Source: a virus
Taxonomy: Duplodnaviria > Heunggongvirae > Uroviricota > Caudoviricetes
Strand: one strand, 5' to 3'
DNA length: 4,174 bases
Virus record (IMG/VR): IMGVR_UViG_2695420624_000001
Shown here: positions 1 to 4,174 of the stretch, piece after piece
How the letters are laid out: every line of letters begins with the position of its first letter
Position numbering within the stretch: position 1 is the stretch's first letter
Made by a program: the position numbers and the translations under genes
Notes under the pieces: generated by a model
Told to the model about the DNA's origin: nothing
Databases searched by the model: none
What the model saw: the letters and a program-made list of their open reading frames with translations, nothing else

Positions 1-209
1 CATCAAATCACATGATTCTGGCACAATATTCGTAACCAGTAAGCGCATACCCTGAATCACTTAAAAGTGTAACTCTCAGGGTTCGAATGACTATATCTGG
101 CACAAAGCGGACAACCACGCCAGATCTACCCTGTGCCATGAAAAATGAGAATGTCAATTCACTCCTGAACTAATGCTTTTTAATCTAGTAACGTCTAAAA
201 TACCTAACA

Positions 210-611
210 TTATCCCTGATAAAATGCCAGTATGCGCTGCATAACTTCACTCATCCGGCACTCGCGACAGATTATGTTTAGGCGACTGTCGTAGCGACGT
301 ATTTCTCCATCAGGTAACGACCAGATAAGGTCCGGATCAACCACAGCTGTTTTCTTCACCTTTGCCCTCGATAGTTTTTTGCGGGCGTTTTGCCAGTCCT
401 TACGCGCCTGTTCAGACGGGAATAACCCGTAGCCGGAGTTGTATACATCGCCACTGGCTACCAGCTCTCTGGCAAGAACGCTCATCAGATATCTAGTCGC
501 ACCTGTTTTAGCTTCCAGTTGCCGTAACGTCTCACGACCGCTCTGGCGCACGAGTTCCACCACCTGCCCTTTAATTTTTTCCCGCTCTTCTTGTGTAAAA
601 ACTTTTGCCAC
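210..611 (-). CDS. Hypothetical prophage protein (133 aa), last gene of the leftward early operon; the N-terminal half may be a winged-helix/HTH fold; function unknown
   Basis: Long ORF in the track. The start is GTG at 609-611, preceded on the minus strand by a strong Shine-Dalgarno AAGGGGGA (plus 615-622) with a 3-nt spacer; the next in-frame Met is far downstream (residue 43). It lies 40 bp downstream of the O-like gene stop (TAA, 652-654), same strand, consistent with an operon. Stop is TAA at 210-212. No family recognised by eye. Confidence 0.6.
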   Translation of the reverse strand: MAKVFTQEEREKIKGQVVELVRQSGRETLRQLEAKTGATRYLMSVLARELVASGDVYNSGYGLFPSEQARKDWQNARKKLSRAKVKKTAVVDPDLIWSLPDGEIRRYDSRLNIICRECRMSEVMQRILAFYQG

Positions 612-651
612 AAGTCCCCCTTAAAATTACCTCATGACCTGAAATCAAAAC

Positions 652-1617
652 TTATCCTCTGAAACCAGGCGGAATTTCTGTATCCGGTTCAGAAATATGA
701 TTCACACAACGCTGTACAGGTGAACGTCCCAGGCGGATGACCAGTTCGTCCCATTTTTCGCGGAGTTTTGACGGGCTCATGATGTTTTTTACCCAGAATG
801 GATCCCGCTGTACCCGACCAAACATTTCGCAAATTTGTCTGTGGCTTCTGCCATCCAGCATCCGCATTGTGCGCACGTCATTGGCCCAGGCTGTCCAGTT
901 AGGCTCTTTTGGTCGCATGATCTCTCCATCGTCGCTGGCAGCCTGTTCGTAAAGGTTCACGATCCGCCCCCAAATCCACTGCGCACACGCCAAATCCTCC
1001 CTGCTACCCCACTGGCGTTTTTTCACACTAAACACAACCGCGTCGGGGTTCCGGGTTAAAAAATCCTGTTCAGTCGTCTGCGGGTCCGGTTGCGAAGCTT
1101 CCGGACGAAAAGTGTTTTTATTCTCTGTAGTAATCTCTGTTGTATTCTCTGTAAGATCATCAGGCCATTTTGACCCGATGACATTGGGTCGTTTTGAACC
1201 AATGAAGCGTTTCATTTTGACCTCTTCCATCGTGTCATTTTGACCTGATGGAGCGGCGCATTTTGAACCGATGGATTCGTTCAATTTGCCACCATCTAAA
1301 AGCTCGCTCCCATAGTTGATCGTGTAGAAATTGGTCATATCGCGCTTTGATTTATTGAGCTTTTCACAACGCAAAAGCCCCTGCGTTTTCAGACTTGCAA
1401 ACGCGCGTTTTAACGTTGACTCTGACCAGAATGGGAACTGTTCCAGCCATTGTTCCGTTGTGTTATAAATCCAGCGAACACCATCACATTCCATACCGGA
1501 GTTGGTATCTCTCAACCAGTAGTGCAGTTGTTGCAAAACAATGGCTTCGTTTAAGCCGATTTTCATTGCCAGCTGCGTGTTTATAACCAGTGGGCGTTCA
1601 GCAAAAAGAAGACTCAT
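652..1617 (-). CDS. Replication initiator protein, lambda O-like (N-terminal DNA-binding domain, iteron-encoded linker, C-terminal domain); the track ORF extends to 1671 with a TTG start
   Basis: A 339-aa ORF occupies the O position after the cro-like and cII-like genes. Its central part is encoded by the iteron array, giving low-complexity peptide repeats (FIGSKRPNVIGSKWPDD), as in lambda O where ori lies inside the gene. The track start at 1671 is TTG with no SD; the in-frame ATG at 1615-1617 has a partial SD (GGATGG) and is preferred; another ATG at 1564-1566 lacks an SD. Stop is TAA at 652-654. Confidence 0.65.
   Translation of the reverse strand: MSLLFAERPLVINTQLAMKIGLNEAIVLQQLHYWLRDTNSGMECDGVRWIYNTTEQWLEQFPFWSESTLKRAFASLKTQGLLRCEKLNKSKRDMTNFYTINYGSELLDGGKLNESIGSKCAAPSGQNDTMEEVKMKRFIGSKRPNVIGSKWPDDLTENTTEITTENKNTFRPEASQPDPQTTEQDFLTRNPDAVVFSVKKRQWGSREDLACAQWIWGRIVNLYEQAASDDGEIMRPKEPNWTAWANDVRTMRMLDGRSHRQICEMFGRVQRDPFWVKNIMSPSKLREKWDELVIRLGRSPVQRCVNHISEPDTEIPPGFRG
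1119..1154. repeat. AT-rich block with three tandem 12-bp repeats (TATTCTCTGTAG / TAATCTCTGTTG / TATTCTCTGTAA) next to the iterons; candidate DNA-unwinding element of the origin
   Basis: TCTCTGT recurs at 1122-1128, 1134-1140 and 1146-1152 with exact 12-bp phasing, in a locally AT-rich stretch (about 1108-1160) immediately downstream of the iterons in the gene's reading direction, as for the AT-rich region of lambda ori. Confidence 0.45.
1157..1290. repeat. Putative phage origin of replication: five to six direct iterons of about 23 bp, core CATTTTGACC/CGTTTTGAACC, several near-palindromic (e.g. CATTGGGTC-GTTTT-GAACCAATG)
   Basis: Repeat cores seen at 1166-1175, 1190-1200, 1213-1222, 1236-1245 and 1259-1269, with a degenerate copy near 1283-1290; spacing is 23-24 bp. 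Each has a central T4 tract flanked by partial dyad symmetry (CATC...GATG). They lie inside the initiator coding sequence, matching the lambda ori-in-O architecture. Confidence 0.6.
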
Positions 1618-2119
1618 AATTCCATCCAGCTTTTTGTTGGTATTGCTGTCGATACGCAAGCTTGAAAGCAATTGCTTTTTCTATAAGTTCGTCAGTTTCA
1701 CGATCTACAACGGCAGGATCTGCAAAAAGCAGTCCAGATTCCACCACATCGCCATATTCTTTATTTAACCCGGCGATCATGTACGTAATACTTTTTCCAT
1801 CACTGATCTCACGATACAACCTGAAATCACTAATCCGGATAGCCTCCATAATTGCAGGCACTAGCGCTGTGAACTTTTCACGCTTATCCCTGGTGTCGAT
1901 AGCCTTCCAGCGTTCGAATATCTTCACTCGATTAACGCTAAGCGCTCGCTGATCAACCGCGCCACCTTCATATGTGACACGCTGAACATCGATGTTCGGG
2001 CGCTCTTTCAAAGCCCAGAATGCTTCAGTGATTAATATCGTCGCCTGCTCCTGTGTCATTCCTGGTCGACATATCCAGGCATCCAGAGCCTCACGAGCCT
2101 GTTCAGGAGTGATTTTCAT
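1598..2119 (-). CDS. Early-region protein (173 aa) in the cII / YdaT position between the cro-like gene and the replication initiator; putative CII-like/YdaT-family regulator
   Basis: Long ORF with ATG at 2117-2119, overlapping the upstream DicC-like stop (TGA 2103-2105) by 17 nt, which suggests translational coupling. Its own stop is TGA at 1598-1600, overlapping the start of the O-like gene. The family call is by position and size only. Confidence 0.6.
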   Translation of the reverse strand: MKITPEQAREALDAWICRPGMTQEQATILITEAFWALKERPNIDVQRVTYEGGAVDQRALSVNRVKIFERWKAIDTRDKREKFTALVPAIMEAIRISDFRLYREISDGKSITYMIAGLNKEYGDVVESGLLFADPAVVDRETDELIEKAIAFKLAYRQQYQQKAGWNYESSFC

Positions 2120-2330
2120 TGTTCAACCGCCCCGTCCGCTTCGTCTTACGATATTCGTCATAAACTTTGGGATCATACTGAAGCTCCCCGCCAGATGCCT
2201 CCTGTAGACGCATCGCGCGACCTTCAGGAACCAGTATCCCCCAGGCAGCAACACTTGCCAGTCTCACTCCTGCGGCATTGGCAAGCTTTGTTTTGCTGCC
2301 AAAAAAAGTAATTGCGTCAACTTTAAGCAT
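2103..2330 (-). CDS. dicC: Cro-like small DNA-binding regulator, DicC/YdaS family (75 aa from the ATG at 2328-2330; the track ORF starts one codon earlier at a TTG)
   Basis: Small ORF divergent from the DicA-like repressor. A strong SD AGAGGGGG (plus 2336-2343) sits 5 nt upstream of the ATG. A sigma70-like promoter lies on the minus strand upstream. Size and position match dicC relative to dicA in Qin. Confidence 0.6.
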   Translation of the reverse strand: MLKVDAITFFGSKTKLANAAGVRLASVAAWGILVPEGRAMRLQEASGGELQYDPKVYDEYRKTKRTGRLNNENHS

Positions 2331-2343
2331 CAAAGCCCCCTCT

Positions 2344-2361
2344 TGTTAGACTTTTCTAACA
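2344..2361. promoter_or_regulatory. Operator-like palindrome O1, TGTTAG-N6-CTAACA (perfect dyad), in the dicC-dicA intergenic region
   Basis: TGTTAG at 2344-2349 and CTAACA at 2356-2361 are exact reverse complements separated by 6 bp. The site overlaps the predicted -10 and transcription start of the leftward dicC promoter. The same 18-bp motif recurs twice downstream of dicA. Confidence 0.55.
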
Positions 2362-2388
2362 TTATTGTGCGCGGGATACCTAAGTCAA
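2361..2388 (-). promoter_or_regulatory. Putative sigma70 promoter of the leftward (dicC-like) operon: -35 TTGACT and -10 AATAAT with a 16-bp spacer
   Basis: Minus-strand sequence reads TTGACT (plus 2383-2388), 16 nt, AATAAT (plus 2361-2366), about 25 nt upstream of the SD of the dicC-like gene. The -10 abuts operator O1. Confidence 0.4.
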
Positions 2389-2410
2389 GAAAAATTAGAA
2401 TTACCTAACT

Positions 2411-2818
2411 ATGGATACAAGAACCCTAGGCCAGCGAGTTCTGGCGCGACGAAAAGAATTACGCTTAACACAACGAGAAGCTGCGCGCCTCGCTGGAGTT
2501 GCTCACGTCACAATTTCACAATGGGAAAGAGACGAAACCCAGCCAGTCGGAAAACGATTGTTTGCTTTAGCGGATGCTCTGAAGTGCTCACCTACATGGC
2601 TAATGTTTGGTGATGAAGACAAGGCACCAGTGCCTGCACAAGAACTTCATGTGGAAACAGAGCTAACTCCCAACCACAAAGAATTGATCGAATTATTCGA
2701 TGCTCTTCCATCTTCCGAGCAGGAAGCCTTGCTGTCTGAAATGCGCGCAAGAGTAGAAAACTTCAACAAACTCTTCGAAGAAATGCTTAAAGCGCGTAAA
2801 AATAAATCAATAAAATAA
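2411..2818 (+). CDS. dicA: HTH XRE-family repressor, DicA-like (135 aa), the cI-analogous immunity repressor of this prophage
   Basis: ORF of 135 aa. The N-terminal helix-turn-helix (LTQREAARLAGVAHVTISQWER) and the conserved blocks LFAL...CSPTW..FGDEDK and ELFDALP.SEQ...EMRARV.NFNKLFEE..KAR match DicA of E. coli Qin as recalled from memory, with the same length. It is divergent from a Cro-like gene. Stop is TAA at 2816-2818. Confidence 0.8.
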   Translation: MDTRTLGQRVLARRKELRLTQREAARLAGVAHVTISQWERDETQPVGKRLFALADALKCSPTWLMFGDEDKAPVPAQELHVETELTPNHKELIELFDALPSSEQEALLSEMRARVENFNKLFEEMLKARKNKSIK

Positions 2819-2854
2819 CATTCTTTTCAAGTGATTAGTTGCGCCCACTCTTTT

Positions 2855-2872
2855 TGTTAGACCAACCTAACA
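2855..2872. promoter_or_regulatory. Operator-like palindrome O2, TGTTAG-accaac-CTAACA (perfect; extended arms TTTGTTAG/CTAACAAA at 2853-2874)
   Basis: Same half-sites and 6-bp spacer as O1, located just upstream of the predicted -35 of the rightward ydfA-ydfB promoter. Confidence 0.5.
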
Positions 2873-2880
2873 AAAAACAC

Positions 2881-2909
2881 TTGCCTCTCATGTTAGGTTA
2901 TTCTAAATT
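2881..2909 (+). promoter_or_regulatory. Putative repressor-controlled promoter of the rightward ydfA-ydfB (dicB-type) operon
   Basis: -35 TTGCCT (2881-2886), 17-bp spacer, -10 TAAATT (2904-2909), overlapped by O3 and preceded by O2. This is analogous to the DicA-repressed dicB-operon promoter in Qin. The hexamers are only moderate matches to consensus. Confidence 0.35.
2891..2908. promoter_or_regulatory. Operator-like site O3, TGTTAG-gttatt-CTAAAT (right half-site degenerate, 4 of 6)
   Basis: Same left half-site and spacer length as O1/O2. It lies between the predicted -35 TTGCCT (2881-2886) and -10 TAAATT (2904-2909) of the rightward promoter, where a repressor operator would sit. Confidence 0.4.
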
Positions 2910-2986
2910 ACTTTCCATCAAGACACCGCACGGTGTTCTCAGCAAACAGTTCCGCTACCCCGGCGTTAAGGGGAAATGAGGTCAGC

Positions 2987-3142
2987 ATGGATACTATCGA
3001 TCTTGGCAACAACGAATCTCTGGTATGCGGCGTGTTTCCCAACCAAGACGGCACGTTCACCGCGATGACGTATACCAAAAGCAAAACGTTTAAAACCGAA
3101 GCTGGCGCGCATCGCTGGCTGGAAAGAAATTCAGGTGAGTGA
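2987..3142 (+). CDS. ydfA: YdfA-like small protein (51 aa), first gene of the dicB-type operon downstream of dicA
   Basis: The ATG at 2987-2989 is preceded by GAGG (2978-2981). The track ORF (2933..3142) starts at an upstream GTG without an SD, so the shorter form is preferred. Size (51 aa) and position immediately downstream of dicA match ydfA of Qin as recalled. Stop is TGA at 3140-3142. Confidence 0.6.
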   Translation: MDTIDLGNNESLVCGVFPNQDGTFTAMTYTKSKTFKTEAGAHRWLERNSGE

Positions 3143-3143
3143 T

Positions 3144-3272
3144 ATGGATTTCGACGCAATCATGGAAAAGGCTTACGAAGAATACTTCGAAGGCCTTGCC
3201 GAAGGCGAAGAAGCTCTCAGCTTCAGCGAATTTAAACAGGCGCTTTCCAGTTCGGCAAAAGCTAACAACTGA
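3144..3272 (+). CDS. ydfB: YdfB-like small protein (42 aa): MDFDAIMEKAYEEYFEGLAEGEEALSFSEFKQALSSSAKANN
   Basis: Not in the ORF track (too short); found by manual translation. The ATG at 3144-3146 lies 1 nt after the ydfA stop (TGAtATG), with GGTGAG upstream. It is 42 codons to TGA at 3270-3272. Size and position match ydfB of Qin as recalled. The acidic, helical-looking composition is plausible for a small protein. Confidence 0.55.
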   Translation: MDFDAIMEKAYEEYFEGLAEGEEALSFSEFKQALSSSAKANN

Positions 3273-3342
3273 GAGGTTTATGATGGAATTGAGAGTTTGT
3301 TTCAAACTCTCAATAAACCAGAGGCAGGTAAGGAGCGTTAAA

Positions 3343-3362
3343 TTATTGCTTGAAAGCAATAA
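3343..3362 (-). terminator. Hairpin (8-bp perfect stem TTATTGCT/AGCAATAA, 4-nt loop) immediately 3' of the 177-aa minus-strand gene; possible weak intrinsic terminator
   Basis: Perfect inverted repeat at 3343-3350 and 3355-3362, 2 nt beyond the TGA stop (3365-3367) of the minus-strand gene. On the minus strand it is followed by TTTAA only, so the U-tract is short, and the stem is AT-rich. Confidence 0.3.
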
Positions 3363-3364
3363 GA

Positions 3365-3898
3365 TCACTCAATCTCACCGCTATAGGCATTCCATCTGAG
3401 CATGAGGGTACGCCAGAAAATATCGTTTATGTGCAAAACACAGTATGGATTTTCGTCGGGAAGGAGTTGCCCTTCCATGGGGAGCAAAATATTAGTAGAT
3501 ACCAGTTTTTTTATATCAGAATCATTGCGTACAGCATGGATCACAGGATAGTTCCTCGATAATGCCGTAATAAGAATTTTTTTCTGACCCGCAGTCAAGG
3601 AATCGATAACTGCATTGATATGACTGATTGTTTTTTGTTCTCTTGTATTGTTCCGGTGACTTCGCCAGACCTTACGAAGAAATAAAGCTAAACGTTGGAG
3701 ATTTATAGCCAGCACAAAAGAAAAGGCAAAAACGAATACCGGGTAAATATAAGGAATGCTGATTTTGTCTTGAACATACTCCGGTACAGAATCAGGCATA
3801 AAGAGCAATATCAAAACAAAGATAATAAGCATATACATAAGGCGCTCTAAGGGTTCGTTACTGAATAACTTGCTCAACAAGCCGAATACATCAGGCAT
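3365..3898 (-). CDS. sieB: Two-transmembrane membrane protein (177 aa) in an AT-rich island; SieB-like (superinfection exclusion protein B) by architecture and synteny
   Basis: Long ORF with ATG at 3896-3898 and GAGAG upstream. Two hydrophobic segments (about residues 20-36 LMYMLIIFVLILLFMP and 49-72 IPYIYPVFVFAFSFVLAINL) precede a soluble C-terminal domain of about 100 aa. It is markedly more AT-rich than its neighbours. It is oriented opposite to the rightward early operon and points back toward the repressor, as sieB does relative to racR/kilR in Rac. The symbol is a position-and-architecture call, not a verified alignment. Confidence 0.5.
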   Translation of the reverse strand: MPDVFGLLSKLFSNEPLERLMYMLIIFVLILLFMPDSVPEYVQDKISIPYIYPVFVFAFSFVLAINLQRLALFLRKVWRSHRNNTREQKTISHINAVIDSLTAGQKKILITALSRNYPVIHAVRNDSDIKKLVSTNILLPMEGQLLPDENPYCVLHINDIFWRTLMLRWNAYSGEIE

Positions 3899-4010
3899 AT
3901 TAATAACTCTCTACTGTAAGGGTATTAAAATGCTATCACAGACTCTCGCTGTAGGGGTATAGCCGAGACCACCGAGCCTGAAGTGGTAAAAAGACAGGCA
4001 CACAACACGA

Positions 4011-4074
4011 AAGCGCACGGCGAGGCTGTTAGTTCATAAATGGTCTGTCGTTAAATTTTCGTCGACCGTGCGCT
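4011..4074. other. Long-range perfect inverted repeat AAGCGCACGG (4011-4020) / CCGTGCGCTT (4065-4074) enclosing a 44-nt AT-richer loop, within a GC-rich non-coding stretch
   Basis: Exact 10-bp reverse-complement arms seen directly. The surrounding 3940-4174 also holds small GC hairpins (CCGCG-aaatgg-CGCGG at 4090-4105; CGGGG-N9-CCCCG at 4118-4136). No ATG-initiated ORF of meaningful length on either strand. Confidence 0.3.
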
Positions 4075-4174
4075 TCCGGTTGTGGCAATCCGCGAAATGG
4101 CGCGGCGGTAAGTATGGCGGGGTTATTCCTTCCCCGTTGAGGACACCGGGTTGTCAGGTTGACCATACGCTTAA

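Follow-up and report, generated by a model that had tools for sequence, protein, structure and literature searches.

The protein of 133 residues encoded at positions 210 to 611 of the window (that is, the whole stretch of 4,174 nucleotides analyzed in this work) is, as judged from profile and sequence comparisons, homologous to the Ren protein of phage lambda. Its gene invariably closes the replication operon, the position that ren holds after O and P in lambda. On balance, we consider it probable that the protein, a Ren-family member in the ren slot, plays a Ren-like accessory role, with the phage initiator itself probably recruiting the host DnaB-DnaC complex. The better lead for the missing helicase loader is the initiator and not the 133-residue protein, which is a member of the Pfam family DUF977.

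Genomic context and properties of the gene

The window comes from an E. coli lambdoid prophage of the Qin/Rac/mEp460 type, of which it covers the region for immunity and replication, and its bases 96-4174 match chromosomes such as that of E. coli AR_0017 at 99.6% identity. The operon on the minus strand comprises a Cro-like gene, a YdaT/CII-like gene, an O-like initiator gene and the DUF977 gene, in this order:

2103..2333, minus strand, Cro-like gene, first of the operon (Pfam P22_Cro, 5.2e-12)
1598..2119, minus strand, YdaT/CII-like gene, second of the rightward-type operon (Pfam YdaT_toxin, 4.2e-06; PHROG 163, CII-like, 8.7e-41)
652..1617, minus strand, O-like replication initiator, annotated as 'phage replication protein O' (PHROG 391, 8.3e-92)
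615..622, minus strand, Shine-Dalgarno sequence AAGGGGGA, 3 nt 5' of the GTG start, read from the minus-strand sequence
210..611, minus strand, DUF977/Ren-like coding sequence of 133 residues (ORF list, PGAP, Pfam, PHROG and dN/dS)

The leftward immunity side (2411-3898) carries genes for a 135-residue HTH_3 repressor, for YdfA (DUF1391) and for a YdfB-like protein, together with a SieB superinfection-exclusion gene at 3365-3898 on the opposite strand.

The reading frame of the 133-residue protein is bounded on the minus strand by a GTG start at 611-609, the earliest start available past the upstream in-frame stop, and by a TAA stop at 212-210. A gap of 40 nt, without overlap, separates it from the stop of the initiator gene, and neither a promoter-like nor a terminator-like site was detected on the coding strand of this gap. 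PGAP annotates the same coding sequence in E. coli DNA that is 100% identical (WP_001151189.1, 'DUF977 family protein' in RefSeq). The gene is under strong purifying selection, with dN/dS values of 0.04-0.12 at dS up to 0.56 when compared with 36 distinct alleles from related prophages. An earlier note on this DNA, made from the letters alone, had described a well-expressed-looking gene with a strong Shine-Dalgarno sequence and a GTG start; the gene is real and, with AAGGGGGA at 622-615, does look well expressed. The same note had also allowed for a remnant, which the dN/dS values contradict, and the pseudogene reading was excluded on these grounds.

The exact protein was found in 17,097 index blocks of a public assembly collection, and the copy carried by phage mEp460_ev081 is 99.2% identical. 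The 3' end of the gene varies among alleles, since the window allele stops after ...AFYQG (133 residues; 210-215) whereas most database relatives run on with NFQEVMA or similar residues, reaching 140-141 residues. A 99% identical copy is encoded on a 5-kb contig labelled 'MAG: Bacillota bacterium' (JAEWTL010000124.1), which is probably a case of metagenome-bin contamination.

Relationship with DUF977 and lambda Ren

The protein had been regarded in the earlier note as an unknown, a view that family searches overturned. Its residues 1-133 aligned with positions 1-131 of the 134 in the Pfam profile PF06163 (DUF977, 'LygF'; E 6e-27, 94.8 bits vs. a cut-off of 22.1), so that it is a full-length member showing no difference from the family. 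It also matched PHROG 142, 'Ren-like exclusion protein' (E 1.9e-44), a profile on which lambda Ren (96 residues, gene ren, NP_040633) obtained an E value of 1.6e-41. Ren was assigned no family in the Pfam search and remained outside DUF977. When 13 diverse DUF977 proteins were compared with 11 Ren proteins by hhalign, the two groups aligned over 75 columns, from the helix-turn-helix through the C-terminal motif, with a probability of 96.7% and an E value of 3.8e-10. By BLASTP, NIICRECRMSEVMQRILAFY paired with NLVFKECRQSAAMKRVLAVY of Ren (residues 73-92) with 10 identities out of 20 (50%). The note had named clear homology to a known replication domain as a result that would speak against its reading; the homology, to Ren, is indeed clear, but Ren is an accessory and not a core replication protein.

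DUF977 is a narrow family, only 97 representatives at 50% clustering reaching an E value of 0.001, many of them fragments. Several phage records name the DUF977 protein 'LygF', which is only the name of a locus in Sdr I, a difference region of Salmonella Enteritidis, and says nothing about function. Neither DUF977 nor Ren matched any defence-system model in PADLOC or any NCBIfam model, and a PDB sequence search with the 133-residue protein returned chance-level matches only (E 0.15 or worse). The protein is thus already catalogued, as a member of DUF977 and PHROG 142 with an identical sequence in RefSeq, and nothing in it falls outside known kinds.

Besides profile homology and membership in PHROG 142, Ren and the DUF977 protein share the order of their domains (first a helix-turn-helix, then, at the C-terminus, the ECRxSxxMxRxLAxY helix) and the place of their genes, each being the final gene of the replication operon ahead of the nin or cargo region. 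They differ in several respects. The DUF977 protein is 37 residues longer, with an additional long helix and a variable linker (67-106), and the first cysteine of its CxxC, conserved within DUF977, is a phenylalanine in Ren (FxxC). The window gene directly follows the initiator gene and starts 40 nt past it, whereas lambda ren follows P and overlaps it translationally. In view of the 37 extra residues and of CxxC vs. FxxC, the function of DUF977 may have diverged from that of Ren.

Architecture of the protein

The AlphaFold2 model of the protein, built from an alignment of 13 sequences, had a mean pLDDT of 78.6. Two regions stood out:

417..593, minus strand, winged helix-turn-helix of three helices and a beta wing, codons 7-65 (AlphaFold2, Foldseek, hhalign)
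216..293, minus strand, C-terminal motif YDSRLNIICRECRMSEVMQRILAFYQ, codons 107-132, family signature with the CxxC (conservation, identity with Ren)

The winged helix comprises helices at residues 7-24, 29-36 and 40-53 and strands near 57-64, and the block means of pLDDT were 89-94 for residues 11-80. Past it the model continues with a long helix (67-88) and, after a linker predicted with little confidence, a C-terminal helix (116-132); confidence was low in the C-terminal third (pLDDT 50-77). Foldseek searches of the PDB and of the BFVD viral models retrieved GntR, MarR and ArsR winged helices (E 0.004-0.05; the fold of residues 7-65 matched with a probability of 0.9-1.0 but at E 0.02 or worse), that is, generic winged helices only and no specific relative in either collection, and hhalign paired the helix-turn-helix of DUF977 with that of Ren. 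DUF977 had been noted before as a winged helix (PMC2686095). The N-terminal winged helix that the earlier note had proposed as possible was supported by the pLDDT values and the Foldseek matches. The N-terminal 60 residues share this fold with the MarR, GntR and ArsR transcription factors, but there is no significant sequence similarity to them and the DUF977 protein is without their dimerisation or effector domains; no second domain of the MarR or GntR type was found in the 133 residues.

Conservation in DUF977 peaked in the C-terminal motif and not in the helix-turn-helix. Among 13 diverse DUF977 proteins, 10 of the 12 invariant columns fell in this motif (Y107, N112, C115, E117, C118, R119, S121, M124, R126, and F130), whose consensus is YDRxxNxICxECRxSxxMxRxLAFY and whose second half (E-C-R-x-S-x-x-M-x-R-x-L-A-x-Y) is common to Ren. 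The single CxxC (CRECR) pointed out previously is present: C115 and C118 are the only cysteines of the protein, which has no histidine, and the CxxC is invariant in the same 13 proteins. A zinc site within a single chain was ruled out, because four ligands would be needed and the chain offers two cysteines and no histidine. The CxxC may form a metal site between two chains or have a redox role.

Position in the operon with and without helicase loaders

The absence of P-like, DnaC-like and DnaB-like genes from the replication module was confirmed: in the window, the initiator gene is followed by the DUF977 gene with no helicase-loader gene in between. This arrangement was compared with that of 67 prophage loci from IMG/VR, each extending 3 kb or more upstream of its DUF977 gene. 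The IMG/VR scan replaced one in which the C-terminal motif was searched for in representative genomes and which had given only two loci, one of them probably a contaminated MAG. In 39 loci the initiator directly preceded DUF977, always ending 41 nt before it. The remaining 28 presented the initiator, a loader (24 DnaC-like and 4 P-like), YdaW/DUF1627 and then DUF977, and the DUF977 protein behind loaders was 94-96% identical. The long form, with loader and YdaW, occurs in phages Rac-SA53, 75/02 Stx and phiSTEC1589, and the short form in mEp460_ev081 and HannyBb; an initiator variant 58% identical to that of the window was found both with and without the cassette of DnaC-like gene and YdaW. Since DUF977 closes the operon both with and without a loader, it is no stand-in for one. 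The place that the earlier note had read as that of the loader is in fact the ren slot, as in the lambda order O-P-ren-ninB, and it is kept in loci of both kinds and irrespective of the type of initiator. As to the co-occurrence with the initiator that the note had proposed to analyse, an initiator was present in all 67 loci, and in 28 of them a loader also preceded DUF977.

The protein also lacked the marks of the two known types of loader. It matched neither Phage_lambda_P (PF06992) nor PHROG 109, both of which were matched by the positive control, YdaV of Rac-SA53. Likewise, Pfam gave no match to the DnaC/IstB AAA+ type (PF01695) and the 133 residues contained no Walker A sequence (GxxxxGK[ST]), whereas gp16 of 75/02, used as control for this type, matched IstB_IS21 at 8.4e-19. 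What DUF977 has in common with the lambda P and DnaC/IstB loaders is only the neighbourhood, just past a phage initiator gene; it is half their size, has no ATPase motif and co-occurs with both types.

YdaW/DUF1627 (PF07789) of the Rac-type modules resembles DUF977 in having helix-turn-helix regions and in a weak match to PHROG 142 (5e-05, residues 84-133), but it is a separate family of about 255 residues and is absent from the window. It always accompanied the loader and stood immediately upstream of DUF977 (for instance, at 4223-4984 of locus L004 and 3216-3986 of L007). Ren-like proteins may be its distant relatives or its partners.

Modules without a loader occur in complete phage genomes. 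In those of HannyBb and mEp460_ev081, tblastn with lambda P, a P-like loader, a DnaC-like loader, E. coli DnaC and DnaB as queries gave no match better than E 0.2, and according to a published report mEp460 goes through both its lytic and its lysogenic cycle (PMC9836094).

Left edge of the window

Downstream of the DUF977 gene the window contains two further segments:

97..209, minus strand, conserved trailer of 113 nt past the DUF977 stop, up to a sharp mosaic junction near 96/97
1..96, unstranded, end of an IS110-family insertion sequence at the cargo junction (identity with loci carrying the transposase gene)

Twelve loci, with about seven types of downstream cargo, were identical to the window for 112-114 nt past the stop and then diverged from it at the same point. 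Positions 1-96 were 100% identical to a locus (L005) in which the IS110-family transposase gene WP_021559923.1 follows 136 nt further on, and the same 95 nt adjoined the same transposase in an unrelated tail-fibre context. Copies of this end were present at 70 places in 58 genomes, mostly plasmids. Judging from relatives, the transposase gene should lie about 136 nt past the left edge of the window. IS110-family elements encode a guide ('bridge') RNA in their non-coding end, upstream of the recombinase gene. An Rfam search of the whole window, at E values up to 1, gave no match.

Ten other contexts of the identical protein showed Cro, YdaT, the 321-residue initiator and DUF977, then variable cargo, followed by hok, rem, DUF968, RusA (in some contexts) and Q. 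The types of cargo (loci L097-L106, 7403-10000) included GmrSD_N; DUF7380 with EMARD_N; AAA_13; SDR with WYL; NUDIX with HAD; and genes of unknown type. The slot past the trailer resembles a hotspot of defence or moron genes. A loader just beyond the left edge, which the earlier note had proposed to look for, was rejected: an insertion sequence lies there and the other contexts hold cargo, so no loader is hidden outside the window.

The initiator, its DnaT-like tail and the probable origin

Three features were located in the initiator gene:

655..714, minus strand, DnaT-like tail QRCVNHISEPDTEIPPGFRG, the last 20 codons of the initiator (BLASTP to E. coli DnaT)
1119..1154, unstranded, three tandem 12-nt repeats TATTCTCTGTAG
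1119..1273, unstranded, probable origin inside the initiator gene, the three 12-nt repeats plus five iterons (repeat search)

PHROG 391, which the initiator matched, is labelled 'replication initiation O-like'. PGAP and the phage records place the start of the initiator at ATG 1617, giving 321 residues and an overlap of 20 nt with the end of the YdaT-like gene; the longest reading frame starts at TTG 1671 and has 339 residues. Its C-terminal domain and that of lambda O share 34% identity (E 2e-27). Beyond it, the tail was identical to the C-terminus of E. coli DnaT at 14 of 20 positions (BLASTP 1e-7), with SEPDxxIPPGFRG shared and SEPDTEIPPGFRG as the last 13 residues of the initiator, and it also matched the DnaT chains 2ru8, 6aep and 9zbt and the end of NCBIfam NF002770. 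The tail is found as well on initiators with different upstream sequence, and it is absent from lambda O and from the Rac-type YdaU. Among the 67 loci, which are mosaic relatives and not independent of each other, it was present in 39 of 39 modules without a loader, in 24 of 24 with a DnaC-like loader and in none of the 4 with a P-like loader.

A literature search for the PPGFRG tail motif retrieved no paper. For DnaT itself, a 2026 preprimosome paper and a 2014 paper on DnaT and ssDNA indicate that residues 154-179 contribute to cooperative ssDNA binding, and they name no partner. The likeness suggests that the tail is a case of mimicry that recruits the host DnaB-DnaC. The tail of the initiator would then plug into the partner of the DnaT tail, plausibly DnaC or the DnaB-DnaC complex, and host DnaC would serve as the loader of the loader-less module. 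With a C-terminal domain of the lambda O type and a DnaT tail, both recognised by sequence similarity, the initiator itself probably recruits host DnaB-DnaC.

The five iterons, at 1158-1273, are spaced about 23 bp apart and have the core CATTTTGAMC. Five matches to the iteron pattern were obtained where 0.94 were expected, and none of 200 shuffles reached five. The segment 1119-1273 is probably the replication origin, located within the initiator gene.

Possible function of the DUF977 protein

Mutants in ren are excluded by Rex, and suppressors map in O and P (Thomason et al. 2021, supplement); protection from Rex by Ren is a genetic phenotype (Toothman and Herskowitz 1980, cited in the supplement of Thomason et al. 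2021). Two-hybrid assays, of which those on Ren cover the lambda protein only, detected contacts of Ren with RexA and RexB and also of O with the Rex proteins (Thomason et al. 2021, supplement). The ren gene is non-essential for plaque formation (PMC10695390). By analogy, the DUF977 protein would be a non-essential accessory factor produced together with the initiator, and its target would be the phage replication complex and not helicase loading. The conserved C-terminal helix would most likely contact the initiator and/or exclusion proteins encoded by the host or by a prophage, and this contact may keep phage replication from being aborted by Rex-type exclusion, protecting or tuning the replication complex. 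What the analogy with Ren can supply is a phenotype rather than a mechanism. The window contains neither rexA nor rexB, its exclusion gene being sieB.

Other readings were weighed against the Ren-like accessory role. That the protein is a small DNA-binding transcription regulator, acting on the nin/cargo region or on transcription through the origin and not on replication proteins or exclusion systems, seems unlikely to us, while still deserving some weight. The confidently predicted winged helix, resembling the DNA-binding domains of GntR, MarR and ArsR, speaks for it, as do a match to PHROG 2391 'DNA binding protein' (3e-06), the match of the N-terminal 65 residues of Ren to a PHROG labelled MarR family, the annotation of truncated Ren proteins as MarR family by NCBI, and the location of the gene directly upstream of the conserved 113-nt trailer and the variable cargo slot. 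However, conservation in the family is highest in the C-terminal helix motif and not in the recognition helix, the Foldseek E values are weak (0.004 at best) and reflect a generic fold only, both the MarR dimerisation domain and the GntR effector domain are missing, and the known interactions of Ren are with proteins. The cargo downstream, moreover, differs among otherwise identical modules, which makes a fixed downstream regulatory target unlikely. Far less credit goes to the protein being a decaying remnant or a spurious reading frame of a defective prophage, whose chance we put at practically nil: the shorter allele (133 vs. 140-141 residues in most database relatives) and an insertion sequence 113 nt downstream of the gene would fit decay, but the DUF977 profile is matched over its full length, the gene evolves at a low dN/dS with dS up to 0.56, the identical protein occurs in RefSeq as well as in thousands of index blocks, and a phage carries a nearly identical copy, so that the selection analysis refutes it.

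Two further readings assign DUF977 a part in helicase recruitment. According to one, DUF977 and Ren are replisome-assembly cofactors that, together with the DnaT-tailed O-type initiator, capture host DnaB-DnaC in loader-less lambdoid modules, a proposal that we hold to be quite improbable. According to the other, which strikes us as very improbable, DUF977 is a new helicase loader or adaptor bridging the O-like initiator to host DnaB in these modules. It is true that in all 39 loader-less loci the initiator is followed, at a fixed distance, by DUF977 and that no other gene does so in every one of them, that complete phage genomes with such modules encode no detectable loader or helicase, and that Thomason et al. 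suspect some replication role for Ren. Yet in 28 of the 67 loci an almost unchanged protein also stands behind a complete loader gene of the DnaC-like or P-like type, and this co-occurrence with true loaders makes the loader or adaptor reading unlikely. In addition, similarity to the Phage_lambda_P, IstB/DnaC or DnaD families and a Walker A motif are lacking, the homologue Ren is dispensable for plaques in lambda (PMC10695390), and the initiator has candidate recruiting elements of its own in the lambda-O-type C-terminal domain and the DnaT tail.

Implications

For the 133-residue gene itself little changes: as a member of a catalogued family, it stands where such genes usually do and is already named by annotation pipelines. 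Pfam separates DUF977 and Ren, which are confirmed here as one family with a common C-terminal motif, and Ren, long unexplained, thereby gains many more relatives, which are strongly conserved. If the reading of DUF977 and Ren as replisome-assembly cofactors were true, it would reveal a P-independent route of loading and provide a biochemical role for Ren at last. Lambdoid phage genomes with an initiator but without a loader or helicase gene are a real puzzle, and the idea of the DnaT-like tail is directly testable, both for how such phages recruit host DnaB-DnaC and for the role of the DnaT tail in the host.

Follow-up and report, generated by a model that had tools for sequence, protein, structure and literature searches.

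Where does a lambdoid prophage begin to replicate when it encodes an O-like initiator and carries no gene for P, a DnaC-like loader or a helicase beside it? The question is raised by a stretch of 4,174 nucleotides from a virus of the Caudoviricetes (IMG/VR record IMGVR_UViG_2695420624_000001), the whole of which is called the window below. An original prediction, made from the letters alone, had proposed an intragenic origin here, consisting of iterons and phased AT-rich repeats inside the initiator gene. We consider it very probable that positions 1112-1296 are the vegetative replication origin of this lambdoid prophage and that it lies in the linker-coding part of the prophage's own initiator gene. 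An iteron origin inside an initiator gene is a kind already known, being classic lambda biology.

The initiator gene and its surroundings

The gene at 652-1617 is, on the evidence of its sequence, an O-like initiator. Its product matches PHROG 391, "replication initiation O-like", at 8e-92 and is labelled "phage replication protein O" in RefSeq; in complete E. coli genomes the gene is frequently labelled "hypothetical", and the origin is unannotated there. RefSeq and the homologues start the protein at the ATG at 1617, and the mechanical open reading frame extends to a TTG at 1671. The gene, the parts of its product and the promoter-like site upstream are as follows:

652-1617, minus strand: O-like replication initiator gene, 321 aa
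1294-1617, minus strand: code for the predicted N-terminal winged-helix domain, aa 1-108 (AF2 model, pLDDT 70-88, with fold matches)
1075-1293, minus strand: code for a predicted disordered linker, aa 109-181 (pLDDT below 50)
724-1074, minus strand: code for the C-terminal domain, aa 182-298, a homologue of the lambda O C-domain, folded in the model
655-714, minus strand: code for the last 20 residues (...ISEPDTEIPPGFRG), aligned with the final 20 positions of the DnaT model
2361-2388, minus strand: pR-like promoter TTGACT-16-AATAAT upstream of a cro-like gene, a consensus match only

In BLASTP, the C-terminal half of the protein alone aligns with lambda O (34% identity over 148 aa, E = 1e-27). 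When the full protein and each half were compared with Pfam up to E = 10, only noise was returned (Slx4, YLR146W-A), and none of RepA_N, DnaD and Phage_rep_org_N was matched by the initiator. The N-domain thus matches no Pfam family. It has no sequence similarity to that of lambda O (N-domain profile against lambda O by hhalign, probability 0.2%), and the best match in a PDB sequence search with the N-domain profile was not below E = 0.3. The fold of the modelled N-domain does have matches, to winged-helix structures that include plasmid Rep, DnaD and primosome DnaB proteins: 5kbj ("Rep-DNA complex"), 4pql ("N-terminal domain of DNA binding protein"), 4pta ("Replication initiator protein / MDR initiator"), 5wtn (primosome DnaB) and 8ojj (DnaD-NTD). 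Relatives of the N-domain are labelled "DnaD-like helicase loader" in PHROGs. The recognition helix is predicted at aa 66-78, with Ser67 at its start, and the N-domain is presumed to be the iteron reader.

The last 20 residues of the initiator match positions 160-179 of the DnaT model NCBIfam NF002770 (E = 0.0064; 16.1 bits, far under the family cut-off of 201), and this was the sole match in an NCBIfam search of the protein. The "Primosomal protein I" labels on phage records, which would make the initiator a DnaT, are misnomers, since only these 20 residues match. The DnaT-like tail is retained across swapped C-domains, and within the family the tails may be matched to the host, being DnaT-like in Enterobacterales and acidic-aromatic, SSB-like in Bacillaceae and lactobacilli. 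We regard it as a candidate host-docking tail; a 2026 preprimosome paper gave the extreme C-terminus of DnaT no function.

On the minus strand the cro-like gene, a cII/YdaT-like gene and the initiator gene follow one another, all in the same direction from the pR-like site. That site (2388-2361) was the sole promoter-like site in a promoter and terminator scan of 600-2500, in which the origin region was empty. A scan of the whole window with Rfam returned no RNA family, and an RNA explanation was dropped. In this prophage the initiator gene is followed by a DUF977/Ren-like gene and then by NUDIX and HAD hydrolase genes, with no P, DnaC-like loader or helicase gene beside it. HannyBb and mEp460_ev081, both isolated phages, likewise have a Ren-like gene directly after the initiator gene, and within 3 kb they encode neither a loader nor a helicase.

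Anatomy of the iteron array and the 12-mer block

The count of five to six iterons of roughly 23 bp given by the original prediction was accurate, as was their placement in the middle of the initiator ORF: six 23-bp units, five strong and one weak, occupy 1158-1296 within the coding sequence at 652-1617. On the plus strand the core YRTTTTGAMC is found exactly five times, at 1166, 1190, 1213, 1236 and 1259 (spacing 24, 23, 23 and 23 bp), against 0.14 copies expected; none of 200 shuffles reached five or more, and there is no other copy on either strand. The same 23-bp families were recovered by a repeat finder. In gene order the units are:

1274-1296, minus strand: iteron 1, degenerate, GATGGTGGCAAATTGAACGAATC, in the 23-bp phase
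1251-1273, minus strand: iteron 2, CATCGGTTCAAAATGCGCCGCTC, exact core, poor dyad
1228-1250, minus strand: iteron 3, CATCAGGTCAAAATGACACGATG, exact core, 16/23 self-complementary
1205-1227, minus strand: iteron 4, GAAGAGGTCAAAATGAAACGCTT, exact core only, poor dyad
1182-1204, minus strand: iteron 5, CATTGGTTCAAAACGACCCAATG, exact core, 16/23 self-complementary
1158-1180, minus strand: iteron 6, CATCGGGTCAAAATGGCCTGATG, exact core, 16/23 self-complementary, abutting the 12-mer block

The units follow the dyad pattern CATCrGGTCA-AAA-TGaCCyGATG, with an A-tract at the centre, and the partial dyad symmetry that had been claimed for them is present in the three units with 16/23 self-complementary positions. 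Iteron 1 obtains a position weight matrix score of 10-12, similar to that of the best chance site; it is nevertheless in phase, and its counterpart in relatives is a good iteron, GATGAGGTCAAAGTGACC. Tandem Repeats Finder reported the 12-mers only, the iterons being missed because they are too diverged outside the core.

Next to the array, 3 bp from the last iteron, stands a block of three 12-mers within AT-rich DNA:

1119-1130, plus strand: 12-mer TATTCTCTGTAG
1131-1142, plus strand: 12-mer TAATCTCTGTTG
1143-1154, plus strand: 12-mer TATTCTCTGTAA
1119-1154, minus strand: the 12-mers as read on the gene strand, TTACAGAGAATA / CAACAGAGATTA / CTACAGAGAATA
1112-1157, minus strand: AT-rich block, 70% AT and 65% purine on the gene strand

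The 12-mers are the three exactly phased TCTCTGT repeats of the original prediction. They lie downstream of the iterons in the reading direction of the gene, both elements being inside the O-like ORF in the order that had been proposed. Their motif is wACAGAGAwTAC, repeated one helical turn apart, and TCTCTGT occurs three times in the window, always at the 12-mers, compared with 0.43 occurrences expected (2 of 200 shuffles reach three). The GC content falls to a minimum of 27.5-30% at about 1110-1157, and the repeats are contained in 1115-1154, the 40-mer with the lowest stability in the gene (nearest-neighbour dG of -44.3 vs a gene mean of -54.7, z = 3.0). Across the whole window this 40-mer ranks seventh among the least stable, several intergenic stretches being less stable. 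By eye, no convincing match to an IHF or DnaA site was seen in the 12-mers. The three repeats are presumed to form the DNA-unwinding and helicase-entry element. Together with the iterons they correspond to aa 106-168 of the 321. The origin falls in the linker-coding stretch between the two domains that are folded in the model.

Selection on the DNA and inheritance with the N-domain

A period of 23 bp is not divisible by 3, and the iteron core is accordingly read in all three frames (IGSKC, SGQND and EVKMK); the 12-mers stay in frame, giving the peptides TENT, TEIT and TENK. Selection on the nucleotides was assessed at degenerate codons whose amino acid is invariant among 10 Enterobacterales relatives. 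Of these codons, 5% were fully invariant across the N-domain, as against 73% across the iteron array and 86% across the 12-mer block (Mann-Whitney p = 2e-9). In the same 10 relatives the origin is less conserved than the N-domain in amino acids (0.80 vs 0.90) and more conserved in nucleotides (0.90-0.92 vs 0.86). A test defined by the peptide gave a similar picture, with Thr-Glu in the linker encoded by ACAGAG in 125 of 142 cases (88%) vs 4 of 53 (8%) elsewhere. Within the array, third-codon positions of the iteron cores did not differ significantly from those of the spacers (p = 0.14), since constraint extends over the entire array; it is the comparison of origin with N-domain that is informative. 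These comparisons establish selection at the DNA level, and, as far as alignments can tell, the repeats are DNA elements and not peptide repeats.

The arrangement is conserved well beyond these relatives. In a survey of 77 species from several phyla, the lag with the highest autocorrelation directly behind the N-domain was 22-24 bp at 45 loci vs 4 in the N-domain control. All the comparative statistics, those above included, count related sequences as if they were independent. Phased CAGAGA-type 12-mers numbered at least two in 55 loci and at least three in 42 across the 77 species, and among 1540 codon-shuffled controls there were at least two in 8 and at least three in none. The 12-mers lie mostly in one frame across loci, as TE.T repeats, which leaves a small likelihood that the peptide plays some part as well; at six loci (L046, L051, L055, L066, L082 and L085) the motif recurs at 11 or 13 bp and in different frames. 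The distance from the last iteron to the 12-mer block is fixed throughout the family. Conservation of the 12-mers and of the iteron core spans phyla, with Firmicutes, Bacteroidota and Proteobacteria among the hosts for the 12-mers.

Variation in the iterons accompanies variation in the N-domain. Where residue 67 is Ser the iteron reads GTCAAA (22/22 loci), where it is Asp GGCAAA (9/9) and where it is Arg or His GCCAAA (2/2), and with Lys the base at that position is A or T; this covariation is confounded in part by shared ancestry. SfII and SfIV share the C-domain only, and have another N-domain, other repeats and no 12-mers. Conversely, Klebsiella ST147-VIM1phi7.2 and Hafnia yong2 have the same N-domain joined to another C-domain, and the 23-bp iterons and the 12-mers are kept. 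The C-domains are swapped right after the 12-mers, the lambda-O type being found here and PF09524 in Klebsiella, Hafnia and Pantoea relatives, and the junction of the mosaic halves falls at 1083-1121, at the edge of the 12-mer block. Judged from these exchanges, the origin is inherited together with the N-domain, the C-domain being exchanged independently.

The position of that junction, with the C-domains exchanged directly beyond it, and the mostly constant frame would suit a reading that concerns the 12-mer block only, namely that it encodes a flexible TTE-repeat linker peptide, or is a recombination patch between the N- and C-modules, and is not an unwinding element. We consider this unlikely. 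The near-total synonymous invariance argues against a role for the peptide only, and selection for a recombination patch would be second-order and would not hold one-turn spacing and a fixed iteron distance across phyla. No DNA in the gene is less stable than the block, which also stands where lambda has its AT-rich tract.

Another possibility is that the initiator does bind the iterons, and that the array is a relic or serves autoregulation or copy control only, the prophage copy being silent or the unwinding site lying elsewhere. The locus is part of a chromosome, where Qin/Rac-like cryptic-prophage genes adjoin it (hokD, rem, kil and a truncated dicB), iteron 1 is degenerate and a loader gene is absent. 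However, the 201-bp segment recurs in the isolated phages HannyBb and mEp460_ev081, where it shows 3-4 differences and the gene order is the same, and synonymous sites are under strong purifying selection across species. The family-wide fixed distance between the 12-mers and the last iteron is what one would expect if an unwinding element were coupled to the array, and the AR_0017 prophage retains integrase, excisionase, exonuclease, repressor and antiterminator genes. A relic or a purely regulatory array is therefore quite improbable.

It is very hard to maintain that the repeats are a by-product of a repeated initiator peptide with no role as DNA, an outcome that the original prediction had itself set against its reading. 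IGSK does recur among the peptides that the array encodes, and the 12-mers do lie in frame, with one frame kept in most family members. What we found, however, is a core in three frames and DNA that is kept better than protein, the origin far exceeding the N-domain in conservation of synonymous sites and falling below it in that of amino acids; the codon bias of the linker Thr-Glu pairs, the six loci with 11- or 13-bp spacing in different frames and the predicted disorder of the region also speak against it. That the repeats are sites for another protein, such as host DnaA, IHF or a phage repressor, is scarcely credible: nothing specific favours it, A-tract-centred dyads being common operator shapes, whereas the repeats go together with the initiator N-domain, independently of the immunity region and the C-domain, the variable iteron base covaries with residue 67 of the N-domain, and the arrangement persists in hosts of different phyla, where a host-specific factor for the iterons would not be expected.

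Comparison with known origins and a proposed mechanism

The original prediction held that the locus reproduces the lambda ori layout, and the order and the positions of the elements do match the annotated lambda record. In lambda, as here, the origin falls in the central part of the initiator gene, between the stretches for its N- and C-domains; counted along the gene, the four lambda iterons are found at 349-433 and its AT minimum is at 436-475, compared with iterons at 404-513 and an AT minimum at 518-557 in this gene (counted from the TTG at 1671). Dyad repeats of about 18-23 bp with an A-tract centre, 20-24 bp apart, are common to lambda, the Stx phages and this locus, the spacing being 20, 24 and 23 bp in lambda and 23 or 24 bp here. 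The Stx phages P27 and 933W have six iterons, the same count as here (PMC7466680). An AT-rich, purine-skewed tract directly after the iterons, in the direction of pR transcription (presumed here), is also shared with lambda (PMC5043065), although the tract is milder here (70% AT and 65% purine vs 74% and 70%).

Beyond this layout the two origins diverge. As had been predicted, the iteron is distinct from that of lambda (CATCrGGTCAAAATGaCmCGATG vs ATCCCTCAAAACGAGGGA); the central TCAAAAYG alone is in common, and the arms are CATCrGGTCA here and TCCCTCA in lambda. Different arms and an N-domain unrelated in sequence to that of lambda O are consistent with the different initiator specificity that had been proposed. 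The AT tract consists here of three sequence-conserved 12-mers, whereas that of lambda is a loose A-rich run. Unlike lambda, this prophage lacks a P gene and its initiator has a DnaT-like C-terminal tail; as it encodes no helicase loader, it cannot follow the lambda mechanism in every step.

RepA_N plasmid initiators (pSK41 type) and SPP1 G38P/DnaD-like organisers have an N-terminal winged helix and, behind it, a C-domain built of helices, an arrangement that the initiator here may share. RepA_N initiators and phage replisome organisers such as SPP1 G38P and the DnaD-like proteins have the origin inside their own gene. The 12-mers resemble the 13-mers of oriC and RK2 oriV in being at least three direct repeats of about one turn, in the least stable DNA (here, of the gene) beside the initiator sites, and differ from them in motif (wACAGAGAwTAC) and in lying inside a coding region. 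In repeated 13-mer unwinding elements the exact sequence matters, beyond AT content (PMC5043065).

A single O homologue without helicase or loader, as found here and in HannyBb and mEp460_ev081, is what defines the "O-only" lambdoid modules (PMC12315714), a class that comprises phage LLS and 34 of 314 Enterobacterales lambdoid phages (PMC12315714). That 2025 paper describes "O-only" phages as without experimental study and their replication as "not yet understood", and it does not describe iterons (PMC12315714). Full-text literature searches for the 12-mer and iteron strings returned unrelated primers only, and no description of this origin was found in the literature on mEp460, on replisome organisers and iterons, or on DnaT and lambdoid phages.

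By analogy with lambda, we infer that the initiator would bind the iterons, melt the DNA and recruit the helicase. Early transcription from the pR-like promoter would cross cro, the cII/YdaT-like gene and the initiator gene. The N-terminal winged-helix domain would then bind the six 23-bp iterons, probably as dimers, with residue 67 of the recognition helix reading the base pair just outside the CAAA core. The nucleoprotein complex so formed may put strain on the three 12-mers next to it, where the DNA of the gene is least stable, and open them. Because P, DnaC and helicase genes are absent, host DnaB would be brought in via the lambda-O-like C-domain and/or the DnaT-like C-terminal tail.

A more far-reaching reading can be put forward only tentatively, and we lean somewhat against it. 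In it, the 12-mers would be recognised by their sequence, either by that part of the initiator which the family conserves or by a universally conserved replisome component, and would not be a generic AT tract; with host-matched tails, one protein would do the jobs of both lambda O and P, namely recognition, melting and recruitment of host DnaB-DnaC; and residue 67 would be a simple switch of specificity for the iteron base.

Among 5426 complete E. coli genomes, 1956 (36%) have the 201-bp segment, which makes this origin common and yet unannotated, and the origin belongs to the "O-only" module class that has been described as unstudied (PMC12315714). What the analysis predicts comprises exact origin coordinates, Ser67 as a candidate specificity residue together with the base it would read, and candidates for the unwinding element and for the host-docking tail. 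Conservation of the iteron core and the 12-mers across phyla suggests that the module is ancient and portable, and may be useful for predicting prophage origins and incompatibility groups and for building orthogonal replicons. If it is true that one protein does the work of both lambda O and lambda P, that would account for lambdoid replication modules of the "O-only" kind.

Repeat anatomy and prophage setting

The window covers the immunity and replication genes of a lambdoid prophage of E. coli. It matches several E. coli chromosomes at 99.6% identity by megablast; parts of it were found in 4827 of 5426 complete genomes and the 201-bp origin segment in 1956 of the 5426 complete E. coli genomes. 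The AR_0017 prophage adjoins rspB and retains integrase, excisionase, exonuclease and antiterminator genes, and in a comparison of phage genomes the initiator gene is 96-98% identical in PhiR42_1, mEp460_ev081 and HannyBb. Contigs assigned to Veillonella parvula, a "Bacillota bacterium" and a Collinsella MAG (L010, L011, L056) carry the initiator gene at 98-100% identity, most likely reflecting binning contamination and not host range. The genes of the window are:

2411-2818, + strand, DicA-like repressor
2103-2333, − strand, P22-Cro-like gene
1598-2119, − strand, YdaT/cII-like gene
652-1617, − strand, O-like initiator
210-611, − strand, DUF977/Ren-like gene
other arm of the window, ydfA, ydfB and sieB

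A predicted pR-like promoter at 2388-2361 (− strand) would carry transcription across the origin. The stop of the YdaT/cII-like gene (1598) and the initiator ATG (1617) lie in a 20-bp overlap, which suggests translational coupling; a mechanical ORF list starts the initiator at TTG 1671, a start unused by homologues.

The iteron core YRTTTTGAMC occurs in five exact copies on the + strand (1166, 1190, 1213, 1236 and 1259; spacing 24, 23, 23 and 23) and both strands of the window are otherwise free of it, against 0.14 copies expected, and none of 200 shuffles reached five. A repeat finder gave the same 23-bp families and showed that the units have an inverted-repeat character. The original prediction of five to six iterons of roughly 23 bp in the middle of the initiator gene corresponds to these five strictly phased units plus a sixth (1274-1296), which is weak alone but in phase and aligned to a good iteron in relatives. 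The predicted partial dyad symmetry holds for units 1158-1180, 1182-1204 and 1228-1250, where 16 of 23 positions are self-complementary; the other two strong iterons consist of the core and a single arm. The three phased 12-mers (1119-1154) were detected by two repeat tools, and TCTCTGT is confined to this block within the window. The surrounding AT-rich block has a GC content of 27.5-30%, and the 40-mer of lowest stability in the initiator gene (1115-1154, z = 3.0) lies within it; stability is lower still in several intergenic stretches of the window. Core, repeat and stability results thus confirm what had been seen in the sequence, at the coordinates given for it.

An inverted repeat, GTCCGG-N10-CCGGAC, lies at 1084-1105, just downstream of the AT-rich block. 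A palindrome follows the lambda AT tract at the corresponding position; a 6-bp stem could easily be due to chance.

Constraint on DNA and inheritance with the N-terminal domain

The possibility that the repeats are a coding-driven peptide repeat was not borne out by reading frames, synonymous sites, codon choice or protein structure. Owing to the 23-bp period, the core is read in all three frames, as IGSKC, SGQND, EVKMK, IGSKR and IGSKW. In a codon-aware alignment of ten Enterobacterales relatives sharing the N-domain, the N-domain had 5% fully invariant codons among degenerate codons for invariant amino acids, against 73% for the iteron array and 86% for the 12-mer block (origin versus N-domain, Mann-Whitney p = 2e-9). 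Amino acid conservation in this alignment is lower in the origin (0.80-0.81) than in the N-domain (0.90), whereas nucleotide conservation is higher (0.90-0.92 versus 0.86), a pattern opposite to the outcome expected of selection on protein. Across 77 species, 125 of the 142 Thr-Glu pairs in the linker use the codons ACAGAG, compared with 4 of 53 in other parts of these genes. In the AlphaFold model the N-domain (aa 11-108) and C-domain (aa 182-298) are folded, and the disordered stretch between them (aa 109-181) coincides with the coding of the iterons (aa 106-152) and 12-mers (aa 153-168). These four results point to selection acting on the DNA, not the protein, at the repeats.

BLAST against phage genomes divides the initiator gene into two halves. 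Window positions 743-1121, encoding the C-domain, are common to SfII, SfIV and others, and positions 1083-1560, comprising the N-domain and origin, are common to Klebsiella phages whose C-domain belongs to another family (Pfam PF09524). In SfII-type genes the N-domain is not that of the window (PF13730 in relatives), the repeats differ too (GACCCGTCAAAATCTGA in one frame), and CAGAGA 12-mers are absent. Phages with the window N-domain keep six 23-bp iterons and the 12-mers whatever the C-domain, indicating that both are inherited with the N-domain; Hafnia phage yong2 has exact spacing of 23, 23, 23 and 24 with an altered iteron, GGACAAAWTGTCC. Such co-inheritance is the classic argument for the N-domain as candidate binder of these repeats.

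The two halves meet (1083-1121) where the 12-mer block borders on the C-domain half, and the conserved origin DNA may double as the crossover point for module exchange. The genes of SfII (~313-450) and Klebsiella phage P7641 (~317-425) have the same C-domain, an HTH_36-type N-domain and different repeats: units like GACCCGTCAAAATCTGA, in a single frame and giving DPSKS/DASKS peptide repeats, with a strict 15-bp period in P7641 and less regular in SfII. These repeats are probably the origin of those phages, but with an in-frame period they may reflect either a DNA element or a peptide repeat.

Family-wide conservation and candidate recognition

Scanning one genome per species with the N-domain gave 246 relatives. 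The best 80, at 45-99% identity, include members from Enterobacterales, Pseudomonas, Acinetobacter, Staphylococcus, Bacillaceae, lactobacilli and a Bacteroidota MAG, and yielded 77 usable loci. Autocorrelation over the 180 bp following the N-domain gave a best lag of 22-24 in 45 of the 77 loci, compared with 4 and 7 for the N-domain and C-domain controls, and mean identity at lag 23 was 0.386 (controls, 0.25 and 0.28). Smaller peaks at lags 9 and 14, which sum to 23, probably arise from half-sites within the iterons. Directly after the last iteron, 55 of the 77 loci have at least two CAGAGA-type motifs at a spacing of 11-13 bp, and 42 have at least three; among 1540 codon-shuffled controls, eight had at least two and none had at least three. 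In Gram-negative hosts the 12-mers follow the consensus wACAGAGAwTAC, and in Firmicutes and Bacteroidota they follow ACCAGAGAcTAC; six loci have a spacing of 11 or 13 bp, which shifts the motif to another frame. The CAAAATG core of the iterons is found widely as well, and the version in a Staphylococcus caprae prophage is CATCAGGTCAAAATGACCCGAC.

The N-domain is modeled as a winged helix-turn-helix (helices 54-60 and 66-78, then a beta wing, 82-100). Fold searches return winged-helix regulators, with plasmid Rep-DNA, DnaD and primosome DnaB structures among them at weak scores. Residue 67 (window codon 1417-1419, − strand), where the predicted recognition helix begins, covaries with the iteron base preceding CAAA in 45 loci: all 22 loci with Ser have T (Staphylococcus and Neptuniibacter among them), all nine with Asp have G (Pantoea, Pseudomonas, Acinetobacter), both with Arg or His have C, and those with Lys have A or T. 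These raw counts fit direct readout, and are partly confounded by shared ancestry.

An AT-rich tract as such needs no particular sequence. Across phyla, the sequence of the 12-mers, their period and how far they lie from the last iteron are all conserved, while the iterons drift. The main rival explanation is that the 12-mers are retained for the linker peptide they encode, or as a patch for recombination where the two modules join, but the synonymous invariance of the block and its fixed geometry both argue against this. Their conservation across phyla suggests recognition of the 12-mers by a conserved factor, either the N-domain through its invariant part or some component of the replisome. 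An invariant part of the N-domain could possibly bind them as single-stranded DNA, by comparison with the oriC and RK2 13-mers (PMC5043065).

Relationship to lambda and proposed helicase recruitment

Lambdoid origins are defined by iterons and an AT-rich tract located centrally in gene O (PMC7466680). The annotated lambda record has four iterons at gene positions 349-433 (spacing 20, 24 and 23) and an AT minimum at 436-475; the window gene has iterons at 404-513 and an AT minimum at 518-557, counted from TTG 1671 (subtract 54 to count from the ATG). The element order proposed from the sequence is that of lambda. The coding strand of the AT block is 70% AT and 65% purine, compared with 74% and 70% in lambda, whose AT tract has a described strand asymmetry (PMC5043065). 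The iterons are distinct, as predicted: the lambda iteron ATCCCTCAAAACGAGGGA has only the central TCAAAAYG in common with that of the window. The C-terminal half of the initiator is homologous to lambda O (34% identity, E = 1e-27), whereas no similarity to lambda O and no Pfam family were found for the N-domain.

Anatomy, DNA-level constraint, co-inheritance and family-wide conservation are shown by the sequences; by analogy with lambda, N-domain dimers would bind the six iterons, the resulting complex would open the adjoining 12-mer block, and host DnaB would be loaded there. Lambda O has the partner P, but no P, DnaC or helicase gene was found after the initiator in the prophage, HannyBb or mEp460_ev081, so DnaB loading cannot follow the lambda route. 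The regions covered (window 210-651; L001, 1-6500; L089, L090) have a DUF977/Ren-like gene after the initiator and, in the prophage, genes for NUDIX and HAD hydrolases beyond it.

The last 20 initiator residues (...ISEPDTEIPPGFRG; window 655-714, − strand) match the last 20 positions of the DnaT model at 16 bits, against a cut-off of 201, and this match has led to the gene being mislabeled "Primosomal protein I" in some phage records. A 2026 preprimosome paper gives no function to this C-terminal part of DnaT. Relatives with a swapped C-domain, PF09524 ones included, retain the [IV]P.GFRG tail. Relatives from other phyla have different short tails in its place: among loci L053-L088, Bacillaceae tails end in EEDF.FDDE[TA] or DFNLDD and those of lactobacilli in DDLPF or KELPW, resembling acidic-aromatic SSB-type C-termini. 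The initiator tails thus look like candidate host-matched docking motifs.

The finding is real, and the comparative evidence makes its reading as a lambda-type origin well supported. Iteron origins inside initiator genes are already known as a kind of system; this origin is not annotated, and a description was not found in the searchable literature. Its interest lies in a 12-mer element kept across phyla, an apparent one-residue specificity code, and its bearing on "O-only" modules, with a single O homologue and, as in the window, no loader or helicase gene, which occur in 34 of 314 Enterobacterales lambdoid phages, have not been studied, and replicate by means not yet understood (PMC12315714).

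Follow-up and report, generated by a model that had tools for sequence, protein, structure and literature searches.

Four predicted operators of a DicA/DicC-type immunity switch in a Qin-type prophage of Escherichia coli

The stretch of viral DNA analysed here (4,174 nucleotides at its full length, hereafter the window; IMG/VR record IMGVR_UViG_2695420624_000001) very probably belongs to a Qin-type lambdoid prophage of E. coli and carries its immunity switch, in which four 18-bp dyads are the predicted operators for a dimer of a DicA-like repressor and, by analogy, also for the Cro-like protein DicC. Such operators and the DicA/DicC immunity switch are already known from the Qin prophage of E. 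coli K-12 (dicA-dicC-dicB(F): Bejar et al. 1986/1988; Yun et al. 2012, PMC3441716; Ragunathan et al. 2023, PMC10448788), and what we describe is a rediscovery of an ordinary system. A sequence-only reading of the window had proposed three operators of the form TGTTAG-N6-CTAACA on either side of the repressor gene. All three lie where it had placed them (with 0, 0 and 2 mismatches), and O3 is degenerate in its right half, as it had said; a fourth site, which scores like O3, had been missed (Table 1).

Table 1. Features of the immunity region, in window coordinates.
Feature	Position	Strand	Description
dicC-like cro gene	2103..2330	-	75 aa from ATG 2330, or 76 aa from TTG 2333
O1 (predicted operator)	2344..2361		perfect palindrome TGTTAG-ACTTTT-CTAACA; TGTTAGACTTTTCTAACA, 0 mismatches; K-12 Oc equivalent
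leftward dicC promoter (PR analogue)	2361..2388	-	-35 TTGACT 2388..2383, 16-nt spacer, -10 AATAAT 2366..2361
fourth site (predicted operator)	2393..2410		AATTAGAATTACCTAACT; degenerate, 3 mismatches; adjoins dicA ATG
candidate dicA -10	2396..2401	+	TAGAAT, 9 nt 5' of ATG; without Shine-Dalgarno
dicA-like repressor gene	2411..2818	+	135 aa; HTH N-terminal domain, disordered linker, helical C-terminal domain
O2 (predicted operator)	2855..2872		perfect palindrome TGTTAG-ACCAAC-CTAACA; TGTTAGACCAACCTAACA, 0 mismatches
predicted rightward early promoter (dicBp/PL analogue)	2881..2909	+	-35 TTGCCT 2881-2886, 17-nt spacer, -10 TAAATT 2904-2909
O3 (predicted operator)	2891..2908		TGTTAGGTTATTCTAAAT; 2 mismatches, right half only
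two-hairpin leader	2916..2977	+	5' end of rightward transcript; conserved; not an operator
ydfA	2987-3142	+	DUF1391, 2e-29; with ydfB, first genes of rightward operon
ydfB	3144-3272	+	annotated with ydfA in matching genome

When a position matrix trained solely on the sites of other genera was scored on the window, it gave 23.6 bits at 2855, 21.3 at 2344, 14.7 at 2393 and 14.5 at 2891, against 2.6 bits for the next-best site in the window and an average of 5.7 bits for the best site of a random window (300 windows). These four scores stand far above background, and the motif is therefore real and confined to the two intergenic regions, with two sites per promoter region; the same scan of the window gave no third operator above 2.6 bits at either promoter. 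Base composition predicts 3.3e-4 perfect copies for the window as a whole and 2.2e-5 for the 245 bp that make up the two intergenic regions, where two were found; for copies with two or fewer mismatches it predicts 0.2 and 0.013, respectively. The sites of a pair are 36 bp (O2 and O3) and 49 bp (O1 and the fourth site) apart, and the two clusters are separated by 511 bp. In an inverted-repeat search the repeat of O2 extended to 10+6+10, and the fourth site proved 89% complementary to O3.

Were the matches chance repeats in AT-rich intergenic DNA, the number of copies with up to three mismatches in the window would fit, as it is not significant (5 found versus 1.45 expected in a shuffle test); that test, however, is uninformative because three-mismatch matches are common, and the expectation counts, the matrix scan, the conservation of the half-sites and that of the positions across genera refute this reading, whose probability we regard as negligible. 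One three-mismatch match, at 1993-2010 inside the ydaT-like coding sequence and the same in K-12 ydfX, was itself taken as chance, because its matrix score falls outside the best twelve of the window (which reach down to -1.2 bits).

Among relatives (20 non-redundant loci from at least 8 genera), the density of sites with two or fewer mismatches is 7.6 per kb within the two target regions and 0.022 per kb elsewhere. The positions of the operators are kept among these genera. In 15 Oc-type sites the two half-sites are conserved at 0.98 and 0.94, the spacer at 0.54 and the flanks at 0.56-0.57.

The leftward promoter matches the consensus at 10 of 12 positions and is the sole promoter-scan match in 2250-3050; its start site would lie near 2354. 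O1 does overlap this promoter, as had been claimed: it begins at the last base of the -10 (2361), spans the expected start site, and covers from about -7 or -8 to about +11 or +12. It lies at -67 from the dicA ATG (its K-12 counterpart at -68), and its half-sites match those of K-12 Oc exactly (TTGTTAGTCATAACTAACAA, of the form TTGTTAG-N6-CTAACAA). Oc is annotated at -8 to +12 of K-12 dicCp (bioRxiv 10.1101/2025.05.13.653802), and the K-12 dicC start site, mapped by 5'RACE, has the same geometry as here (PMC3441716). DicA binds Oc in vivo and in EMSA with crude extract, repression in vivo depends on DicA, and a single A-to-C change in Oc abolishes both repression and shift (PMC3441716); in libraries of cloned dicCp, mutations build up within the DicA site (-8 to +12), in agreement with titration of DicA (bioRxiv 10.1101/2025.05.13.653802). 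The product of the divergent gene is, as proposed, a homologue of P22 Cro and DicC: it belongs to the P22_Cro family (5e-12), matches the P22 Cro structure 1rzs, and is 84% identical to K-12 DicC. Separately, a match to the YdaT box (TTGATT-N6-AATCAA) with three mismatches, at 2109-2126, spans the ATG at the ydaT-like start, as in Rac; what singles it out is its position, since matches of this quality occur at chance frequency (6 found versus 3.65 expected), and we do not count it as a site.

The identification of the gene at 2411-2818 as DicA-like likewise held. Its product matched only HTH-type families (HTH_3, 1.5e-14), with no Peptidase_S24 match in the domain search, and aligns with K-12 DicA over 132 residues at 57% identity (E = 4e-55); its N-terminal domain is homologous to that of P22 c2 (1e-18, 49-50% identity). 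In an AlphaFold2 model (pLDDT 81.5; input alignment without the K-12 row) the C-terminal domain is predicted as two helices, and the N-terminal domain superposes at an rmsd of 0.7 A on 3jxb/2r1j, the P22 c2-operator complexes. The core of the recognition helix (V33, S36, Q37, W38, E39, R40) is conserved across the sampled family, and H32 is found in at least 90%.

These data bear on which protein reads the dyads. If the main reader were the Cro-like DicC or a host factor (such as H-NS/Cnu or YjdC) instead of the DicA-like protein, one could understand why the half-sites are unchanged although DicA is just 57% identical to its K-12 counterpart and DicC 84%, and Cnu-H-NS and YjdC have indeed been reported at the K-12 dicC operator region. 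Yet K-12 genetics together with in vivo and EMSA assays link Oc to DicA (PMC3441716), and the recognition-helix core of the DicA-like protein is conserved. Moreover, where relatives have other HTH sequences, the palindrome at -67 is a different one too (CCTTAGG..CCTAAG, TGTTGAG.., TATTGAG..CTCAAT and ATTAAAG..CTTAAAT): among these wider relatives the palindromes change with the immunity module of the phage and not with the host, as sites of a host factor would not. We therefore hold this alternative very unlikely and retain the DicA-like protein as the predicted reader. The claim of a single repressor acting at both promoters stands in that the DicA-like repressor remains the core of our reading, but must be widened in that DicC should, by analogy, share the sites.

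For the dicA promoter, the candidate -10 has counterparts in relatives: of 31 distinct relatives, 26 have a TAnnWT hexamer that begins at -15 or -14, and 28 have no Shine-Dalgarno-like sequence. With this -10 only 9 nt from the ATG and no Shine-Dalgarno, we infer that the dicA mRNA is near-leaderless; it would start near 2408, with 0-3 nt of leader. The fourth site overlaps the candidate -10; its form A-TTTAG...CTAAC-T recurs at -18 in 12 of the 13 relatives with TTAG-type half-sites, and one locus has CGTTAG...CGAACT. It is probably equivalent to the K-12 'Oa'. In K-12, the degenerate sites Om and Oa showed no DicA binding when assayed in vivo (PMC3441716, data not shown there), and by analogy the fourth site and the equally degenerate O3 may for this reason be weak or need cooperativity.

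The rightward promoter was assigned by eye and by orthology, its 8 of 12 consensus matches falling below the threshold of the scan tool, and its start site would lie near 2917; by the published RNase III numbering, the K-12 start site is at most about 5 nt from the equivalent position. O2 and O3 do lie at this promoter, as had been claimed, and TTGCCT-17-TAAATT, which they flank and fill, is positionally orthologous to K-12 dicBp. O2 is centred at about -53.5 and ends 8 bp 5' of the -35; O3 occupies the spacer and the -10, is centred at about -17.5, and its degenerate right half is also the -10 hexamer. The order -35, operator, -10, CCATCAA is common to K-12 (TTGACC-17-TAATCT) and other genera, O3 has counterparts at the same position in K-12 (TGTTAGTCATGGCTAATC) and in other genera too, and orthologues of O2 lie at +36 to +44 from the stop codon in TGTTAG-type relatives. 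One expectation of the sequence-only reading failed: the 36 bp between O2 and O3, thought to allow cooperative binding on the same face, amount to 3.4 helical turns, so that with a phase offset of about 150 degrees O2 and O3 look almost opposite ways on the helix, and same-face cooperativity is also opposed by the spacing of 33-36 bp among relatives.

Could O1 and O2 be the only true operators, with O3 and the fourth site being promoter elements (the rightward -10, and the dicA -10 with its start region), derived from half-operators or constrained like them but unbound in vivo? Both sites are degenerate exactly in the half that overlaps a -10-like hexamer (TAAATT and TAGAAT), which together with the K-12 result for Om and Oa (PMC3441716) would agree with this. 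We nevertheless consider it unlikely. Both sites of K-12 dicBp have two mismatches and dicBp is tightly repressed by DicA (PMC10448788), which means that degenerate sites are functional in K-12; repression from O2 alone, 5' of the -35, would be poor. The TGTTAG/GTTAG half of O3 is intact or nearly so in nearly all TGTTAG-type relatives (AATTAG in one locus, L014), with the CTAA start of the other half kept in register, and O3 and the fourth site reach 14.5-14.7 bits against a next-best background of 2.6. Four operators thus remain the preferred reading.

The palindromes might instead act as RNA or DNA structure, O2 for example as a dicA terminator hairpin and O1 as a hairpin in the dicC 5'-UTR. 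O2 is indeed a perfect 10+6+10 inverted repeat just past the dicA stop codon, and a scan gave no other terminator-like site after dicA; but its stem is AT-rich (2 G-C pairs in 10), no T run follows on either strand, and the terminator scan, which found no intrinsic terminator after dicA, did not accept O2 either. The same motif recurs at promoters, and conserved half-site letters with free spacers are the signature of recognition by a protein, not of pairing. We regard a structural role as extremely improbable, and operators as the better account of all four sites.

Downstream, the rightward operon had been described as ydfA-ydfB; both genes are present, but in the matching genome the unit continues to dicF, a dicB remnant, kil, exo, xis and int, with DicF about 36 nt beyond the end of the window, dicB truncated, and rem in the same prophage. 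The leader that precedes ydfA is an observation of its own. A covariance model of it matched at 36.9 bits (E = 8e-7) and found 18 loci; 81.5% of cells are paired versus 23-45% in slid controls, and 5 pairs show compensatory changes. A MAFFT/RNAalifold consensus recovered hairpin 2 and not hairpin 1; folded alone, the leader of the window is no more stable than shuffles (z = 0.42), and an Rfam scan of the window gave no match at E <= 1. Homology to the HK022 put RNA was considered and rejected, as the model had no match at E <= 1 across 7 kb of HK022 that include the immunity region with putL and putR, a modest test with few effective sequences.

The mechanism that we propose builds on what is directly observed of the sites (their existence, significance, positions, conservation and covariation with the immunity module) and on the protein homologies, and takes from K-12 the binding of DicA to Oc, its repression of dicC and dicBp, its stimulation of dicA, and derepression by Rem; for O2, O3 and the fourth site in the present allele, binding is predicted. 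Each N-terminal HTH domain of the DicA-like dimer, a close homologue of the DNA-binding domain of P22 c2, would read one TGTTAG half-site. Bound at O1, DicA would block RNA polymerase and keep dicC, the ydaT-like gene and the replication genes off, and its presence there would free or activate the dicA promoter, which is back to back with the dicC promoter and overlaps it. At O3, aided by the strong O2 5' of the -35, it would shut off the operon from ydfA-ydfB to dicF, kil, exo, xis and int. The weak fourth site over the dicA -10 would be a likely place for DicC or excess DicA to lower dicA, like lambda OR3; that DicC shares the sites is suggested by analogy with lambda and P22. As the repressor has no RecA-cleavable domain, induction would proceed through an antirepressor, a route suggested by the rem gene that this prophage carries, or would come from the DicC side of the bistable switch.

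The value of these results is mainly in annotation: they place the predicted operators and three predicted promoters of a common non-K-12 Qin-type allele, found with a query coverage of 80% or more in 566 of the 5426 complete E. coli genomes, and they lend comparative support to the location of the dicBp operators, the DicA site at dicB having been listed in 2020 as low-evidence and of unknown location (PMC7567609). In many genomes there is more than one such locus, with as many as 7 places in a single genome; with half-sites shared by two 57%-identical DicA alleles, cross-repression between co-resident prophages that control cell-division inhibitors of the dicF, dicB and kil type is plausible. 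It is also conceivable, though we hold it doubtful, that the widespread DicA family runs a minimal lambda-like bistable switch of an undescribed kind. In such a design each promoter region would hold a strong and a weak dyad at non-phased distances (35/36 and 49/50 bp), and the near-leaderless mRNA of the repressor would have its -10 inside the weak site, that site being a DicC-preferred equivalent of OR3; any cooperativity would be independent of face, arising from the flexible linker with the helical C-terminal domain, or from a loop that joins the two clusters across 511 bp. As a separate matter, and just as tentatively, the two-hairpin leader could be an RNA element, so far unrecognised, that takes the place of N-type antitermination.

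Among known systems, the repressors of Gifsy prophages, SinR/SinI and the phi3T/phi106 repressor-AimX pair share with the DicA-like protein an architecture of HTH and helical C-terminal domains, and architecture only: full-length superpositions on these antirepressor-controlled repressors are poor (rmsd about 10-13 A). With P22 immC (c2, Cro, OR/OL) the window shares a homologous repressor N-terminal domain, a homologous Cro, and 18-bp dyads at divergent early promoters on either side of the repressor gene. It differs in the number of sites per promoter, two (at spacings of 36 and 49 bp) where P22 has three closely spaced ones, and in the half-site, which in P22 is about ATTTAAG. Its repressor has a short helical C-terminal domain in place of the self-cleaving S24 domain, so that RecA-mediated cleavage is not expected. 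The likeness to lambda CI/Cro lies in a repressor gene between two outward lytic promoters, one operator motif for both, a repressor promoter back to back with the cro promoter, and a probably leaderless repressor mRNA; unlike in lambda, there is no SOS cleavage and no N gene after the PL-like promoter, the protein families differ in detail, and the sites differ in number and spacing. Instead of tripartite operators, with three neighbouring sites at intervals of about 20-24 bp, each promoter has two above-background sites; the K-12 literature gives three sequences per region (PMC10448788), whereas here no third exceeds 2.6 bits.

The closest system is the Qin prophage of K-12 itself, from which the window differs in several respects: DicA is just 57% identical and the intergenic DNA too diverged for megablast; O2 is perfect here and has two mismatches in K-12, with O2 and O3 separated by 36 instead of 35 bp; an 'Om'-like sequence is absent; the replication genes, truncated in K-12 (ydfW, ydfX), are intact; and ydfB is followed by an opposite-strand sieB in place of ydfC, with dicB truncated here. 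In K-12, DicA represses both dicC and the dicB operon (PMC3441716, PMC10448788) and, according to the K-12 papers, stimulates dicA; deletion of dicA derepresses dicBp 22-fold and Rem derepresses it 165-fold, DicA likewise has no S24 peptidase domain and is controlled by the small antirepressor Rem, and bistability with Cro has been reported (PMC10448788). The window shares with this system its gene order (dicC leftward, then dicA, ydfA, ydfB ... dicF rightward), its chromosomal site next to rspB (in the matching genome), protein sizes of 135 and 76 aa, the presence of rem, and the layout of the four sites, at -67/-68 and -18 from the dicA ATG and at +36/37 and +71/73 past its stop codon.

The TGTTAG-N6-CTAACA operator motif is genuine and restricted to the two intergenic regions on either side of the repressor gene, as follows from its matrix scores and from chance expectation. 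A position matrix built from sites in other genera only (the window and near-identical alleles were left out) gave four window sites 23.6 bits (2855), 21.3 bits (2344), 14.7 bits (2393) and 14.5 bits (2891), far above a next best window site of 2.6 bits and a best score in random windows that averages 5.7 bits. Base composition predicts 3.3e-4 perfect copies for the window and 2.2e-5 for the two intergenic regions, 245 bp together. The sequence-only reading had named three operators (O1, O2 and O3) and proposed such a scan: its coordinates are exact and the right half of O3 is degenerate as described, but the count of three was wrong, as a fourth site, 89% complementary to O3, had been missed. 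The set constitutes the operators of a DicA/DicC immunity switch of Qin type, in a form allelic to but distinct from that of E. coli K-12, and the sites very probably serve as DicA (and DicC) operators acting by promoter occlusion.

Operator sites and genes of the window
Feature	Position	Strand	Remarks
DUF977 protein	210-611	-	
339-aa protein	652-1671	-	replication protein O by annotation in the matching genome
YdaT-like protein	1598-2119	-	
DicC-like protein	2103-2330	-	P22_Cro family
O1 TGTTAGACTTTTCTAACA	2344-2361		perfect copy, 0 mismatches
Fourth site AATTAGAATTACCTAACT	2393-2410		adjoins dicA ATG; found by matrix
DicA-like protein	2411-2818	+	135 aa, HTH_3
O2 TGTTAGACCAACCTAACA	2855-2872		perfect copy, 0 mismatches
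O3 TGTTAGGTTATTCTAAAT	2891-2908		two mismatches, both in right half
YdfA (DUF1391)	2987-3142	+	
YdfB	3144-3272	+	
SieB	3365-3898	-	

The leftward promoter, TTGACT-16-AATAAT (2388..2361), is the sole consensus-grade promoter returned by the promoter scan in 2250-3050, and the proposed overlap of O1 with it holds, the last base of the -10 being the first base of O1. In its 20-bp form O1 covers -8 to +12, the same as in K-12, if transcription starts near 2354. The rightward promoter was read by eye as TTGCCT (2881-2886)-17-TAAATT (2904-2909); with 8 of 12 consensus matches it falls under the threshold of the scan tool, and its assignment therefore rests on orthology. The K-12 equivalent, TTGACC-17-TAATCT, is in identical register, and its start, derived from the published RNase III cut (+813/814), the 190-nt length of the DicF precursor and the place of DicF according to Rfam, lies about 5 nt or less from the predicted one. 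The order of distal site, -35, proximal site overlapping a TAAnnT-type -10, and CCATCAA is repeated with minor variants across genera (Escherichia, Citrobacter, Buttiauxella, Serratia, Rosenbergiella, Yersinia, Rahnella and an Enterobacter-type locus). O2 and O3 thus stand, as had been read, at a predicted rightward promoter downstream of dicA, in a block orthologous to that of K-12. O3 occupies the spacer and -10 (centre about -17.5; that of O2 about -53.5), and one half of it is degenerate because the same bases serve as -10.

The fourth site overlaps TAGAAT (2396-2401, +), a candidate -10 located 9 nt upstream of the dicA ATG. No Shine-Dalgarno sequence precedes the dicA-like gene in the window, 28 of 31 distinct relatives are without an SD-like sequence there, and 26 of the 31 have a TAnnWT hexamer beginning at -15 or -14. 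The conserved hexamer position and the missing Shine-Dalgarno sequence together suggest a dicA promoter at TAGAAT and a near-leaderless repressor mRNA, as the cI mRNA transcribed from PRM of lambda is likewise leaderless. The dicA promoter was not found in published K-12 work (PMC3441716, PMC7567609).

Same-face cooperativity between O2 and O3, which had been proposed from their 36-bp spacing, is contradicted by helical geometry, since 36 bp amounts to 3.40-3.46 turns, which leaves the sites about 145-165 degrees out of phase and puts them on nearly opposite sides. Among relatives the spacing is 33-36 bp, with neither spacing nor phase kept; between O1 and the fourth site the distance is 49-50 bp, or about 4.7 turns. 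Although the spacing argument is invalid, cooperativity could still arise through a flexible linker.

A comparative scan with one genome per species yielded 57 loci, of which 20 non-redundant loci were counted. Counting sites with two or fewer mismatches, these 20 have 7.6 per kb within the 270 bp surrounding the repressor gene and 0.022 per kb elsewhere, which speaks against the motif being equally frequent in unrelated sequence. In TGTTAG-type relatives two sites precede the ATG, at -66 to -68 and at -18, and two follow the stop codon, at 36 to 44 and 71 to 78 past it; a few loci of more remote relationship, whose intergenic regions are longer, have them farther from the stop. Across 15 Oc-type sites the commonest base makes up 0.98 and 0.94 of the two half-sites, 0.54 of the spacer and 0.56-0.57 of the flanks, a pattern we read as the signature of protein recognition. 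Relatives with a differing HTH (L008-L010, L013, L018-L021, L024, L026, L029, L034 and L038) carry other palindromes at about -67 from the repressor ATG, and similarly after the repressor stop: CCTTAGG..CCTAAG in a Pantoea/Erwinia/Enterobacter group, TGTTGAG.. in two Citrobacter/Superficieibacter loci, TATTGAG..CTCAAT in another group and ATTAAAG..CTTAAAT in Symbiopectobacterium. The motif thus tracks the immunity module rather than the host, and this co-variation favours the module's own repressor and Cro over a host factor. These relatives also offer a natural series for mapping repressor-operator specificity in the DicA family.

Over its N-terminal 70 residues the DicA-like protein matches the DNA-binding domain of P22 c2 (E = 1e-18), and superposing its AlphaFold2 model (pLDDT 81.5) on the c2-operator complexes gives an rmsd of 0.7 A and 49-50% identity. 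Within the sampled family the recognition helix does not vary at V33, S36, Q37, W38, E39 and R40, and at least 90% of members have H32. The model continues with a low-confidence linker (about 67-86), a helix (87-98) and a long helix (101-134); neither the family search nor the model contains an S24 peptidase domain, which fits the published picture of DicA as a repressor that escapes RecA cleavage and is under the control of the antirepressor Rem (PMC10448788). The DicC-like protein matches P22 Cro. In lambdoid switches repressor and Cro use common operators, and by this analogy DicC likely acts at the DicA sites too. Of the proposal that a single, DicA-like repressor governs both promoters, the shared motif and the DicA-like identity therefore stand, but exclusive control by one protein probably does not.

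Directly at the predicted rightward transcript start lies a conserved two-hairpin leader (2916-2977, +) with invariant CCATCAA, CTCAG and GTTCCGC, found by a covariance model in 18 of the loci searched. Pairing holds for 81.5% of the cells in its alignment, compared with 23-45% in slid controls, with compensatory changes at five pairs; folded alone, its stability is not unusual. It has no Rfam match, and an HK022 stretch (the immunity region with putL and putR) does not match the model. Because no N-like gene follows the rightward promoter, the leader might be a put-like, other antitermination or processing signal.

From 2250 to 3000 the window shows 100% identity to E. coli AR_0017 (L002), in a lambdoid prophage adjoining rspB/rspA/ynfA, the Qin site, that additionally carries rem, hokD, Q, kil, exo, xis and int. 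Leftward of this segment gene ends are offset by 12 bp (window 1598-2119, L002 8361-8870), which implies an indel of 12 bp within or close to the YdaT-like gene and a source strain not exactly the same as AR_0017. Across the ATG (2119) of that gene lies TTGAACAATGAAAATCAC (2109-2126, -), which resembles the YdaT-box TTGATT-N6-AATCAA; its 3 mismatches are statistically at chance level and its position alone is suggestive, as in Rac and CP-933P the box overlies the start codon of ydaT (PMC11879457). The rightward unit does include ydfA and ydfB, as had been read, but the operon runs far past ydfB in AR_0017, where DicF (RF00039) starts about 36 nt past the window's right end (L002 10961-11012), followed by truncated dicB, kil, exo, xis and int; the last 200-odd bases (3950-4174) are therefore probably dicF-precursor sequence. 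Phage genome records with this repressor type include mEp460, HannyBb, PhiR42_1, O157 PPompW phages and Cronobacter phiES15. Of 5426 complete E. coli genomes, 3829 have matches to 2411-2818, at up to 7 places per genome.

The closest known system is the Qin prophage of K-12, to which the window shows 57% identity in the DicA-like protein and 84% in DicC, with intergenic DNA too diverged for megablast. K-12 Qin has a perfect TGTTAGTCATAACTAACA 68 nt upstream of the dicA ATG, in the same layout; ATTTAGCATTAGCTAACT immediately upstream of that ATG, in the position of the fourth site; and TGTTAGCTATAGCATACA and TGTTAGTCATGGCTAATC between dicA and ydfA, 35 bp apart as against 36 bp in the window; ydfC follows ydfB, whereas the window has opposite-strand sieB there. 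The site at 68 nt is the published operator Oc (TTGTTAGTCATAACTAACAA), which confers DicA dependence on a reporter in vivo, is shifted by DicA-containing extract, is inactivated by a single A-to-C change and could not be cloned at high copy without mutation (PMC3441716); a massively parallel reporter study met the same selection for DicA-site mutations, with the site at -8 to +12 of dicCp (bioRxiv 10.1101/2025.05.13.653802). The K-12 dicBp is repressed 22-fold by DicA and relieved 165-fold by Rem, and DicC is required for spontaneous switching (PMC10448788); that paper credits operator sequences in both intergenic regions to Bejar et al. 1988, and in 2020 the DicA site at dicB was listed as low-evidence with location unknown (PMC7567609). 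The kind of system, its motif and its role are thus already published, and what is new here is modest: the allele coordinates, the fourth site, a comparative fix of the dicBp-type operators and a likely near-leaderless dicA promoter. Since the two DicA alleles, 57% identical, share the same half-sites and a genome may hold several such loci, co-resident prophages may cross-repress each other.

What the first reader, a model, noticed from the sequence alone, without database searches (positions are those of the whole stretch)
3280..3940. AT-rich cargo island with a reverse-oriented two-TM gene replaces the expected ydfC-dicF-dicB segment
After ydfA and ydfB the rightward operon does not continue as it does in Qin (ydfC, dicF sRNA, dicB, as I recall it). 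Base composition drops sharply from about 3280, and a 177-aa protein with two N-terminal transmembrane helices and a soluble C-terminal domain is encoded on the opposite strand. That is the position and orientation of sieB in Rac, and a typical moron or defence slot next to the immunity repressor. Whether it is an ordinary SieB orthologue or a divergent exclusion or abortive-infection protein cannot be settled by eye, which makes it the best candidate in this window for an uncharacterised phage-defence function.
Basis: partly seen in the sequence, partly recalled or inferred. Interest (0 to 1): 0.7.

Follow-up and report, generated by a model that had tools for sequence, protein, structure and literature searches.

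The report
Ordinary SieB exclusion gene with sas
The reverse-oriented membrane-protein gene is an already annotated member of the SieB family, which prophages use to abort infection by rival phages, and it comes with its usual antisense-RNA partner, so it is an ordinary lambdoid prophage module and not a new defence system.

Summary
The ORF is real: window 3365-3898, minus strand, 177 aa, two N-terminal hydrophobic helices, inside the most AT-rich 660-nt stretch of the window (GC 0.38 against 0.47).

It is a SieB-family protein:
- Pfam PF14163 scores 57.5 bits against a cut-off of 26.
- PHROG 6399 'SieB' matches at full length, E 4.7e-37.
- It is 33% identical over its full length to the studied lambda SieB.
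- The exact sequence is already in NCBI as WP_053882529.1, 'super-infection exclusion protein B'.

The rest of the known module is also present. In-frame ATGs at codons 21 and 23 align with the P22 Esc start. On the plus strand, about 3894-4002 is homologous to the P22 sas antisense RNA (90% over 60 nt).

The cassette (about 3273-3990) replaces only ydfC. DicF is not lost. In contigs identical to the window, DicF starts 37 nt past the window end, and one of them carries an intact dicB.

The slot between ydfB and dicF is variable in E. coli. ydfC is the usual occupant, and this sieB allele is in 12 of 5426 complete genomes.

A structure model suggests a C-terminal winged-helix-like cytoplasmic domain. 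The killing mechanism of SieB is unknown.

Verdict: ordinary, already known, low interest.

The parts
3365..3898 (-). sieB: 177-aa inner-membrane superinfection exclusion (abortive infection) protein
   Evidence: ORF. Pfam SieB PF14163, 57.5 bits against a cut-off of 26. PHROG 6399 SieB, E 4.7e-37, residues 3-176. 33% identity over 175 aa to lambda SieB. 38% over the N-terminal 135 aa to Rac SieB. Exact sequence is WP_053882529.1, 'super-infection exclusion protein B'. Best viral fold match is P22 SieB, Q38660.
3365..3838 (-). Putative Esc-like internal reading frame: in-frame ATGs at codon 21 (3838-3836) and codon 23 (3832-3830), giving a 157- or 155-aa N-terminally truncated product
   Evidence: P22 Esc is annotated as SieB minus its first 24 codons. 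P22 Met25 aligns with window Met23. Met21 is invariant and Met23 is at least 90% conserved among 14 homologues. Translation from these codons is inferred, not shown, and there is no strong Shine-Dalgarno sequence upstream.
3894..4002 (+). Homologue of the P22 sas antisense RNA. Its 5' part is complementary to the sieB start codon and leader. Its conserved 3' part (3944-4002) lies over and upstream of the likely sieB promoter.
   Evidence: P22 sas sequence from PMC13397905 Table 2. sas nt 56-113 against window 3944-4002 gives 54/60 identities (90%), E 2e-12. The multiple alignment with P22, lambda, Rac, HK620, 611R5 and a Klebsiella phage shows the same element 5' of each sieB-like gene. The ends are set by analogy with P22 and are not mapped.
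3907..3911 (-). Shine-Dalgarno-like GAGAG, 8 nt upstream of the sieB ATG
   Evidence: Read directly from the sequence.
3921..3957 (-). Probable sieB promoter region, by position relative to the annotated P22 sieB promoter
   Evidence: The P22 promoter feature 'sieB RNA start site' corresponds to sas nt 43-73, which aligns to about this stretch. The consensus sigma-70 scan found no site here, so this part is weak and inferred.
3288..3362 (.). Two perfect hairpins between the converging ydfB and sieB genes: 3288-3314 (12-bp stem) and 3343-3362 (9-bp stem, 2 nt after the sieB stop)
   Evidence: Neither is followed by a proper T-run, so a terminator role is only a guess.
3273..3990 (.). Extent of the sieB+sas cassette that stands in place of ydfC
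   Evidence: The alignment with a ydfC-type prophage loses similarity at the ydfB stop codon and regains it at about 3985-4000. Phage matches to the right flank start at window 3968 or 3989.
4003..4174 (+). Conserved sequence upstream of dicF (context, not cargo). DicF itself starts 37 nt past the window end.
   Evidence: No Rfam family is found inside the window itself.
2987..3272 (+). ydfA (2987-3142) and ydfB (3144-3272), the rightward operon that runs antisense into sieB (context)
   Evidence: Pfam DUF1391, E 1.9e-29. PHROG 2061. RefSeq annotation of the near-identical locus.

Best explanation
Window 3273 to about 4002 is a complete SieB/Esc-sas superinfection-exclusion module of a Qin/Rac-type lambdoid prophage. 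It sits between ydfB and the dicF precursor, where most relatives carry ydfC.

Shown here:
- The gene encodes a SieB-family protein with a conserved N-terminal peptide (KLFSNEPLERLMYM), two membrane helices, a long helix and a C-terminal winged-helix-like domain.
- It has in-frame ATGs where P22 starts Esc.
- The DNA over and upstream of its start is homologous to the P22 sas antisense RNA.

Inferred by homology with P22 and lambda:
- In the lysogen, sieB is transcribed from its own promoter, against the direction of the DicA-repressed ydfAB-dicF-dicB operon.
- The protein sits in the inner membrane.
- When a heterologous lambdoid phage infects, SieB is triggered midway through the lytic cycle and stops cellular macromolecular synthesis, so the infection aborts.
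- The prophage's own lytic growth escapes. Rightward transcription yields the sas-like RNA, which pairs with the sieB leader and start. Translation then shifts to the truncated Esc-like product, which inhibits SieB.

My own speculation:
- The cytoplasmic winged-helix domain is the sensor.
- The N-terminal peptide, which Esc lacks, together with the membrane helices is the effector.
For: Family assignment:
- Pfam above the curated cut-off and a full-length PHROG SieB match.
- Full-length 33% identity to lambda SieB.
- The exact protein is named SieB in NCBI.
- Orthologues of the same 177-aa length at 46-62% identity in Yersinia, Citrobacter and Hafnia.

Context:
- Same position and orientation as sieB in Rac and lambda.

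Esc:
- P22 annotation, the alignment of start codons and the invariant Met21.
- The literature statement that Esc is encoded in frame within sieB and inhibits it (PMC3224144).

sas:
- Published P22 sequence (PMC13397905).
- 90% identity over 60 nt, E 2e-12.
- The element is present 5' of sieB-like genes in 143 phage records.
- Its role as a translational switch is described in PMC12197685 and PMC7067206.

Phenotype of the family:
- Macromolecular synthesis stops midway through the lytic cycle (PMC10883804).

Fold:
- AlphaFold2 mean pLDDT 81.
- Best viral match is P22 SieB.
Against: - No function was tested.
- The nine nearest complete genomes carry a 1-nt deletion in the A7 run (3506-3512), which truncates the protein to 156 aa. 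The allele is therefore dispensable in some lineages.
- No sigma-70 consensus promoter was found for sieB or for sas.
- The putative Esc start has no clear ribosome-binding site.
- Only the 3' 60 nt of sas is strongly conserved. The consensus fold of seven homologues has almost no covariation support.
- Identity to the founding member, P22 SieB, is only 19% in the multiple alignment.
- PADLOC has no model that matches.
Confidence: 0.85

Rival explanations
1. The gene is a decaying remnant. It belongs to the SieB family but no longer works in this cryptic prophage, and it is kept only by hitch-hiking.
For: - The nearest complete genomes (H1-H9) have a frameshift in the A7 run and a 156-aa product.
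- The cluster also holds 59-, 96- and 118-aa fragments.
- In some carriers dicB is truncated, so the prophage is partly degraded.
- The allele is rare: 12 of 5426 complete genomes.
Against: - In this window the ORF is intact and matches the SieB profile end to end.
- A 177-aa variant in the same 90%-identity cluster is seen on 403 contigs.
- Orthologues in other genera keep the same length.
- The leader, the start codons and the sas-like element are all intact.
Confidence: 0.1
2. The protein is a divergent SieB-fold protein with a different job from P22/lambda-type abortive infection, for example blocking DNA entry or acting on cell division together with DicF/DicB/Kil.
For: - Only 33% identical to lambda SieB and 19% to P22 SieB.
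- The C-terminal half is poorly conserved with Rac SieB.
- The SieB mechanism is unknown, so functional drift cannot be excluded.
- The gene is embedded in a division-inhibitor operon.
Against: - The whole regulatory apparatus that makes sense only for SieB-type self-immunity is kept: the Esc-type start and the sas homologue.
- The N-terminal motif and architecture are shared with lambda SieB over the full length.
- No other family matches.
Confidence: 0.05

Closest known systems
Bacteriophage lambda SieB (git), NP_597779.1
   Same: - 33% identity and 55% similarity over 175 of 177 residues.
- Same N-terminal FSNEPLER-MYM motif, two membrane helices and overall length (184 against 177 aa).
- Encoded antisense inside the early leftward-type operon, beside the immunity region.
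- A sas-like element lies immediately 5' of the gene.
   Different: - Different neighbours: N and ral in lambda, ydfB and dicF here.
- DicA/DicC-type immunity instead of cI/cro.
- The sequence is too diverged for DNA-level matching.
Salmonella phage P22 SieB / Esc / sas system (Ranade and Poteete 1993, as cited in PMC3224144 and PMC12197685)
   Same: - Same architecture and fold (Foldseek probability 1.0, E 2.5e-4 to Q38660).
- The internal Met aligns with the Esc start.
- sas 3' 58 nt is 90% identical.
   Different: - Protein identity is only 19%.
- The 5' half of sas differs, as it must if it pairs with its own leader.
- Nothing about expression or phenotype is known for this allele.
Rac prophage SieB (E. 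coli K-12 b1353, WP_001312793.1)
   Same: - Same slot and orientation: after the ydaF/ydfA-type genes and before kil.
- Window 3885-3991 is 86% identical at DNA level to the Rac sieB start and upstream region, in 1359 genomes.
- 38% protein identity over the N-terminal 135 aa.
   Different: - The C-terminal domain is essentially unalignable by BLASTP.
- Rac SieB is 162 aa.
- Rac has Thr at the position of Met23.
Qin-type ydfABC-dicF-dicB operon
   Same: - DicA (224.7 bits) and DicC (164 bits) regulators.
- ydfA, ydfB, the pre-dicF sequence and DicF itself are all kept.
   Different: ydfC is replaced by the oppositely oriented sieB+sas cassette.

Membership tests
SieB superinfection exclusion protein (Pfam PF14163 / PHROG 6399) | Scores above the curated family threshold | tested here: met
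   PF14163 scores 57.5 bits against a gathering cut-off of 26, E 1.5e-15. PHROG 6399 matches at E 4.7e-37 over residues 3-176 of 177.
SieB superinfection exclusion protein (Pfam PF14163 / PHROG 6399) | Full-length similarity to an experimentally studied member | tested here: met
   Lambda SieB: 33% identity over 175 aa, pairwise E 2e-32, and tblastn E 5e-17 in the phage collection. P22 SieB: only 19% in the multiple alignment, but it is the best viral fold match.
SieB superinfection exclusion protein (Pfam PF14163 / PHROG 6399) | Small inner-membrane protein with two N-terminal membrane helices and a cytoplasmic C-terminal part | tested here: met
   Hydropathy peaks at residues 16-40 and 46-74. 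Model helices at 16-33 and 51-99. The topology (both ends in the cytoplasm) is inferred from the basic stretch after helix 2 and was not computed with a dedicated predictor.
SieB superinfection exclusion protein (Pfam PF14163 / PHROG 6399) | Encoded near the immunity region, antisense to the early operon | tested here: met
   The gene is about 550 nt downstream of the DicA-type repressor gene and converges on ydfA-ydfB. The arrangement is the same in Rac, lambda and P22.
SieB/Esc/sas system of P22 | In-frame internal start giving the truncated inhibitor Esc | tested here: inconclusive
   The ATGs at codons 21 and 23 align with the P22 Esc start and are conserved. Whether they are used cannot be told from the sequence.
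SieB/Esc/sas system of P22 | Antisense RNA sas overlapping the sieB start | tested here: met
   Sequence homologue on the plus strand: 54/60 identities with sas nt 56-113, E 2e-12, collinear in the alignment through the start codon. Transcription and RNA ends are not testable here. Rfam has no sas family.
SieB/Esc/sas system of P22 | Aborts lytic growth of heterologous phages while the resident phage is immune | not testable with these tools
   This needs plating and burst assays.
DicF sRNA (Rfam RF00039) | Covariance-model match within the window | tested here: not met
   No Rfam match in the window at E up to 1. DicF lies 37 nt beyond the window end in identical contigs.
Catalogued anti-phage defence systems (PADLOC-DB 2.0.0) | Match to any defence-protein model | tested here: not met
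   0 families matched at E up to 0.01.
Winged-helix (wHTH) domain | C-terminal domain superposes on solved winged-helix domains | tested here: inconclusive

The most novel reading that the evidence does not exclude
SieB may be a membrane-tethered winged-helix sensor. Its cytoplasmic C-terminal domain would recognise a phage nucleic acid or protein made mid-cycle. The 20-residue conserved N-terminal peptide, which is exactly the part that Esc lacks, would be the effector or gate that collapses the membrane.

In this Qin/Rac hybrid, a single DicA-repressed transcript would carry both the sas-like RNA and DicF. Induction would then switch off self-exclusion and block cell division in one step.
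Probability: 0.2. Interest if true: 0.4.

Novelty: already known. Interest (0 to 1): 0.12.

Why it matters
It matters little for discovery. The gene is a named SieB protein in NCBI, and its family, position and regulatory partners match the system described in 1993.

It is useful for three smaller reasons:
- It corrects the record for this window: dicF and dicB are not lost.
- It shows that the slot between ydfB and dicF is an exchange point for small cassettes.
- It shows that the sas antisense RNA, which Rfam does not hold and the RefSeq loci I inspected do not annotate, is conserved in Rac- and Qin-type prophages of E. coli.

How SieB kills is still unknown. A compact allele with a predicted winged-helix domain could serve as a study object, but nothing here makes that question newly testable.

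Tried and rejected
- **Rfam on the window** at E up to 1 found nothing. The GC-rich structured tail at 3960-4174 is therefore not a catalogued RNA. I had briefly wondered about a retron msr/msd or DicF. It turned out to be the sas 3' part plus the pre-dicF sequence.
- **NCBIfam and PADLOC** gave no hit for the 177-aa protein.
- **The promoter and terminator scan** of 2800-4174 found no sigma-70 consensus site and no terminator in the cassette. The promoters are placed only by analogy with P22.
- **RNAalifold** on seven sas homologues gave a weak consensus: -8.8 kcal/mol, with one pair showing a two-sided change. Single-sequence folds are only marginally better than shuffles for the window (z = -1.58). 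I make no claim about sas structure.
- **A profile search against solved structures** gave nothing significant.
- **The afdb50 fold library** was unavailable.
- **The original papers** of Ranade and Poteete (PMC204922) and of Faubladier and Bouché (PMC205167) are not held. Statements about them come from papers that cite them.
- **The plus-strand 70-aa ORF** at 3350-3562, antisense to sieB, has no family match and was dropped.
- **A check for sieB/sas remnants** in one other slot variant found none (L012). In that call the other three loci (L013, L014, L002) were not available to the script and were not searched.

Full report
**1. Observation**

The window holds a 177-aa ORF at 3365-3898 on the minus strand.
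- A Kyte-Doolittle scan gives two hydrophobic segments, at about residues 16-40 and 46-74. A basic stretch (RKVWRSHRNNTREQK) follows them.
- GC is 0.381 for 3280-3940 against 0.471 for 200-3270, and the lowest 661-nt window of the whole sequence starts at 3276.
- The fall is gradual in the 200-nt profile.
- The ORF, its membrane character and the AT-rich composition are therefore real.

- a DicA-type repressor (NCBIfam 224.7 bits) and a DicC-type Cro (164 bits)
- ydfA (Pfam DUF1391) and ydfB (PHROG 2061) running rightward into the 3' end of the ORF

**2. What the protein is**
- Pfam SieB (PF14163) scores 57.5 bits against a curated cut-off of 26.
- PHROG 6399, 'SieB superinfection exclusion', matches residues 3-176 at E 4.7e-37.
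- tblastn against 50,697 phage records finds lambda SieB and its copies at 33% identity over 99% of the query. The pairwise alignment is collinear from residue 3 to 177.
- Rac SieB is 38% identical over the N-terminal 135 residues and then diverges.
- The exact 177-aa sequence is in NCBI as WP_053882529.1, 'super-infection exclusion protein B [Escherichia coli]'. Its 90%-identity cluster has 44 members, one of them seen on 403 contigs.
- Same-length orthologues at 46-62% identity occur in Yersinia, Citrobacter and Hafnia, all named SieB.
- PADLOC and NCBIfam have no model for it.

**3. What it replaces**

I aligned the window with the 99.6%-identical E. coli AR_0017 locus and with a ydfC-type prophage.
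- Similarity to the ydfC type stops at the ydfB stop codon (about 3272) and resumes at about 3985-4000.
- From there to the window end, the sequence is the conserved stretch that precedes dicF.
- Rfam places DicF (76.7 bits) 37 nt beyond the window end in AR_0017.
- It does the same in three contigs that encode the identical protein and are identical to window 3273-4174. One of these also has an intact dicB. The others go on to kilR and a recE-like exonuclease.

So the cassette replaces ydfC only. The statement that dicF and dicB are replaced is an effect of where the window ends.

**4. The slot is variable**

I searched with the two flanks joined (ydfA-ydfB plus 4000-4174).
- 2664 of 5426 complete E. 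coli genomes hold both flanks in one place.
- In a spread sample of 60 records, the usual filling is ydfC (span about 839 nt).
- Other fillings seen:
  - an unannotated stretch of about 500 nt
  - a pair of hypothetical genes of 121 and 66 aa
  - a deletion form in O157:H7
  - this sieB cassette
- The cassette itself is in 12 of 5426 genomes at 80% coverage or more.
- Its 5' end and upstream region (3885-3991) are 86% identical to the corresponding part of Rac sieB in 1359 genomes.

**5. The rest of the module**

A 2026 paper gives the sequence of the P22 sas antisense RNA (PMC13397905, Table 2).
- Its nt 56-113 match window 3944-4002 on the plus strand at 54/60 identities, E 2e-12.
- The alignment continues collinearly to the complement of the sieB start codon.
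- The same element lies directly 5' of the sieB-like gene in lambda, HK620, vB_EcoM-611R5, a Klebsiella phage and Rac, and is found in 143 phage records.

In an annotated P22 record, Esc is SieB without its first 24 codons, and the sieB promoter lies inside the sas region.
- P22 Met25 aligns with Met23 of the window protein.
- Met21 is invariant and Met23 is nearly invariant in 14 homologues.

The literature describes the following:
- SieB stops macromolecular synthesis midway through the lytic cycle of superinfecting P22-like phages (PMC10883804).
- Esc is an in-frame product that inhibits SieB (PMC3224144).
- sas is the antisense RNA that switches translation between the two (PMC12197685; PMC7067206).

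All three sequence components are present here. Their expression is inferred.

**6. Structure**

An AlphaFold2 model from a 14-sequence alignment has mean pLDDT 81. It shows:
- a short N-terminal helix
- a membrane helix at 16-33
- a short helix at 37-46
- a long helix at 51-99 (second membrane span plus a stalk)
- a compact alpha/beta domain at 103-168

Fold comparisons:
- Foldseek against viral models puts P22 SieB first.
- There is no sequence-level link to solved structures.

I treat the winged-helix reading as a moderate-confidence lead for how SieB might sense infection, not as a finding.

**7. Caveats**
- The nine nearest complete genomes have one A fewer in the A7 run at 3506-3512, giving a 156-aa frameshifted product that RefSeq still names SieB. 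The window allele is the intact form.
- The consensus scan found no sigma-70 promoter or intrinsic terminator in the cassette.
- Two perfect hairpins lie between ydfB and sieB.
- The consensus fold of the sas homologues has almost no covariation support.

**8. Verdict**

This is an ordinary, already annotated SieB gene with its Esc-type start and sas-type antisense element, sitting in a variable slot of a Qin/Rac-type prophage. The claimed loss of dicF and dicB, and the hope of an uncharacterised defence function, are not supported. Interest is low.

Noticed in passing
window 3506-3512: This is a run of seven T on the plus strand (A7 in sieB codons 129-131). The nine closest complete E. coli genomes have six, which frameshifts SieB to 156 aa. 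The run may be a mutational hot spot, or even a switch.
   Followed up: partly
window 3914-3924 and 3949-3959: The box CTGTA(A/G)GGGTA occurs twice, 35 nt apart, in the sas-like region. Both copies are conserved in P22, lambda, HK620, 611R5 and Rac. Its role is unknown.
   Followed up: no
window 3288-3314 and 3343-3362: Two perfect hairpins (12-bp and 9-bp stems) lie between the converging ydfB and sieB genes, without T-runs. They might stabilise or end transcripts from either side.
   Followed up: no
window 4003-4174; L003 about 3130-3330: The pre-dicF sequence is about 90-95% identical in the E. coli genomes sampled. Rac keeps a diverged copy that ends in a DicF-terminator-like GCCCTTTTTAAAGTGAATTT. 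Rac therefore seems to carry a dicF remnant right after its sas-like element.
   Followed up: no
window 1598-2119: The YdaT-family gene is 173 aa here and 169 aa in the 99.6%-identical AR_0017 locus. This fits the 13-nt length difference between the two sequences, of which I located only the 1-nt one; the other 12 nt probably lie in this gene.
   Followed up: no
window 1-95: The first 95 nt do not match the otherwise near-identical genomes, whose matches start at 96-98. There is a recombination joint next to the DUF977 gene.
   Followed up: no
L012 560-1080; L013 465-999; L014 454-680: Other fillings of the ydfB-dicF slot in E. coli are an unannotated stretch of about 500 nt, a 121-aa plus 66-aa pair of hypothetical genes, and a deletion form in O157:H7. 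None was examined further.
   Followed up: partly
L011 901-935 (phage SfV): Only the 3' 35 nt of sas (CCACCGAGCCTGA.GTGGTTAAAAGACAGGCAC) is present in SfV and some other phages that have no annotated sieB gene at that place. This piece may have a role of its own, for example as a terminator or processing site in the early left operon.
   Followed up: no

Follow-up and report, generated by a model that had tools for sequence, protein, structure and literature searches.

The DNA examined here, a stretch of 4,174 nt that we refer to as the window, is, judged by its genes, the immunity region of a lambdoid prophage of the Qin/mEp460 type. On the minus strand, open reading frames (ORFs) and public matches identify a replication O gene (652-1671), a ydaT-like gene (1598-2119), and a Cro/DicC-like gene, dicC (2103-2333). 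The plus strand carries the gene for a DicA-type repressor (dicA, 2411-2818), which corresponds to an HTH repressor in a 99.8%-identical genome, followed by ydfA (2987-3142) and ydfB (3144-3272), both annotated as such in a genome of that identity. In K-12, the order past ydfB is ydfC, dicF, and dicB; here, sieB (3365-3898, minus strand) occupies the ydfC slot. The order dicC-dicA-ydfA-ydfB-(sieB)-[region]-dicF-dicB, in which the region is the stretch from 3940 to 4174 that concerns us here, is shared by the 99.8%-identical Escherichia coli genome and the phages mEp460 and 640R1, and the repressor, ydfA, ydfB, the spacer, dicF, and dicB follow one another on one strand, as in a Qin-type dicBF leader. 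Over 3300-4174, the window is matched at 99.7 to 99.8% by nine complete E. coli genomes, one of which, AR_0017, is identical to it over 3940-4174; some part of the region, mostly 3944-4174, is matched in 4,540 of 5,426 complete E. coli genomes. Since sieB lies within the dicBF operon on the opposite strand, a derepressed pL-type transcript must cross all of sieB in the antisense orientation before it reaches the hairpin described below.

The region differs in composition from its surroundings, as the initial annotation had stated: its GC content is 54.0%, compared with 38.6% for the AT-rich stretch that includes sieB (3365-3939) and 45.7% for the whole window. At its left end is a junction block (3944-3997, plus strand) that is common to prophages carrying different minus-strand cargo genes. 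Alignment of related prophages placed the cargo-island junction at 3944, 3968, or 3989, depending on whether the comparator was the E. coli genomes, mEp460, or other phages, respectively. The slot, which here spans 3273-3997 and holds sieB, contains a 66-aa minus-strand gene in mEp460 (L001, 3763-4000), and in FORC_082 (L261, 1999-2500) ydfC is followed by an unrelated minus-strand gene of 151 aa, with 46 nt between the start of that gene and the 3944 block. Because different minus-strand genes occupy it, the slot between ydfB/ydfC and the hairpin can be regarded as a site of cargo exchange, with 3944-3997 as the shared right-hand junction. The earlier proposal that the region marks an insertion boundary of the cargo island consequently holds for its left end but not elsewhere. 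Within the junction block, a small hairpin, ACCAC/GTGGT (3968-3972/3983-3987, plus strand), is one of the short GC hairpins of the region; mEp460 has the same stem with another loop.

To the right of the junction block, the plus strand is predicted to form a long, interrupted RNA hairpin (3998-4086), a putative RNase III stem, with a 5′ arm at 3998-4023, an apical region at 4024-4061, and a 3′ arm at 4062-4086. It contains the perfect 10-bp inverted repeat that had been noticed from the sequence, AAGCGCACGG at 4011-4020 paired with CCGTGCGCTT; however, the second arm lies at 4066-4075 rather than one base to the left (4065-4074), and the loop is therefore 45 nt and not 44 nt. The repeat grows to 13/13 nt at 92%, a second pair of arms is present at 4001-4011/4074-4084, and in the fold of 3995-4090 the repeat lies at the center of a stem of 23 pairs, interrupted by one A-C mismatch and two bulges of a single base each. 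Folding on both strands, which the initial annotation had suggested, showed that the RNA of 3995-4090 is predicted to be strongly structured: its minimum free energy is -38.3 kcal/mol (z = -4.56), and none of 200 dinucleotide shuffles was as stable. The minus strand folds about as well (z = -4.95), as an inverted repeat necessarily does. The observation of a structured region is real and goes far beyond chance.

Comparison of homologues bears on the strand. Among 44 distinct homologous versions of the hairpin, 95.4% of the cells are paired, a value that falls to 29 to 40% when the partner is slid by 1 to 3 columns. Eleven pairs vary, each on one side only, and all of the changes retain a standard pair, with G-U counted as standard; the G-U pairs that arise in this way would be C-A mismatches if read on the minus strand. 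No pair had changed on both sides in any of the 44 versions, which makes this a case of conservation and not of covariation. The predicted hairpin structure is one that rests on conservation, on one-sided changes that preserve pairing, and on energy, and the comparative data agree with its proposed location on the plus strand. With 23 pairs, the stem also has the length of largely uninterrupted duplex, about 20 bp or more, that is expected of an RNase III substrate. Within the apical loop, the motif GTCGTTAAATTT (4047-4058, plus strand) is kept while the rest of the loop varies; all 44 distinct versions, including those from N-carrying phages that do not have the downstream block discussed below, show it either intact or with single substitutions. 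The core of boxA is CUCUUUAA, with which this motif agrees at 6 of 8 positions.

The known RNA at this locus lies just beyond the window. In an Rfam search at E ≤ 1, the covariance check proposed in the initial annotation, no family matched the window, because the RNA concerned begins outside it; in the extended stretch at E ≤ 10, the search returned nothing but DicF and a subthreshold match to STnc100 downstream. DicF (RF00039) scored 76.7 bits, against a gathering threshold of 48, at 5911-5962 of the AR_0017 locus (L003), which is equivalent to window positions 4211-4262. With the 53-nt RNA of the K-12 annotation, the 5′ end of DicF falls at window-equivalent 4210, 36 nt past the window end; these positions, which are outside the window, were assigned via AR_0017, identical over 3940-4174, and not via the source contig. 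Extension of the sequence to the right, as had been advised, therefore did not reveal a protein-coding gene over 4029-4174 but did bring in a small RNA. Rfam placed DicF in the same arrangement in mEp460 and 640R1. The STnc100 matches, to a Salmonella small RNA, score 33 to 39 bits against a gathering threshold of 47; in P1 and several phages, they closely precede dicB or kil (L003, 5964-6149, in the dicF-dicB spacer; L007, 2766-2950; L005, 4342-4461). In the AR_0017 locus (L003, 6032-6363), dicB is a truncated pseudogene directly followed by a Rac-type kil, so that mosaicism extends to the division-inhibitor module that follows DicF.

In K-12, DicF is excised from the polycistronic dicBp transcript (Ragunathan et al. 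2023, PMC10448788, confirming Faubladier et al. 1990). A 190-nt DicF species is lost in an rnc mutant, builds up when RNase E is inactivated, and is stable in stationary phase, and the 53-nt species is RNase E dependent; an internal promoter was not found in the operon, and primer extension placed the RNase III cut "between positions 813 and 814" (PMC10448788). Three lines of reasoning transfer this cut to the window. The 190-nt and 53-nt species end at the same 3′ position and differ by 137 nt at the 5′ side, which puts the 5′ end of the precursor at window-equivalent 4073. If transcription starts about 7 nt past the predicted dicBp -10 element (TAAATT, 2904-2909), positions 813/814 become 4077/4078, although the 1,146-nt transcript length given in the same paper (PMC10448788) is inconsistent with the numbering origin of "813/814." Finally, the template of the primer extension ladder (PMC10448788) opens with GTCGTTAAATTTTCGTCGACCGTG, which corresponds to 4048-4071, from within the hairpin loop onward, and the mapped end must therefore lie 3′ of 4071. 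From the agreement of these three lines, we infer that RNase III would cut within the 3′ arm of the stem (4066-4084, plus strand), and RNA size together with the published design would put the 5′ end of the approximately 190-nt DicF precursor at 4073-4078.

By analogy with K-12, the inverted repeat is most likely the RNase III processing stem of the dicBF transcript, and the region as a whole is very probably the untranslated spacer of the dicBp (pL-type) operon transcript, immediately 5′ of DicF, with processing like that in K-12. In the sequence of events that we envision, transcription from the DicA-repressed promoter near 2880-2916 would proceed rightward through ydfA and ydfB, antisense through sieB, and into the region, where the inverted repeat would fold as the 23-pair stem (3998-4023/4062-4086). 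RNase III would then cleave this stem, and the cut in its 3′ arm, at about 4073-4078, would generate the 5′ end of the approximately 190-nt DicF precursor, of which a conserved block at 4090-4186 would form the body. A cut by RNase E at window-equivalent 4209/4210 would free the 53-nt DicF RNA, which would end at its own intrinsic terminator. A consensus scan for promoters and terminators returned none in 2800-4174 or in the extended stretch; the DicF terminator is missed because its loop is longer than 8 nt. The arrangement in which an RNase III stem precedes the DicF precursor body is the already known dicBF processing architecture, and we infer, again by analogy, that this prophage behaves like Qin. 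The earlier suggestion of a structured noncoding RNA or 5′ leader was essentially right, since the region combines the spacer of the dicBF operon with the 5′ part of the DicF precursor.

Neither of two other features of the sequence is a serious competitor for this interpretation. It had been stated that the region lacks an ATG-initiated ORF, which is incorrect: the open minus-strand frame holds a 45-aa ORF that starts with ATG (4029-4166), and several phage records annotate "hypothetical proteins" on this strand. That this ORF, or a longer gene entering from the right, as was also suggested, encodes a small protein nevertheless seems barely credible. Among homologous fragments, the ORF that begins at the same ATG ranges from 9 to 80 aa, owing to one-base indels and stops, and one-base indels occur even within the GGGG/CCCC hairpin (4119-4122/4132-4135); in addition, RefSeq (AR_0017) annotates no gene between sieB and the truncated dicB, and an extended frame would run antisense to DicF. 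We judge the ORF not to be a gene. The plus-strand frame is indeed open to the window edge, but it has no start codon and meets a stop 6 nt beyond the window, and no conserved ORF was found on either strand among the homologues. Given the variable minus-strand ORF and a plus-strand frame without a start, the region is considered noncoding. Similarly, the hexamer TGTTAG is present in the hairpin loop (4027-4032, plus strand), as reported initially, and it equals the half-site of the paired TGTTAG-N6-CTAACA operators on either side of the repressor gene (2344-2361 and 2855-2872). The window contains 8 TGTTAG sites, compared with 1.8 expected, an enrichment that is due to these paired operators; a further half-site lies at 2891-2896. 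It is nonetheless very improbable that the loop copy functions as a DicA operator half-site for sieB or an internal promoter, because no inverted copy is paired with it and because K-12, mEp460, and most other homologues, whose loops differ, have not kept it. The consensus scan found no promoter-like site in 2800-4174, and work on K-12 found no internal promoter (PMC10448788). The match, read as an operator half-site in the initial annotation, is in our view fortuitous.

Downstream of the hairpin lies a conserved block, the putative body of the DicF precursor, which extends from 4090 to the end of the window and on to about 4186 (plus strand). A covariance model of the block, built from 72 distinct copies, matches the window at 4075-4174 with 121.6 bits, the 3′ end of the match being cut by the window edge. 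The region is modular: hairpin, block, and small-RNA cassette are separable and are found in differing combinations. The hairpin occurs without the block in the N-carrying phages PhiR5_2 and phiSTEC1589, where a DicF-like seed and a terminator follow it directly, and the block occurs without DicF in cdtI, Ayreon, Stx2c phages, 2H10, Salmonella F1055, Actinobacillus phage pPE4, P1, and P7. In P1 and P7, about 45 nt separate its start from the C1-controlled Pban promoters upstream of it, and ban lies far downstream. When viral contigs were scanned with a sequence pattern, 73 distinct block cores were obtained; these sequences were gathered with a fixed 23-mer, and the core of the block is therefore invariant by construction. 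A scan of genome contigs with the 16-mer GCGGCGGYAAGYATGG returned nearly exclusively chance matches in GC-rich genomes and one useful locus, in E. albertii. Whatever the class of block, a single-stranded stretch of variable sequence and an intrinsic terminator come within 20 to 45 nt after it; the terminator has the form GGCGG...CCGCCCTTTTT or, in P1, GCCCA...TGGGCGTTTTTT.

A set of helices that includes one pseudoknot fits the alignment of the block. On the plus strand, the proposed helices are CCGCG/CGCGG (4090-4094/4101-4105) and GGGG/CCCC (4119-4122/4132-4135), both among the short GC hairpins of which the initial annotation had noted at least two, as well as 4107-4109 plus 4112-4117 with 4163-4171, 4148-4156 with the off-window 4176-4184, and, in lambdoid copies, 4079-4085 with 4187-4193. 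This set leaves 96.3% of the cells paired, compared with 36 to 57% when the partners are slid. Seven pairs have changed on both sides, and none of 500 shuffles reached the covariation score; most of the double changes, however, stem from the single P1/P7 lineage. Examples are GTATGG/CCATAC, which becomes GCATGG/CCATGC in P1, and GTTGTCA/TGACAAC, which becomes GTTGCCA/TGGCAAC in P1 and P7. RNAalifold gave a partly different, nested fold for the same alignment, and the folding energy of the block alone is not significant relative to shuffles (z = -1.68; z = 0.03 for the P1 version). Strands of the CACAAC/GTTGTG type recur at 3999-4006, 4079-4086, 4148-4156, and off-window 4176-4193, and the GTTGTGG at the base of the 3′ arm of the hairpin could instead pair with CTGCAAC/CCACAAC past the block; given these repeats, a cut by RNase III might make this strand change partners, with the new 5′ end tucked in as a result.

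No Rfam family matches the block (window, E ≤ 1; extended stretch, E ≤ 10), and no description of it was found in the published literature covered; it appears to be an undescribed RNA motif of lambdoid and P1-like phages. Its lambdoid carriers include Qin, mEp460, cdtI, Stx2c, and Salmonella F1055. The most economical account is that the block has a putative role as the structured 5′ body of a long precursor that is common to a family of DicF-like small RNAs. Each phage group has its own single-stranded "seed" and GGCGG...CCGCCCTTTTT-type terminator, either after the block or directly after the hairpin (L006, ~3120-3200; L007, ~2620-2700; L008, ~2625-2740; L005, ~3090-3150; L132, 2590-2650), and the sequences of these differing seeds suggest a family of DicF-like small RNAs in which target specificity may have been swapped. 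The Rfam DicF model gives only 29.5 bits on the PhiR5_2 version. In pPE4 (L007), CCCCGCCACAACAACCCATGTTGATTACCTTTTGGCGGGTATCCG occurs twice in tandem about 100 nt past the block, and the small-RNA cassette looks duplicated; this phage otherwise resembles an E. coli lambdoid phage of the DicA/Kil/YdaT type, despite its stated Actinobacillus host. In the rightward early region of the cdtI phage, adjoining matches to the C4 antisense RNA (68.4 bits) and isrK (60 bits) were also observed (L006, 540-728, minus strand). It is possible that the block acts as a scaffold for the maturation or stability of DicF-like small RNAs or that it controls read-through of the cassette terminator. A broader view, to which we give somewhat less than an even chance, holds that 4090-4186 functions independently as an RNA module, possibly with a pseudoknot, that lambdoid phages and P1/P7-like plasmid prophages have in common.

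Two other explanations of the block have to be weighed against its role in a precursor. The constant position of the block, always in an early operon, on the transcribed strand and 20 to 45 nt before an intrinsic terminator, would suit a cis-acting processive antiterminator RNA, similar to put of HK022, in phages that lack N: polymerase would read past the terminator of DicF, and past those that come later, to reach dicB, exo, xis, and int. The location in P1 and P7, about 45 nt past the C1-controlled Pban with ban far downstream, fits this idea; furthermore, tblastn found a lambda- or P22-type N homologue in none of 136 block-carrying loci, and the two phages that have the hairpin and small RNA without the block do carry N. 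N proteins are too diverse, however, for the tblastn result to have much weight, and the Rac-like phage 666R9 has the terminator cassette but neither block nor N, so the anticorrelation between the block and N is not strict. Moreover, at E ≤ 10 the block's covariance model has no match in the putL and putR loci of HK022 (L010 and L011), direct inspection of putL and putR revealed a two-stem-loop layout unlike that of the block, and there is a single copy of the block per phage. We consider a put-like antiterminator, and the read-through into dicB, exo, xis, and int that it would allow, to be unlikely. An explanation at the level of DNA, according to which the block, and perhaps the hairpin too, is kept as a recombination linker between exchangeable modules and has no RNA function, is scarcely better placed. 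It would account for the striking modularity of hairpin, block, and cassette, for the several nested homology breakpoints that flank the region, and for the insignificant folding energy of the block alone; but it does not predict seven pairs that remain paired after changes on both sides, conserved G-U pairs that would become C-A on the opposite strand, a constant orientation relative to transcription, or the stable 190-nt RNA that contains the block in K-12 (PMC10448788). Resemblances to other elements were set aside. The RfaH ops element has the 12-nt consensus GGCGGTAGnnTG, including T6 and G8; the sequence at 4104-4116, GGCGGTAAGTATG, has an A at position 8 and is one base too long for this consensus, and GGCGGTA (4104-4110) resembles the site, but P7-type copies have a C at position 6. 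By comparison with the literature, the small RNAs Pas and AgvB are unrelated to the region.

DicF blocks the translation of ftsZ and rewires sugar metabolism and, in enterohemorrhagic E. coli (EHEC), virulence. The amount of DicF depends on how the operon transcript is cut, and the positions assigned to the putative stem and precursor body indicate that the processing architecture of K-12 has been retained here despite the swap of the cargo gene. The comparison also suggests that DicF is one of several phage small RNAs assembled from an exchangeable hairpin, block, and seed-plus-terminator cassette, a view that, if true, would be useful for the annotation of prophage small RNAs. As a candidate for a new RNA motif, the conserved block is both defined and testable.

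The closest counterpart of the region is the dicBF operon of Qin in K-12. The two are nearly identical over 4000-4174, alignment with the K-12 ydfC-dicF spacer showing only scattered substitutions, and they share the position between ydf genes and dicF, the same hairpin, DicF and its terminator directly downstream, and control by a DicA-type repressor. Unlike in K-12, a minus-strand sieB replaces ydfC, so that the transcript is antisense to sieB, the apical loop of the hairpin differs and contains a TGTTAG that is absent from K-12, and dicB is truncated and followed by kil in AR_0017. Classical RNase III stems, such as those of the lambda N leader and sib, the T7 early RNA, and the 16S and 23S rRNAs, provide a more general likeness, in that about two helical turns of interrupted double-stranded RNA lie within a polycistronic transcript and cleavage separates functional RNAs; in contrast to those stems, the product here would be the 5′ end of a small-RNA precursor. 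Likewise, the "dicF-like region" of P1 (NC_005856, 68791-68892), downstream of Pban, covers part of the block, which is common to both at 77.6% identity (82% for P7) and is followed in the same orientation by a single-stranded stretch and an intrinsic terminator. The P1 region has neither the RNase III hairpin nor the DicF seed, and it comes directly after a C1-controlled promoter, whereas the Qin-type region lies 1.2 kb into its operon. With putL and putR of HK022, finally, the block shares the status of a structured RNA in a lambdoid early operon and the 9-mer GCGCGGCGG; however, put RNAs are about 70 nt long, with two stem-loops and two copies, whereas the block is about 100 nt long, has another helix layout, and is present in one copy.
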